A DNA stretch of 55,494 nt from Candidatus Brennerbacteria bacterium (GTDB taxonomy: Bacteria; Patescibacteriota; Minisyncoccia; UBA6257; GWB1-50-10). How positions within the stretch are numbered: position 1 is the stretch's first letter; the number at the start of each line of letters is the position of its first letter. The notes under the pieces are model-generated. The model searched no databases, had not been told where the DNA came from, and worked only from the letters and a program-made list of their open reading frames with translations. The stretch covers positions 1-55,494 of the forward strand of contig JAZDNP010000005.1 in NCBI GenBank assembly GCA_043799565.1. Direction: 5' to 3'. Both the position numbers and the translations under genes were made by a program. Below are positions 1-55,494 of this stretch, one piece after another.

Positions 1-2
1 CC

Positions 3-1526
3 GCGAGAGATCACATGGGCATCAAGCCCTTCTATTATGCACTCCAGAACGGCACGTTCTATTTTGGCTCCGAGATAAAGGCGATATTGGCGCACCCGGA
101 TTTTAAAAAAGACTTGGATGAGGCCGGCGTTTCCCATTACCTGACTTTTTCGGCGGCGCCGGCGCCATTCACTCTTTTTAAGGACGTTTGGAAGCTCCCC
201 GCCGCCCACTACCTGATCATCGGAAAAAGCGGCTCCATCCGCCAGAAGCGCTATTGGAATCCCTCGCAAAGCTCTGTGCAAGTCGCGCACACCGAAGCGG
301 AGTACGTAATCGAGGTTCAGTCTCTTTTAGAGGATTCCATTAAGAGCCAGATGGTTTCGGACGTGCCGTTCGGCTGCTTCCTATCTGGAGGCATTGATTC
401 GTCACTGAACGCGACCCTCATGAGCCGCGCCTTAGGTAGGCCCGTGGAAACATTCTCGGTCGGCTACAGGAATTTTGAAGAGAAGAACGAGTTCCAATAC
501 TCCCGCATGGTCGCGAAATCGCTCGGGGCGAAGAACCACGAAGTGCTGCTGGACGAATCCCATATGCGCGCATTCCTGCTGAAATATGCACGGTATGCCG
601 ACGATCCGAATGGAGACCAGGTGTGCTTCCCGCTCTTTTGGCTCTCGGAACTCACAAAGCGAAATGGCGTTACGGTCATCCAGATTGGCGAGGGCTCGGA
701 CGAGATATTTTCCGGCTACAGCTCGTATCTAAAAATTTTAGGAATACAAAAAAAATATGAATTAATTAAAACTAAATTGTCCCCAGAAAATTGGAACGAA
801 TTATTTCTTAAGAAAATCGGATTTTGGAAAATAATTGAGAAGGCGATAGGGGCCTCTGGAAAAGAATTCGCCATGAGATTGATAGGAGGTGAAATACCTT
901 TTTGGGGACTGGCGACCGCGTTCGACGACCACACAAAAGAGTTTGATCTTCTTAGCCCAAATTTCAAAAATAATTTTGATAGGAGTTCTAATTATATTAA
1001 AAAACTCTACAGTGAGATAGGCGAAACCAATCCGGCTTCGGATTTGCTACAGCAGATGACCTACGTTGAGATACAAAACCGCCTGCCAGAATTGCTTCTT
1101 GCCCGCGCTGACAAAATGGCGATGGCGCACTCCCTTGAAGGGCGGGTGCCGTTCCTTGATACGCGCCTCGTGGAGCTCGCATTCAACATGCCGACCGGGA
1201 TAAAGATAAAAGGAGGCGAGCCGAAGTACATACTAAAAAAAGTCGCGGAGAAGATCATTCCGAAAGATATCCAGAAGGAGATAATCTGGAGAAAAAAACA
1301 AGGATTCTCCAATACCATCGGGGAATGGCTGAAACCGGAATATGAAATATCAAAGGAACTCATCGGAACGATCTTCAATTCCAAGCTCAGGGAACGCAGA
1401 CTCCTGAACTACGACTATGTCCGCTATCTGGTTGATGCGCATCAAACAAACAAGGCGGACCACAATTTCCGACTCTGGAACCTCGTGACGCTCTCGCTCT
1501 GGTACGACGAGTGGTTCGGGGGATAG
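3..1526 (+). CDS. asnB: Asparagine synthase (glutamine-hydrolysing)-type amidotransferase, 5'-truncated by the window edge
   Basis: The frame is open from nt 3 (ARDHMGIKPFYY). Motifs FLSGGIDSS, GEGSDEIFSGY, DKMAMAHSLEGRVPFLD and RKKQGF are present. Confidence 0.93.
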   Translation, partial: ARDHMGIKPFYYALQNGTFYFGSEIKAILAHPDFKKDLDEAGVSHYLTFSAAPAPFTLFKDVWKLPAAHYLIIGKSGSIRQKRYWNPSQSSVQVAHTEAEYVIEVQSLLEDSIKSQMVSDVPFGCFLSGGIDSSLNATLMSRALGRPVETFSVGYRNFEEKNEFQYSRMVAKSLGAKNHEVLLDESHMRAFLLKYARYADDPNGDQVCFPLFWLSELTKRNGVTVIQIGEGSDEIFSGYSSYLKILGIQKKYELIKTKLSPENWNELFLKKIGFWKIIEKAIGASGKEFAMRLIGGEIPFWGLATAFDDHTKEFDLLSPNFKNNFDRSSNYIKKLYSEIGETNPASDLLQQMTYVEIQNRLPELLLARADKMAMAHSLEGRVPFLDTRLVELAFNMPTGIKIKGGEPKYILKKVAEKIIPKDIQKEIIWRKKQGFSNTIGEWLKPEYEISKELIGTIFNSKLRERRLLNYDYVRYLVDAHQTNKADHNFRLWNLVTLSLWYDEWFGG

Positions 1527-1532
1527 AAGGAC

Positions 1533-2759
1533 CTAACCCACCACCTTCTTAAGAAGGCTGTGGAGATTCTCCGCGATGACACATTTGTCGTAATGTGTGG
1601 CGGCGTACACCCTCCCACGCTCTCCCATCGCCCGCGTGAGGGCTCGGTCTTTGTAAAGTTCCAAAACACAATCCGCGAGCGAACGAGGGTTCCCTCCTTC
1701 AGCCACAATACCGCATTTGGCTTTTTGAACGATGCGTGCGCCTTCCCCTTCATGATTCACCACAGTGGGGATTCCGGCGGCCATATAGTCGAAAATCTTG
1801 GAAGATATCACATCCGCAAAGAGCGGGTCGGTGGAAAGCGTGTTTAAACCTACGTTCGCCCGTCCGAAATACCGGGGCATTTCCTCCCGAGATAGCTCGC
1901 CCGCAAATACCACATTGGAAAGATCAAGCTCGACAGCGCGCTTCTCGCACGCTTCTTTAAGCGCCCCACTCCCCACAAGAAGGAATGTGATATTCTTCTC
2001 GCCACGAAGAAGATGTGCCGCTTCAATGATGACAAGGGGGTCCTGCGCACGCCCTAAGATTCCCGCAAAGAGCACCACGAATTTCCCCTTCGTGCCGTAC
2101 TCGCGGTCAAACACCGAAAAATCGGAAGAATTTCCAAAAAGCTTTAGGTCGGCGCCGTTCGGAAAAAATCGTATCTTTTCCTCAGGAACCCCGCGTCCCT
2201 CATGGAGCCGTCTCCCTATTCCTTCGGCATTTACCGTCACCATTTTTGCTTTCCGATATACGTACCGTTCAAGCGCTTCCATCGCGCGATAGAAAAAGTT
2301 TTTTTTCAATACTCCCACCGCAAGCGCCGATTCCGGCCAAATGTCCCTAATATCCACGACAAGCGGAGTTCTCCTTAAAATGGAGAGTAAAAGCGCAGAA
2401 AAAAGCGTAGGGAGAGGAGGTGAGGTCGCAAATATTACGTCCGCGGGCCCTGCGCGCAAGCCAGCAAAAAAGCTTGAAAAGCAGAACGAAGCGTAGATGA
2501 GGAGATAGCTCAATACGTCTCGCCGCTTCGTGACCCACACCCATGAACGGAGTGCCACGAAACCATGCTCCTCGCTCTTTTGAAACCACACGTTCCTATA
2601 CCCTTTGAATATTTCACTCTTCGGATAGTTGGGCGTTTCACACACCACAGTAACCTCGTCATGATGGCGCTCGGTGAAAAACCGCGCGAAATACCCCATC
2701 CGGTGTGCGGGCGCGTTTGCCTCCGGCGGGAAAAATTGTGAGAACATCAATATCTTCAT
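1533..2759 (-). CDS. GT4 glycosyltransferase (WbuB-like)
   Basis: N-terminus MKILMFSQFFPPE, plus PNYP, DIRDIWPES and SKIFDYMAAGIP. Confidence 0.9.
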   Translation of the reverse strand: MKILMFSQFFPPEANAPAHRMGYFARFFTERHHDEVTVVCETPNYPKSEIFKGYRNVWFQKSEEHGFVALRSWVWVTKRRDVLSYLLIYASFCFSSFFAGLRAGPADVIFATSPPLPTLFSALLLSILRRTPLVVDIRDIWPESALAVGVLKKNFFYRAMEALERYVYRKAKMVTVNAEGIGRRLHEGRGVPEEKIRFFPNGADLKLFGNSSDFSVFDREYGTKGKFVVLFAGILGRAQDPLVIIEAAHLLRGEKNITFLLVGSGALKEACEKRAVELDLSNVVFAGELSREEMPRYFGRANVGLNTLSTDPLFADVISSKIFDYMAAGIPTVVNHEGEGARIVQKAKCGIVAEGGNPRSLADCVLELYKDRALTRAMGERGRVYAATHYDKCVIAENLHSLLKKVVG

Positions 2760-2761
2760 TG

Positions 2762-3736
2762 TTAGAAATAAAATACTTTAAAGGCCGCCTTAAGGGTGAG
2801 TGCGAGCGCGTGATACAGCGGGTTCCTTGCATACTTCTCCCACTTCCTTGCATAGTTTCCAAAGGTTGTATCCCCCGATATCCGCTCGGTCACTCGAAGC
2901 TGAACGATGTGAAGCGAATGATAGTACGGGCTCGCGATCATAGGAAGAAGCTGGCGCGAAAGATCGTAGCGCGACCAAAATCCAAGATCGTACTTCGGAA
3001 GATTCCGAACAATAGTTGCGATGCACGCATGAAAGAGCTCGTGTGCACTCTCCTCCTTCGTAAGAAGCCAGTAGTCCCACACGCCCCATAGCGCCCATAG
3101 GTATCCGTTCAAAATCCGTGTGGGCTCGGGAACGATATATTCCTCAAGCCACACACCCCCCTCCGCGTCATGGTACTGCACTCCCCCATTTTTAATCTCC
3201 GTGGCGAGCGCAGGAAATGCCTCTTTTGCGGTTTTAAGATATCGCCCGTCATTCGTTTCTTTATAGAGGCGCGCGAGGAGCGAAATGCCCGTCCCTTGCG
3301 CGTGTGAAGAGAACCAACCCGCCGCGAGCGGATACTTGTAGTGCCACGGAAACTCATGTTTCCACACCTTCACGCCCTTCTCGTTCTGTGTGAGATTATT
3401 TACGAGCCACTCCGCCTGCGCCTTTGCTTCCGCGAGATTCCTTGGATTGCGGGTTGAAAGATAACGGTTCCAATTTCCCAACCCATACTGCCCGATGGCG
3501 AGCGGATTGTATTGTCGGCCAATATCAAAGAAATAGTCGAAAAGTATCACTCCATCATTGTCCTTCGGTCCTTCGTACGCCGCCTTGTCGGCGAACGTCA
3601 TGTAATACGGGCCAAGTTTCGCAGGATCAAAATCGGCGGCGGCTGGCCGCTCGTGCCAAAAAGAAAGATACCCCTTGTCCTTCGTAAGGTAGACCTTCAG
3701 GATGCGCCGGAAATAGTTCAGTCGACCCCTAATCAT
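2762..3736 (-). CDS. D-glucuronyl C5-epimerase C-terminal-domain family protein
   Basis: Motifs WFSSHAQG.GIS.L.R, WLEEY, ILNGYLWAL.G, YDLGFWSRYDL and YHSLHIVQL. Confidence 0.8.
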   Translation of the reverse strand: MIRGRLNYFRRILKVYLTKDKGYLSFWHERPAAADFDPAKLGPYYMTFADKAAYEGPKDNDGVILFDYFFDIGRQYNPLAIGQYGLGNWNRYLSTRNPRNLAEAKAQAEWLVNNLTQNEKGVKVWKHEFPWHYKYPLAAGWFSSHAQGTGISLLARLYKETNDGRYLKTAKEAFPALATEIKNGGVQYHDAEGGVWLEEYIVPEPTRILNGYLWALWGVWDYWLLTKEESAHELFHACIATIVRNLPKYDLGFWSRYDLSRQLLPMIASPYYHSLHIVQLRVTERISGDTTFGNYARKWEKYARNPLYHALALTLKAAFKVFYF

Positions 3737-5892
3737 CTCCCGAACTCTACTACACTCGCGGTGCGAAGCGCTTCCGCGGCCTTGAACGTGGCGAGATGGG
3801 AGAGGTAGAGCTCTTCAAGCGATATGGGCGAAGGACCACCGCTTTGTATCGCTTCCACCATCGCTACCATCTCCTCCGTATAGCCCTTATTCTGGTGCCA
3901 CCGCGAGAGATCTCTCGTGCGCCCCGCTTCAATGACCTTCCCGCCCTTGAAGTTATCTATCACCATTATCTTTCCGTCACCATAAATTTCCAGATATTCC
4001 TTGGGAAAACGGAAGCTGCCGAGCGCCGTGTACACGATGGTGCCAAGCGAGCCATTCTCGAACTCAATGGAAATCGTAAAGTTATCCTCGTGCGGTACGG
4101 CGCCCCCCACAGGCACGCCAGCGGAGGAAATCCGGCGAGGCTTCGATCCGGAGAGAAACTGGAGCGCATCCACAAAGTGACATCCTTCCCCAATGAGCCG
4201 TCCGCCCTCTTCCGGGTCGTATGACCAGTGGTTTGGCTCCAAAGGTCCCACATTCACCCGATAGAGGATGCTAAGTGGGGTCTTGGAATCCTTGAATTCG
4301 CGCCGCGCTTCCCTGAGGTGATATGAGAATCGCCGATTGAATCCCACAAGAAGCCGTCCTTTTGAGCGCTCCGCGACTTTTATCACGAGGTTTAATTCTT
4401 CTTCATTAAGCGCAAGCGGCTTCTCAATGTAAATATTTTTCCCGGCTTCAAGCGCTTGTACCGCCATCATCGCATGGTTCCGGTGGCGCGTCGCGCAGAT
4501 GATGAGGTCAATTTCTTTGTCTCCCAAAAGTTTCTCGTATTCGGCGGTGACATACGAGGCTCCCGCCGCAACGCCGACCTTCTTCGCGGGGAGCCCCTTC
4601 GGGTGACACACCGCTCTCACCTCCGCGTCTTTTATCTCCTTGAGGTGAGGGATGATGGTGGAATTCATGAAGGAGCCGAGACCCACAAGTCCAATCTTCA
4701 CTGTTGCCTTTTTCTCGGTCGTGGGGCGCGAAACGCTCGGAAGTGAGAGGACGGTCTCTGCATTTCCTTTCGCGGGGTAGGAAAGCACAATCCCATGCAC
4801 CAACCCTTTTGGCTTGAACACAAGGTCGTACGCGCGCAGCGCTTCATCTATGGGGAATGTTTTCGAGATAAGCGAACGAATCGTTATTTTCTTCTCTTCA
4901 AGGAGGCGAAGAAATTCCTCAATGTTCCCCTTCTCGGTCCACCGTACATAGCCGAACGGGTAGTCCTGTCCTTTCTCCTCAAAGGAAGGGTCGTAGCGGC
5001 CAGGGCCGTACGAGCGGGACGAGATAAACGATAGCTCCTTCGCATAGAAATCGCGCCAGGGAATCTCCGCGGGCACGTTCCCTATCTGCACCACGCGGCC
5101 TCGGTCGCGCGCGAGCTCAACCGCAAGTTTCAATGGAGCATTTGTCTTCGCGCTCGCATATATAAAAACCGCGTCCAACCCTTTCCCTTCCGTAAATTTC
5201 TTCACCGTAGAGGAATGGTCTCCCTTTCCGATCGTAACGCCTTCGTCCATTCCTTCCTTTAAGGCGAACGCGACCTGTGATTCATTCACGTCGAATCCAA
5301 TGACCGGATGGCCATACCCAGAGAGCATTTTTACCGCGAGCTGGCCCAAAAGCCCCAACCCCACCACCCCCACGCGCTCTCCTGGCGTAAGGTTTGCTTG
5401 GCGGATGCCCTGCAAGGCGATGGCGCCGAGCGTGCTAAAGGCAGCTTCTTCCTCATTCACGCCCGCGGGGATTTTCGCAATAAGATTTTTCGGCACGAAC
5501 ACCCACTCGGCATGCGAGGCATAGTTCTGACCTGCGCACGCCACCTTGTCGCCCACCTTGATGCCCACCACTTCGGCACCAACTTCTACAACACGCCCCG
5601 CCGAAGAATATCCGAGCGCGATCTCCGTGCCAAGCTTTGACTGTGCCACACGCCACGCCGCACCGATGCCTTTCGTCTTCATAAGCATGAAGAACTTTTG
5701 TACGTAGTCGGGGCGTTCCTTCGCTTTCTCTACAATGCTTTTTTTGGAAAGTTCGATGATGCCGCGTTCGGTCCCCGCGCTTATAACAGAGAATGAATTT
5801 TTCACGAGCACGCCGCCGGCGCGAACCGGCGGAGGAGATACCTCTTCAAGGACTGTTCCCCCTGTTTTAGGGTTTTGGAATACTTGTTTCAT
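3733..5892 (-). CDS. Bi-domain oxidoreductase (Zn-binding dehydrogenase-like fused to Gfo/Idh/MocA)
   Basis: Motifs SVISAGTE, LGYSSAG, SRSYGPGRYD, EKPLA, GFNRRF and GEGCHFVD. The ATG at 5892 is preferred over the TTG at 5901. Confidence 0.92.
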   Translation of the reverse strand: MKQVFQNPKTGGTVLEEVSPPPVRAGGVLVKNSFSVISAGTERGIIELSKKSIVEKAKERPDYVQKFFMLMKTKGIGAAWRVAQSKLGTEIALGYSSAGRVVEVGAEVVGIKVGDKVACAGQNYASHAEWVFVPKNLIAKIPAGVNEEEAAFSTLGAIALQGIRQANLTPGERVGVVGLGLLGQLAVKMLSGYGHPVIGFDVNESQVAFALKEGMDEGVTIGKGDHSSTVKKFTEGKGLDAVFIYASAKTNAPLKLAVELARDRGRVVQIGNVPAEIPWRDFYAKELSFISSRSYGPGRYDPSFEEKGQDYPFGYVRWTEKGNIEEFLRLLEEKKITIRSLISKTFPIDEALRAYDLVFKPKGLVHGIVLSYPAKGNAETVLSLPSVSRPTTEKKATVKIGLVGLGSFMNSTIIPHLKEIKDAEVRAVCHPKGLPAKKVGVAAGASYVTAEYEKLLGDKEIDLIICATRHRNHAMMAVQALEAGKNIYIEKPLALNEEELNLVIKVAERSKGRLLVGFNRRFSYHLREARREFKDSKTPLSILYRVNVGPLEPNHWSYDPEEGGRLIGEGCHFVDALQFLSGSKPRRISSAGVPVGGAVPHEDNFTISIEFENGSLGTIVYTALGSFRFPKEYLEIYGDGKIMVIDNFKGGKVIEAGRTRDLSRWHQNKGYTEEMVAMVEAIQSGGPSPISLEELYLSHLATFKAAEALRTASVVEFGR

Positions 5893-5942
5893 TGCTTCCA
5901 ATCGCCCTCATTGTAACTGCGGTTTCGGTGAGTGTAAACCTT

Positions 5943-6704
5943 TTATTTGCTGCCTTTGATCACCTTAAAAAAACCGAATCGTGCGGGGACAACGGCACCA
6001 AACCATCGAGGCATATAGATACCCCTCGCGATTCTCAGGTCATACGGGGTAACGATATTTTGTACCGAAACATTCTTAAAACTCCCAAACAGGTCGAAGG
6101 CCTCCGAATCGGTAAGGGCCTTTGTGCCTGGGCTTTCGTGGTGTTCTGCGAAAAGCTTTTTAAGAGAAGCGGAAGGATCCAGATGCAATAAACCGAAGAG
6201 CGCGTACAATTGGAGCCCGACCAAAGAAAACCGATTGTACAGCATTATGCAAAATTCCCCGCCCGGCTTCATGACCCTTCTCACCTCTCGGACGGCCTTC
6301 TCCATGTCCGGAGTATGATGAAGCACTCCCCAGGAATAGACGGCGTCAAAGCTGCTCTCCGGGAAAGGCATGTCCTCCGCACTGGCGTTTAAAAAGACTC
6401 CAGAAAGACCGCACAATTTGAAGTTCTTTTCTGCCAGCCCCAAAGACACGCGCGAGGCATCGATGGCGGTGTAGTCGGCGCCGCGCCAGGCGATTTCCAC
6501 TCCGTCCGTACCCACGCCGCAACCTATTTCCAATATTTTCTTGGATCTGACGTCCAGCTCGTCTATAAAATCCAAAACGAACGGCTCAAGCTTGTAACGC
6601 CTTTCCTTTATCTTCCTAAAATAATCGGCTCGGGGATTCTCCGGAATCAGCCCGAAGGTGCCGCAGGGTTTTTTATTCCAAAAACCACTAACTTCGTCTC
6701 TCAT
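5943..6704 (-). CDS. Class I SAM-dependent methyltransferase
   Basis: LEIGCGVGTD and FDAVYSWGVLHHTPD. Confidence 0.9.
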   Translation of the reverse strand: MRDEVSGFWNKKPCGTFGLIPENPRADYFRKIKERRYKLEPFVLDFIDELDVRSKKILEIGCGVGTDGVEIAWRGADYTAIDASRVSLGLAEKNFKLCGLSGVFLNASAEDMPFPESSFDAVYSWGVLHHTPDMEKAVREVRRVMKPGGEFCIMLYNRFSLVGLQLYALFGLLHLDPSASLKKLFAEHHESPGTKALTDSEAFDLFGSFKNVSVQNIVTPYDLRIARGIYMPRWFGAVVPARFGFFKVIKGSK

Positions 6705-7536
6705 GTCCTTTATAATTCGGGTTTCCCCTCATCTCGTATTCCTTGGCGTCGGTCAAGAATTGATGCCAGAACCCTTGGAGGAAGTGGAAAATAAGTCCGG
6801 GGATGCCGTCCAAAAATCCAAGCCGGAAAAAATAACGGTAGCAGAAGTAGATGAATGCGCGGCAAAAAAGCGGTAAACGCCCGTAAAAATTTTGCTTGAA
6901 CCACCGTTTTCTTCCTGCTTGGCCTCCCAAGATAGTTTCACTTTGCGTTTCCGCCGACCGCGCCCTTGCTTCACGTGTGGAAAAATCGTTGTGTTTCTCG
7001 GTCCATGCCGCAAGCCCTTTCCGATTCTCGTCCACAAAATCGTATCTCATACGCTCAACGCGTCCTTCTGACACCGCAATGTGTTCATCCATTTCTCGTT
7101 CCTCGCACCGCGCTTTCCCCCGCCGGAAAAGTCGCAACATCCATGTCGGGTAATATCCTCCATGTCGAATCCATCGTCCCATGAAGTAAACGCGGCGTTT
7201 GAGATAAAATCCACTCACGTCTTGGGGTTCGGAGGTTAGCCTCTTTTTTATTTCCTCAATAAGTTCCGGCGTGAGCCACTCATCGGCATCTAATCGCAAA
7301 ATCCATTCTCCCCTCAGTGGTAAATGATCAAGCGCCCAGTTGAATTGTTGCGCTTGATGCATGTATTCCTTGTGCACAACAAACTCGGCGCCTCCGGTTT
7401 TTGCAACGTCCGACGTCTTGTCCACGGAACCGCTATCCACCACCCACGTCTTCGCCCCGAGTAATTTTATGCTCTGAAGACAGCTGGAAAGGTTTAGCTC
7501 TTCATTTCTTGTGAGGATAATAACGTCAATTTTCAT
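6688..7536 (-). CDS. GT2 glycosyltransferase (beta-1,4-glucosyltransferase-like)
   Basis: IILTRNEE, VVDSGSVD, LRLDADE and RLGFLDG. Confidence 0.9.
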   Translation of the reverse strand: MKIDVIILTRNEELNLSSCLQSIKLLGAKTWVVDSGSVDKTSDVAKTGGAEFVVHKEYMHQAQQFNWALDHLPLRGEWILRLDADEWLTPELIEEIKKRLTSEPQDVSGFYLKRRVYFMGRWIRHGGYYPTWMLRLFRRGKARCEEREMDEHIAVSEGRVERMRYDFVDENRKGLAAWTEKHNDFSTREARARSAETQSETILGGQAGRKRWFKQNFYGRLPLFCRAFIYFCYRYFFRLGFLDGIPGLIFHFLQGFWHQFLTDAKEYEMRGNPNYKGHERRS

Positions 7537-7541
7537 AAGAA

Positions 7542-8192
7542 CTAGGGTTTAGGCCGTGCGAAAATTATGAGGTGAGCACCCCACGAAGGCAGCCAATCTC
7601 CCGCCACTTCGAACACTTTTCCGATTGGATTCCTCCGCGTGGAGAAAAGAAAATGAGAAGAGGCAAGGTACGCCACTTCGAACCCCGCCTCTTCGATAAG
7701 CGCTCGCAAAGTCTTCGCGGTGTACATATGGTAGTGATAGCGTGCATACGCGAACGCAGGGGTCATACCAAAGAGCATTCGGAGACGATTCACACTAAAT
7801 ACGAGGTTCGGCACGGTAAGCGCGAGTATACCGTCTGGTTTCAAGAGTTCGCGCACACCACGCAAAAACCCTTCATCATCGTAGAGATGTTCCATTACCT
7901 CCCCCGCAAAGACGATATCAAACCGCTCCTTGAGCGAAGGAAGGCCGTTGTTCAGGTCGCGCTGAATCATATGTACACCGTCCATGTCCGCGCGGGGATT
8001 CATATCCACACATACCGCGGTCACGCCTTCCTGCCGCAGAATGTCGGTGAGCCCTCCCTTCGCGTACCCACATTCAAGGAGCCGCCTTCCTTTAAGCGAC
8101 GGAAAGTAGCCGCGCATAAACCGCGCCACTTTCCGTATGCGAATCGGGTCGGGGACTTCAAATGTGCCGAAAATGCCCTGCCGGGTATCCAT
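7542..8192 (-). CDS. Class I SAM-dependent methyltransferase
   Basis: LECGYAKG, FDIVFAGEVMEHL and LKPDGILALTVPN. Confidence 0.85.
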   Translation of the reverse strand: MDTRQGIFGTFEVPDPIRIRKVARFMRGYFPSLKGRRLLECGYAKGGLTDILRQEGVTAVCVDMNPRADMDGVHMIQRDLNNGLPSLKERFDIVFAGEVMEHLYDDEGFLRGVRELLKPDGILALTVPNLVFSVNRLRMLFGMTPAFAYARYHYHMYTAKTLRALIEEAGFEVAYLASSHFLFSTRRNPIGKVFEVAGDWLPSWGAHLIIFARPKP

Positions 8193-8195
8193 GGT

Positions 8196-9380
8196 TTATT
8201 GAAGAGATATCAATTTATTGTACTCGGTGAGAAACCGCTCCGCAATTTTCCCCGCGGAGAATTCGTCTCGCGCTAACCGCTTTCCTCTTTCCCCGAACTT
8301 TCGCGCTGCGGCAGGGTCACGAATGATCTCCGCAATCGCGCGCGCGACTTCTTCTTCGTCCTTTTTCGTCACAATTCCCGCTCCCGACCGAGAAACGTAG
8401 GGCGCGATACCAACTCTATCGCTCACTACCACCGGGACACCGCACGCCATTGCTTCCACCACCGCCATCCCAAAATTCTCAGAATACGATGGCAATACGA
8501 ACACGCGAGCCGCTTGAAACACCGCGGTTCTTTCCGTTCCCTGCACGCGTCCGACGAAAACCACGGATCGGACTATGCGATACGCATGAATGAGGCGCTG
8601 GACTTCTTTTTTATAATTTCCGTCGTCTTCCCCCGCTATCGCGAGGATTGCGCGAGGGCGCTTTGCAAGAAAGTGCGCGAACGCAGGTATAAGCGTATCA
8701 AAACCCTTTTTCCAGTTGATACGTCCCAAACTAAGTACTATCTCCGCGCCTGCGGGGATATCAAAACGTTTTAAAAACGCGGCAACCCCACCGGTAGCTT
8801 CCGGCATCGAATCGCAGTCAAAACTATTAGGTATCACAAGCGCCTGCGTGAGCGGGAATCCTCCGGCTACATATTCTTCTTGCTCTTGCGGCACGGTAAA
8901 GTGAATCGCGGCGGCATGCGCAAGATTTCTCCTCTCTATTGCCGCGAGATAAACGCCTTTCACGAGCGGTTTATGCATCAAAAGCGGCTCTTTCCTGAGA
9001 CTCCCGTGTGGAGAAATGATGTATGGCTTCTCGAATTTTCTTGCGTAGTAGGCGCCGAGCGTTGATGCGGCGAGGAATACCGAAGTGATATGGACACAAT
9101 CAAACTCTTTAGTGGTGTCGGCAAGGGCCCTGTGAAGCCCCCACGAATAGTCCCACCGTTTAGGGAACGATGCGGGGAAATACCGCACCCGCACACCATC
9201 GAGGTAAACTGGCTCGCAGCAAGGGACATTGAGCGTCTCTCTTCCATCGCGGTTCGTGGTGTACACCGTCACCTGCGCTCCCTTCTGTACGAGCGAACGG
9301 TTCAGAAGGTGAGTTGGTACGATAGGCCCACTTGCACGATATCCCGGGAGATAGCTAGGAATAATATGGAGGATGTTCAT
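8196..9380 (-). CDS. GT4 glycosyltransferase
   Basis: LGRINWKKG and LPSYSENFGMAVVEAMACGVPVV. Confidence 0.92.
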   Translation of the reverse strand: MNILHIIPSYLPGYRASGPIVPTHLLNRSLVQKGAQVTVYTTNRDGRETLNVPCCEPVYLDGVRVRYFPASFPKRWDYSWGLHRALADTTKEFDCVHITSVFLAASTLGAYYARKFEKPYIISPHGSLRKEPLLMHKPLVKGVYLAAIERRNLAHAAAIHFTVPQEQEEYVAGGFPLTQALVIPNSFDCDSMPEATGGVAAFLKRFDIPAGAEIVLSLGRINWKKGFDTLIPAFAHFLAKRPRAILAIAGEDDGNYKKEVQRLIHAYRIVRSVVFVGRVQGTERTAVFQAARVFVLPSYSENFGMAVVEAMACGVPVVVSDRVGIAPYVSRSGAGIVTKKDEEEVARAIAEIIRDPAAARKFGERGKRLARDEFSAGKIAERFLTEYNKLISLQ

Positions 9381-9434
9381 GTTAAGATTTCATCCTCCTT
9401 CTCTAACGTGTAAATCCTAGAACTTTTTAGCGTC

Positions 9435-10226
9435 CTAAGAATTTTTTTTGTCATTCACGAGTTCAATGATAAGTTGCATGCCCAACTTTAGACCGAGGAG
9501 GGTGTGCATGGCGCTGAATTTCAAAATTCTCATCTGGAAATTCGGCCAAAGCCCGTGGATAGCCCGGTTGTTATACCAATAATTGGACCCGATGCTCTTT
9601 ACCGTAAAATACCCTTCAAAAAGAGCGCGCAAAAACGATGGCCGGAAACAATAATGGTGCACCGGAAGATTATAGTCCTCATTGACATAGCCTTTTCTTA
9701 TCCCTTGAAAAAGTTTTCTGAAGGTCATGCGGCGCTTTATAGGGAAAAGGCGCCAAGGGATTGTTCTCCAAAGATAATAAAGGTTAGGCGTGGTTATGAT
9801 GATTTTTGCTCCTTTTTTTCCAACTCTTTTAATCTCCTCTAGGAGATCGTGTAATTCATCAATTGTCAGGTGTTCAATCGTCTCCACACAGACTATGTAT
9901 TGAAAAGTGTCATCGGGAAAGTCCATTTTAGTCGCATCCATTTCCAAAAACTCTTCGCGTGGATGCAGTTCCCTCGCCCTCAAAATATTTTCCTCCGAGA
10001 TATCGATACCGATATACTTTCCTTTGGGACTGTAATCGAGTAATTGCCCCACGCCGCAACCAATATCCAGCAGAGCGTCATTTTCTTTTATACCGGCGAG
10101 TTTATCCAACACACTCCCGAAAGTCACTGTCCAGGTAAACTCGAAAAGCTCATCAACATTTGTCTGCCAAGTGTAACCGTGTTTTTTATAGAATTCCTTG
10201 GTCCCTGCCGAGAAATGTTTTTCCAT
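9435..10226 (-). CDS. Class I SAM-dependent methyltransferase
   Basis: LLDIGCGVG, GIDIS and ETIEHL. Confidence 0.85.
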   Translation of the reverse strand: MEKHFSAGTKEFYKKHGYTWQTNVDELFEFTWTVTFGSVLDKLAGIKENDALLDIGCGVGQLLDYSPKGKYIGIDISEENILRARELHPREEFLEMDATKMDFPDDTFQYIVCVETIEHLTIDELHDLLEEIKRVGKKGAKIIITTPNLYYLWRTIPWRLFPIKRRMTFRKLFQGIRKGYVNEDYNLPVHHYCFRPSFLRALFEGYFTVKSIGSNYWYNNRAIHGLWPNFQMRILKFSAMHTLLGLKLGMQLIIELVNDKKNS

Positions 10227-10235
10227 AGGATTGTG

Positions 10236-11192
10236 CTAAAAACTTAGATTTTTGAAGACTCGGATGTTGTAGTATGCTTCGTTCTCAAAGTCGTCAAACT
10301 GACCAAGATTATTGTGTAAATGCCTTACGGTGTCCGCGATGCTGTGTTTGGGCATAAAACCGAGAACATTTTGGGCTTTGTCGGTGGATGCTCTGTAATT
10401 TCTTAAATCCGGTATGTTTTTTATAACCAAACCGATTTCTTTTCCCGTTAATGCTTTTATTTCTTCTTTTACCGAATTTGCCACTTCTCCCACGGTGTAA
10501 TTACCAGAAGCGACGTTAAATGTTCCGGTTATTGCGGGGGGTGCTTCTATTGCGAGTATAAATGCATGGATTGCGTCACGTATATCAAGGATGGGTCGCC
10601 ATATAGCGGGGTTGTTAACGGTTATTTTCCCTTCGGTCATGGCGGATTTGTACATTGTGTTCACAATCAGGTCAAACCTCATCCGAGAACTCCAACCGCA
10701 AACAGTCCCCTGCCTCAATCCTATAACCGAAAAGTCATCGTCTCGGAGCTGGGAACAACCTAGTTCTCCTTGGAGTTTCGAAATCCCATAAGGGTAACCG
10801 CACGTTGCCCCCGGGTCTTCGTCATATAATCTGTCCTGTGTATACCCGTAAACTGAGCAAGAAGAGGCGTAAACAAATCTTTTCGCTCCCGCCTTCTTCG
10901 CTATGTAGGCAAGGTAGACCGGGTGAGCGGCGTTATAAACGAAGTTTTGGGCGGGATTGAACTCGGCCATTGGATCATTCGAAAGTCCTCCCAAAAACAC
11001 CACGCTGTCGTACCCCTCCAAGTCCTTTTCGATACAATCAAAAAGGTTTTTTTTGATGGCTTTTACTCTTTCCGGCAGATGGTTTCCAAACCAAAAGAGA
11101 TCGATTACGTCAACCTCGTATCCCTTTTCCAAAAGTGCGGGAGCTAAAGATGAACCAATATAACCTCCGCCGCCTGCCAATAATATTTTCAT
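10236..11192 (-). CDS. NAD-dependent nucleotide-sugar epimerase/dehydratase (extended SDR)
   Basis: GGGGYIGS, ASSCSVYG, YGISK and RFDLIVN. Confidence 0.9.
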   Translation of the reverse strand: MKILLAGGGGYIGSSLAPALLEKGYEVDVIDLFWFGNHLPERVKAIKKNLFDCIEKDLEGYDSVVFLGGLSNDPMAEFNPAQNFVYNAAHPVYLAYIAKKAGAKRFVYASSCSVYGYTQDRLYDEDPGATCGYPYGISKLQGELGCSQLRDDDFSVIGLRQGTVCGWSSRMRFDLIVNTMYKSAMTEGKITVNNPAIWRPILDIRDAIHAFILAIEAPPAITGTFNVASGNYTVGEVANSVKEEIKALTGKEIGLVIKNIPDLRNYRASTDKAQNVLGFMPKHSIADTVRHLHNNLGQFDDFENEAYYNIRVFKNLSF

Positions 11193-11911
11193 GCTTCTTT
11201 AAATAAATCGTTATATTTATCGCAATTCAGGGAAGTATCCGAGGGAGCTTCGAATGGGACGTCTTCTATTGATAATTCGCCCACCTCTTTCTGAGGGTCA
11301 AGACCTTTCGCGTATTCATAGACGGTCTTCTTTCTCCCTCCCACGTGGATTACTCCTCTAAAGTCTGAGTTTACTATCCTTGCTATCTTTTTGGCAACCT
11401 CACTCACGGATTCCCGGCTGGTCCATTGGTCGATAAAAGCCTCCTTATAGGGGAATTTATTTGGACCGAAACTCGTTCGGATAATTACCGAATTATCATA
11501 TAGCCGTACGGCGCATTCGCCGCCCAACTTCGACCAGGCGTACTTATTCACAGGGAACATCGGATCTTCTTCTGAATAACCGCCCGCGTCCCCCTTAAAG
11601 ACGTAATCCGTAGATATATAGACCAACTTGAGATTATGACGCATGCATAGTTTCACGATATTTGCAGTTCCTATTACATTCACTTCTACTGCTTTTAAGG
11701 GTTCTTGTTCGATTTTTGGTGGAGAAATGAATGCTGCCGCATGGATTACCATACGATAACTACCGTTACCAACGTATTCCTCCATTTGATCATAATTTGT
11801 GACGTCAAATTCTTCATGCGGGGGGAAAATTATGTCGGGAAATAATTTTTCCATTTCAGAACCAAGAAGTCCCGACCCTCCAGTAAAAATGGTTTCTTTT
11901 TGGTGAATCAT
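11189..11911 (-). CDS. dTDP-4-dehydrorhamnose reductase-like SDR (short RmlD-like)
   Basis: TGGSGLLG, ISTDYVFKG and YAWSKLGGE. Confidence 0.8.
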   Translation of the reverse strand: MIHQKETIFTGGSGLLGSEMEKLFPDIIFPPHEEFDVTNYDQMEEYVGNGSYRMVIHAAAFISPPKIEQEPLKAVEVNVIGTANIVKLCMRHNLKLVYISTDYVFKGDAGGYSEEDPMFPVNKYAWSKLGGECAVRLYDNSVIIRTSFGPNKFPYKEAFIDQWTSRESVSEVAKKIARIVNSDFRGVIHVGGRKKTVYEYAKGLDPQKEVGELSIEDVPFEAPSDTSLNCDKYNDLFKEA

Positions 11912-11912
11912 A

Positions 11913-12566
11913 TTAGAATAAACCGAGTTTTTTCATGTCGTCATAGATGAAGTTGTTGGATCGTTCATCTTCAACCCACGTTTTTAGTGATAATCCATTT
12001 CTGTCTTTTTCAGTGATTATTGAATTCTTTAAATCGCCCCTAAGAGAACGAAGCGTGTCATTATCACATAAAGACCAATCAATGTCGCTGGCAAGAGGAG
12101 AAATACCGGCCTCACAGCCCTGACTATATTCTCCGGAACAGAAATATTCTATTACCGTATCTAATTTGAAGTAATTGCCATGCGCAAAGCCTGGCGGTAC
12201 CCAAATCCATTCGTCGAGATCGGACTCCTGCGACGCCGGCAAATCATATGTCATCGCTTTACCAAAAGTATCAGAGCCCTTCCTAATATCAAGGAGGAGA
12301 TCAAGCATGTGCCCAGAAATCGTTCGTACTAGTTTTCCCATGAAAGGGTTCCATTGAAAATGCAAACCCCTGACTACGCCCTTCTTTGAATAACTTTGAT
12401 TTGCCTGAACAAAATTTATGCCTTTCATGCCGGGTAAATCGTGGTGGTTAAAAAGGTCGCTTTTTCGAAAGTGTTCCGTGAAATAACCTCGTTCGTCGCG
12501 GAATCTGGAAAAACCTATCAATTTCACGTCAGGCAAGGGTAAATTTTTTACGTACAATATCTTCAT
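11913..12566 (-). CDS. rmlC: dTDP-4-dehydrorhamnose 3,5-epimerase family protein
   Basis: DERGYFTE, VRGLHFQ, DIRKGS.TFG and PPGFAHG. Confidence 0.85.
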   Translation of the reverse strand: MKILYVKNLPLPDVKLIGFSRFRDERGYFTEHFRKSDLFNHHDLPGMKGINFVQANQSYSKKGVVRGLHFQWNPFMGKLVRTISGHMLDLLLDIRKGSDTFGKAMTYDLPASQESDLDEWIWVPPGFAHGNYFKLDTVIEYFCSGEYSQGCEAGISPLASDIDWSLCDNDTLRSLRGDLKNSIITEKDRNGLSLKTWVEDERSNNFIYDDMKKLGLF

Positions 12567-12568
12567 TT

Positions 12569-13597
12569 TTAAAAAATTTTATTTCTTAACACGAAGAGAC
12601 TCCTATAAAGATCAGCGCCAAAAAAAGACAAAATGAAATGGACATAATTCTTAAAATCGAAGGGATCAACTCTTGCAGCTTTCAGAAAATATTTCCTGGC
12701 CGAAGCCGAAGCTCCGCCAATCATATACAATTCGCCGACCCCCCTTAATTTTCCACTATAAAGCGCCGGAATATTCTCATGAAAACTGTGTCTTTCTAAG
12801 AGAAGAGCAAACTCGTTCCCCCTTTTGAGGGCGTGCTTGCGACTGTATTGTTCATGCGCTTTTCCGGTGTTTTCTCCATGCATATAAACTTTGAAAAGCG
12901 GCTCGTCAATAAAATAGAAATTATAAGACGCTTCCGCAAGCCTGAATAACACATCCGTATCCTCAAATTCAGTCAGCGCCACATCGCGAGGACCAATAGC
13001 GTCAATGACTTTTCTAGGAAAGATCATCCCACTGTTATTACTGCCGTAAAATTCCGGATACATAAAAACATCACGTAGCGATCTATAAAAAACTCGCTTG
13101 AAAGTGGGGAATGATTTTTCATCTAAACTGGCAATGGTGATGCCATGCCGTCTAGCGTCAGTCAATGATTTGGATATTTTTGGAGTAGCGGAAATTCCTT
13201 TAGCCGGCCCTCTTTCATTTATCTCGTAACTGTTACAGCTGACAAGGCCGATGTTTTCGTCTTTAACGATTTCAAAAAGTTTCATCTGTCTCTCTAATTT
13301 CTCCGGCAGCCACTGATCGTCGGAATCCAGATAAGCTATGTATTCGCCTTTGGCGAACGGCAAACCGGCATTTTTAGGATAAGCTGGTCCACCGGAATTA
13401 TCTTTTAAAAATACGGGTCTTACTCTTGTATCTTTCTCCTCAAATTTCTTTATTACTTCTCTGGTTTTATCTGTGGAATAATCATCAACGATGATCAATT
13501 CAAAATCCTTATAAGTTTGACTTAATACACTTAGAATCGCGCGGGGCAATAATTTCTCCCTGTTATAGGCCGGAATAATAACGGAAACTTTTGGCAT
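12569..13597 (-). CDS. GT2 glycosyltransferase
   Basis: MPKVSVIIPAYNRE, VDDYSTD and YLDSDD. The ATG at 13597 avoids overlap with the upstream gene. Confidence 0.9.
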   Translation of the reverse strand: MPKVSVIIPAYNREKLLPRAILSVLSQTYKDFELIIVDDYSTDKTREVIKKFEEKDTRVRPVFLKDNSGGPAYPKNAGLPFAKGEYIAYLDSDDQWLPEKLERQMKLFEIVKDENIGLVSCNSYEINERGPAKGISATPKISKSLTDARRHGITIASLDEKSFPTFKRVFYRSLRDVFMYPEFYGSNNSGMIFPRKVIDAIGPRDVALTEFEDTDVLFRLAEASYNFYFIDEPLFKVYMHGENTGKAHEQYSRKHALKRGNEFALLLERHSFHENIPALYSGKLRGVGELYMIGGASASARKYFLKAARVDPFDFKNYVHFILSFFGADLYRSLFVLRNKIF

Positions 13598-13602
13598 TTT
13601 GA

Positions 13603-14379
13603 TTATTTGAGGGAAAGTACACCGATGCCGCCCCATCCTTGATCCTTATCTTCGATAAGCTCCACGTGTTCGTACTTCCCTTTTATTTCGTTCCAAAACT
13701 TTTCTACTTCACAATCGGGCCCGGCAAAAGGATGATACGCCACATCGTGGAATGCGACCAACCCACCATTTTTCACGAGCGGGCTATACATAAGGAAATC
13801 CTTCTTGACACCTTCATATGTGTGGTCCCCATCAATGAAAAGGAGATCCAGCGTGCGTCCGGCAAGGATCTTCGAGACCGCGTGGAGCGCCGCGGGATCG
13901 TGGGAATCGTATTTTAGGAAATGCATGCGCTGGGAGGGACTCGCGAAGGAACGGTAGAGCAGTCTCCGCCAGTTCGCGTATCCTCCACGCGCCGCAGGAA
14001 GGTCCAAACTTATGAGTGTCGCATTAGGCGCGGAAAGTTTCGTGAGGAGAAAGAGCACGCCCCCGCGATCCGTCCCGATTTCCAGCACCGTGCGGGGCCG
14101 TTCTTTTTGCACCATGCGGAGAAAACCGAGAATTTCTAACCGAATCTGGATTGGCCGAATTATTCCAAGAAATAAACGCTCCGAAAAACGAAGAAGCTTC
14201 TCCGCTTCCATCTCCCTTCCAAACCATTTCACCCACATTATTGCGAGCGGCGAGCAGAGAAAAAAGAATGGTCGTTCGAATGGTCTGAAAATCCTTTTCC
14301 ACACGCGCGCGATAAAGACACCCCATCCTTTCTCTCGAACGAGGATGTGTGCCCGCTTGAATAGGTTCGTAACTCCCAT
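13603..14379 (-). CDS. SAM-dependent methyltransferase (Methyltransf_24-like)
   Basis: LEIGTDRGG, FIDGDHTYEGV and AFHDV. Start is uncertain (ATG 14379 or TTG 14430). Confidence 0.85.
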   Translation of the reverse strand: MGVTNLFKRAHILVREKGWGVFIARVWKRIFRPFERPFFFLCSPLAIMWVKWFGREMEAEKLLRFSERLFLGIIRPIQIRLEILGFLRMVQKERPRTVLEIGTDRGGVLFLLTKLSAPNATLISLDLPAARGGYANWRRLLYRSFASPSQRMHFLKYDSHDPAALHAVSKILAGRTLDLLFIDGDHTYEGVKKDFLMYSPLVKNGGLVAFHDVAYHPFAGPDCEVEKFWNEIKGKYEHVELIEDKDQGWGGIGVLSLK

Positions 14380-14440
14380 GAATAGCACAATGAGTGATTT
14401 ATTGTAACGCGGAAGGATGTACCTCCTCAAACCCTCATTG

Positions 14441-15598
14441 TCATTTTCCCAGCACTCTTCGATATTCCGCTACTATCCGGTCTCCATAATCATCCCACGT
14501 GAATCCCGACGATACACGCTCCCGCGCCGCCTCTCCCATTCTCGTGCATGCTTCCGGATTCTCGTAGAAAAAGAGGATTTTGGATTTCAACGCTTCCACG
14601 TCCCGTATGGGAATGATGAATCCGTCCACACCCTCGCGTACCACATCCTCCGCACCGGTATTCGTGGTAGCAATGATAGGAAGTCCACATGCCATCGCCT
14701 GAAGCTGTACCATCGCGAGTCCTTCTTGGATAGAGCAGATGGCAAAGACCGAACTTTGCGAATAGTGATGTTGAAGCTCGCGCTGAGGAACGTGCCCTAT
14801 CCAGTGGAACTTCCCCTCATATTTTTTGAAAAACGGCTCTATGTCGCCGGAACGAGAGGACCCTACCAAAAGAAGCTCGGAATTCGAGAGGTTGAGCTCA
14901 GCGAACGCACGGAGAAGATAGTGCACTCCTTTCGATAGCGTCATTGCGCCCACATATATCACCCTAAACACATTATCCTTTTTCGGCTTTGGATAGAACT
15001 CCTTGAGATCGATGCCGTAGGGAACGTGGATGAGTTTCCGCTCCGGAACCCCCTCATTGAGGAATGAGCGTTTTGCAAAGAGGGATGGTACCGAAATATA
15101 GTCCATCTCTTCATACGCACGGAGATCATCCTCGATCGCGCGTGGATCGGAAACGAGTATAGGAGGAGGCGCAATGCCAAATCGATCGTATTCTTCACAA
15201 ATAATTTGAGTTGCGTAGCGACTATGTGAACTCCCGTTCTCCACTATCACCGTCATCCCCCGGCGCTTCGCCTCTCGCATGGTGTAGCGATACACCGAGG
15301 GGCCCGCGACGAGAATGTCCGCGGTACGGAGCGCATGACAGGAATCGCGGTCAAAAACGTTATGGAAAAAATACTGTGGGTTGTAGAGTTCTTTCAGAAA
15401 AGACGGGAGTACTCCCCACGTCCGCTGGAGCACCTCTTTCATTGGTCGGGAACTTATCTTCTCGCGCGGGATGCCAAATCGAGTCACCACAAATTTGGGG
15501 TACGAGGTAATGAGCTGGGAAAGGTTCCCCCTTTTCTCAAGTTGCTCCGCGAGATTAAAAAAGTGGAACCGTCCGAGTATGGAGAGTGCGATTTTCAT
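14441..15598 (-). CDS. GT4 glycosyltransferase
   Basis: KGVHYLL and SIQEGLAMVQLQAMACGLP. Confidence 0.9.
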   Translation of the reverse strand: MKIALSILGRFHFFNLAEQLEKRGNLSQLITSYPKFVVTRFGIPREKISSRPMKEVLQRTWGVLPSFLKELYNPQYFFHNVFDRDSCHALRTADILVAGPSVYRYTMREAKRRGMTVIVENGSSHSRYATQIICEEYDRFGIAPPPILVSDPRAIEDDLRAYEEMDYISVPSLFAKRSFLNEGVPERKLIHVPYGIDLKEFYPKPKKDNVFRVIYVGAMTLSKGVHYLLRAFAELNLSNSELLLVGSSRSGDIEPFFKKYEGKFHWIGHVPQRELQHHYSQSSVFAICSIQEGLAMVQLQAMACGLPIIATTNTGAEDVVREGVDGFIIPIRDVEALKSKILFFYENPEACTRMGEAARERVSSGFTWDDYGDRIVAEYRRVLGK

Positions 15599-16611
15599 AG
15601 TGAGCGCTCAAAATACCTTCCTAAAAAGGAGGTACGTAATTTATGGCGGAAGGACGATGGGAGCACTCTTCGGAGCCACGTTTTTAGCCATTTACGGAGC
15701 TTCCGACAATCCGCCGTCCGTGCCAAACTTAGTCTCTTCTCCGCTTCGTTCCGAAAAAATTCTTGCGCTTCGGACGTAATACCAGGAAGATGCAGGAAAT
15801 ATGTGAGAAGTTCTTTGAGGAGCTTGGTCGCTTCTTCCGCCTCTGCAACCGTCAATACCCGTTCGGGTTGCATAACCCACCCAACAACCACATCCGAAAC
15901 CTCACGTCTTAGAATCTCCTTAAAAATCCTTTTCCGAATGATGATTCCCGACTGGTATTGAATATCCGACTGTGTACTCCCTATGGACGCGCTGTGTACC
16001 CGTTTGGTGCAAAGCACTTCCGGGATGTTTGCAAAGCGCGTCTTCGCGATGAGTCGGCTCCAAAGCTCCGTGTCTTCAATATGGATGAATGCGGGGTCGT
16101 ATCCCTCCGCGGCGGCTACTACATTCCGTCGCATCATAACCGATGGATGTACCAGAGGGAGTCCAAAAATGAGCTCCCAAAATATCGCGGCGTGCGTTTC
16201 GGGCGGACGTAGAACGGAGAGTCCTCTTCCGCGCGCATCAACCTGTGCCACATGCGTTCCCACCACTCCTATCTCCGGGTGGGATTCCAAATACTTTATT
16301 TGTTTCTCAAACCTGCTTGTATCGCTCCAATCGTCCGCGTCCGCACGCGCAATATAGGTTCCCCGTGCAACTTCAAGTCCCCGGTTCAATGACCGCACGA
16401 GTCCAATATTTTTCTCGTTCGTGAGTCGCACAATGCGTTCATCCCGAAATCCGTCCAAAATATCTGCAGTTCCGTCCGTGGAACCGTCGTTCACGATAAT
16501 AAGCTCGAAATCGCGGAATGTTTGGGCAAGAACGCTCGTAATAGAATCCCGGACAAATCTAGCGCCATTATAGACCGCGAGGATAACGGAGATGGATGGT
16601 ATGTGTGTCAT
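15595..16611 (-). CDS. GT2 glycosyltransferase
   Basis: SVILAVYNG, NDGSTDGT, RADADD and HPSVMMR. Confidence 0.9.
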   Translation of the reverse strand: MTHIPSISVILAVYNGARFVRDSITSVLAQTFRDFELIIVNDGSTDGTADILDGFRDERIVRLTNEKNIGLVRSLNRGLEVARGTYIARADADDWSDTSRFEKQIKYLESHPEIGVVGTHVAQVDARGRGLSVLRPPETHAAIFWELIFGLPLVHPSVMMRRNVVAAAEGYDPAFIHIEDTELWSRLIAKTRFANIPEVLCTKRVHSASIGSTQSDIQYQSGIIIRKRIFKEILRREVSDVVVGWVMQPERVLTVAEAEEATKLLKELLTYFLHLPGITSEAQEFFRNEAEKRLSLARTADCRKLRKWLKTWLRRVLPSSFRHKLRTSFLGRYFERSL

Positions 16612-17666
16612 GTGATGAGATTCGATATCGTTTCGGTTATACGAGCGCGGTATGTCCGGGGATCCATTCGCTCGGGAATATTGACCTCATAGCAGGCGAG
16701 CTTCCCAGCACAACTCCCCAGAATGCCCTCCTCATCCCGTATAAATGCGTTCTCATTGACCGATCCGATCCTTGCGAGTAAACGTAGGAAATTCATCCCT
16801 TCGCCGAGTTCCAGGTGGAGAATGCGAAGAAGTCGCGCGGTAAGTTCTTTTGCGTCCATGCGCGATGTAACGATTTCCTCTCCGCTTCCCCGCTTCAAAA
16901 AAGCGCTTATCCCCAAATTCGTCGTTATTCCTTCCCGCTCTTTGGGAATGAGCGACTCCGCGGGAACTTTCACGTACGGAGCTCCCCACCCTTCGAAAAG
17001 CGGTCTCCCCGGCGCTACGGTTCGTTTTGCAACAAAATTGAGTGCTCGTTTCAAAAAGTAGTACGGCGCGAATATTTTTCTCCTTTTGAGATACCAGGCC
17101 GCGGGAGAACCGTTGAGTTCGGAAAACGCGGTAAGGTGATATCGGTAGATGGAGAAATCACTCGGATAAGAATAGCAATTCCCTTCTCGGCTTACCATGA
17201 CAAGATCATCGCCGAAAAATTTTACATCGGCACGGTCGCGCATCGCCGCAATGAGCAGTGTTTTTCCTACTCCTCCCATTCCCGGGAAAAGAACGCCCTT
17301 CCCTTTTATCTCAAGCGCCGCCGCATGCACCAAACTCATGCCTCGCGGCACAAGGAGAAGTTGGAGCCAAAAGTTTGTTGCGCGGTTCGCATATGAAGCG
17401 AATTCCTTCACCTTTCCGTTCTTCCACGTAAACGCGTATCGCTCGCGCGGAGAAAACGCTCCGCCGGCGAATCCGCGCCATCCGCCCACGAGATCCGTAG
17501 TGTCTAGAGGCCGTTTGAAATCGGAAAAATCGTATACCTCGTAATCCGCCTCGCCTTGGAATGGGGTGGTTTTGAATGCGCGAAAATAGTGGTCGTAACC
17601 CTCCTTCATCGCGGGAGAGCGAGAGACCACCTTCACTTTTACAATGCCGTGAATATCGTAAAACAC
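16608..17666 (-). CDS. HPr-kinase-like P-loop protein (putative kinase)
   Basis: VHAAAL..GKGVLF.GMGGVGKT (Walker A) followed by FFGDDLVMV. This is the H-A / P-loop / DD arrangement of HprK/PEPCK-like folds. Confidence 0.65.
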   Translation of the reverse strand: MFYDIHGIVKVKVVSRSPAMKEGYDHYFRAFKTTPFQGEADYEVYDFSDFKRPLDTTDLVGGWRGFAGGAFSPRERYAFTWKNGKVKEFASYANRATNFWLQLLLVPRGMSLVHAAALEIKGKGVLFPGMGGVGKTLLIAAMRDRADVKFFGDDLVMVSREGNCYSYPSDFSIYRYHLTAFSELNGSPAAWYLKRRKIFAPYYFLKRALNFVAKRTVAPGRPLFEGWGAPYVKVPAESLIPKEREGITTNLGISAFLKRGSGEEIVTSRMDAKELTARLLRILHLELGEGMNFLRLLARIGSVNENAFIRDEEGILGSCAGKLACYEVNIPERMDPRTYRARITETISNLIT

Positions 17667-17716
17667 TTCCTATGAAGTGTATCGCCGCTCTCCACCCAAG
17701 ACAACTGAAACGCCCT

Positions 17717-18748
17717 TCATGCCAAGGCCTTCATTATCGCGTGATGCACGTTCTCGCAAAATTTCTCCGTGGTGAAGGGACGGTACTTCTCGGAATTCAG
17801 ATACTCCCACCCCCGCTTCCGCATCGCCTCATACTCCTTCGTACCCTTGAAGGATTGTAGATATTTCACAAGGTCATCCCAATCGGGGAAGTCGGCGAAA
17901 TTCACATAGGTATCGCGCGGGATATATTCGTCCGCGTTCGGCGGCGGGAGAAAGATGGGAACCGTGCCGGTCGCCATCGCCATGAAAGGGTCGTATTCAA
18001 AGTCGCCGGCGGGGATGGAATTCTGGATACAGAATGCGAACCAGTATTCGGAAAATGTCTGCCACTTGTCCGACGCAAATCCTTTGTAGCAATCGGCATG
18101 GAACGGCGTGACGTTTCTCCCCATTTTGCCGACGTCTTCGGTATTCCATCCCGGACCATAGAGGTCAAGGATGTGGTCGCCGCGATGCTCAAAGTAGCGA
18201 ATGATTTTTCGGCGGAGCGAGTAGAGTTCGCCCGGCACCGACGAGTACTTATTGGATTGCATAAGCACGCAGAGATTTTTCTTCTTACTTTCCAAAAACC
18301 CAGGATAACGCGAAGCATCGAACGGCACCGGCACTTTGAATTCGACGAACTGTTCGGGATACTTCTTCGCAAGATCCGACGACCATGAGAGAAATACCTT
18401 GTGGAAGTGCCGGTACAGTGGAAGATATTTCCACCCCCAAGGATTTACGATCTTAGGCTCAAGAATAAAAAAAATCACCTTCCGCGGATTGATGGAGTGC
18501 TTCAAGATAAAGAGGTACCGCCGGATCCCCGGCTCCATCATGATCCACAGGTCAATTTCGCGGAGATTCGGGTATTTGTCGTAAGTGTTTATCTCAATTC
18601 CCCGTGCCGAGAGGTACTGCTTCAATGCCGCATACCGGTTTATAACCGGGAGCCCCCCGAGCTCCTTGCTCACTTCGGAACCCACGTCAAAGACGTGGTT
18701 TTGCATCATGTCGGTATAGCCGGGATAGAACGCTATTTTGAGCGGCAT
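17717..18748 (-). CDS. GT10 (alpha-1,3-fucosyltransferase-like) glycosyltransferase
   Basis: ELYSLRRKIIRYF, LDLYG.GW, Y.G...DK....SEY.F.FCIQNS and GTVPIF. Confidence 0.65.
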   Translation of the reverse strand: MPLKIAFYPGYTDMMQNHVFDVGSEVSKELGGLPVINRYAALKQYLSARGIEINTYDKYPNLREIDLWIMMEPGIRRYLFILKHSINPRKVIFFILEPKIVNPWGWKYLPLYRHFHKVFLSWSSDLAKKYPEQFVEFKVPVPFDASRYPGFLESKKKNLCVLMQSNKYSSVPGELYSLRRKIIRYFEHRGDHILDLYGPGWNTEDVGKMGRNVTPFHADCYKGFASDKWQTFSEYWFAFCIQNSIPAGDFEYDPFMAMATGTVPIFLPPPNADEYIPRDTYVNFADFPDWDDLVKYLQSFKGTKEYEAMRKRGWEYLNSEKYRPFTTEKFCENVHHAIMKALA

Positions 18749-18752
18749 GGCA

Positions 18753-19850
18753 TTATACGGAGAGAAACTCTATTACTGCGCTACATACATAGTTAATATC
18801 ATCATCAGTGAGCTTACTCGCGGATGGAAGCCAAAGCCCTTCTTTCGCCACACGCTCGGCGACCGGATACGAACCGCTCCTTCCGTACACCGGCTCCGCA
18901 TGAAGCGCGGGGTAAAAAGAACGTGAACCGACTCCTTTTTCTTTGAGAAACGCGATGAGCACCTCACGCTTTCCACCACCCACCAGCACGTCAATAAACC
19001 ACGGCGAGGTATCCAGGAGATTCGTATGGATGAGTGTCAATCCTTCGATGCCGTTCAATTGGGATTCGTACTGCCGGTATATTTCCTTCTTCCGCTCCAC
19101 GCGCCACGGAAGCTTCTCCATCTGCACAAGTCCGACAACGGCCTGGAGATCCGTAAACTTGAAGTTCCACCCCATAGTGAGATAGTGATCGGCGCCTGGT
19201 TTTTCCCGTCCAAAGTCCCTCAATTTCTCTATTCGCGCAAACGCTTCTGAATCGTCGGTTACGATAGCGCCTCCCTGCCCCATAGTGATGACCTTAGGGG
19301 CGCTGAAAGAAAAACTCCCCATGTCGCCGAACGTACCAAGATGTTTTCCTCCTTTCCGCGAACCGAGTGATTGCGCGGCATCTTCAATGAGCTTGAGATT
19401 ATGTTTTTTGCAAAACGAAACAAACCCCTCTAGATTTGCTGGGTAACGGCCGTTTATGGTGACCAGCATGACCGCTTTTGTCCGCAGCGTCACGGCTTTT
19501 TGCATCGCCTCGAAGTCCATACAAAGCGTTGTCGGCTCAATGTCCACGAACACCACTTCGGCTCCCGCGAGCTTCACCGCATTCGCGCTCGCGACCATCG
19601 TGTAGTCGGGCACGATTACTTCGTCGCCCGGACCGATGCCGTACGCAAGAAGAATAAGCGTCAGACTCACCGTACCGTTTGAAACCACCGAACAGTGTTT
19701 CGCGCCGACGTATTCCGCGATGCGCGTTTCAAGCTCGCGGGTCTTTTTGAATTCCGTGACCCATCCCCCGCCTTCCATATACTCGGCGAGCGCTTTTCGC
19801 TCACGCTCGTCGAACCACGGCTCCATCTGCGGGATGTTTCTCTCGGCCAT
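18753..19850 (-). CDS. DegT/DnrJ/EryC1/StrS sugar aminotransferase (perosamine synthase-like)
   Basis: EDAAQSLG, FSFSAPKVITMGQGG and GLWLPS. Confidence 0.92.
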   Translation of the reverse strand: MAERNIPQMEPWFDERERKALAEYMEGGGWVTEFKKTRELETRIAEYVGAKHCSVVSNGTVSLTLILLAYGIGPGDEVIVPDYTMVASANAVKLAGAEVVFVDIEPTTLCMDFEAMQKAVTLRTKAVMLVTINGRYPANLEGFVSFCKKHNLKLIEDAAQSLGSRKGGKHLGTFGDMGSFSFSAPKVITMGQGGAIVTDDSEAFARIEKLRDFGREKPGADHYLTMGWNFKFTDLQAVVGLVQMEKLPWRVERKKEIYRQYESQLNGIEGLTLIHTNLLDTSPWFIDVLVGGGKREVLIAFLKEKGVGSRSFYPALHAEPVYGRSGSYPVAERVAKEGLWLPSASKLTDDDINYVCSAVIEFLSV

Positions 19851-19856
19851 ATGAAT

Positions 19857-20432
19857 TTATTTCTTCTTCGCCTCCACGTTCAAACTAATGAGAATTCCCT
19901 TCTTTTCGTCCATGTGTGGAACGTACGCGCGGGAATAATCGTCGTACCCTTCTGGAAGCGCTTTCCTCCAGTTGTATCGCTTTACTCCCGTAAAACCATT
20001 CGTTTCAAGGAGCCGTTTCAAACTTTTAAAGTCGTAGACGGTCTTGTGGTACACGGTCTTCCCTGTGCCGGGAATGGGCCACTTCCCGAAGATCGGCCCC
20101 AGGATCCCTTGGTGCTCCAGATCCTTTCCATATTTCAGGTATACATTCACCATCGCCTCAAAGTCGGGCACCGCGAGGCGCAGTATGCCGCCCTTCCGGA
20201 GAACCCTTCGCCATTCTTTCAGGACCCTCACCGCTTCCGCGCGATCGAAATATTCAAAAGCGTGCGAGGAATAAATGAGATTCGCGGAACCGGACTTAAA
20301 AATCTTGAGATCGCCGATGGGGCGGCGGTATTTGACGTGAGGAAATTTTGCGAGATCGATATGCACGAATCCGGGAAGATGGCGCTTGCCGCATCCCAGA
20401 TGGACCATAAGCGGTTGTTTTTTTCTCTTCAT
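19857..20432 (-). CDS. SAM-dependent methyltransferase domain protein
   Basis: HLGCG, IYSSHAFEYF and EWRRVLRKGGILRLAVPD. Confidence 0.85.
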   Translation of the reverse strand: MKRKKQPLMVHLGCGKRHLPGFVHIDLAKFPHVKYRRPIGDLKIFKSGSANLIYSSHAFEYFDRAEAVRVLKEWRRVLRKGGILRLAVPDFEAMVNVYLKYGKDLEHQGILGPIFGKWPIPGTGKTVYHKTVYDFKSLKRLLETNGFTGVKRYNWRKALPEGYDDYSRAYVPHMDEKKGILISLNVEAKKK

Positions 20433-20436
20433 ATCG

Positions 20437-21240
20437 CTAATCGAGTGGGTGCGGAGGCGCGAGCTGTGTTCCTTCCACGTTCATACGCCGGACCACCTCC
20501 GCATCTTCTTCGTTCCTACAGAATATCGCATTGGAAGGATTTGTGCACGCAAGCACGTATCCTTCACGCGCGAGGTATGCGAGCACGGGTTCTTTCCGTA
20601 TGGAAATCTCCGCAATAACCACGCGGGGAACGTACCGTTTGAAATCAAATCCTAGGAACACGTCTTTTTCGGTCCCCTCGGTATCCACCGAAAGGACGTC
20701 TATCGGGGTCGGAGCGTGGTGTTTCTGAAGGAGCGTATTCAGGGTGACGAGCGGCACCTGAATGGTTTTGAATCCTCCGAAGAATTTCCCGTAGTGCGAT
20801 TTGAAAAATCCTTCCAAGTTCTTGTCTAGCGTGGACATGGACCCGCGGAAGTTTGTATAGAAATCCACCGAGCCCCTATCTTCCTTTCCCGCCGCCGCGC
20901 GGATTGTTATGGAGCGCGGACGGTTTTTTTCCAGGAGCTCGAAATAGTCCGGGTGGGGCTCCATACATATCCCCTCCCAACCCATAAGTTCAAGAAGATA
21001 GGTATTGCTGAAACGAATCCCTTCCATGGCGCCGATTTCCACGAAATAACCCCGCCCCTTTGCAAAGAGCGGAAGGATCTTCAGGTCTTCTCCGTATTGG
21101 CCGTAGAACTTGCGCGTCGAAAGCCACGTAGGAGGATAGGAATAGGTGGCATCAAGATTCGCGGCCGGAGCGTTTCCGACCGCTTTCTTCACCGCATTTT
21201 TTACCGCGCGTGGTATGAATTTTCCGATGAGCTCCCTCAT
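20437..21240 (-). CDS. FkbM family methyltransferase
   Basis: YGQYGED, FVEIGA.EG...SNT, GWEGICMEP and LSVDTEG.E. Confidence 0.9.
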   Translation of the reverse strand: MRELIGKFIPRAVKNAVKKAVGNAPAANLDATYSYPPTWLSTRKFYGQYGEDLKILPLFAKGRGYFVEIGAMEGIRFSNTYLLELMGWEGICMEPHPDYFELLEKNRPRSITIRAAAGKEDRGSVDFYTNFRGSMSTLDKNLEGFFKSHYGKFFGGFKTIQVPLVTLNTLLQKHHAPTPIDVLSVDTEGTEKDVFLGFDFKRYVPRVVIAEISIRKEPVLAYLAREGYVLACTNPSNAIFCRNEEDAEVVRRMNVEGTQLAPPHPLD

Positions 21241-21623
21241 TCGAGCACAATCTTATCTTCCACAAACGGTCCGTTCTTGAACTCCATCATCTCCGCATCC
21301 TCAACGACCTCGATACCAATGCCTCCATCCACAATGAGCACTCCTTGCCCTCCCGAAAGTTTCACCTTTTCAAGTGGAGCACCGGCACGGTTGTATACCG
21401 TCACCTCAACCAGACCGGAAAACACCATCAGCGCCTCCACGAGCGTTTGGGTGGTCCGCTCGGTAGGCCTGTGCGCGTGCGCGACCAATTTCTTTCCCTT
21501 CGGGTGCTTGAGCGCGATGATCTGAAGTGCGAGCGGTCCTTCGGTGAGCGGCCTGGTGCCTTCTTCAAAGGTGCCGTCCAGCACTACCGCCACCACCGCT
21601 CCGTGTTCCTTTATTTCTCTCAT
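21237..21623 (-). CDS. Cupin-fold protein (WbuC-like, sugar isomerase-type)
   Basis: HAH...R....E.L.V..G and EFKNGPF. It overlaps both neighbours by 4 bp. Confidence 0.65.
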   Translation of the reverse strand: MREIKEHGAVVAVVLDGTFEEGTRPLTEGPLALQIIALKHPKGKKLVAHAHRPTERTTQTLVEALMVFSGLVEVTVYNRAGAPLEKVKLSGGQGVLIVDGGIGIEVVEDAEMMEFKNGPFVEDKIVLE

Positions 21624-22603
21624 ATGGGGATATACAGGTCCTTCTTGTTCTCAATGTCGGATTTCAACATTTCCCGAAGTACGCCTTTCCAGTCGTATTC
21701 TGGTTTCCACCCGAGCGCACGAATCTTACTCGCGTCTCCTTGAAGATACGGCACCTCGTTGGGGCGAAGGTACTTTTGGTCAAGCGTTACATATTCCTTC
21801 CAATCCAGCCCCACCTCGTTGAAACAAAATTCCAGCGCCTCCTTGATGCTGTGGGAATCGCCGGTCGCGACCACATAATCGCCCGCCTTTTCCTGCTGCA
21901 TGATGAGATGAATGGCGCGCATATAGTCCTTGGAGTGTCCCCAGTCGCGTACCGACTCAAGATTTCCCATGGGAAGCTTCTTAATGTCACCACGGAGAAT
22001 CGCGGCGATGCTCCTCGTGATCTTTCTCGTCACGAACGTCTCGCCGCGCCGCGGACTCTCGTGATTGAAAAGAATGCCGTTTGCCGCAAAGAGTCCGTAC
22101 CCTTCGCGGTAGACGCGGGTCATGTGGAACGCCGCGACTTTAGAAACGCCGTAAGGGCTTTGCGGCCGGAACTCCGAGTCCTCGTTAAAAGGCGGCTTGC
22201 TCCGTGTCGCACCGAACATTTCAGAGCTTGAGGCCTGGTAATACTTCGTATGCGCCGCGTGCTTCCGCAGATATTCAAGAATGTTTACCGCGCCCCCCGC
22301 ATTCGTCATGAGTGTGTACTGTGGCACATCGAACGAGACCCGCACCTGGCTCATCGCCCCGAGGTTGTAGATCTCGTCGGGCTTCAATTCTTGTATAAGG
22401 TTGTGGATGGATACCGCGTCGGTGAGGTCCCCGTAGCGCGTATCAAAATTCGAATTCTTATAGAGGTGGTCGATACGCCCAGTATTGAAGTGGCTGGAGC
22501 GCCGCTGGATGCCCCATACCTTGTAGCCCTTATCAAGGAGCAGCTCCGAGAGGTAGCTCCCGTCCTGACCGGTGACGCCGGTGATAAGTGCGATCTTTTG
22601 CAT
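21620..22603 (-). CDS. gmd: GDP-mannose 4,6-dehydratase
   Basis: ALITGVTGQDGSYL, YQASSSEMFG, SPYGVSK and LFNHESPRRGETFVTRKI. Likely start is the ATG at 22603. Confidence 0.96.
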   Translation of the reverse strand: MQKIALITGVTGQDGSYLSELLLDKGYKVWGIQRRSSHFNTGRIDHLYKNSNFDTRYGDLTDAVSIHNLIQELKPDEIYNLGAMSQVRVSFDVPQYTLMTNAGGAVNILEYLRKHAAHTKYYQASSSEMFGATRSKPPFNEDSEFRPQSPYGVSKVAAFHMTRVYREGYGLFAANGILFNHESPRRGETFVTRKITRSIAAILRGDIKKLPMGNLESVRDWGHSKDYMRAIHLIMQQEKAGDYVVATGDSHSIKEALEFCFNEVGLDWKEYVTLDQKYLRPNEVPYLQGDASKIRALGWKPEYDWKGVLREMLKSDIENKKDLYIPI

Positions 22604-22636
22604 AGGAAAAATATACCACCAAACATTGCAAATAGA

Positions 22637-22660
22637 AAAGGCCCCGCATTCGAGGCCTTT
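22637..22660 (-). terminator. Intrinsic terminator-like hairpin after the 22689-23114 gene
   Basis: AAAGGCC/GGCCTTT stem followed on the minus strand by TTTTCTATTT. Confidence 0.5.
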
Positions 22661-22688
22661 GGTGAAACATGAACTCGGAACAAGAGCT

Positions 22689-23114
22689 TCAAAACAGCTT
22701 GTCGGAGACGGTGTCCGCGTCGTCGTACGACTTATTGGAGAACACCCAGAGTTCCGCGCCACGGATAAGGCCGATGAAGCTGTGTGTGCATGGCGGAATC
22801 ACGAGGCAAGTGTCTCCTGCGGAGAGAGCGCATCTCTTCACCTCCCCGCCAACTTCTTCACGGTAGCGGAACTTGAAGAGTGGCGTCCCTTTGGGGCCGA
22901 CGGCAACGAAGAGTTCCTGCCGCCGCGAAGCTACGGAATGGTAATGGTTTTCCACCACCAACCCTCCCGTGATCGCCTCTTCCGAGAGTCGCACCGTCTT
23001 CACTTGGACGACGGGGAACGGAAAGACAAATCCTTCCGGGAATATGATGTCGACGATGGAACGCCGCGGATCCGTATGGCCGCCCACGGAAATATTTGAG
23101 AACGACATATCCAT
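22689..23114 (-). CDS. Cupin-like protein (WxcM/FdtA-like sugar isomerase fold)
   Basis: DPR, ENHYH...ELF and LVIPP..HSF. Strong SD AGAAGGAGGT upstream. Confidence 0.55.
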   Translation of the reverse strand: MDMSFSNISVGGHTDPRRSIVDIIFPEGFVFPFPVVQVKTVRLSEEAITGGLVVENHYHSVASRRQELFVAVGPKGTPLFKFRYREEVGGEVKRCALSAGDTCLVIPPCTHSFIGLIRGAELWVFSNKSYDDADTVSDKLF

Positions 23115-23221
23115 CGTAGAACCTCCTTCTAGATGCGGTGGATGTTTAGCCTACTGCTAACGAACGTATGCTGCGGTCAAAATAGTATAGAATAAGGAAA
23201 TGTCAATATGGGTCAACAGTA

Positions 23222-23250
23222 TTGACATTTTACCGAAAAAGTACTATAAT
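23222..23250 (+). promoter_or_regulatory. Consensus sigma70 promoter of the HD-domain gene
   Basis: TTGACA (23222-27), 17 bp, TATAAT (23245-50). SD AAGGAGG precedes the ATG at 23304. Confidence 0.85.
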
Positions 23251-23303
23251 GCTAACTAGAACGTTCACTAAACTCTCACTGTTTTCCAAGAAGGAGGGCG
23301 CAT

Positions 23304-24125
23304 ATGAATGCGCTACAGCATCACCAGATATTCCAGATCGTTGAAAAAGTCCGCAGCGTCACGAGAAACGTACCCGAGAGTCACGGCGCTCTCCACCTTC
23401 TCACGGTGGCGGATATTGCCGAACATCTCGCAGTATGTGAAGGGGTGGATCCGTTTCGCGCGGCGGTGGCTGGAGCTCTCCACGACCTCAGATTTTGGGA
23501 CGAGGAGGAGCGGAAGATCCGAAAGATCGTCGTATCCCCCGAGCGCCGAAGTACGGAATCACCGGAGAGTATTCTCCGGAGCATCTCCGGATTCAGCGAG
23601 GTGGAAACGGCGGCAATACTCCGCGCAATTGAATGCCACAACACCGCTCCCACACCGAACGAATCCGCGCTCCACACTGTCCTCCGAGACGCGGACCGGT
23701 GCGCACGTCAGGGATATGAGGGGCTTCTCTCTATCCTTGTGGCAAACCGGTTCTACGGCGTCCCGTTCTATCAGAAGGGAGCTGAAATCCTTTGGGACCT
23801 CGAGCGTCCTCTCGTGAAGAACGAGGACATCAAATCCGCGATGGACGATATCCACGCCTGCAACTGGTGGCCCATCATGGAAACGTCGTCGGGGAAGGAG
23901 CTTTTTCGCGTCATGTGCGGGGTGAATTTCCGATTCCTGGAACTCTTCGCGCAAAGCGTGGAGGACGGGACCTTCTCCCGCCTTACCAATCCGTATTCAT
24001 ACTGGATTCGTAGGTTGCGAGGGGTCCTCGAGGATCAGGAAGGCGAAAGAGCGTTACAAGAAAATCCCGGCTCGGCTGAGTATAGAAAACTCGCGGTCAA
24101 GTTGGAAGATCCATCATTTCTCTGA
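23304..24125 (+). CDS. HD-domain phosphohydrolase
   Basis: SHG..H, ALHDL, AIECHN and LRDADR give the H...HD...H...D signature. Confidence 0.85.
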   Translation: MNALQHHQIFQIVEKVRSVTRNVPESHGALHLLTVADIAEHLAVCEGVDPFRAAVAGALHDLRFWDEEERKIRKIVVSPERRSTESPESILRSISGFSEVETAAILRAIECHNTAPTPNESALHTVLRDADRCARQGYEGLLSILVANRFYGVPFYQKGAEILWDLERPLVKNEDIKSAMDDIHACNWWPIMETSSGKELFRVMCGVNFRFLELFAQSVEDGTFSRLTNPYSYWIRRLRGVLEDQEGERALQENPGSAEYRKLAVKLEDPSFL

Positions 24126-24142
24126 AAAGAGAAGAAAGACAA

Positions 24143-24173
24143 AGCCCTTCGTTCGAAATCCGAACGAAGGGCT
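24143..24173. terminator. Bidirectional terminator hairpin between convergent genes
   Basis: Perfect 13-bp stem AGCCCTTCGTTCG/CGAACGAAGGGCT. Confidence 0.8.
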
Positions 24174-24184
24174 CATTGTTTTTC

Positions 24185-24538
24185 CTACTGCGCCATGTCG
24201 GTCGCGACCCCGAAATAGAAGATGCGGTGGGGCCCCTCGGTCACTTCCTGATTGTGAAGCGTGTCGGGAGGAATGGCGAGAAAATCGCCGGGTTCAACCT
24301 CCACCCGTTCGTCACCGACGGAGTAGACCGCCTTCCCCTCAAGCACGAGGTAGCACTCCCACATGGTGGGGTGCCGATGCATCTCCACCTCTGCCTTGCC
24401 GAGCGGCAGTGTTGCTTCGGCAACTTGCGTGAGGTTGGCAATCTGCCCTCCCCGCACACACACCGACTTCATGATATGGGAACCATGCCGCGTGGGCTCA
24501 ACCACCCGGTCGTTTGCTTTCACGTGTATCACCTTCAT
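24185..24538 (-). CDS. Cupin_2 domain protein
   Basis: MHRH...WECYLVLEG and GD...IPP...H. SD AAGGAGG. Confidence 0.85.
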   Translation of the reverse strand: MKVIHVKANDRVVEPTRHGSHIMKSVCVRGGQIANLTQVAEATLPLGKAEVEMHRHPTMWECYLVLEGKAVYSVGDERVEVEPGDFLAIPPDTLHNQEVTEGPHRIFYFGVATDMAQ

Positions 24539-24601
24539 ACATGCCTCCTTGAGGTTGGATGGATAGGGCGTGAAAAACGTTACGAAAACTTACTGGCTGA
24601 A

Positions 24602-24630
24602 TTTATAGCACTAAATATGCAAACAGTCAA
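24602..24630 (-). promoter_or_regulatory. Sigma70-like promoter for the cupin gene
   Basis: On the minus strand: TTGACT, 17 bp ending in TGc, then TATAAA. Confidence 0.6.
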
Positions 24631-25190
24631 GAGAATATTCGGTCGTATGCGTCAAGGATGGCGGGATGAATATTCTTCGCCACCATATCTTCCCGCGTAA
24701 ACTCGGTAAGGCCGGAACCTTCCGTGTATTCCTCGGCATCAAGTGAACGCGAGATTTGGGCACGCTCTCCCTCGGAGAGCTCCACCGTGAACAGATAGGC
24801 GAGCGTGTGGGAACCCGCGTTCTGCGGCTGTTCTTCCCGATCCTTCCAGTGGTACTCGTAGATGGTAAGGAAGTGGAACCGTTCCGGAGGAAGTTCCATC
24901 TTCGTTTCGCGCGCGAAAGCCCGCCGCGCACTCGTCACCGCGTCCTCTCCGGTATAGCGCCTCCCTCCTATCCACCAGATCCCCATCATGGGCCGGTGGC
25001 GGCGTTGAGTAAGCCAGAATGTTTTCCGTGCCCGATCAACGATGACAACGTCGGCACACGCAACAATGAATGCTCGCATCGCCTCGGCGTACACTCCGGT
25101 GGAAAGATATACACGCTCCATCGTGTGAGAAGGATCTTCAACGAAGTATGCGGGTATTTGGGGATTGGTCTTTTTATCCTCGGTTTCCAT
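24627..25190 (-). CDS. NUDIX hydrolase (GDP-mannose mannosyl hydrolase-like)
   Basis: ACADVVIVD and R..RP..G.WW.GGR...GE....SARR...RET (degenerate Nudix box, as in Gmm/WcaH). Confidence 0.7.
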   Translation of the reverse strand: METEDKKTNPQIPAYFVEDPSHTMERVYLSTGVYAEAMRAFIVACADVVIVDRARKTFWLTQRRHRPMMGIWWIGGRRYTGEDAVTSARRAFARETKMELPPERFHFLTIYEYHWKDREEQPQNAGSHTLAYLFTVELSEGERAQISRSLDAEEYTEGSGLTEFTREDMVAKNIHPAILDAYDRIFS

Positions 25191-25266
25191 GCCGTATAAA
25201 AACGCCCGCTTATTCTAACCCGACCTTTATGTGCGGGGAAGTGGGTATCGCGTTAATTCCAATTGA

Positions 25267-25295
25267 TTGACAGAAATACATTAATTATGTAGAAT
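25267..25295 (+). promoter_or_regulatory. Sigma70 promoter
   Basis: TTGACA (25267-72), 17 bp, TAGAAT (25290-95). Confidence 0.75.
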
Positions 25296-25342
25296 ACTAC
25301 CAGCACAATCACGAAAACGCACAAAATAGGAAAGGCGGAAAC

Positions 25343-26038
25343 GTGAAAACTTTCCAAAACCTCTCGCTTCTGAAGTATGCGCGTATCAATGCAGAGGGAG
25401 TCGCCGCCATTCAGCGCGGTGACATCGTCCCCTTCCGCGGCTTCGGCAACTCGTTGAAGAGAAGGTTCCTCGCCGCGTTCACGTTCGCACCTTTTTCGGT
25501 GGAAGAACTTGAGCGGCGCGTACTCTCCCCCATTGCGGAGATAGCACGGGCTTCGTACGGGGAATTCTTTCTTGCGGGACGCGACTTCACTCCTCACGCC
25601 ACCATCCTGGAAGGAAAATGGGAAGGAACCGATGAGGCGGGGAGGGAAAGAGCGTTTCTAGGTGTGGTGGAGGATTCACGCATGGGAGACATGGCATGGA
25701 GGGAGGATCTTTTAATGCCCTCATGTGTCTTCTTCCGCTTTCTCCTCGTAAACGCGGGCAACATACTTCTCACGTGCGGGGAGATACCTCCTGCGGTATT
25801 CGCGGCGCGAAAAATGTTTGCCACGATCTACGCGGAATACGGACTCGCACCCTTCGCCATGGACCCCATTCTTCACATCACGCTCGGAAGGATGACGAAG
25901 CTCCCAGACCGAGAGCGGCTCGGGGAATACCTAATGCGCGTGAGGGAGCTGAGGCGTAACATCTCACGTAAACCGCTCGCGCTCGCCACGTCGCTTTTCG
26001 TCGGATCCACGCATGACTTCATACACCGCGCTCCGTAA
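25343..26038 (+). CDS. 2H phosphoesterase superfamily protein
   Basis: Two HxT motifs (PHATILE, LHITLGR) about 90 aa apart. GTG start. Confidence 0.7.
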   Translation: MKTFQNLSLLKYARINAEGVAAIQRGDIVPFRGFGNSLKRRFLAAFTFAPFSVEELERRVLSPIAEIARASYGEFFLAGRDFTPHATILEGKWEGTDEAGRERAFLGVVEDSRMGDMAWREDLLMPSCVFFRFLLVNAGNILLTCGEIPPAVFAARKMFATIYAEYGLAPFAMDPILHITLGRMTKLPDRERLGEYLMRVRELRRNISRKPLALATSLFVGSTHDFIHRAP

Positions 26039-26047
26039 GGAACGTGG

Positions 26048-26080
26048 AAACCCGTCCAATATTCATCCGGACGGGTTTTC
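26048..26080 (+). terminator. Terminator-like hairpin
   Basis: AAACCCGTCC/GGACGGGTTT stem. Confidence 0.6.
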
Positions 26081-26153
26081 ATTCCACACAAAACAATACA
26101 AGCACTGAAAGTCATAATGAACTAAAATCTAGAGGAGGGAGAATCCACTAATT

Positions 26154-27026
26154 ATGAAAGCCGAACGAATAATCATCGCCCACCGAGGACTGGACCCTTC
26201 CCGAAGGAACTACTTCGCGGAAAGCTCCCACGAAGCGTTCACGGACCAGCTTGCGCGCGGATTCGGGTTGGAATTTGACCCCCAACTCACTGCAGACGGC
26301 GGCATCGTAGTCGTCCACGATTCCAATCTTCGGAGAATGACAGGAGGGCACGATATGCGAAAGATCCAGGAAGTTTCCACCGCCGAACTTCTGTCGTTTC
26401 GCTTTTCCGATTGCCGCCTCACAACACTCACGGAACTTCTCCGTGAGATTGGGAAACAAGGGAAAATGCACCCCATCTCCGCACTTCACCTGAAGCGTGG
26501 GTGGCAGGAAGAAAAACGTCTTGATGTGCTCCTTTCGGAGCTTGAGAAAGCCGACCCGCGAAAATTCATCATTTTTGATGTGGCGGTGGCTGCCGCCGAA
26601 TATCTCAAAGAGCGGAACGGCGACCTCGTGCTGGCCCCCTCGGTCGCTCACCCCTACGACGTGGCGCGTTATAACGAGGAGGTGGGCGGCACACTGATGC
26701 AGGCGGAAGAGGTGATTGGAAATCGAAACCTCTTTGACTGGGTGTGGCTGGACGAGTGGGATCTCAAAGCTCCAGAGGGCACAAAAAAGTTTTACACGAA
26801 GGAGACATTCTCAATTTTCCGCAACGCGGGGATGAAGATCGCACTTGTGACGCCCGAACTTCATGCGACCTCCCCCGGGCTTCTCGGCGGTGAAGCACAC
26901 GAAGACGCTACAACGCGTGAGCGCCTAGAGATACGGATGCGGGAGATCGCGGCGCTCGGCCCCGACGCGGTGTGTACCGACTACCCCGACCTCATGCGCG
27001 ACATCCTTGCGCAAAGCACGGGATAG
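26154..27026 (+). CDS. Glycerophosphodiester phosphodiesterase-like protein
   Basis: IIAHRG, E.S..AF, GLEFD...T.DG.IVVVHD and AVCTDYP. Confidence 0.85.
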   Translation: MKAERIIIAHRGLDPSRRNYFAESSHEAFTDQLARGFGLEFDPQLTADGGIVVVHDSNLRRMTGGHDMRKIQEVSTAELLSFRFSDCRLTTLTELLREIGKQGKMHPISALHLKRGWQEEKRLDVLLSELEKADPRKFIIFDVAVAAAEYLKERNGDLVLAPSVAHPYDVARYNEEVGGTLMQAEEVIGNRNLFDWVWLDEWDLKAPEGTKKFYTKETFSIFRNAGMKIALVTPELHATSPGLLGGEAHEDATTRERLEIRMREIAALGPDAVCTDYPDLMRDILAQSTG

Positions 27027-27072
27027 TGAGCGGGGTTTTTCTTTTTGTCGGCGTGGTATGATGGAACACATC

Positions 27073-27687
27073 ATGATGACGAACCGAGGCGACCGGATAC
27101 GCGCGGTGATTGCCGGATTCATAAGTGGCCTTCTTTTCATCTTTCCCCTCTCAAAGTTCGGCGTGGTCCTCCAATGGTGGGGAGGGCTCCTTTTTGCTAT
27201 CGGAATGGGTGCCGGCGGCGCTTTGGGTGTTACGGTTTTCGGCGCGCTCCGCCGCCGCACGCTCTACGAGTTCGGAAAATTCGCCACCATCGGAGTTCTC
27301 AATACCTCCATCGACCTCGTAATCCTGAATATACTTATCGCGACAAGTGGTATCGCCGACGGATTGCACTATTCTGTGTGGAAAGCGCTCGCGTTCGCGA
27401 CCGCGACCGTGAACAGTTATTTCTGGAACAAATGGTGGGCATTCGACAACACCGAGCCTGTCGCGACAAAGGAATTCGGAAAATTCTTCGGCTTTTCACT
27501 TATGGGGGCATTCCTGAACGTCGGCACCGCTACGGTCATCGTAAATTTCGTCTCCCACCCCGAAGCGTTCACTCCAGCAATGTGGGGAAGCATTGCCGCG
27601 CTCATCGCGGTCGTCGCTTCAAAACTTTGGAACTTCTTTTTCTATCGGACGTTCGTATTCCGGCGTCCCGAGGGCGAGATTATCTAA
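27073..27687 (+). CDS. GtrA family membrane protein (lipid-linked sugar flippase-like)
   Basis: EFGKFATIGVLNTSIDL, NSYFWNKWWAF and WNFFFYRTFVF. Start is uncertain (27058-27076). Confidence 0.88.
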   Translation: MMTNRGDRIRAVIAGFISGLLFIFPLSKFGVVLQWWGGLLFAIGMGAGGALGVTVFGALRRRTLYEFGKFATIGVLNTSIDLVILNILIATSGIADGLHYSVWKALAFATATVNSYFWNKWWAFDNTEPVATKEFGKFFGFSLMGAFLNVGTATVIVNFVSHPEAFTPAMWGSIAALIAVVASKLWNFFFYRTFVFRRPEGEII

Positions 27688-28420
27688 GACGCTCCCGCAT
27701 TCGCACATATCGCTCCTCCCCAAGAAGGCTGATAAGCGCCAATCGAAAGGCCCCAATGAGAATCTTTTTTGTGCCGCGATAATATTCCCTTGTCAGCGTA
27801 AAATCTTCCGGCTTCTTGAAAAGTGGCTTTACACTTGGGAGCATACCGAGCTTTTCCAGATGGTGACGCGCAAGAACGTGATTGGAAAGTTCAACGGCGG
27901 GAAGGTACGAATCCAGCACATCAAAGAGCGTCGCGAATCGGTCCATGGCGCGGGAATTCGAGAAAAACCAGAGGTCTGAAACGCCCTCTCTCGAGTCACC
28001 ATCCCACCTCGGGACATAAAAATATTTTGGGTCATAGTCGCCGAACCGAACGTCACGGAAAAAGAGTAGATCGAAACGTGCCACCATGACGAAATCGTAT
28101 TTAAACCCTTCCCGCTCTTCATGCTGGCGCTTCAACTCAACCGCCTTTTTGAACGAGCTCCATCGGCTGTAGATTCCGTGCCGTTTTGTGGGAGATGCGT
28201 CGAACATCACCATTTTTTCGAACGAGGCCGCGACAGGCCGGTAGAGCGCGTGTAAATCCTTTTCCAGCTCGGGATTCCATGCGTGGATGAATACATCCAC
28301 ATTGTTTACGTTGAAAATGTGCTCTCGGAAGTGCTCATAGGCCGGTGCAAAATCGACCGGAAGCCCGGAGGTGATGTTCTTACCACCCGCAAAACCGTGC
28401 AAGCAAAACGCAATTCTCAT
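27680..28420 (-). CDS. Hypothetical glycan-locus protein (possible glycosyltransferase)
   Basis: MRIAFCLHG, VDVFIHAW, YDFVMVARFDL and DLWFFSNS. Last gene of the HAD-cupin-nucleotidyltransferase run. Confidence 0.55.
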   Translation of the reverse strand: MRIAFCLHGFAGGKNITSGLPVDFAPAYEHFREHIFNVNNVDVFIHAWNPELEKDLHALYRPVAASFEKMVMFDASPTKRHGIYSRWSSFKKAVELKRQHEEREGFKYDFVMVARFDLLFFRDVRFGDYDPKYFYVPRWDGDSREGVSDLWFFSNSRAMDRFATLFDVLDSYLPAVELSNHVLARHHLEKLGMLPSVKPLFKKPEDFTLTREYYRGTKKILIGAFRLALISLLGEERYVRMRERLR

Positions 28421-28425
28421 ACCTC

Positions 28426-29178
28426 TCAGAGCTGAACCTTACCTTCCCCTACCATCTTCAAAAACTGCTGAAGGTCTTCCGGCGTCCCGAGTCCGTGCAT
28501 CCTTTCTTTTGGAATTTCAAGGGTGTAGATATTCTTCTCTTCCAAAATGAGCTCGTTGTAGGTCGGGCACACATAGAACTCGTTATTGTGGCGGATATCC
28601 TTTGCTATCATAGATTGCCCTGCACGGACGAAATCGCTTCCTTTCCTGAAATAATAGAGGCCAACGGTCGCGTTGTCGGAGATGAGCTTTTTCTCCGCAG
28701 TTTCTATCACGCGTCCGCTTCCGTCCAATCGCGCATAGCTCCATTTGGGGTGGCTGTTTTTGAACGTCATGATGAGGCCGTCTTTGTCGCCGTCGCGCGC
28801 CGTCTTCAAGAAGTCATCTATGCCGTTCTCTATGAATTGGTCAGCGTTCGCGATGAGCAGGTCGTCGTCGTTGTTTATGTATTGGATAGCGGTGAGCGCT
28901 GCGCATACTGCTCCTGGATGGTCGCCGTCAATCAAAGCGACTTCGAATTTCTCTTTCGTGGCTCGTTTGAGGATGTTGTGGAGATCGTACTTTTCGTAGT
29001 GCTCCTTGCGACATACAAAAATGAATTGATGCTCCACCTTCGGACGAAGATTCTCAATGACCACCTCTATCATTGTTTTCCCGTTCACATCAATGAGCGG
29101 CTTGGGAAATGTATATCCCGCCTCCTGAAAGCGTGAACCGCGACCGGCCATGGGGATAAGGATATTGAGCATAGACAC
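28426..29178 (-). CDS. Sugar-phosphate nucleotidyltransferase (GT-A fold)
   Basis: LIPMAGRGSRF, PKPLI, ANADQ and GLGTPEDL. Confidence 0.9.
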   Translation of the reverse strand: MSMLNILIPMAGRGSRFQEAGYTFPKPLIDVNGKTMIEVVIENLRPKVEHQFIFVCRKEHYEKYDLHNILKRATKEKFEVALIDGDHPGAVCAALTAIQYINNDDDLLIANADQFIENGIDDFLKTARDGDKDGLIMTFKNSHPKWSYARLDGSGRVIETAEKKLISDNATVGLYYFRKGSDFVRAGQSMIAKDIRHNNEFYVCPTYNELILEEKNIYTLEIPKERMHGLGTPEDLQQFLKMVGEGKVQL

Positions 29179-29184
29179 TTTGAA

Positions 29185-29505
29185 TTATATCGGGTACTTG
29201 TCGCCCGGGACAGATGGGCTCTTTACGACGGTCGCGGAGCCGTCCTCCAAACATTGGAAGCGAACCGGTTCCCCTGGCTCAAGTACCATAATATCGCCAC
29301 TCGAGAGAATGACACCGTTCGCCATGAATTTACCGGAATGTATCACGGTAATCTCCTTCGCTATTTTATGAAGGTGGGGGTCGGGAGCGTCTCCTTTGTG
29401 ATAATAATGGACCGCGACTTCACATTCGCGGCTACGGACGATGCCCTTCTCAAAATCACCCACGAACCAACCCTTCGTAGAATCGCGAAGATTCAGGATC
29501 TTCAT
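29185..29505 (-). CDS. Small cupin protein
   Basis: GWFVGDF, HLHKIAKEIT and K.PSV.GDKY. The ATG at 29505 overlaps the HAD stop (ATGA). Confidence 0.75.
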   Translation of the reverse strand: MKILNLRDSTKGWFVGDFEKGIVRSRECEVAVHYYHKGDAPDPHLHKIAKEITVIHSGKFMANGVILSSGDIMVLEPGEPVRFQCLEDGSATVVKSPSVPGDKYPI

Positions 29506-30128
29506 GCGAAGGTGATGTGATCTTTGAAGAGCGACAAATTCACGTCGTGTATGTTCTTCACCTCTATGACATCCGCCCCGCTTGCCTTCGCCGCCGCAAT
29601 ACCGTGAGGGGCGTCTTCCACAATAACGCATTCGTGTGGCTCGAGATCGAGCTGCTTCATCGCGGTAAGGTAAATCTCGGGGTGCGGCTTCGGGTTCTTG
29701 ATCTCGTCGTTCCCCAGCACAAGGTCAAAGAAGTCAAAGAGGTGCGCCGACCGGAGCATGATATGTAGCGTTTCCTTCACTGAATTGGAACAGCATGCAA
29801 GCTTATATCCTTCCGCCTTCAACTGTTTAAGGAGAATGATCTTGGAGTAGTCGGGGGGGCAGTATTTCGGAATCACTTCTTTCGTGTACTGTTGCTTGAT
29901 GCCGTTGATGAACTCCTTAAGCCCCACTGGAAGACGGCCCGCGTCTTCCAATCTCTCTATCTTCTTTCGCGTCGGGAGGCCGTTGAACGTCTTCTGGTGC
30001 TCTTCTTCGGTAATGCGCGTACCGAAAAGCCCGAGCGCCCGGTTCAGTGCTTCGTAGTGCCCGCGCGGCATATCCACTAAGACACCGTCAAGGTCAAAGA
30101 TCACCGCTTTGTGGCGAGAATGCGTCAT
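29502..30128 (-). CDS. HAD family phosphatase
   Basis: FDLDGVLVD, CSNS, KPHPEIY and VEDAPHG. Confidence 0.92.
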   Translation of the reverse strand: MTHSRHKAVIFDLDGVLVDMPRGHYEALNRALGLFGTRITEEEHQKTFNGLPTRKKIERLEDAGRLPVGLKEFINGIKQQYTKEVIPKYCPPDYSKIILLKQLKAEGYKLACCSNSVKETLHIMLRSAHLFDFFDLVLGNDEIKNPKPHPEIYLTAMKQLDLEPHECVIVEDAPHGIAAAKASGADVIEVKNIHDVNLSLFKDHITFA

Positions 30129-30144
30129 ATGGATATGGTATACC

Positions 30145-31356
30145 TCAACTCCGCATGCCTTTGCAAATATTCGTCACGGCTCCTACAATCCCCTTTACAT
30201 CGTTCTCCTGACTGTACTCCGCTATGATCGCGCGCGAGCGCTCGCCAAAACGGCGGCAAAGTTCGCGGTTTTCGGTGAGTTTCTTGAGCGCTTCGGCAAG
30301 TGCATTCACATTGCCAGTCGAAAACGTAAAACCATTCTCACCGTTGTGCACGAGGTCGGCGGCGCATCCCACTATATCCGGCACAATGACCGGAAGACCG
30401 AAGCACATCGCTTCGTTCACTACGAGTCCCCAGGTCTCTCCGATTCCCGAGGGAAGTACGAATACGTCTGCCGCAATGAAATACGGGTAGAGATCCTCCT
30501 TGCCCTTAAACCCTTTAAAATGAACGTTGGAAATTCGGCGGTTCTTCATTTCTTTTTCCAATTGACCTCGTAGTACTCCGTCTCCTACGAATATAAGCGT
30601 TGGCGGCGGAGCAGACAGCTCCACTCCCCTCACAAGAATTTCATACGCACATAAAAGATCCCCCGGGTTCTTCTTATGGATTAGGCGCCCCACGAACAGG
30701 ATCGCGATTGAATCTTCTGAAATCCCAAGCGATGCACGGACGCGGTCCCGCGAGGGAGAAAGCTTCCGATACGCTTCTTCACATCTCGCGTTGTCGGTCG
30801 CGTACGGCGTGAAAAAAAGTTTGCCCTCCGGAACTCCGAAAAATCGATAAAAGTCCTTGTTCTGCTTTCCGATATAGAGGAACGCGTCGACATTCTTGAA
30901 GAGCCGCCGCAATATAAATCGTTTTAGGAGAACCATGGTGGTAATTCGTTTCGCGAGTTCTTGATTAAGGGGATTTTCGCCCCATACCAATATCCGAATC
31001 CCCCGTACGGCGGCGGCGGCGAACGCGAGCCATTGAGTCGGGGAGTTCCATCCATACACGATGACGCAGTCAAAGTCCCCACTGAACAATTTCCACACGA
31101 TGCCGGGATTGAGAAGCCATGCGTCGTTTTTCTTATTGAACGCGAGGAAGTTGGTAAGAAAACGGTACCGATAGCCACTAAGAAAATCGGTACCCCAATC
31201 AATCGCCCGGTTAAACCCAGGGTCAAAATCCCGCTTTCCCACGCCGACATCGGAACAGTAATATACGGAGAGTGACACGCCGGGTTCTTCGGCGAGCGTT
31301 CGAAAAAGTCGCGCGTTCGTGGGCCCCGCCCGATTGATGAGTATCGCCAGTTTCAT
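30145..31356 (-). CDS. GT4 glycosyltransferase
   Basis: FVGRLIHKK and ETWGLVVNEAMCFGLP. Confidence 0.92.
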   Translation of the reverse strand: MKLAILINRAGPTNARLFRTLAEEPGVSLSVYYCSDVGVGKRDFDPGFNRAIDWGTDFLSGYRYRFLTNFLAFNKKNDAWLLNPGIVWKLFSGDFDCVIVYGWNSPTQWLAFAAAAVRGIRILVWGENPLNQELAKRITTMVLLKRFILRRLFKNVDAFLYIGKQNKDFYRFFGVPEGKLFFTPYATDNARCEEAYRKLSPSRDRVRASLGISEDSIAILFVGRLIHKKNPGDLLCAYEILVRGVELSAPPPTLIFVGDGVLRGQLEKEMKNRRISNVHFKGFKGKEDLYPYFIAADVFVLPSGIGETWGLVVNEAMCFGLPVIVPDIVGCAADLVHNGENGFTFSTGNVNALAEALKKLTENRELCRRFGERSRAIIAEYSQENDVKGIVGAVTNICKGMRS

Positions 31357-31401
31357 GGGTATCGCTTAGATACAGATTATATTTTGGTATGATAAACCAC
31401 A

Positions 31402-33150
31402 ATGGCGAACTTCCTCATCCGGTTCTCGGGAGAAACGAGGCGCTGGATCGCTCCAGCCCTCGTCCTCGTAATCGCGCTCGCGGTCGGCATTGCCACTGCC
31501 CTTCCTCAAATCATAGGCAATCTCTCGCTCGGGCCGAACTATGAACCGTTCTACTACGCGTTCTCCTCGGAACTCCAGTTCGATGAAGCTACATTCTACG
31601 CCCCTCCCGCATCGTATTTCAAGGAAACTAAAAAGATTCCATACGAAACGGAAATTTACGAATACAAGGACAGGGTAAACATAAAGTACTTCCTTCCAAC
31701 CGCCATTGCGGGATGGAGTGCCGCCGTAATAAACAACACTCGGGCTAGTTGGACATTTATTCGGATTGTCTTCGCGATCCTTTCCTTTCTTCTCGCGTAT
31801 CGCTTGGCGAGGGAATTCACCGGCAATCGCGTGGTCGCGCTCGTGGCCGCCGTGACGTTGTGCACGATTGGCTTCGGTCTCCGCACGTTTCTTAATTTCG
31901 TGCCGGACAGGGTCTCACAACCCATCCTCTTCTCGCGGATGAATGCCCCGCTCGTCGTGCTTCCATTCCTCCTCCTCGGACTTATCGGCCTTATGCGCAT
32001 CAATGCAAGAAGTTTCCGAAGCGGCGTGGCGCTCGCCGGCATCGCAGGCGGGCTCCTGTTCTACACTTTCTACTACTACCAGATTGCTTTTTTTGGCGCC
32101 CTAATTCTCCTCGGTATGATTTACGCGTTCCTGAAGCGAAGGGGAGAGTTCTTGGCCATCGCCGGCTCGTTCGTGATTACGAATATCCTGGCGATACCAT
32201 GGTATCTACAGTATTTTCAGACACTCACGTCATCCCCCGATTACCTTACGCGGTGGACCGCCACTCCCCATGCTCCCTCACTTCTTGACGTCGCCGCCTT
32301 CGTTTTCCTAGCGGCGGCGATATGTCTCTTTGTGCGAGAGAAAAAGAGTGAGGAACGCGGTGCGTTCCTCGAGCTACCAATGGCTGCCCTGCTCCTTTCC
32401 GCCGCAGGCGTGGAGTTCGTCATCGCTCCTTTTTCGGCGTTGGTACTCCAGGCAGGACAATTTTCCCAACACATCATCAACGGTTTCGGCCTTTTCACCG
32501 TTGCGATTCTGGGCGGTGGATACCTTGCACGGAAAAATGTCCGTTGGTTCATGCCGCTCTTAGGAATTACGCTTCTTGTTTTTCTCTTCGTGAGACAAAC
32601 GACCGCGTGGTACCACACGCGCGATGTTTCAATTGCGCGCCCGGAAGAACGGGCGGCGGAAACGCTCGTGGAGCAATTCGTCACCACCGATGACGTCCTC
32701 GCCATCGCGAACCCCTACCTTAATAGCGTTTTTCCCGCACGACTGTGGCGGTTTCGATTCTATGCGTTTATAAACCTCAGCAACGTCGGAAACTGGGAAA
32801 ATCTAGAACGTTACGTGTTCACCGCGCGCCTTTTCGGAGTGCCGTGGGACGAGGTGGAACGTCAGCTCTCCGCCGACCCGACGACGATAGCGTCCCGCAT
32901 AAAAACCATTTCCATGCCTTCCCTTCTCACCTTCATGATTGAGCTGCCGCCGGACCAACGCGAAGAGCTTGAGCGCTTCTACCGAACGACGGACGCCACG
33001 TTCATTCGTGATAAGAGGATTACCCACGCGCTCGCGTTCGGCGACGCGGAAGAACATGGGTTGCTGTCGGGAAGCGATGCGCTCGGGCTTAACGCCTTAC
33101 TCGTCGCGCGAGAGGGAAAAACGGTACTCTATCGGATCAAGGCGCGCTAA
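31402..33150 (+). CDS. Multi-pass membrane protein, GT-C-fold glycosyltransferase-like
   Basis: About 11-13 hydrophobic segments, an acidic DE motif (FDEATFY) after TM1 and a soluble C-terminal domain. It converges with the polyprenyl-phosphate glycosyltransferase. Confidence 0.55.
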   Translation: MANFLIRFSGETRRWIAPALVLVIALAVGIATALPQIIGNLSLGPNYEPFYYAFSSELQFDEATFYAPPASYFKETKKIPYETEIYEYKDRVNIKYFLPTAIAGWSAAVINNTRASWTFIRIVFAILSFLLAYRLAREFTGNRVVALVAAVTLCTIGFGLRTFLNFVPDRVSQPILFSRMNAPLVVLPFLLLGLIGLMRINARSFRSGVALAGIAGGLLFYTFYYYQIAFFGALILLGMIYAFLKRRGEFLAIAGSFVITNILAIPWYLQYFQTLTSSPDYLTRWTATPHAPSLLDVAAFVFLAAAICLFVREKKSEERGAFLELPMAALLLSAAGVEFVIAPFSALVLQAGQFSQHIINGFGLFTVAILGGGYLARKNVRWFMPLLGITLLVFLFVRQTTAWYHTRDVSIARPEERAAETLVEQFVTTDDVLAIANPYLNSVFPARLWRFRFYAFINLSNVGNWENLERYVFTARLFGVPWDEVERQLSADPTTIASRIKTISMPSLLTFMIELPPDQREELERFYRTTDATFIRDKRITHALAFGDAEEHGLLSGSDALGLNALLVAREGKTVLYRIKAR

Positions 33151-33857
33151 CCGTGGTGGAATCGGATCCTCAGAATCTCCACGAAGGAAGTGACGATGTC
33201 CCTAAATTTCCTTACCTTCGTACCAGACGCGTCCCTCCAATGGACGGGCACTTCCGCTACCCGATACCCCAACTTTTTGCACAGATAGAGAATCTCGGAG
33301 TCGAACGCCCATCGCTCCAGAATCTGCCGGCCAAACAATGTCCGTGCCGCTTCTTTCCCAAAGGCCTTCATTCCACACGTGTGGTCGCTGAAAGAGGTCC
33401 CGAGGATAAAATTCGCGATGCAGCGGTATCCTTTTCCTAAAAATTCCCGGAACGGCGGCTGGTGAACTTCAATGACCGCGCCAGGTACCCTTCGCGAACC
33501 TATCGCAACATCGTATCCTTCCTCCACCTTTCCGATGAGCGCTTCGGCATGCGGTAACGGGACCGAAAGATCAATATCGGTAAAAAGTACCACGTCTCCT
33601 TCCGCGGAAAGCGCGCCTTGTTTTACTGCCGCCCCCTTTCCCCTATTCTCCTCATTCGTGATGGCGCGTACGTTAGGATTCCTATCTGCGAGGTCCTGGA
33701 TGATGCGTTTGGTGCCATCAATGCTACCGTCGTCAACAAGAATGATCTCAAAAGGGCGGGCGCTCTTTTGGAAATACTGAAGGGTGTTTTCAAAACCCTC
33801 CCGCAATCTTTTCTCCTCGTTATAGAGAGGGATGACAATTGATAATCGGTAGGTCAT
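33147..33857 (-). CDS. Polyprenyl-phosphate (dolichyl-phosphate-type) glycosyltransferase, GT2
   Basis: SIVIPLYNEE, NRGKGAAVKQG, FTDIDLS, AIGSR and WAFDSEIL. Start at ATG 33857. Confidence 0.9.
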   Translation of the reverse strand: MTYRLSIVIPLYNEEKRLREGFENTLQYFQKSARPFEIILVDDGSIDGTKRIIQDLADRNPNVRAITNEENRGKGAAVKQGALSAEGDVVLFTDIDLSVPLPHAEALIGKVEEGYDVAIGSRRVPGAVIEVHQPPFREFLGKGYRCIANFILGTSFSDHTCGMKAFGKEAARTLFGRQILERWAFDSEILYLCKKLGYRVAEVPVHWRDASGTKVRKFRDIVTSFVEILRIRFHHG

Positions 33858-33879
33858 AAAACGAACGATACCCCACGCA

Positions 33880-35823
33880 TCACCTTCCGGCTGATGAAAT
33901 GGTGCCGAGCGTACCGCGCACATCTTGGGCGTCGGGCCATAATCGAAGAATGTCTTCTCCTACCACCTGGGCCTTTTCGTAGTTCCCACCGTTCAAATAG
34001 AGGTCAAAAAGCGCATAGAGGACGGGGGGAAGCGCTGGTCCGATCGCGCGTGCAGCTTCGTAATACCGTTCGGCACGAACATAGTCTTCGGAATCCCCTC
34101 CATATTTGGACCACAGTCCATAGTACAAGTGACCGCCGACTAAGAGGTGTCGGACATTATTTTGCAATAGATATGGCTCAATAAATGCGATGAGCCCACG
34201 CATTCCTTCTTCAAGTTGGTTCCCCGTTCCTACCATACTTCCCACGTCGCTCGAAAGAAATTTCACGACCTCTTCTTGGCCTATCGGAGACCAGTGCGTG
34301 AGTGCGGGAGTAAAGTGAGTGATGAACGAATCCACACTGGTAATCGAACCGGCGGTTTGAAGAGCGTTAATATAGGCTCGGGCTTTCGCAACCGGCGCAT
34401 ACACGCCGAATACCAAGCTCCCCGCCGCAAGAATGACGAGCAGCGACGAAGTGGCGGCGCACTTCCATTGTATGGAAGGCTTTGAAGGTGGGAGCTTCGT
34501 TGTTATATGATTTTCAAAGAAAAATGCTACAAATGCGAGTGTCACAAAGAGGTTGTAGTAAATAGGAAGTACATCAAAAAGCACGATGCCTTGTACGAGG
34601 TACGCGACGAACACGCCGAACATAAGCGCTCTTGGAACGATCGATTCGTCGTTCCCTTCGCTCACGCGTTTCCGGAACGCGACAACCGTAAATACGACGA
34701 AAAGCGCGAGGAAACTCAAGAGTCCGAGGATTCCCGTTTCCACAAGGTAATCGAAGTAGACGCTGTGGGCGCGATCAAACCACGCGCCGAATCCTTCCGT
34801 AGGATTGAAGTATGCAGGGTCAAGCTTTCGGTCGAACACATTGATGTAATTTTCGGGGCCCCAGCCGAGAATAGGTCGGTCCTTCCACCCCTCAAGTGCC
34901 ATTCCCCACATTATCGCGCGATGTCGGAATGTTTCTGTAGTAAGCGAGATGTCAAAAATGCGCGAGCCGGGTATCGCTGATACCAAAGGCGAATTTTTGA
35001 AGAATACGAGTGTCCCCACGAGGAGCACGAGAATAATCGTTCCGAGCATGAACCATCGCCGCCACGCGCGATGTACAAACACAAAGTATGCCGCAGCCGC
35101 GACAAGCCCCGCGAGAAACCCGAGGAACGCGCCGCGAGTAGCGGCGGACAAAAACGCTCCCGCCATAATCACACACACGCCGTACAGAAAAAAAGCACCT
35201 CCAGAAAAAAGCCGGTGCCGATATTTTGAAAAGAGAAGGTATCCGGCGTAGAACACCATAAAGATCGCAAATGCGGCAACGTACGCAGGATTACCGATGG
35301 AACCCGAAAAACGGAATCCTCCGTCGCCAAAGTTCCCTCCTATGAAACCGGGAATATCCCATGCGGCAAAAAGTCCGTACCCCACCATAAGTACCCCGCC
35401 TGTGAGTATCCACCCAAAAAATTTCCGCCAATCTCGCTCCTCACGAAAAAGCAAAACGGTGAGAATAAACAGCGCAAAAAGGTGCAGTATCTGGAGTCCG
35501 CCTTCACCACGTTCAAAATTGGACCAGAATGACATAACAGGATCTATGCCAAAGAATCCCGCGAGGATAAAGAGCGCAGTGAACACCGAAACTGCGATGA
35601 CGAGCGGCTTTCGAAAAACGCGCTTCAATCGTTCCCACATCTCACCGTGCGGGTCTTGGAAGAGGAGTCCGAGCGCGAAGGCGATGAGTGCAAGATCCAC
35701 CGACCCCCTAAACCACGCATATTTCCCCACGATGAACGGGAAGAGCGTGGATGGCGTGACGAGCGCCACATAGAGTGCCGAGAGGTAGAGAAATCCACGC
35801 GCGATCTTGAAAGAATGAGCCAT
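33880..35823 (-). CDS. O-antigen ligase / O-oligosaccharyltransferase-like (Wzy_C) membrane protein with TPR-like C-terminus
   Basis: SFWSNFERGEG, GSIGNP, TRGAFLG, RPILGWGPENY and DRAHSVYFDYLVETGILG. Confidence 0.85.
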   Translation of the reverse strand: MAHSFKIARGFLYLSALYVALVTPSTLFPFIVGKYAWFRGSVDLALIAFALGLLFQDPHGEMWERLKRVFRKPLVIAVSVFTALFILAGFFGIDPVMSFWSNFERGEGGLQILHLFALFILTVLLFREERDWRKFFGWILTGGVLMVGYGLFAAWDIPGFIGGNFGDGGFRFSGSIGNPAYVAAFAIFMVFYAGYLLFSKYRHRLFSGGAFFLYGVCVIMAGAFLSAATRGAFLGFLAGLVAAAAYFVFVHRAWRRWFMLGTIILVLLVGTLVFFKNSPLVSAIPGSRIFDISLTTETFRHRAIMWGMALEGWKDRPILGWGPENYINVFDRKLDPAYFNPTEGFGAWFDRAHSVYFDYLVETGILGLLSFLALFVVFTVVAFRKRVSEGNDESIVPRALMFGVFVAYLVQGIVLFDVLPIYYNLFVTLAFVAFFFENHITTKLPPSKPSIQWKCAATSSLLVILAAGSLVFGVYAPVAKARAYINALQTAGSITSVDSFITHFTPALTHWSPIGQEEVVKFLSSDVGSMVGTGNQLEEGMRGLIAFIEPYLLQNNVRHLLVGGHLYYGLWSKYGGDSEDYVRAERYYEAARAIGPALPPVLYALFDLYLNGGNYEKAQVVGEDILRLWPDAQDVRGTLGTISSAGR

Positions 35824-35911
35824 CGAAAGTTTCGCTTATTATATACGGCTTCGTAAAAAACAAAAAGCCGGCGAACACTAGGTCCGCCGGCCAGCCAGTT
35901 GAAAATGAATC

Positions 35912-36808
35912 TTACCGCTCCACGATCGAGAAGAGGTCCGCGGTCAGCACATCAACCGTGTTCTGGTTGTTGCCAACCACAAGAATGTCATAGTCCTCGA
36001 TCGCTTCGGGTGATTCCTCCGCAAGCGTCCGATCGTCGTTCATACGGAACGCGCGTGCTGCACCACCCGCACCAAGCACCAACTTCACCCCGCACACGTC
36101 TTGTGGACCGCCGATGGCGCTTGTGATGGCACCTGCCATCTTGTCGTTCCCCTGCGCCACCATCGCTTGATGAAGTCCGTTTGATCCGGTGAGGAGCAGC
36201 CGGTAGCGCGCCAGGCGTGTCATGAGTTTGCCCACCTCGTCGTTCGTGAGGATCTGCCGCCCGGAACGCTTAAACCCTTGGCAATGGTCCAGAAGCACCG
36301 CGGTGTTTACCGAGAGTTCTCCTCGCCATACCGAGATGGGCCGCGGGGTGCGTATCGCAGAATTCGGAAGATCCCACGCCCACCAATAACTCTCCCCATT
36401 CACGGTGCGCCACAGTCGGCGCAATGCCGGCTCACCGATAACACAGGAGAGTACCCGCTTCGCCTCGGTGTCGTAGGCGCCGAGAATGACGGTGGAAGTA
36501 GGAAGACCTACCGTGAACGGCAACGTGCCGTCCACCGGATCCCCGTAAATCGTGATGCGCGAATCGGCACTCATGGCGTCCGCGTCCTCAATATTGCTCC
36601 GGATGTTCGGGAACTGTTTCTTGAGAAACTCGCGGAGGAACACCCCGCACTCGCGGTCCGCCATGGTGAGAAACGTGTCGTCCGCTTTCTTGATGGACGC
36701 CTCGCCAATCGACTTTTCGCGAAGCTGGTAGGAACGAACAATATTCATCCCTTCCATGACCGCCTGCACGCTTTCTTCTTGGAAACGCCACAGATCGAAT
36801 TCATGCAT
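35912..36808 (-). CDS. Inositol monophosphatase (FIG) family protein
   Basis: T.ADR, IEDA, GDPVDGT.PF and QDVCG...V..AGG. Confidence 0.8.
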   Translation of the reverse strand: MHEFDLWRFQEESVQAVMEGMNIVRSYQLREKSIGEASIKKADDTFLTMADRECGVFLREFLKKQFPNIRSNIEDADAMSADSRITIYGDPVDGTLPFTVGLPTSTVILGAYDTEAKRVLSCVIGEPALRRLWRTVNGESYWWAWDLPNSAIRTPRPISVWRGELSVNTAVLLDHCQGFKRSGRQILTNDEVGKLMTRLARYRLLLTGSNGLHQAMVAQGNDKMAGAITSAIGGPQDVCGVKLVLGAGGAARAFRMNDDRTLAEESPEAIEDYDILVVGNNQNTVDVLTADLFSIVER

Positions 36809-36909
36809 GCTGCACCTCTCTCTGAAAATGGGGGAAAAATCGTTTAGAAGCTACTGTCGTAAGAAAAACATAATATACTAAATTTGTCAATGTTTTGTCC
36901 TCGCCAAAT

Positions 36910-36935
36910 CACAAGCCCCCTTGCGGGGGCTTGTG
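36910..36935 (-). terminator. Terminator-like hairpin after the S-layer-like gene
   Basis: Perfect 11-bp stem CACAAGCCCCC/GGGGGCTTGTG. Confidence 0.75.
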
Positions 36936-36980
36936 GTCCGATTTGCGCTATCGGGAAACCAATTCCGAAACGACCGTCCG

Positions 36981-39900
36981 CTACAGCGATGAACTTATCG
37001 TCACTGTTCCCAGTGCCGGCAAGCCATCAAGGTAGAGGCCGCTGACTGTGTCGCTCAAGTCAGTGTCGTCGTTCGTGGTAACTCCAAACTGTGCCTCATC
37101 CACGTTGAAGGTGAGGTTGCCGATGGTAGATACCGAGAATCGGTAGGTGCTTCCACCGGTCGTTGCCTCGCCGTTCTTGATGGTGAGGTATCTGAAGTAG
37201 CCTCCGTCAATGGTGCGGTTCGCATCGGTGGAGGTGGAAACGTTGAAGTTTACCACTCCGCCTTGCGTGGATGTACCAGACGAGTAGCCGGGCGTCAGGT
37301 CATATGTGGTATCACCCGAAGACCCGTTCTGACCCGAGGCGTAGAGCTTGAAGGTGCTCGTAGACGACCCGCCTTCCGTGAACTTGAACGCCGTGGTAGA
37401 CGCAAGTCGGATGGAGGCGCTGCCGTTGTTCGTCACCTTGAAGATACCTACGATCTGCCCCGAACCAGTTCCGAGAGTGGTTGCAGCCGTAGGCGAGACC
37501 GCCTCGATTGTAACCTTCTGCGGTACCACATACGTCAGGCCGCCTGCGGTAGGCGCTCCGGTCTTGATTCCGGTCGTTAAACCGGTGACCGCGCCCTTGA
37601 TAGAGATGTCGCTGGTTGACGATGCGATATTGAACTTGAAGCTGTTGCCAAGGCGTACGCCCTCGCTCAAGCTCGCCACGTCGGCCTTCACATAAATCGT
37701 GACACCCGTCGACGGCACTGGGGCCGAGAGAAGGTTGTCAGATGCCGTGAACGTTACCGTACAGTAGCTGGAGCTCGCCGCAGGCGTCATGAAGCATCCG
37801 TCAAACTGTGGAGCGGAAGCGAACGGCGTAGACGCGTTCCCTTCGTACACCCGGATGTTCTTCAAGGTCGTCGTCGCGATAGCAAGCTGGGTGCTATCAA
37901 GCGAACCCGAGGAGGTCGCGGTGAGCTTGAGGCTCGTCACCTTCTGCGCCTCGTAGAGCGAGGTAAGCTTGAAGGCGAGTACCGTGATTCCATTCGTATT
38001 CGCTGCCACCACCTGATTCGAAGAAGGCGAGGCACCATCCAACGAGATGTTGAGCTCGCCGACCGCCGCGTGGGTCTGTACCTGGCCGCCGCCCGCGAAC
38101 GTGATGTTTGAACCGTGCGCGAGTGAGTTCCCTGTGAGCGCTCCCGTCGCCGACACCGGAGTGGTGGACGAGGCGATAGAGAACGTGTGGGCACCCGTGC
38201 CGGAGACCGCATCCGCCTTTAGGTGGAGGACGACCGGCGTACCGCGCGCTACCACGATCGGCTGCGAGAAGTTGAACGTCACCGTCGTACCGTTCGCCGC
38301 CGTTGAAGCGGTAGTCGCGATGGGCGAGGTGCTGGAATCCTTATACATAAGGAGGTTCGCTACCTCGCTTGCCGTGCCACCAGAGTGCGACACGATGATC
38401 CTGGACACCTTCACATCTTCACCGCCTGTCTGGGCGTTGAGCTGGAAGGTCGCGTACTCGTATCCAACCGTCCCCGCTACCACCTTACCTGCCACTGGGG
38501 TCGCGAGTGTGGTTACTACGAGTGTCGCCGCCTGTACGGAGATCGTGAGCGCGTCTGTGTCGCCCGTCGTGAGTCCTGTGTCGCCGCTCGACAAGATGTC
38601 GTTCGAGACGACCCGCTTCACCTGCTCAAGGTTGAAGTCAAGGACTGTGTACGAGCTGGCGGCCGTCGCGTTCGACGGGATCGCCGAGACCTCAATCACA
38701 ATCGAGTTGTCCACGCCAGCGGTAAGAATCGGATACGCAGAGAGCGAGAACGTTACTGCGCTCGTGCTCGATGCGCCCGAAGCTCCTGCTGAGTAGACAA
38801 TCTGGCCGTTCACCTTCACGTAGACCGTTCCGGTGAGAGGAATGCCCAAGTTCGTAATGCCGAATGAAACCTGACGGAGTTCGTAATTCTCTCCGTTCGG
38901 CTTTGCATTGAACTTTGCAAGCACCACTGATGATGCGCCCGGCACGATCGCCGATGATGGCGAGTCGGACGCGCGCGTCAAGGTAATGGTTCCGCTCCCG
39001 ATAGTTGTCTGGTTGTAGGCGTTACCGAGCGGGAATGTAGCGTCGTTCGTGCCCGCGCCCGGAATGACCGAGACGCCTGTCGTCGCACCACGAAGGTCAA
39101 TATCGTAGTTGTTGAACACCACGAACCTGATGGTCTTCGTTGTACCACCGACAAGCTTCGCTTTCACTGTAAAGTCCTTCGTGAGGCCTTTATCAATGAA
39201 GTAGGGGGACGCGAGGTTGAACGTCACGTACTGGCCCGAGGGCTGTGCGGTCGCGAGGACCACATCTGCCTGGTCCAACAGCGTCACGTCGCGGAAATCC
39301 GCTTCGTTCGCGTTCCCGTAGTTGTAGAGCGTGAGCCTGTGGAGGTAAGCACCTTCCTGCGACCCAGTTTCCTGGATGCGGAACTTGGTTATCTCCTGCG
39401 AGCTGTTCGCGTCTACATTGAGAGTTGAAGAACCTGTGGACGTAAGAACGTCAAGCGTCGTTGACGCAAGTGACGTACCACCGTTCACAATGTTCATCGC
39501 AGCGCCCGCGAGCGGAAATGCGCCCGAGATCGCTGAGGTGTTCGCAGCAATCGCGGAAACCGCGTTGATGCCGAACGAAACCGTTCCCGTGTAGTTACCT
39601 GAGAGCAGGTTGAACCGAACCGTAATGTATTCGGTGGAGCCCGCCGGAACCACTATCGGGTCTGCCGTCATCACGATGGTGATGGTGTTGTCGGCGTTTA
39701 CCGACGTGACCACCTGACCGTGACGCACGCCCTTGGAATCAACGGCGTCAATACCGTTCAGATTCGTATTTGCGAGAAAGCCCCCCTTCTGGAACGTGAC
39801 GGAAGAGACGCTTACGGACTTTGAGCCAGCCGTCAAAGCGAACTTTGACGCTGCGTTGAACGCGGTGCCGGAACCGATCGTCCGTGATATGGGCGAGTCG

Positions 39901-40418
39901 GAAGCCACGGACACCACGAGGTCAGTCCCCGTAGGAACGGAGACGACCGGAGGGGTCGTGCCGCCCGTAACGCCGCCTGCGGCGCTTACGCGCGCGCGGG
40001 TGACAGGACCGAAGTACCCTGCCGCGGGGGAGATTCCCACCGCCGCCTGGTACCGTGCGAGGGCTGCACGAGTCGCGGGCCCGAAGGTCTGCGTCTCGCT
40101 GCCGACCGAGCCGGCGCCGCTCGCTGAAACTGTGTACCCTTTCGCGTTCAGCCACTGTTGGAGAGCTTTCACGTCAGCGCCAGTTGAACCCACTGTGAGG
40201 GAGCGGGTAAAGCTGTACGAAGACGCGGCTGGAGTTCCACCGGACTGCGCCGCGAGTTGGGCTTGCAATGTCTGAATCTGCGCCAAGAGGACCGCAATCT
40301 GGGCCGCGAGATCCGCCGTCGACTGTGCCGACGCAGGGATCGCCGCAGCGCCAAAAAGATAAACCGCCGTTGAGACGGAAAGCCCTATGGACGCAATTTT
40401 CTTGAATGATTTACTCAT
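36981..40418 (-). CDS. Large secreted S-layer-like protein with N-terminal peptidoglycan-binding domain
   Basis: Signal peptide (ASA-Q), a Gln/Ala coiled segment, PG_binding_1-like LTVGSTGADVKALQQWLN and GYFGPVTRA, then Ser/Thr/Gly-rich beta-type domains. 1145 aa. Confidence 0.8.
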   Translation of the reverse strand: MSKSFKKIASIGLSVSTAVYLFGAAAIPASAQSTADLAAQIAVLLAQIQTLQAQLAAQSGGTPAASSYSFTRSLTVGSTGADVKALQQWLNAKGYTVSASGAGSVGSETQTFGPATRAALARYQAAVGISPAAGYFGPVTRARVSAAGGVTGGTTPPVVSVPTGTDLVVSVASDSPISRTIGSGTAFNAASKFALTAGSKSVSVSSVTFQKGGFLANTNLNGIDAVDSKGVRHGQVVTSVNADNTITIVMTADPIVVPAGSTEYITVRFNLLSGNYTGTVSFGINAVSAIAANTSAISGAFPLAGAAMNIVNGGTSLASTTLDVLTSTGSSTLNVDANSSQEITKFRIQETGSQEGAYLHRLTLYNYGNANEADFRDVTLLDQADVVLATAQPSGQYVTFNLASPYFIDKGLTKDFTVKAKLVGGTTKTIRFVVFNNYDIDLRGATTGVSVIPGAGTNDATFPLGNAYNQTTIGSGTITLTRASDSPSSAIVPGASSVVLAKFNAKPNGENYELRQVSFGITNLGIPLTGTVYVKVNGQIVYSAGASGASSTSAVTFSLSAYPILTAGVDNSIVIEVSAIPSNATAASSYTVLDFNLEQVKRVVSNDILSSGDTGLTTGDTDALTISVQAATLVVTTLATPVAGKVVAGTVGYEYATFQLNAQTGGEDVKVSRIIVSHSGGTASEVANLLMYKDSSTSPIATTASTAANGTTVTFNFSQPIVVARGTPVVLHLKADAVSGTGAHTFSIASSTTPVSATGALTGNSLAHGSNITFAGGGQVQTHAAVGELNISLDGASPSSNQVVAANTNGITVLAFKLTSLYEAQKVTSLKLTATSSGSLDSTQLAIATTTLKNIRVYEGNASTPFASAPQFDGCFMTPAASSSYCTVTFTASDNLLSAPVPSTGVTIYVKADVASLSEGVRLGNSFKFNIASSTSDISIKGAVTGLTTGIKTGAPTAGGLTYVVPQKVTIEAVSPTAATTLGTGSGQIVGIFKVTNNGSASIRLASTTAFKFTEGGSSTSTFKLYASGQNGSSGDTTYDLTPGYSSGTSTQGGVVNFNVSTSTDANRTIDGGYFRYLTIKNGEATTGGSTYRFSVSTIGNLTFNVDEAQFGVTTNDDTDLSDTVSGLYLDGLPALGTVTISSSL

Positions 40419-40764
40419 TTAGTTAGTTAATCGACCAAACATTAATGTGCTATTTCGACCTTTTCGAGTTTCTGGAAGCTTCCCCCGCCCTGTTTCGACG
40501 TGTAGCCAACCTAGTGAGGATCGGGGGCACGAAGGACGGGAAAAGGACAATATTGGATGAAAAAACAGAAAACCTCGCATTTCGGTGCGAGGCATACGAT
40601 AGAATCACGAAAGAAAGCCCGCCTTGTATAAGGCGAGACCGCGAAACGGTCATTTCGTCCGTCCTGCGGTACTTTCTTCCGTATCCCATCAACTCTCAGC
40701 CTCACACTGAAAGCTTCGGATACTGTCTACTGACTAAGGTACAGGAAACGCAAGGAAAACTCAA
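40419..40764 (-). promoter_or_regulatory. Putative promoter and long structured 5' leader of the S-layer-like gene
   Basis: TTGAGT (40764-59), 17 bp, TACCTT (40741-36). Several stems follow, including a terminator-like hairpin at 40573-40592 with a U-rich tail. Confidence 0.45.
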
Positions 40765-40854
40765 GTTTTCACGCGTTCATCAGTTAAAACGATATTCACA
40801 GCGGAAAAGTTACCGGAGTGCCGAAAAGGTCGGCACAGTTATCCACACCCCCCC

Positions 40855-41592
40855 CTAAACCGTCCAGGGCGCAGAGGCAAAAATGAGCACGGAGAGCGCG
40901 AAAAACACCGCAAGCCCATGGAACATGAGATTCCTCCTAAGACCACCTTGGTAGGCCTCCCCGAGGCCTTCGCGGGCGATAAGGAGCACGAGGGCGGTAA
41001 ACGCTCCCGCCCGGACCGGCCCCAACGGCAAGAGCCCTACAAACGTCGCTATTTCCGCGCCGAAAAATCCCACCGCAGCACCGATAAGTTTCCCCTCTCC
41101 CACGCGGAGCGCCGCCCACGAAAGTGCCTCATCTCGCGTGAGGAGCGCCACCACCACCGCGAACACAAAGAACGAAAAGGGCGTGGGGTATGCGAAGAAA
41201 AGCGTGGAAGCAATAAAGGTAAGTGCTACTCCGAACACGCGCTGGAAAGTGCGGCGCGGGTCACGACTTGACGTTGAAGACATGAAAAGCAACACCGAGA
41301 GCGCCCCTGCTACGCACGCACCCGCAAGTGTCGGGAGAGACGCGAGTTCCTCGGTAAAAAGCGCGCCGAGGGCAAGCGCGAGCGCAAGGAGCGAGTACTT
41401 TACCCTGCGCCACTCGGAGAACTGGAACGCGAGTACATACAGTACAATGGCAAGAAAAAGAAAGGAGCCGAAACCAAAACCTCCCGCAGAAAGCCAATAT
41501 GCGAGAAGCGCAAAAATCGCTGCACTAGCTATTGATCGCCACGCGGTTGGACTTGGTAAGCGAAACAATAATTTTTTTTCCATGTTGAACAT
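40855..41592 (-). CDS. Hypothetical multi-pass membrane protein
   Basis: Highly hydrophobic 245-aa ORF that overlaps the clpB 3' end. Start is uncertain. Confidence 0.7.
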   Translation of the reverse strand: MFNMEKKLLFRLPSPTAWRSIASAAIFALLAYWLSAGGFGFGSFLFLAIVLYVLAFQFSEWRRVKYSLLALALALGALFTEELASLPTLAGACVAGALSVLLFMSSTSSRDPRRTFQRVFGVALTFIASTLFFAYPTPFSFFVFAVVVALLTRDEALSWAALRVGEGKLIGAAVGFFGAEIATFVGLLPLGPVRAGAFTALVLLIAREGLGEAYQGGLRRNLMFHGLAVFFALSVLIFASAPWTV

Positions 41593-44191
41593 TGCCTTTC
41601 ACCATACTGTCCGCAAGTGCGTCCACGATAGTTTTCTCAATGAGACGTTTCACGGGACGCGCGCCGTAGTCAGGGTCAAATCCGTGCGTGACGAGATAAC
41701 GGCGCACCTCCGGTTTCACAGAAAGCGCGAGTCCTTTGTGTTTGAGTCGGTCCGCAAGCCGCGCAAGTTGGATATCCACGATGTGCTCCACTTCCTTCGG
41801 GGCAAGCGCGTTGAAGATGATGACCTCGTCCAAACGGTTTAAAAATTCCGGCTTGAACGTATCTTTGAGAGCCTCCCATACCTTATCACGAAACTGATCT
41901 TCTTTGATGTGAAGCTCCTCTTCGTTCGCCGCCGCAAAGCCGACTCCAGACATTTCGCGGAAGTATTCGCTCCCCACATTTGAGGTAAGGATGATGATGG
42001 CGTTCTTGAAATTCACATGCTTCCCCTTCCCGTCCGTGAGGCGCCCGTTGTCCAACATTTGGAGAAGGATATTGAAAACCTCTGGATGCGCCTTTTCTAT
42101 CTCATCAAAAAGGATGAGTGAGTAGGGGCGATGCCGCACGAGCTCGGTCAACTGTCCCCCCTCTTCGTACCCCACATAGCCCGGCGGGCTTCCGATAAGA
42201 CGAGAAACCGAATGGCGCTCCATATACTCAGACATATCAATGCGGATAAGGGCTTTTTCGTCGTTGAACATGAATTCCGCGAGCGTTCGCGCAAGTTCCG
42301 TTTTCCCCACACCTGTGGGCCCGAGGAACATAAATGACCCTGCGGGACGGTCTTCGTCCGCGAGTCCCGCACGCGAGCGTCTTAAAGCCCGCGCAACCGC
42401 GGAGACCGCTTCGCTTTGGCCTACCACACGCCCCGCAAGTACTTCCTCAATGCGCGAAAGTTTTTTGAGCTCCGACTCCAACATCCTTGAGGTGGGGATG
42501 CCCGTCCAACGGGCCACCACGGTTGCGATATCTTCCTTTTCCACCGTTTCCCGTATGAAATGCAGCGCGTGTGTCCCATTCACGCCTGCCCGTCCGCGAG
42601 GCGGGGGGATCTTTGATGCGGACGCGTAACGCTTTTCAAACGCACGATATTGCTTCTCCGCCTCAGGAAGTTCGCCGTAACGAATCTGCGCCACACGTTC
42701 CAGCTCTCCTTCCCGTTCCGCACGCTCCGCGGCACGTTTCAGATCTTCTATTTTTTTCCGCGAGGCATGGAGATTTTCAAATACCAGTTTTTCCGTGTGC
42801 CAATCGGCGGAGAGCGCTTCGTGCCGTTCTTTGAACTTCGCGATTTCCTTTATAAGCGTTTTCTTCCGCGCCGATTTTATCTCTTCCTTTTCCAACGCCG
42901 CACGTTCTATTTCGAGCCGCGTAAGTTCTTTCCGCACCTTCGCGAGTTCCGCAGGCACGCTGTCGGATTCCAACCTCCGCGCCGCCGCGGCTTCGTCAAT
43001 AAGGTCCACCGCTTTGTCGGGAAGAAAACGGTCGGTGATGTAGCGCGCGGAAAGTTCCACCGCCGCCACAATCGCTTCGTCAGTAATGCGAAGCCCGTGA
43101 TGCGTTTCGTATTTCTCTTTCAAACCGCGAAGGATGGAGACGGAGTCCTCGGTGGTCGGCTCCTCCACTATGACGGGCTGGAACCTCCGCTCAAGCGCAG
43201 GGTCCTTCTCGATGTGACGCTGATATTCTTTCTGTGTCGTGGCTCCTATCGCATGCAATTCACCACGCGCAAGTGCGGGCTTCAAAAGATTTGCGGCATC
43301 AACCGCACCTTCCGCCGCCCCCGCTCCCACAATCATGTGAATTTCGTCTATGAAGAGGATTATGCGCCCCTGCGCATTCTGCAGCTCTTTCAAGAATGCC
43401 TTCAACCGGTCCTCAAACTCGCCGCGAAACTTGGTGCCGGCAATGAGCGAGCCGATGTCCATCATCACAATTTCTTTCTCTTTCAGCGATTCTGGGACGT
43501 TCCCAGACACGATCATCTGCGCCAAACCTTCAACAATGGCGGTCTTCCCTACCCCCGGCTCACCGATGAGAATCGGGTTATTTTTGGTACGGCGCGAGAG
43601 GATTTGCATGACGCGCTCAAGCTCATTCTCACGTCCGATGACCGGATCTAATTTTCCCTCCTTCGCTTTATCGGTGAGATTCACCGAATATTTATCCAAA
43701 ACCTGGAATTTTGACTCCGGCATCTCGTCTGTCACACGCACGGTACCGCGAAGTTCCGCGAGCGTACGAAAAAGCGTATCGCGCCGCGCACCCGCGCGCG
43801 TAAGAAGCTCGGAGGCGCCGCCCGGCACGTCCAAAAGCGCAAGCACCAGGTGCTCGCATGAAATAAAGTCGTCCTTCTGCCGCTTGGCCGCTTCCGCCGC
43901 ACGGTCCAACACCCTCATAAGTTCGGTGGAAAGATAAAGCTGGCCCACGGTGCCGTGCGCCGCAACGATCTTCGGAAGTGCCGCGAGTTTTGCCTCCAGC
44001 TCCGTTTCCAGCATATTCACGTCCACCTGTCCCCGTGAAAGGAGTGGGCGGGCGAGTGTGGATTCGTCCTCAAGAAGTGCAGAGAGAAGATGGAGTCCTT
44101 TCAGTTCCCCGTGGTTCAACTGCGCAACGAGTTCCTGCGCCGTTTGGAGTGCCTCCTGCGCTTTTATCGTGAAGCGATGGAAGTTCTGCAT
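41525..44191 (-). CDS. clpB: ATP-dependent chaperone ClpB
   Basis: Clp-N domain, two AAA+ modules ([16 protein letters not shown]), coiled-coil M domain and [13 protein letters not shown]. Confidence 0.95.
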
Positions 44192-44225
44192 AGGTATGAA
44201 CGTATCCTACACCTTTTTGGGGGCA

Positions 44226-44252
44226 TTAGCAACCGAACTAATCGGGTGCTAG
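44226..44252. promoter_or_regulatory. CIRCE (HrcA operator) upstream of clpB
   Basis: TTAGCAACC-N9-GGGTGCTAG against consensus TTAGCACTC-N9-GAGTGCTAA, 34 bp before the clpB ATG. Confidence 0.85.
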
Positions 44253-44258
44253 TTGTGG

Positions 44259-45629
44259 TTATTCCTTCGGGCGCTCGCCCAAGGTCACGGAAAGTGTGAG
44301 TGCGGTCTCACCCCTCTCTATCGCGAGTGTTACCGTATCCCCCGCGCCATACTTTTGTATCACTACACCGAGTGGATTTTCTTCATTCAACGCTTCGCCG
44401 TTCATGGAGACAATAATGTCGTCCGCAAGAATACCTGAAATCGCGGCGGGAGAGTCCGGAATAACGCCGGGTCCGTCTTTGACACCACGCACCAAAGCGC
44501 CTTCGCTCGTCATTTCGTAGCGAACACCGAGGTATGGCGCCATGATGGCTCCTGTCTTCTTCACCGACTCTATCGCCCGCTTTGCGCGGTTCACCGGAAT
44601 CGCGAATCCGATATTCTCCGCGCCCGATGCGACCGCCACGTTAATACCCACTACTTCTCCCTTAAGGTTCAAGAGCGGCCCTCCCGAATTTCCCGGGTTG
44701 ATCGCCGCATCTGTTTGGATAACACCTTGGATAACCTCGATGCCAAATCCTTCGCCAGACGCAGTGATATTTCTCGCGAGGCCGGAGATAACGCCTACCG
44801 ACACGGTGTTCTGAAATTCGCCGAGCGAATTTCCGATTGCGATCGCGGTCTGGCCGAGCTTTAACGAGTCAGAGTTTCCGAGGCGTGCAGGCGTGAGCCC
44901 ACTCTTTTCAATTTTGAGAACCGCGAGGTCTTGCAAGGGATCGCGCGCGATTACCTTCGCGTCATATTTTTTGCCATCGTTCGTGAACACCGTGTATGCC
45001 GCCTTCGTGTCCGCCACTACATGTTTATTCGTCACGATAAGCCCGTCTGCTGAAACGATGAACCCTGAACCCCCTCCTACCTCGCGTCGTTCGGTGCCCC
45101 GTTCACATTGGGTATAAAAACCGCCAAACCCGCCACCGAAAATGTCACGGAACTCGTAGGGAAGCTCACCGAACGGGTCGTAAGGACATTGCTCAACGAT
45201 AGGCACGTCCTTTGAAATGACGATGGAAACCACGCTAGGGCTCGCGGTTTCCACCGCGTTCGTAACCGCCTCTTCATAATCAATGACGGGTTTGTAGAGC
45301 GGAACGCTCGGCGCTGGCGGAAATGATAAGGACTCTGTGGATGTCGGCGATGGTGCAACCGGCTTCAGAATCCCAAAAAAGGTTTTTAAATCGTCAAAAA
45401 AGTTCGCGGATGCGGACAAAGGCGCCATGGCACCTCCCACAACGCCCCCGATAATTCCCGCGACCACAATAAGCGAAAGAATCCTCTTACCGGCGCGACC
45501 CGAGGGGTCGCGGATGAATTGTGCGCACGGCGGGCGCTCCTTACCGGCATAACCGCCATGGTGCCGCCCACAAAAAAATTCTCGGGCGCGCGTAAAAATC
45601 AATGGGCGGCCGGTTTTATCGAATCTCAT
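44259..45629 (-). CDS. htrA: HtrA/DegP serine protease with PDZ domain; the N-terminus carries an in-frame 129-bp insertion
   Basis: TNKHV, DLAVL and QTDAAINPGNSGGP catalytic motifs, with a C-terminal PDZ. Confidence 0.92.
   Translation of the reverse strand: MRFDKTGRPLIFTRAREFFCGRHHGGYAGKERPPCAQFIRDPSGRAGKRILSLIVVAGIIGGVVGGAMAPLSASANFFDDLKTFFGILKPVAPSPTSTESLSFPPAPSVPLYKPVIDYEEAVTNAVETASPSVVSIVISKDVPIVEQCPYDPFGELPYEFRDIFGGGFGGFYTQCERGTERREVGGGSGFIVSADGLIVTNKHVVADTKAAYTVFTNDGKKYDAKVIARDPLQDLAVLKIEKSGLTPARLGNSDSLKLGQTAIAIGNSLGEFQNTVSVGVISGLARNITASGEGFGIEVIQGVIQTDAAINPGNSGGPLLNLKGEVVGINVAVASGAENIGFAIPVNRAKRAIESVKKTGAIMAPYLGVRYEMTSEGALVRGVKDGPGVIPDSPAAISGILADDIIVSMNGEALNEENPLGVVIQKYGAGDTVTLAIERGETALTLSVTLGERPKE
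45490..45615 (-). mobile_element. Structured short element, copy A (126 bp, flanked by TAA direct repeats)
   Basis: Homologous to 54619-54791. Minus-strand ends AACCGGCCGCCC...GCGCCGG. TTA at 45487-89 and 45616-18. Confidence 0.6.
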
Positions 45630-46383
45630 ACCGAAGCGTGACCGTTACCCGCACATCCTGCGACCCTGGTTCAATGGATGGGACCGATTTTACCGCATCT
45701 CCCGCACCACCCATGCCATACGCACGCTCATACATTGGTACCGGATATGCCAATCCTCCCTCATCTATAGAGAGTAGGCGCCCAATAGTAAACCCCGCTT
45801 CGTCTGCAATAAGTTCCGCTTTTGCCTTCGCTTTTTCGATGGCTTCCGCGCGTGCTTCCGCTTGCACCTCGGTCTGGTCGTCAATGGTGAACGTGAGCGA
45901 CGATACGGAGTTCGCACCGTTCGTAACCACGCCGCCCAAAATCGCACCCGCTTTCGTGAAATCGCGTACCTTCACCGATACGGTTTGGCGCACGGTATAT
46001 CCCACGATGCGCGACGGCGGACATGCCCCCATTTCGCATCCGTAGTATTGGTATCGCGGTTCTACCGAGTACCCTTCCGTCTTCACGTCCTTCGCGTCCA
46101 CACCGTTCTCCTTCACGTATGCAATGACCTTGTTCGTGCTCTCCGTGTTCGCAGTTTGAAGCGCGCCGAGATCCAGCCCTCCTTCCGTAATGACGCTCGC
46201 AGTGAATGCCGCAACGTCCGGCACTGCCACCACTTTCGCATCTGCGGTCACCGAAAAGCTCCGGAATGACGATGGTTCAATGGACTGCGAATACGTCCGC
46301 ACGTACGACACCGCCGCATACGATACCGCAAGAATACCTACTATCACCGCTCCCCACACATAATTCTTAAATTTTTCTGTCAT
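45616..46383 (-). CDS. SIMPL (DUF541) domain protein
   Basis: N-terminal TM, V.A...V.AVPD.A, Y.V.P.Y, AR.EAIEKAKAKA and IEPGSQDV.V.V...Y. Confidence 0.9.
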   Translation of the reverse strand: MTEKFKNYVWGAVIVGILAVSYAAVSYVRTYSQSIEPSSFRSFSVTADAKVVAVPDVAAFTASVITEGGLDLGALQTANTESTNKVIAYVKENGVDAKDVKTEGYSVEPRYQYYGCEMGACPPSRIVGYTVRQTVSVKVRDFTKAGAILGGVVTNGANSVSSLTFTIDDQTEVQAEARAEAIEKAKAKAELIADEAGFTIGRLLSIDEGGLAYPVPMYERAYGMGGAGDAVKSVPSIEPGSQDVRVTVTLRYEIR

Positions 46384-46416
46384 AGATTTATTTTACTTTT
46401 TGACCTTTAGCATATA

Positions 46417-47639
46417 TTACATTTTTTTCTCAAAAAGGTAACGGCATACCCCCGCCACGCTTCGCGCGGCTCCCTTTGCTCCCGCACGCGTCACTCGGCG
46501 CCCGAAGCTGAAGCGGATGGTTCGCCGAATGCCTTCGTCCTTAACGCCTATCGCCCGGAGTACGTGAGACAGCATGAGTGCGCGAGCGCTGCATGCCGCA
46601 CCGGGGCTCGCCGCAATCCCCTTTCTATCAAACAGCACGAGTAGGTCTTCCGACGAGATTCTGGGTGGAAACAAAATATTTGCGATATGGGGCGCCCGAG
46701 CCGAACCTTTCGGGCCGTTCTCTTCCACGCCGGGGATTGCTTTCTTCAACGCTTCAACGAACGCATTCCGTACACTCCTTGCGTAGTCCGCATTCTTTTT
46801 CCGCTCGCGCTCGGCATACGCGGCCGCGGCCGCGAACCCCACGATTGCGGGGACATTCTCGGTGCCCGCGCGAATGCCAAATTCCTGGCCTCCGCCCGTA
46901 GTGAGCGGATGAAGCGTGCGTATTGCACCCGCAAGCGCTCCCGCACCCTTTGGTCCATAGATTTTCTGCGAAGAAAGCGTTACGAGGTCCACCCCGAGTG
47001 CGCGCATATCGCACGGGTAGTAGAGAAACGCTTGTGCGGCATCGGTATGAAAAACCGGGTACGGCGTATTGGCTCTCTGCGCTCTCACGGCTTTTGCAAT
47101 CTCGGCTATCGGCTGAACCGTTCCTATCTCGTTATTCACGTACATCACGGACACGAGTGCGGTGCGCTCATTAAGCTCTTTTTTGATTTTTTGACATCCA
47201 CCACTCCCCGCGTGTCTACGGGGATTATAATAAGGTCCGCCTCTCCCGCACGTTCCATATCACGTGCAGTTTCCAACACCGAATCGTGCTCTACCGCCGA
47301 AATAATGATACGGGGAATAAAGGTCCGAGCGTTTGCTCCTCGGGAATATCCCGCAGGAGGAAAACTATTCTGGTTTCCGAGAGCAAACGCTCGGACTACA
47401 CCCCGAAGTGCTAAATTATTCGCCTCCGTCGCCGAAGCGGTAAATACCACATCGCGAAATTCAACCCCGGTGAGCCGCGCGATCTCCGCGCGTGCGCGAT
47501 CAATCGCCGAAAGCGCCTTGGCACCGAAGGCATGGAGCGAGCCGGGATTCCCGAATTTCTCGCCGAAATACGGTCGCATCACGCGTAAGACGCGAGGGTC
47601 CACCGGCGTCGCCGCGGCATGGTCAAGATATAAGGACAT
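46417..47639 (-). pseudogene. iscS: Cysteine desulfurase (IscS/NifS), split by a frameshift at about 47178-47192
   Basis: 5' half has YLDHAAATP, GNPGSLH and FTASATEANNL. 3' half has VMYVNNEIG, HTDAAQ, SSQKIYGPKG, RAGTEN and GAAC. Adding one A in an A6 run joins the halves. Confidence 0.85.
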
Positions 47640-47643
47640 GCCG

Positions 47644-48132
47644 CTAGAGGTCGCGATGTTTCCCGTGCCGTTCTTCCGCAAGCGCACGTTTTAAATCTAT
47701 CTTGCCGAGAATCGCAAGAAGTACGGTGAGCGCGGTGGCCGCGATGGCCGCAAACCAAAGAAGCCCAAGGCCGGAGAGCACGCCTAATGCCGCTACAAAC
47801 CAAACGGTGGCCGCCGTGGTCACGCTCCGTACGTGGACTCCCTGTTTCACAATGATGCCGGCTCCCAAAAATCCGATTCCGACCACGACGTTCCCGATAA
47901 GTGAAAGGAAGCCGCTGTTCCGCGCAATGATTTCGTCCAAATGTTCCGGCGAGCTCGCAAGGAGGTACGGGAGCATAAGTGCCGCAACGGTGAAGAGCGC
48001 CGCACCCGCCGCAACGATGATATCGGTCCTGACTCCCGCTTCCTTCCCCGCCACTTCGCGCCCGAATCCCACAATGGCGCCGAGTACCACCGCAACCGCG
48101 AGACGGATGAGCATTTCTTCCAACGTAAGCAT
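47644..48132 (-). CDS. MgtC/SapB family membrane protein
   Basis: GFGRE..GKEAGVRT, VVVGIGFLGAGII and TTAATVW. Confidence 0.92.
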   Translation of the reverse strand: MLTLEEMLIRLAVAVVLGAIVGFGREVAGKEAGVRTDIIVAAGAALFTVAALMLPYLLASSPEHLDEIIARNSGFLSLIGNVVVGIGFLGAGIIVKQGVHVRSVTTAATVWFVAALGVLSGLGLLWFAAIAATALTVLLAILGKIDLKRALAEERHGKHRDL

Positions 48133-48151
48133 GAAAATATTATAAACGAAA

Positions 48152-48169
48152 ACGCCCCATAAGGGGCGT
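48152..48169 (-). terminator. Terminator-like hairpin
   Basis: ACGCCCC/GGGGCGT stem followed by TTTCGTTT on the minus strand. Confidence 0.65.
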
Positions 48170-48188
48170 CTCCGCGAGATACCGGGAG

Positions 48189-48443
48189 TTAAAGCTGGTC
48201 CAGCTCAGCGTTGATGTCTTGGAGTTCTGACTCAAGATTGCCGAGGTCAATGCTCTCAATCTGGGCGTCAATCGCCGACGTTGTGTCTTCCACGCCAATC
48301 TCGGGCGCGGGCGCCAGCGCCGCCGGTCCTTGCCAAAAGATAAAGATAGCCGCGAGTATCACGATAACCACGAGCACTGCCCACATGAGCCACGACTTCC
48401 TCTTCTTTTCCTCCGATATCATTACTGGATTTTGTCCGTCCAT
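48189..48443 (-). CDS. Small single-TM protein
   Basis: Basic patch, one TM helix and an acidic amphipathic C-terminus. Confidence 0.75.
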   Translation of the reverse strand: MDGQNPVMISEEKKRKSWLMWAVLVVIVILAAIFIFWQGPAALAPAPEIGVEDTTSAIDAQIESIDLGNLESELQDINAELDQL

Positions 48444-48473
48444 ATTTTTTAGTAGTTGGAAATTTGTCCGACC

Positions 48474-49370
48474 TTATTCGTTGCCTGTAGCGGTGGAAGT
48501 TGCGGTAGAAGTTGCGGTAGAAGTTGCGTTTTCATCCTCGTCGTCGTCATTACGGTCCGCATCGTCCACGCGGGAAATCTGCGCGAGCGCTACGGCGGCC
48601 TGTCGCACCGCATCATGTGCCGCACGCACCGTCTCGCGGACTGTATTTAGGTCATTCTTGAGCGCATCGCGTGCTACTGCCACATCTGACCGGAGCGTAG
48701 AACTGGAGGTCACCGTAATGTTGTAGCTCTTCCCCGCCTGCGCTTGCACCGCAGTACGGCTTGCCGCAATTGCGGCCTCTACACTTGTGATAGCGGTCCG
48801 AACCGAAGTGACGCTCAAACCCGCCGCTTCCGCCTTATCGGTACGGCTCTTCACGTTCGCAAGCACTTTTTCGATTTTCTCCAACACATCAAGATAGTGA
48901 CTCGTGAGTCGGGTATTGAGCTCGTTCACCTTATCGTACACACGCGTCACGGCCTCCTTTTTCCGCTCGTCCTTCAAAATCTCCAAGCGCTGTTTCAATT
49001 CTTCTCGCTTCGTTTCCATAACCTGCTTTGCTTCCTCGCGGCGCGCTTCCATCTGCTGTTTTGCTTCCTCGCGCACCTGCTCCATCTGCTTCTTCTCCTC
49101 TTCACGGCGCTCTTTGAGCGCTTCAATATTCTCGCGGGAAAGCTTGATAGCATTCTGAGCCTCAACCCGCATGCCTTCACGAATCTGCTCCGTCTCTTGT
49201 TTTACGCGCTCACGAACCTGTTCTGCTTCCTTCTTCAAGCTTTCCTGCAACGTCTTCACCTCTTCCCTCATTCTTTCCTGCTCCCGAACATTCGCCGACG
49301 TATCCTGCGCTCCAACGAAGAGCGGCACGATAAGCGCAAGCGAAATCATGAATACCGTAAGTTTTCTCAT
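48474..49370 (-). CDS. Secreted coiled-coil protein with 11-residue repeats and an ATST-repeat tail
   Basis: Signal peptide, EQVREEAKQQM/EARREEAKQVM/ETKREELKQRL repeats and C-terminal ATSTATSTATST. Confidence 0.8.
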   Translation of the reverse strand: MRKLTVFMISLALIVPLFVGAQDTSANVREQERMREEVKTLQESLKKEAEQVRERVKQETEQIREGMRVEAQNAIKLSRENIEALKERREEEKKQMEQVREEAKQQMEARREEAKQVMETKREELKQRLEILKDERKKEAVTRVYDKVNELNTRLTSHYLDVLEKIEKVLANVKSRTDKAEAAGLSVTSVRTAITSVEAAIAASRTAVQAQAGKSYNITVTSSSTLRSDVAVARDALKNDLNTVRETVRAAHDAVRQAAVALAQISRVDDADRNDDDEDENATSTATSTATSTATGNE

Positions 49371-49568
49371 TGATTATTTTCTTTTTTATCCTGCTCGACT
49401 TTTGGAAGTTGGGGACAGTATACCATTCACCTCCAACGAGGGGAAATGGGAGGCAAAAACACGTATTACAACTGTTTTTGCTGGGTCCTATAGTCGAGCG
49501 CGTTAGAACTTGTGTGGAGCAATAAAAAGCCCCCGGCGGTGGCTCAAAGCGAGCGAGGCTCTCTCAGG

Positions 49569-49784
49569 TTAAGAGAAGGTCCCTTGGTGCTCTAAAGCAT
49601 CCTTAACTTTTTCTAAGATTGCTTGATTGATTTTTTCCTCGTCCTTCATATCTAGTTCGTGTCCCATAAAAAGCTTCAGCCGCGCTGCTTCTTCAGCGAG
49701 CCCACGAACTTTTTCGGCATATTCCTTGTCTAGTTCTGTTGCCTCTTTTTCTCCAGTCGGATCTGACTTCTCAAATAGTTCCAT
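49569..49784 (-). CDS. Small hypothetical charged protein
   Basis: MELFEKSD... 71 aa with protein-like composition. The ATG at 49784 avoids overlap with tRNA-His. Confidence 0.5.
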   Translation of the reverse strand: MELFEKSDPTGEKEATELDKEYAEKVRGLAEEAARLKLFMGHELDMKDEEKINQAILEKVKDALEHQGTFS

Positions 49785-49821
49785 AGTTTCAGCATACTGC
49801 CGCAAGAAATAAAGGTAAATG

Positions 49822-49893
49822 GGTGCCCAACGGGGTTCGAACCCGTGATAAGAGTTCCACAAACTCTTGTGTTACCGCTACACTATGGGCACC
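49822..49893 (-). tRNA. tRNA-His (GTG)
   Basis: G-1 plus GTGCCCA/TGGGCAC acceptor stem, AAGAG-TT-GTG-AA-type anticodon arm and GGTTCGAAC T loop. Confidence 0.93.
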
Positions 49894-49981
49894 ATCCGCT
49901 CTAACCACGGGCATAATAACTCACTTTTTGGCGATTTGGAAGTATTGGGGTCCGGAAAGTGTGTTATTATCCCTTTAATCA

Positions 49982-50689
49982 ATGGGGATTTTAGACAACC
50001 TTGGCGCGCTTGTTATCCAATACCCACAGTGGAGCCACTGGATTATTGCCGTCGCGATTCTCTTCCAGGGCGAGGTAGTGGTCCTGGTCTCGGTCTTTTT
50101 GGTCGTCTCGGGCAGTCTCACGTGGGGAGGATTCATCATCCCCGCGGTTGCGTCCCTCATTGTCGGCGACACGTTCCTCTTCGTTCTCGGCCGCATGACG
50201 CGCAATACCCGCTTCGGGTGGAAGTTGTACATAAGAATGAAGCACAGCCGCCGCGCACAGTTCTATCTGTACTATGTGAAAGAGAACATCAATAAATTAA
50301 TGATTATTTCCAAATTCCTCGTTGCCGCAAACGTGTTCGCGGTGCTCGCCGTGAGCTGGTCCAAGGTGAGCTTTGGGAAATTCCTCAAGTCGCAATTTAC
50401 CAGCGTCATGCTATGGTTCTTCTCCGCTACGGCCGTGGCATATTTCTTCGCCTCCGGTTTCAGCTACCTGCGTTCCGAAAAAGTGTTCCGCCAGATCGAG
50501 ATCGGCATTGCGGTCGTCATGGTTCTCATGTTCGTCGGTGAACATTTCTTAAAGAAGGCGCTCCATAAATCGTTCCAAGCGGGCAGTAGGGTCCGGGTTG
50601 AAGATGGCGAGAAACGCGAAATGGGCCCTGTTCAAAATGGCAGCGCGGAAACTTCACGGTTTATGGATGAGCAAGATAGCGAAACGTAG
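49982..50689 (+). CDS. DedA/VTT family membrane protein
   Basis: GE.V...S.FL, GDTFLF.LGR and I.SKF. Confidence 0.75.
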   Translation: MGILDNLGALVIQYPQWSHWIIAVAILFQGEVVVLVSVFLVVSGSLTWGGFIIPAVASLIVGDTFLFVLGRMTRNTRFGWKLYIRMKHSRRAQFYLYYVKENINKLMIISKFLVAANVFAVLAVSWSKVSFGKFLKSQFTSVMLWFFSATAVAYFFASGFSYLRSEKVFRQIEIGIAVVMVLMFVGEHFLKKALHKSFQAGSRVRVEDGEKREMGPVQNGSAETSRFMDEQDSET

Positions 50690-50732
50690 ATCGTAGCGCC
50701 GAACACGCTATGCGATTTCGAACGGGATGAAA

Positions 50733-50760
50733 ATGCCTGGCGAGTGAACCCGCCAGGCAT
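50733..50760. terminator. Bidirectional terminator hairpin between convergent genes
   Basis: Perfect 10-bp stem ATGCCTGGCG/CGCCAGGCAT. Confidence 0.7.
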
Positions 50761-50761
50761 G

Positions 50762-51610
50762 TTAGTTCGTAGCAATGCGTGCCGCGTACGAGAGCACGGC
50801 ATCGGCATATCCTCCTCGATTATAGGCGTAGAGCGCACGCCGTTGGTCGCGGTGCCTCGGCGACCATCCGTGAGCGCGGAGATAGTTTGAGGCGCTTGCG
50901 ACCGCATCGGGAAGCGCGAAGAGATCAACAACATCATCTCCGTTACCGTCTACCCCGTAAGCAAGGTACGAAGTGGGCCGAAACTGCGGGAATCCAAACG
51001 CGCCACGCCATGATCCGCGAAGTGCAAGAAATAGATCGATATTTCCACCCTGCATGATCTGGAGCAAGGCGGAAAGTTCGCGGAGTTCAGGATTGCGCTG
51101 AGTTGAATTTTCCGCAAGTCGGGCAGCGGTATAAAGCGTATTCGCCACCACATATTCGCCGGGCGCTTCACCAAAATCCGACTCTGTGCGAAGCAACGCT
51201 GCAATCACTCGTGATGGCACTCCGAATGGTTGCGCCACGCTGTCCAAAAACTCCCGGTATTGCGAAAGAAATTGCTTCCCGCGCGCAACAGAAGAATCTG
51301 TGAAAAGCCACGCGTACGGCGCTCGACGCTTCGCGGGGTTACTCCTCGCACGACGCGCTTCCGCGAATCGCGCCACCACATCGTCGTCAATTCCAAAACG
51401 AACGTCATTGAAAAGCGTGACGACCGTAAGTGAATCGCTCACCTTCGTAAGGAATGAGACGAACGCGGTATCTTCAGGTGCCCATACGCGCACCGCGAGA
51501 TGTGAATTCCCCGCTTCGATCTTCTTTCGCTTTACATCGTGCTTCGTAGAATAGAACGCGCCGGCGAACGCGACGAGAAACATCAATGTGTGCACAAGAT
51601 TCCGTCTCAT
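50762..51610 (-). CDS. mltB: Lytic murein transglycosylase B (SLT_2 family)
   Basis: GVP..VIAA....ESDFG, GSW.GAFG.PQF.PTSY..YGVDGNGD, DAVAS.SNYL..HGW and AYN. SD AGGAGG. Confidence 0.88.
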   Translation of the reverse strand: MRRNLVHTLMFLVAFAGAFYSTKHDVKRKKIEAGNSHLAVRVWAPEDTAFVSFLTKVSDSLTVVTLFNDVRFGIDDDVVARFAEARRARSNPAKRRAPYAWLFTDSSVARGKQFLSQYREFLDSVAQPFGVPSRVIAALLRTESDFGEAPGEYVVANTLYTAARLAENSTQRNPELRELSALLQIMQGGNIDLFLALRGSWRGAFGFPQFRPTSYLAYGVDGNGDDVVDLFALPDAVASASNYLRAHGWSPRHRDQRRALYAYNRGGYADAVLSYAARIATN

Positions 51611-51723
51611 GTATCCTCCTAATTGATGACTGTGAAATAATCCTCTTTATATGATAGGCGCTGGGACGATAAAGAAGAAGCGCCCCACAGATGGTGTAGG
51701 GCGCCGGTACGCAAGAGAGTAGC

Positions 51724-52107
51724 TCAACTTCCGAGGCATGCGAGTTTTTTTAACACAGTGTGGAGGTGACTTTTCTCGCATTCAATATCGCACCCACCCC
51801 CTCGAAGCAACCGGTTCGCGGCCGGCTCCGTGGAGATCGCGATTGCGAGCCCCTTCCCCTTCAGAAATCCGGATGCACTCACCTCTCTCATGAAATCAAG
51901 CGAGGAGAGTGCTCCTGGGATCTGACCGTCTACCGCAACAACATCGAGACGGCCTTTCAGCTCATAGAATATCGCGAGTCCGCTCGTGACGTTCAGTGCC
52001 GAGCGAAGGTCAATGGACTCCTCACATGACGCCCACGCGTGAAGCGCCTCCTGTAGGCTGACGTTGTCGTCAACTACAAGAACAAGAAGTTTTTTGTCGG
52101 TTTTCAC
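51724..52107 (-). CDS. Stand-alone response-regulator receiver domain
   Basis: VLVVDDN, VAVDGQIP, AIST and a late Lys (EK). GTG start. Confidence 0.7.
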   Translation of the reverse strand: MKTDKKLLVLVVDDNVSLQEALHAWASCEESIDLRSALNVTSGLAIFYELKGRLDVVAVDGQIPGALSSLDFMREVSASGFLKGKGLAIAISTEPAANRLLRGGGCDIECEKSHLHTVLKKLACLGS

Positions 52108-52317
52108 AGTTTTCTCCGATATGTTCTGTCTTCAAGTAAAGCACAAAATTATGTATTTGTCAAATATGCGACGAATTTACTTGCTCCTCTCCTCACTTCG
52201 CGATAAAGTTATAAACGTTCCTTTCGCTCATTACTTGCCGCGGTATTTGCGCTTCGCGCTCATTCCGTGGCATCGTAATTCGAGAATGAACGTGTGCATT
52301 CATTCTACTCATTACTT

Positions 52318-52389
52318 GCCGCGGTAGCTCAATGGTAGAGCATTTCCCTGAAGAGGAAAGGGTTGTCAGTTCGATTCTGACCCGCGGCA
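52318..52389 (+). tRNA. tRNA-Phe (GAA)
   Basis: GCCGCGG/CCGCGGC acceptor stem, TTTCC-CT-GAA-GA-GGAAA anticodon arm and GTTCGATTC. Confidence 0.95.
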
Positions 52390-52393
52390 CTAA

Positions 52394-52423
52394 AACAATC
52401 CCCGACTAAGGTCGGGGATTGTT
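52394..52423. terminator. Bidirectional terminator hairpin
   Basis: Perfect 13-bp stem AACAATCCCCGAC/GTCGGGGATTGTT. Confidence 0.8.
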
Positions 52424-52458
52424 CGCGCAAACAGTTTTTTGAACTGTTGTAGCACAAA

Positions 52459-53196
52459 TCATTCCGGCACCAATGTACCGACGAGGATAATGACCACTAT
52501 GCCGAATACGATCATGAAGAAATGCAGGAATTCTTTCGGTGCGGCGTGGTGGCGAATCTCCGGCATAAGGTCGGAGACCGCAATGTAGATGAAGGAGCCT
52601 GCGGCAAGCCCGAGGAAATAACCGAGGTAAGCGTCAAAGAACGGGAGGAAAAAATAAGCGAGAATCGCGCCCACAGGAGTCGCGAGCGCGGTCAATACGT
52701 TCAACCACCACACCTTCGCGCGCGAATACCCGGCGTGGAGGAGCGCCCCGAAATCCCCTATTTCCTGCGGAACCTCGTGGAAAAATACCGCCACGGTTGT
52801 CGCGATACCCACCGGCATGCTGATGAAAAAACTCGCGGCAATCGCAATACCGTCCAGAAAATTGTGCACCGCATCACCAAACAATATTGAGCTTGAAAAT
52901 GTGTGGTAATCGCACACCGCCCGGTCGTGGCAGTGGTACCACTTAAGGAATTTCTCGAAGAACAACATGATGAGGATTCCCACCACCACACTCCCATACG
53001 CCGCACCGGTGGGAAAAACCTCGTGCATCTCGGGAAGAAGGTCAAAGAATGCGGCTCCGAGAAGCGACCCCGCCGCAAAGCTCACGAGAAGGAGCGACAT
53101 CTTCCGCGCCCACGCTTCGCGCCACAAAAGAAGCGCGCCCCCCGCAAGGGCCGCAATGCTACCAATAATACTCGCTCCGAGAATGGTTAAAAACAT
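52459..53196 (-). CDS. ZIP family metal (zinc) transporter
   Basis: SFAAGSLLG.AF.DLLPE, HCHD, HNFLDG, HEVPQEIGD and GSFIYIA.SDLMPE. Start at ATG 53196. Confidence 0.93.
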   Translation of the reverse strand: MFLTILGASIIGSIAALAGGALLLWREAWARKMSLLLVSFAAGSLLGAAFFDLLPEMHEVFPTGAAYGSVVVGILIMLFFEKFLKWYHCHDRAVCDYHTFSSSILFGDAVHNFLDGIAIAASFFISMPVGIATTVAVFFHEVPQEIGDFGALLHAGYSRAKVWWLNVLTALATPVGAILAYFFLPFFDAYLGYFLGLAAGSFIYIAVSDLMPEIRHHAAPKEFLHFFMIVFGIVVIILVGTLVPE

Positions 53197-53269
53197 ATTT
53201 TTGTCCCCTCGGTACTTTCGGCCGAGCATCCGCGCTCGGAAATATGCTCTTCGCATATTTCCTTGCTTG

Positions 53270-53341
53270 TCCCCTCGGTAGGAATCGAACCTACATCAAG
53301 GCCTTAGAAGAGCCCTGCACTATCCATTGTGCTACGAGGGG
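53270..53341 (-). tRNA. tRNA-Arg (TCT)
   Basis: CCCCTCG/CGAGGGG acceptor stem, CT-TCT-AA loop and GGTTCGATTCC. Confidence 0.92.
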
Positions 53342-53544
53342 ATAACGAAACGATAGAATGCCCTAGGCATTATATCGTTGAGCGATACCCTTGTATGTGC
53401 TCATACGAGGGGCAAGGCCAGCATGATTCAAATTTGATAGTAAGTGAAAAAGTGCGTAAGGTAAACAGATACGGGCCGTAAGCAATAGCTTCCGTCCCGG
53501 GCACTCGGATAAAATGATTCTCTAAATCATTTTGTTCCTCGTTA

Positions 53545-53615
53545 CGGGCCGTAGTATACCGGCAGTACGCCTGCTTTGGGAGCAGGTAGACTGGGTTCGA
53601 TTCCCAGCGGCCCGA
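53545..53615 (+). tRNA. tRNA-Pro (TGG)
   Basis: CGGGCCG/CGGCCCG acceptor stem, CCTGC-TT-TGG-GA-GCAGG anticodon arm and GGTTCGATTCC. Confidence 0.95.
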
Positions 53616-53616
53616 C

Positions 53617-53763
53617 AAAATGATTTTGTTCCTTCGCGGGGAATCGAACGGGAAAGGGGTCGGGAAACCGCAAAGGAAAGGTTTCCCGTGCCGGAAGTAC
53701 TGAAACCGAAGGGTTTCAGAATGCGCGGGAACGCGCGCGTTGTTCGCTTCCCAGCGGCCCGAC
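53617..53763. repeat. Palindrome-rich segment ending in a duplicate of the tRNA-Pro 3' end
   Basis: 53742-53763 repeats 53595-53616 with 1 mismatch. An inverted T-arm copy lies at 53635-53649. Confidence 0.75.
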
Positions 53764-53880
53764 TGACAAACGAAGGTGAGGAAGTACTGAACACAGCGGC
53801 GCGAATGTACCCGACAATAAAGCAAAAAATTGATAGTTCGGCTTCGCTCACTATCAATCCTGAATATCTTTATTCAAGGA

Positions 53881-53908
53881 TTGACACGTTTGTCTCGTGG
53901 AGTATGGT
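53881..53908 (+). promoter_or_regulatory. Sigma70-like promoter upstream of the DksA/TraR-like gene
   Basis: TTGACA, 16 bp, TATGGT. Confidence 0.5.
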
Positions 53909-53959
53909 AAGTGAGGTTCCTCAAATCACTCATATCCCGCGGGAAGGAGGTAGATGCAT

Positions 53960-54013
53960 ATGACACAGCCGATACTAAGGTATGTGGGGTGTGTGGTTAT
54001 AAAGCGTGAATAG
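53960..54013 (+). CDS. Possible 17-aa leader peptide MTQPILRYVGCVVIKRE
   Basis: Perfect SD AAGGAGGT (53944-51) 8 nt before the ATG. Confidence 0.35.
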   Translation: MTQPILRYVGCVVIKRE

Positions 54014-54066
54014 CAACACAACTTGGTTAATTCACGATCCCACCACAACGCTTTTAGGGAGGTAGC

Positions 54067-54564
54067 ATGAAACAAGGATTATTAGTTCCTTCACGAGAAC
54101 CACGTATAGTACTGGTTCCCGAATCTTTCACGTTCTACCCCGTCACTTCGGCAGGTTTCCTTGAAGAGGACGCGCTCCGGTCATTCGAAGCGCAGCTCTC
54201 ACAAAAGGAAGCCGAACTTTTGGAGGACATGGGGCACCAGGAAAAAGCGCTACAGTCTACAATGGAGGGTTACGGCGACGAGGGCGACCGCAGCATTGCG
54301 GTTATCAAGGACGACGCAGCGGCAATCCTCGCCAGCATCAAGCACGAGCTCCCAAAGGTGAGCGAGGCGCTTACAAAGGTCCGCAACGACCTCAAGGGAC
54401 CTGGACGGAATCACTCGAGACCTCCGTACGGGAAATGCCTTGAGAAGGACTGCTCAAAGTTCATCGAGCGGGAGCGGTTAGATGCGACCCCAATCGCACC
54501 AACCTGCATCACCCACACGAACGGATGCGGCTGCGTGGGAAATGAAAGATCGCGCCGAAATTAG
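54067..54564 (+). CDS. DksA/TraR-like transcription factor
   Basis: Coiled coil with a DEGDRS tip and YGKC....C...I..ERLDA.P.A..CI.H zinc-finger region. SD GGGAGGT. Confidence 0.8.
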   Translation: MKQGLLVPSREPRIVLVPESFTFYPVTSAGFLEEDALRSFEAQLSQKEAELLEDMGHQEKALQSTMEGYGDEGDRSIAVIKDDAAAILASIKHELPKVSEALTKVRNDLKGPGRNHSRPPYGKCLEKDCSKFIERERLDATPIAPTCITHTNGCGCVGNERSRRN

Positions 54565-54585
54565 GCGCGACAAGTAGAAATGACG

Positions 54586-54617
54586 AGCGCGGGATTCAAC
54601 CCCCCGCGCTTTTTTTT
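54586..54617 (+). terminator. Intrinsic terminator
   Basis: AGCGCGGG/CCCGCGCT stem followed by a T run. Confidence 0.8.
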
Positions 54618-54618
54618 A

Positions 54619-54791
54619 TCGGCGCAGGTCGGGAAACCGCGGGCGTGAGCCCGCGGATGAACGACCGCGCTTGAACTAGTGCACCCGGCGGGGCGCACCT
54701 TGCCGACACAACCGCCACGGTGCCGCTCGCGGAAAACCCCACGCCTGCCGGCAGGCAGGCGTGAGCGTGGAGAATCGACGGGCGGCCGGTT
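54619..54791 (-). mobile_element. Structured short element, copy B (173 bp, flanked by TAA direct repeats)
   Basis: Homologous to 45490-45615. TTA at 54616-18 and 54792-94. Carries extra nested palindromes. Confidence 0.6.
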
Positions 54792-54794
54792 TTA

Positions 54795-55403
54795 TTACTC
54801 GGAAGCGTCGAATATGCCTATCGCCTCGCGGAATGCTTTATTCAAAGTGTTGATGGATACCACCTTTGTATTCACTTCATCGAGCGCCGCGGCCGCGGCT
54901 GCGCGATTGGCTTCAATATTGAAACGGATTGCCCGCTCCAGTGCATCCAAAAACGCATCAACTTTTTGTGTATAGACGATGAACTCAGAAACGAGCGAAA
55001 GCTCTATCGCCACAGCTTCCGAACCTTCGCGCTGCTTCGTAACCGATGAAATTCCGGGGAGCGACTTGGCGAGTGCCTGAAGATGCTGGGTTAATTCAAA
55101 TGCCTTCCCGTAGGCGGCCGCATTGGAGGCGCGCGCGTCGCTCATGAGCGTGAGCGCGCGGGGGGCATCTCCCCCGAGGTCGGAGAGATTCACCTCGGTC
55201 ATTTTTTCACTTGTGAGCGTGGCAAGGTCCACAATATGCTGGCTTACCGCCGCAGCTCCCTGGCGCGCCCGTACAAATTCTTGAGGAAGACGCGTAGCCG
55301 CCATTCCTGCACCTATCATATATATAAGAAGGCCGGCTCCTATAAGAAGGAGCGCTGCCCGCGCTATGGTTTTCGGCAATTTTAGCCGCTCAGTGAAGGC
55401 CAT
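54795..55403 (-). CDS. Hypothetical membrane-anchored helical protein
   Basis: N-terminal TM followed by amphipathic helices, 202 aa. Confidence 0.75.
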   Translation of the reverse strand: MAFTERLKLPKTIARAALLLIGAGLLIYMIGAGMAATRLPQEFVRARQGAAAVSQHIVDLATLTSEKMTEVNLSDLGGDAPRALTLMSDARASNAAAYGKAFELTQHLQALAKSLPGISSVTKQREGSEAVAIELSLVSEFIVYTQKVDAFLDALERAIRFNIEANRAAAAAALDEVNTKVVSINTLNKAFREAIGIFDASE

Positions 55404-55476
55404 TTGTTTTTACCCATCATATCCCACACTCGTTGACCCGCGCAAACGAACGAAGGTAGTATGATAACTGATGGAA

Positions 55477-55494
55477 GCGGGATTAGTTTAGTGG
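55477..55494 (+). tRNA. 5' end of a tRNA (probably Gly), truncated by the window edge
   Basis: GCGGGATTAGTTTAGTGG fits an acceptor strand plus D-arm start. TTGACC and TAGTAT/TATGAT lie upstream. The anticodon is not visible. Confidence 0.6.

Follow-up and report, generated by a model that had tools for sequence, protein, structure and literature searches.

Several described mobile elements and structured repeats offer a frame for the locus reported here. Insertion sequences of the IS200/IS605 group show a bias for the lagging-strand template, and transposons of the IS5 and PIF/Harbinger kind produce a 3-bp duplication that reads TAA or TNA. Rickettsia palindromic elements (RPEs) are structured repeats that are tolerated in frame within protein-coding genes. 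Folded nucleic acid is central to two other systems: the IS110 bridge RNA has a loop that pairs with the element's joined ends around a short core, and the 5′ and 3′ ends of retron msr/msd RNA pair with one another (a1/a2), with the cognate reverse transcriptase adjoining.

IS608 lacks terminal inverted repeats, carries hairpins near both ends with a guide 5′ of the hairpin that pairs with the cleavage region, and inserts in a strand- and orientation-specific manner 3′ of a short target, its right end closing in a similar short sequence (PMC3201880). Other work reports a 3-bp target duplication for PIF/Harbinger elements (PMC2213677), a resemblance of REP/BIME sequences to IS200/IS605 ends (PMC3333891) and, in a review, small mobile bacterial repeats that are both intergenic and intragenic (PMC2229807).

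The window analysed here, a 55,494-nt stretch of a 662-kb Candidatus Brennerbacteria genome (G000), was compared with the genomes of two other species of the same genus (G001 and G002). A first-pass annotation of the window had described two homologous, structured, TAA-flanked copies, one of them in frame in degP, and had proposed a non-autonomous mobile element or mobile structured RNA. Both copies belong to a family of small (approximately 95–175 nt), gene-less, strongly structured mobile DNA elements which, with somewhat better than even confidence for our explanation as a whole, we regard as previously undescribed. The literature searched contained no description of such a TAA- or stop-codon-associated non-autonomous repeat in bacteria, and on MITEs or transposable elements of CPR bacteria it yielded only an unrelated DGR paper.

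Copies A and B belong to a larger family

Both copies lie on the annotated strand and positions with TAA on each side (Table 1). Each begins, directly after the left TAA, with AACCGGCCGCCC, shares the common core and ends in GCGCCGR directly before the right TAA. In alignment A2 of the two copies 96 columns are identical, 27 differ by a transition and 12 by a transversion, so that the differences are indeed mostly transitions. Copy B lies 3 nt past the stop codon (54795-54797) of an ORF at 54795-55403, and a terminator-like hairpin follows directly after it.

Table 1. Features of copies A and B and of the neighbouring genes, in window coordinates. With their flanks included, copy A spans 45487-45618 and copy B 54616-54794.
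Feature	Position	Strand	Remark
degP, HtrA-type serine protease	44259-45629	minus	Trypsin_2 and PDZ domains
SIMPL gene	45616-46383	minus	PF04402; upstream of copy A
Copy A, core	45490-45615 (126 bp)	minus	within the 5′ coding region of degP, in frame; matched by model R1
Copy A, left flanking TAA	45616-45618	minus	SIMPL stop codon; within degP codons 4-5
Copy A, 5′ end AACCG	45611-45615	minus	forms helix 1 with the guide's first half
Copy A, variable hairpin P1b	45563-45610	minus	arms 45603-45610 and 45563-45570
Copy A, conserved unpaired bulge ACCATGG	45556-45562	minus	with CACC motif
Copy A, internal guide CGGTT-A-TGCCGG	45544-45555	minus	
Copy A, hairpin P3	45521-45539	minus	G+C-rich; CACC/CGCC in the loop
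Copy A, variable hairpin P4	45495-45511	minus	
Copy A, 3′ end GCCGG and right TAA (45487-45489)	45487-45493	minus	CCGGTA is the partner of the guide's second half
Copy B, core	54619-54791 (173 bp)	minus	54616-54794 with the two flanking TAAs
Copy B, P1b	54722-54786	minus	with a long insert
Copy B, guide	54703-54714	minus	
Copy B, P3	54679-54698	minus	
Copy B, P4	54622-54670	minus	with an inner hairpin

A first covariance model (R1), built from five copies, scored these five at 104–124 bits (123.2 bits for copy A and 112.3 bits for copy B) and picked up additional copies, which places the likeness of A and B beyond chance. The homology proposed in the first-pass annotation is thus real, but the number of copies is not two: a covariance model search of G000 found seven family members. 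The sister species G002 holds five full copies and one degenerate copy, and the same type of search found none in G001. At the level of the order a single diverged copy was present in another family; the genus itself holds 13 copies. Some copies are deleted or degenerate.

A cmscan of 44000-55494 (E ≤ 10) matched neither copy to Rfam, including its ribozyme, intron, sRNA and retron ncRNA families, in line with the earlier failure to recognise a known family. Distant-mode blastn gave no match in phage and plasmid collections. Two longer patterns found 0 and 4 loci in viral contigs, and all four were plain terminators. A scan with a 15-mer from the core returned at least 120 loci in genome contigs and at least 119 in metagenome contigs; among the 239 loci listed, nhmmer recognised one real copy (L088, identical with copy G2_c of G002), the others listed being chance matches. 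The sole match of a class-level search, in genome G245, was a terminator-like false positive. Among sequencing runs one DNA run (word share 0.08) and no RNA run came up; over 44000-55494 its reads reached neither copy and gave no joints.

Insertions are independent, oriented and placed 3′ of TAA or TAG

Comparison of G000, G001 and G002 revealed no insertion site common to two genomes, and every alignable orthologous site is empty, with one stop codon or TAR (TAA/TAG) trinucleotide. Four of the five full G002 copies (G2_a, G2_b, G2_c and G2_e) correspond to clearly empty sites in G000, which carry one TAA or TGA where alignable, while G2_d lies in an intergenic stretch that aligns poorly with G000. 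The G000 copies C15a, C1 (95 nt), C15b, C6B (copy B) and C13 have empty counterparts in G001, in G002 or in both, copy B in G001; for the flanks of C4 there was no match. Two sister genomes have thus each received the element at numerous sites independently, which bears out the earlier proposal of a non-autonomous mobile element that targets TAA and extends the target to TAG.

In every copy the folded strand is found 3′ of TAA, TAG or, rarely, TGA and in a single orientation: all 13 genus copies have TAA or TAG as their left flank, and none of the 13 is bounded by TTA or CTA at both ends. Identical trinucleotides flank 10/14 copies, including two TAG/TAG pairs, a count equally compatible with a 3-bp target duplication and with a target plus an element-borne TAR; in G2_b a left TAA is combined with a right TAG. 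Most copies are in sense orientation and occupy a gene's stop codon (8–9 of 13 at stop codons, where 14% would be expected from tolerated TAR sites), and several precede an intrinsic terminator. The host genes are unrelated and include FtsZ-like and RNase Y-like C-termini by our own reading, SIMPL and pilins.

Within this small sample the top strand falls on the leading (G-rich) strand in 8/13 copies, without a lagging-template bias, a distribution that does not favour a single-strand element of the IS200/IS605 type.

Each end pairs with half of one internal guide

Each end of the element pairs with the adjacent half of a single internal 12-nt guide. The first 5 nt of the guide pair with the 5′ end, and its last 6 nt with the 3′ end together with the TA of the right TAA, which makes the guide complementary to a joined 3′-end/TA(R)/5′-end, that is, to a circle junction. 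In alignments of 12 copies that had been fitted to the model beforehand, 90.6% of the cells of the whole fold are paired and 16/33 pairs change on both sides, compared to 5.1 ± 1.5 in shuffles (0/500 reach 16) and 0–4 in slid controls. The two end-guide helices are paired in 98.3% and 89.3% of cells, with 3/5 and 4/7 covarying pairs, respectively. At the 5′ end AACCG/CGGTT changes to AGTCG/CGACT and AAATG/CATTT, and at the 3′ end TGCCGG/CCGGTA changes to TACTGG/CCAGTA and TGCCAG/CTGGTA. The G·U to A·C count of 29 to 18 favours the TAR-bearing strand as the folded strand. Hairpins P1b and P4 lie 5–9 nt from the element ends and both covary, and the CACC motif occurs unpaired 28 times versus 8.5 ± 2.7 in shuffles. 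The partner of the 5′-end helix is situated 3′ of the first hairpin, an arrangement that sits poorly with an IS608-like view.

The first-pass fold, in which the ends pair together (ACCGGC/GCCGGT) around internal stems, is not supported: the end-to-end helix is paired in 74.2% of cells, has 0/6 covarying pairs and is broken at two positions in 7/11 copies. No terminal inverted repeat is conserved among the copies.

Copy A is an in-frame insert in degP

The degP ATG at 45629 overlaps the 3′ end of the preceding ORF, which matches PF04402 (SIMPL) and has the first TAA of copy A as its stop codon. The degP ORF is open through the insert (129 nt, 43 codons, no stops), so that residues 6–48 are element-encoded. 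The SIMPL-degP junction is empty in both G002 and G001 with a single TAA at the site; in the sister species G002 the start of degP precedes the SIMPL stop by 11 nt, and the DegP of one sister species begins MKFGKREVLTLIVIAGITGG, overlapping that stop, which is the insert-free N-terminus that had been predicted. Copy A thus hit a SIMPL stop codon lying within the overlapping first codons of degP and, since the sister-species junction is empty with an overlapping start, separated the first five codons of degP from the remainder.

Three of the 13 copies are intragenic: copy A (C6A), C4 in a membrane protein gene and G2_e in a prepilin leader, where it is antisense to its host gene. All three have a length that is a multiple of 3 and an open frame, and they add in-frame inserts of 34–43 codons, in each case in an N-terminal leader; of the ten non-intragenic copies three have a length divisible by 3, and roughly one frame in three is open. 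Because 3/3 intragenic copies are in frame and open, with one of them antisense, translation through the insert is favoured over its removal at the RNA level, which the first-pass annotation had entertained. Translation of DegP would then still start at the original ATG and place 43 additional residues, many of them basic, ahead of the membrane anchor. An in-frame GTG at 45465-45467, located 14 nt past AAGAGGA, could serve as an alternative degP start.

Candidates for the moving enzyme

The window had been noted to lack a transposase, and this extends to the genomes: profiles for Y1 transposase (PF01797), TnpB (PF07282), DDE_Tnp_1 (PF01609) and IS110 (PF01548) gave no match in G000, G001 or G002, the Y1 control giving matches in 6/14 reference genomes, and rve (PF00665) was found only in the copy-free G001. 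Two reverse transcriptase genes occur in G000, of which one lies 380 nt downstream of C13, and G001 also has the enzyme; G002 contains neither a reverse transcriptase (PF00078) nor a serine recombinase. A tyrosine recombinase is uninformative as the mover because it occurs once per genome in all three.

We also collected ORFs that are present in G000 and G002 and absent from G001 and scanned the 20 largest for protein families. These include a Y-family polymerase, an Nramp transporter, an amidase, NlpC/P60, other housekeeping proteins and several without a family. The sole nuclease among the 20 is a 163-aa HNH endonuclease (G000 C8:14801-15289), which lies at non-orthologous sites in G000 and G002 and is, in a comparison of three genomes, a weak lead for the enzyme.

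Relation to described systems

The element is best read as nearest to IS200/IS605-type elements, yet not a member. As in IS200/IS605 elements and PATEs, subterminal hairpins are present at both ends without terminal inverted repeats; as in IS200/IS605, the element inserts in one orientation 3′ of a short target and its right end closes with a similar short sequence, the 3′ end and its TA are paired with a guide 5′ of P3 (4/7 pairs covary), and a circle junction in which the right and left ends abut is implied. Unlike IS608, the present element pairs its left end with sequence 3′ of the hairpin. It also differs from IS200/IS605 in using one continuous guide for both ends, in forming Watson–Crick helices of 5–7 bp with its own ends rather than 4-nt guide/cleavage-site contacts, in a target of only TAR, and in the absence of Y1 transposase and TnpB from the host genomes. 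Replication-strand bias, which in IS200/IS605 favours the lagging template, is not clear here (6/7 copies leading in G000 and 2/6 in G002).

Like the RPEs described in Rickettsia, the element is a structured repeat found in frame within coding genes, but only 3/13 copies are intragenic, all in N-terminal leaders, and the host lineage is CPR. It shares with RAYT-associated REP/BIME sequences the form of a short structured extragenic repeat often just past genes; however, no RAYT or Y1 gene was found, and a multi-helix fold with defined ends and target replaces the single palindrome. The IS110 bridge RNA is similar in pairing with its own joined ends, whereas here there is no IS110 recombinase, no identified second target loop and no gene carried. 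The end-to-end pairing of retrons is unsupported, 1/13 copies is near a reverse transcriptase, and G002 has none.

Discussion

Our modest preference is for a new, non-autonomous element whose moving form is a folded single strand, which is served by an enzyme in trans and is read through in degP. Top-strand DNA would be the likeliest form of that strand. By analogy with the guide/cleavage-site pairing of IS200/IS605 "peel and paste" elements, the guide would hold both ends together for cleavage and joining, its first two bases would read the TA of the target, and the moving enzyme would act in trans. A possible though doubtful variant is a self-guided single-strand element without its own transposase, whose splint, complementary to its circle junction, presents the ends and the target TAR either to an enzyme of the host or to a catalytic fold of its own. 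In that case the sense strand of transcribed genes would be the target, and stop codons would therefore be hit far above the tolerance expectation.

An ordinary MITE, derived by deletion from a DDE transposon of the IS5 or PIF/Harbinger kind whose partner transposase was lost or lies outside the assemblies, appears unlikely. Such MITEs are likewise small and non-coding, with the same trinucleotide on both sides and one at empty sites, and the low copy number and the identical flanks of 10/14 copies, TAG/TAG pairs among them, fit this account. Against it, the ends covary with the internal guide instead of forming a conserved terminal inverted repeat, all 13 genus copies are oriented alike relative to the non-palindromic TAR, and DDE partners are missing, PF01609 from all three genomes and PF00665 from all except the copy-free one.

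A host-serving 3′-UTR RNA module kept by selection (an mRNA stabiliser, processing site or termination brake), with degP as an accident, would suit the 8–9 copies directly after stop codons, several before intrinsic terminators, and the conserved unpaired CACC motifs; structured repeats near stop codons in E. coli reportedly can affect translation of the upstream gene. We consider it quite improbable: there are no orthologous filled sites in two genomes, G001 is copy-free, the host genes are unrelated, deleted or degenerate copies exist, and the spread of copies is left unexplained. Least probable by our estimate, and very unlikely, is an RNA-level mobile or self-excising element in which the guide aligns the ends in the transcript, excision and circularisation restore the degP message and spread proceeds via an RNA copy, for despite the sense-strand fold, the co-transcription of most copies between stop codon and terminator, a guide complementary to the circle junction and the G000 reverse transcriptase near C13, splicing does not demand that 3/3 intragenic copies be in frame and open, one is antisense to its host gene, G002 has six copies without PF00078 while G001 has a reverse transcriptase without copies, and Rfam gave no ribozyme or intron match.

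For annotation, the in-frame inserts in degP, a membrane protein gene and a prepilin gene matter because they would otherwise be taken for odd N-termini or wrong starts. To our knowledge, small ultra-reduced genomes such as this one are generally regarded as almost devoid of transposable elements; in the present case an element without genes has been active in two sister lineages, neither of whose genomes has a recognisable transposase. Its design, with a single internal guide for both ends and a trinucleotide target that makes stop codons landing sites, offers a testable model of nucleic-acid-guided end recognition beyond the known IS200/IS605 and IS110 systems.

Copies and distribution

Copies A and B align end to end with 96 identical columns, 27 transitions and 12 transversions, and with insertions within two hairpins; the first-pass annotation of two homologous TAA-flanked copies at these positions is therefore correct. 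Copy A, 126 nt between its two TAAs, starts AACCGGCC and finishes GCGCCGG. Copy B has the same TAA flanks and lies 3 nt past the stop of an ORF, with a terminator-like hairpin after it. The stretch that separates the two copies holds four tRNA genes.

A BLAST search of copy A against its own genome (G000; 662 kb, 15 contigs, 96% complete) placed pieces of the element on four further contigs. Reading these out gave five full copies and one internally deleted copy (C15b), all six of which read TAR-AACCG...CCGR-TAR (TAR, TAA or TAG) on one strand. A covariance model of the five full copies (R1) identified one more copy in G000, the seventh and more diverged, on contig C4, and five copies in G002, which is one of the two other species of the genus and the sole carrier among 60 relatives searched; nhmmer added a sixth, degenerate G002 copy. 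This gives seven copies in G000 and five plus one degenerate in G002; these numbers are small, and the genomes were binned from metagenomes. In G001, a third species of the genus, neither covariance model nor nhmmer found a copy. A second model built from 11 copies (R2) matched two of 96 genomes of the family, again G000 and G002, and, among 150 others from the order, only G223, where one real, diverged copy lies between ftsK and a rodZ-like gene; no real copy appeared in 150 class-level genomes. Where more than 40 genomes were searched, the filters were stricter and a limited number of candidates was scored, and absence here means not found in those searched. One R2 match (27.5 bits, genome G245) was judged false, being a bidirectional terminator hairpin that starts with AAAACCGGCCGC like the element's 5' end. 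Rfam gave no match at E <= 10, in agreement with the earlier view that this is not a recognised family, and phage and plasmid collections gave none.

Features of the element copies, their hosts and candidate genes (window coordinates unless a contig or locus is named)
Feature	Location	Strand	Remark
SIMPL gene (PF04402)	45616-46383	-	ORF; 3' end ...GAGATTCGA-TAA
degP, longest ORF (Trypsin_2 + PDZ)	44259-45629	-	ATG 11 nt ahead of SIMPL stop
SIMPL stop TAA	45616-45618	-	left flank of copy A
Copy A core	45490-45615	-	
Second TAA	45487-45489	-	right flank of copy A
Candidate degP GTG start	45465-45467		behind AAGAGGA
Copy B core	54619-54791	-	
ORF next to copy B	54795-55403		
tRNA gene	49822-49892	-	
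tRNA gene	52318-52389	+	
tRNA gene	53270-53341	-	
tRNA gene	53545-53615	+	
C15b copy, 65 nt	G000 C15:118381-118445	-	3' of stop of second HtrA/PDZ-like gene
Host ORF of C4 copy	L019:69-1628 (G000 C4)	-	520 codons
Host gene of G2_e copy	L018:929-1702 (G002 C3)		prepilin
Reverse transcriptase (PF00078)	G000 C13:35863-36984	-	374 codons
HNH endonuclease gene	G000 C8:14801-15289; G002 C4:103439-103849		adjoins tRNA genes; non-orthologous sites
Y-family DNA polymerase (IMS) gene	G000 C3:14884-16068		
False R2 match	L357:1501-1594 (G245)		

Empty sites and mobility

Flanks of the copies were compared against the complete G001 and G002 sequences. Orthologues of SIMPL-degP without the element, which the first-pass annotation had proposed to look for, exist in both species: the G002 junction reads ...TTCGG-TAA-AAGAGAGG... 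with one TAA, and the G001 site is likewise empty. G002 degP has an overlapping ATG start and the N-terminus MKFGKREVLTLIVIAGITGG, while that of G000 runs MRFDK, 43 residues, then RILSLIVVAGIIGG. For C15a, C1, C15b, copy B and C13, the corresponding site in G001 and/or G002 is also empty and has a single stop codon; the C4 flanks had no counterpart found in either genome. Four of the five full G002 copies have clearly empty sites in G000, that of G2_a (...GATA-TAA-AACCCC...) being exactly the filled site less the element and one TAA, and the fifth (G2_d) lies in a spacer of poor alignability. No insertion was common to two of the three genomes in this comparison. These single-stop empty sites support the proposed mobile element landing on TAA. 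Some cross-species copy pairs share 84-89% core identity, many within-genome pairs only 62-83%, and orthologous DNA flanking the copies only about 70-80%. Absence of common insertions, together with cross-species copies more alike than their flanks, implies that the family has been active in both lineages since they diverged, or has passed from one to the other.

Insertion target and orientation of the copies

All 13 copies of the genus have TAA or TAG as left flank, and in 10 of 14 copies (G223 included) the right flank is identical to the left, the unequal pairs (left/right) being TAA/TAG, TAA/TTA, TAA/TGA and TGA/TAA. Eight copies occupy the stop codons of long ORFs, and a ninth occupies the second TAA where two stops stand in tandem; because TAR is non-palindromic and the element always faces it the same way, stop-codon copies must be sense, which accounts for their orientation. 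A crude gene call puts the TAA/TAG stop codons of G000 at 485 and its intergenic TAR sites, both strands counted, at 2952; were all those sites equally tolerated, 14% of insertions would be expected on stops, against 8-9 of 13 observed (binomial tail 1e-4 to 1e-5). Part of this excess could reflect selection against promoter insertions, a longer target or preferential insertion into the non-template strand where DNA is transcribed. In six of seven G000 copies and two of six G002 copies the top strand lies in leading-strand sequence; across these 13 there is no clear replication-strand bias.

Copies within genes

Three copies lie in N-terminal coding parts: copy A, the C4 copy and G2_e. A membrane-protein ORF (LVIVD repeat) continues in frame through the C4 copy; its 7 codons ahead of the element overlap the end of a pilin-like gene. 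G2_e is antisense in a prepilin leader peptide, where its 40-codon insert duplicates the cleavage motif G/FT (slash, cut); with the motif on both sides of the insert, the leader would be cut off, insert included, leaving the mature pilin unchanged. All three copies have a length divisible by 3 and leave the host frame open. Since only three of the other ten have such a length and roughly one frame in three through a copy is open (14/39 sense, 12/39 antisense), the probability of this by chance is of the order of 0.002, and the pattern is what selection on translated inserts would be expected to give. Of the two possibilities raised initially, in-frame tolerance is thus favored over removal of the element from RNA to restore the host message, which would not require in-frame, open inserts and which, through a sense-strand fold, could not act on the antisense G2_e. 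In degP the added residues are arginine-rich and precede a hydrophobic anchor, a tolerated place under the positive-inside rule. A candidate alternative start, an in-frame GTG, would drop the charged N-terminus present in all four degP orthologues.

Fold of the element

Five helices emerge from RNAalifold and pair counts. AACCG at the 5' end pairs with internal CGGTT, enclosing a hairpin that varies between copies and a 7-nt bulge that is conserved (ACCRTGG), while internal TRYCGR, one base further on, pairs with the 3' end YCGR-TA, enclosing two more hairpins and taking in the first two bases of the right TAR. Both ends pair with neighbouring parts of a 12-nt internal guide, whose sequence is thus complementary to the junction made when the 3' end meets the 5' end. 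Across 12 copies, pairing holds in 90.6% of cells and 16 of 33 pairs have changed on both sides, compared with 5.1 +/- 1.5 in shuffles (0/500 reach the observed value) and 0-4 in slid registers; the pair-count alignments were fitted to the model and hence lean in its favour. Clear compensatory changes in the two end-guide helices can nevertheless be read directly in the raw sequences of the C4 copy (AGTCG/CGACT and TACTGG/CCAGTA) and the G223 copy (AAATG/CATTT and TGCCAG/CTGGTA). Covariation supports a fold, but not the end-to-end helix first proposed, which pairs 74.2% of cells and shows no covariation. G.U pairs outnumber A.C pairs (29 vs 18), and therefore the TAR-bearing strand is the folded one; one G.U of the 3'-end helix is kept in 8 of 12 copies. 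CACC occupies three unpaired places (the bulge, the loop of hairpin P3 and ahead of the right TAR) and occurs 28 times in 12 copies versus 8.5 +/- 2.7 in shuffles, homologous positions not being independent. The deletion joint of C15b falls at repeated GCACC, fusing the first CACC place to the third.

Candidate enzymes

No Y1 transposase, TnpB, DDE_Tnp_1 or IS110 gene was found in G000, G001 or G002. An rve gene is present only in G001, one tyrosine recombinase in each genome, large serine recombinases in G000 and G001 with none found in G002, and reverse transcriptases in G000 (two) and G001 (one) with none found in G002; none of these follows the distribution of the element, carried by G000 and G002 but not by G001. 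One G000 reverse transcriptase, 380 nt downstream of the C13 copy, has retron-like motifs YADD and VTG (read by eye). It is preceded by a promoter-like TTGACC-17-TACGCT, and the block of C13 copy and reverse transcriptase is missing whole from the orthologous G001 and G002 sites. A small free-standing HNH endonuclease is the sole nuclease among ORFs common to G000 and G002 and missing from G001, but is a weak lead because only three genomes were compared. Its G000 gene is within a ~1.3-kb insertion relative to G001 and G002. A Y-family DNA polymerase gene is likewise present in G000 and G002 and not found in G001. The enzyme may have been lost, or may be on an unassembled replicon, in a partner organism, or a housekeeping protein.

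Comparison with known elements

The closest parallel is IS608, described in PMC3201880 as having subterminal hairpins without inverted repeats, cleavage restricted to the top strand, a circle in which the two ends abut, insertion on the 3' side of a fixed tetranucleotide, and guide bases 5' of the hairpins that read the cleavage sites. Membership of the IS200/IS605 family fails, since neither its transposase nor its strand bias was found, and the element differs in having one continuous guide, whose helices with the two ends are 5-7 bp long. The flanking trinucleotides fit a DDE-type MITE that makes a 3-bp duplication; the lack of inverted repeats, the unvarying orientation and the covariation of a single-strand fold do not. 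Given the IS608 parallels and these misfits, we place the family with small non-autonomous elements, probably working most like a single-strand 'peel and paste' element.
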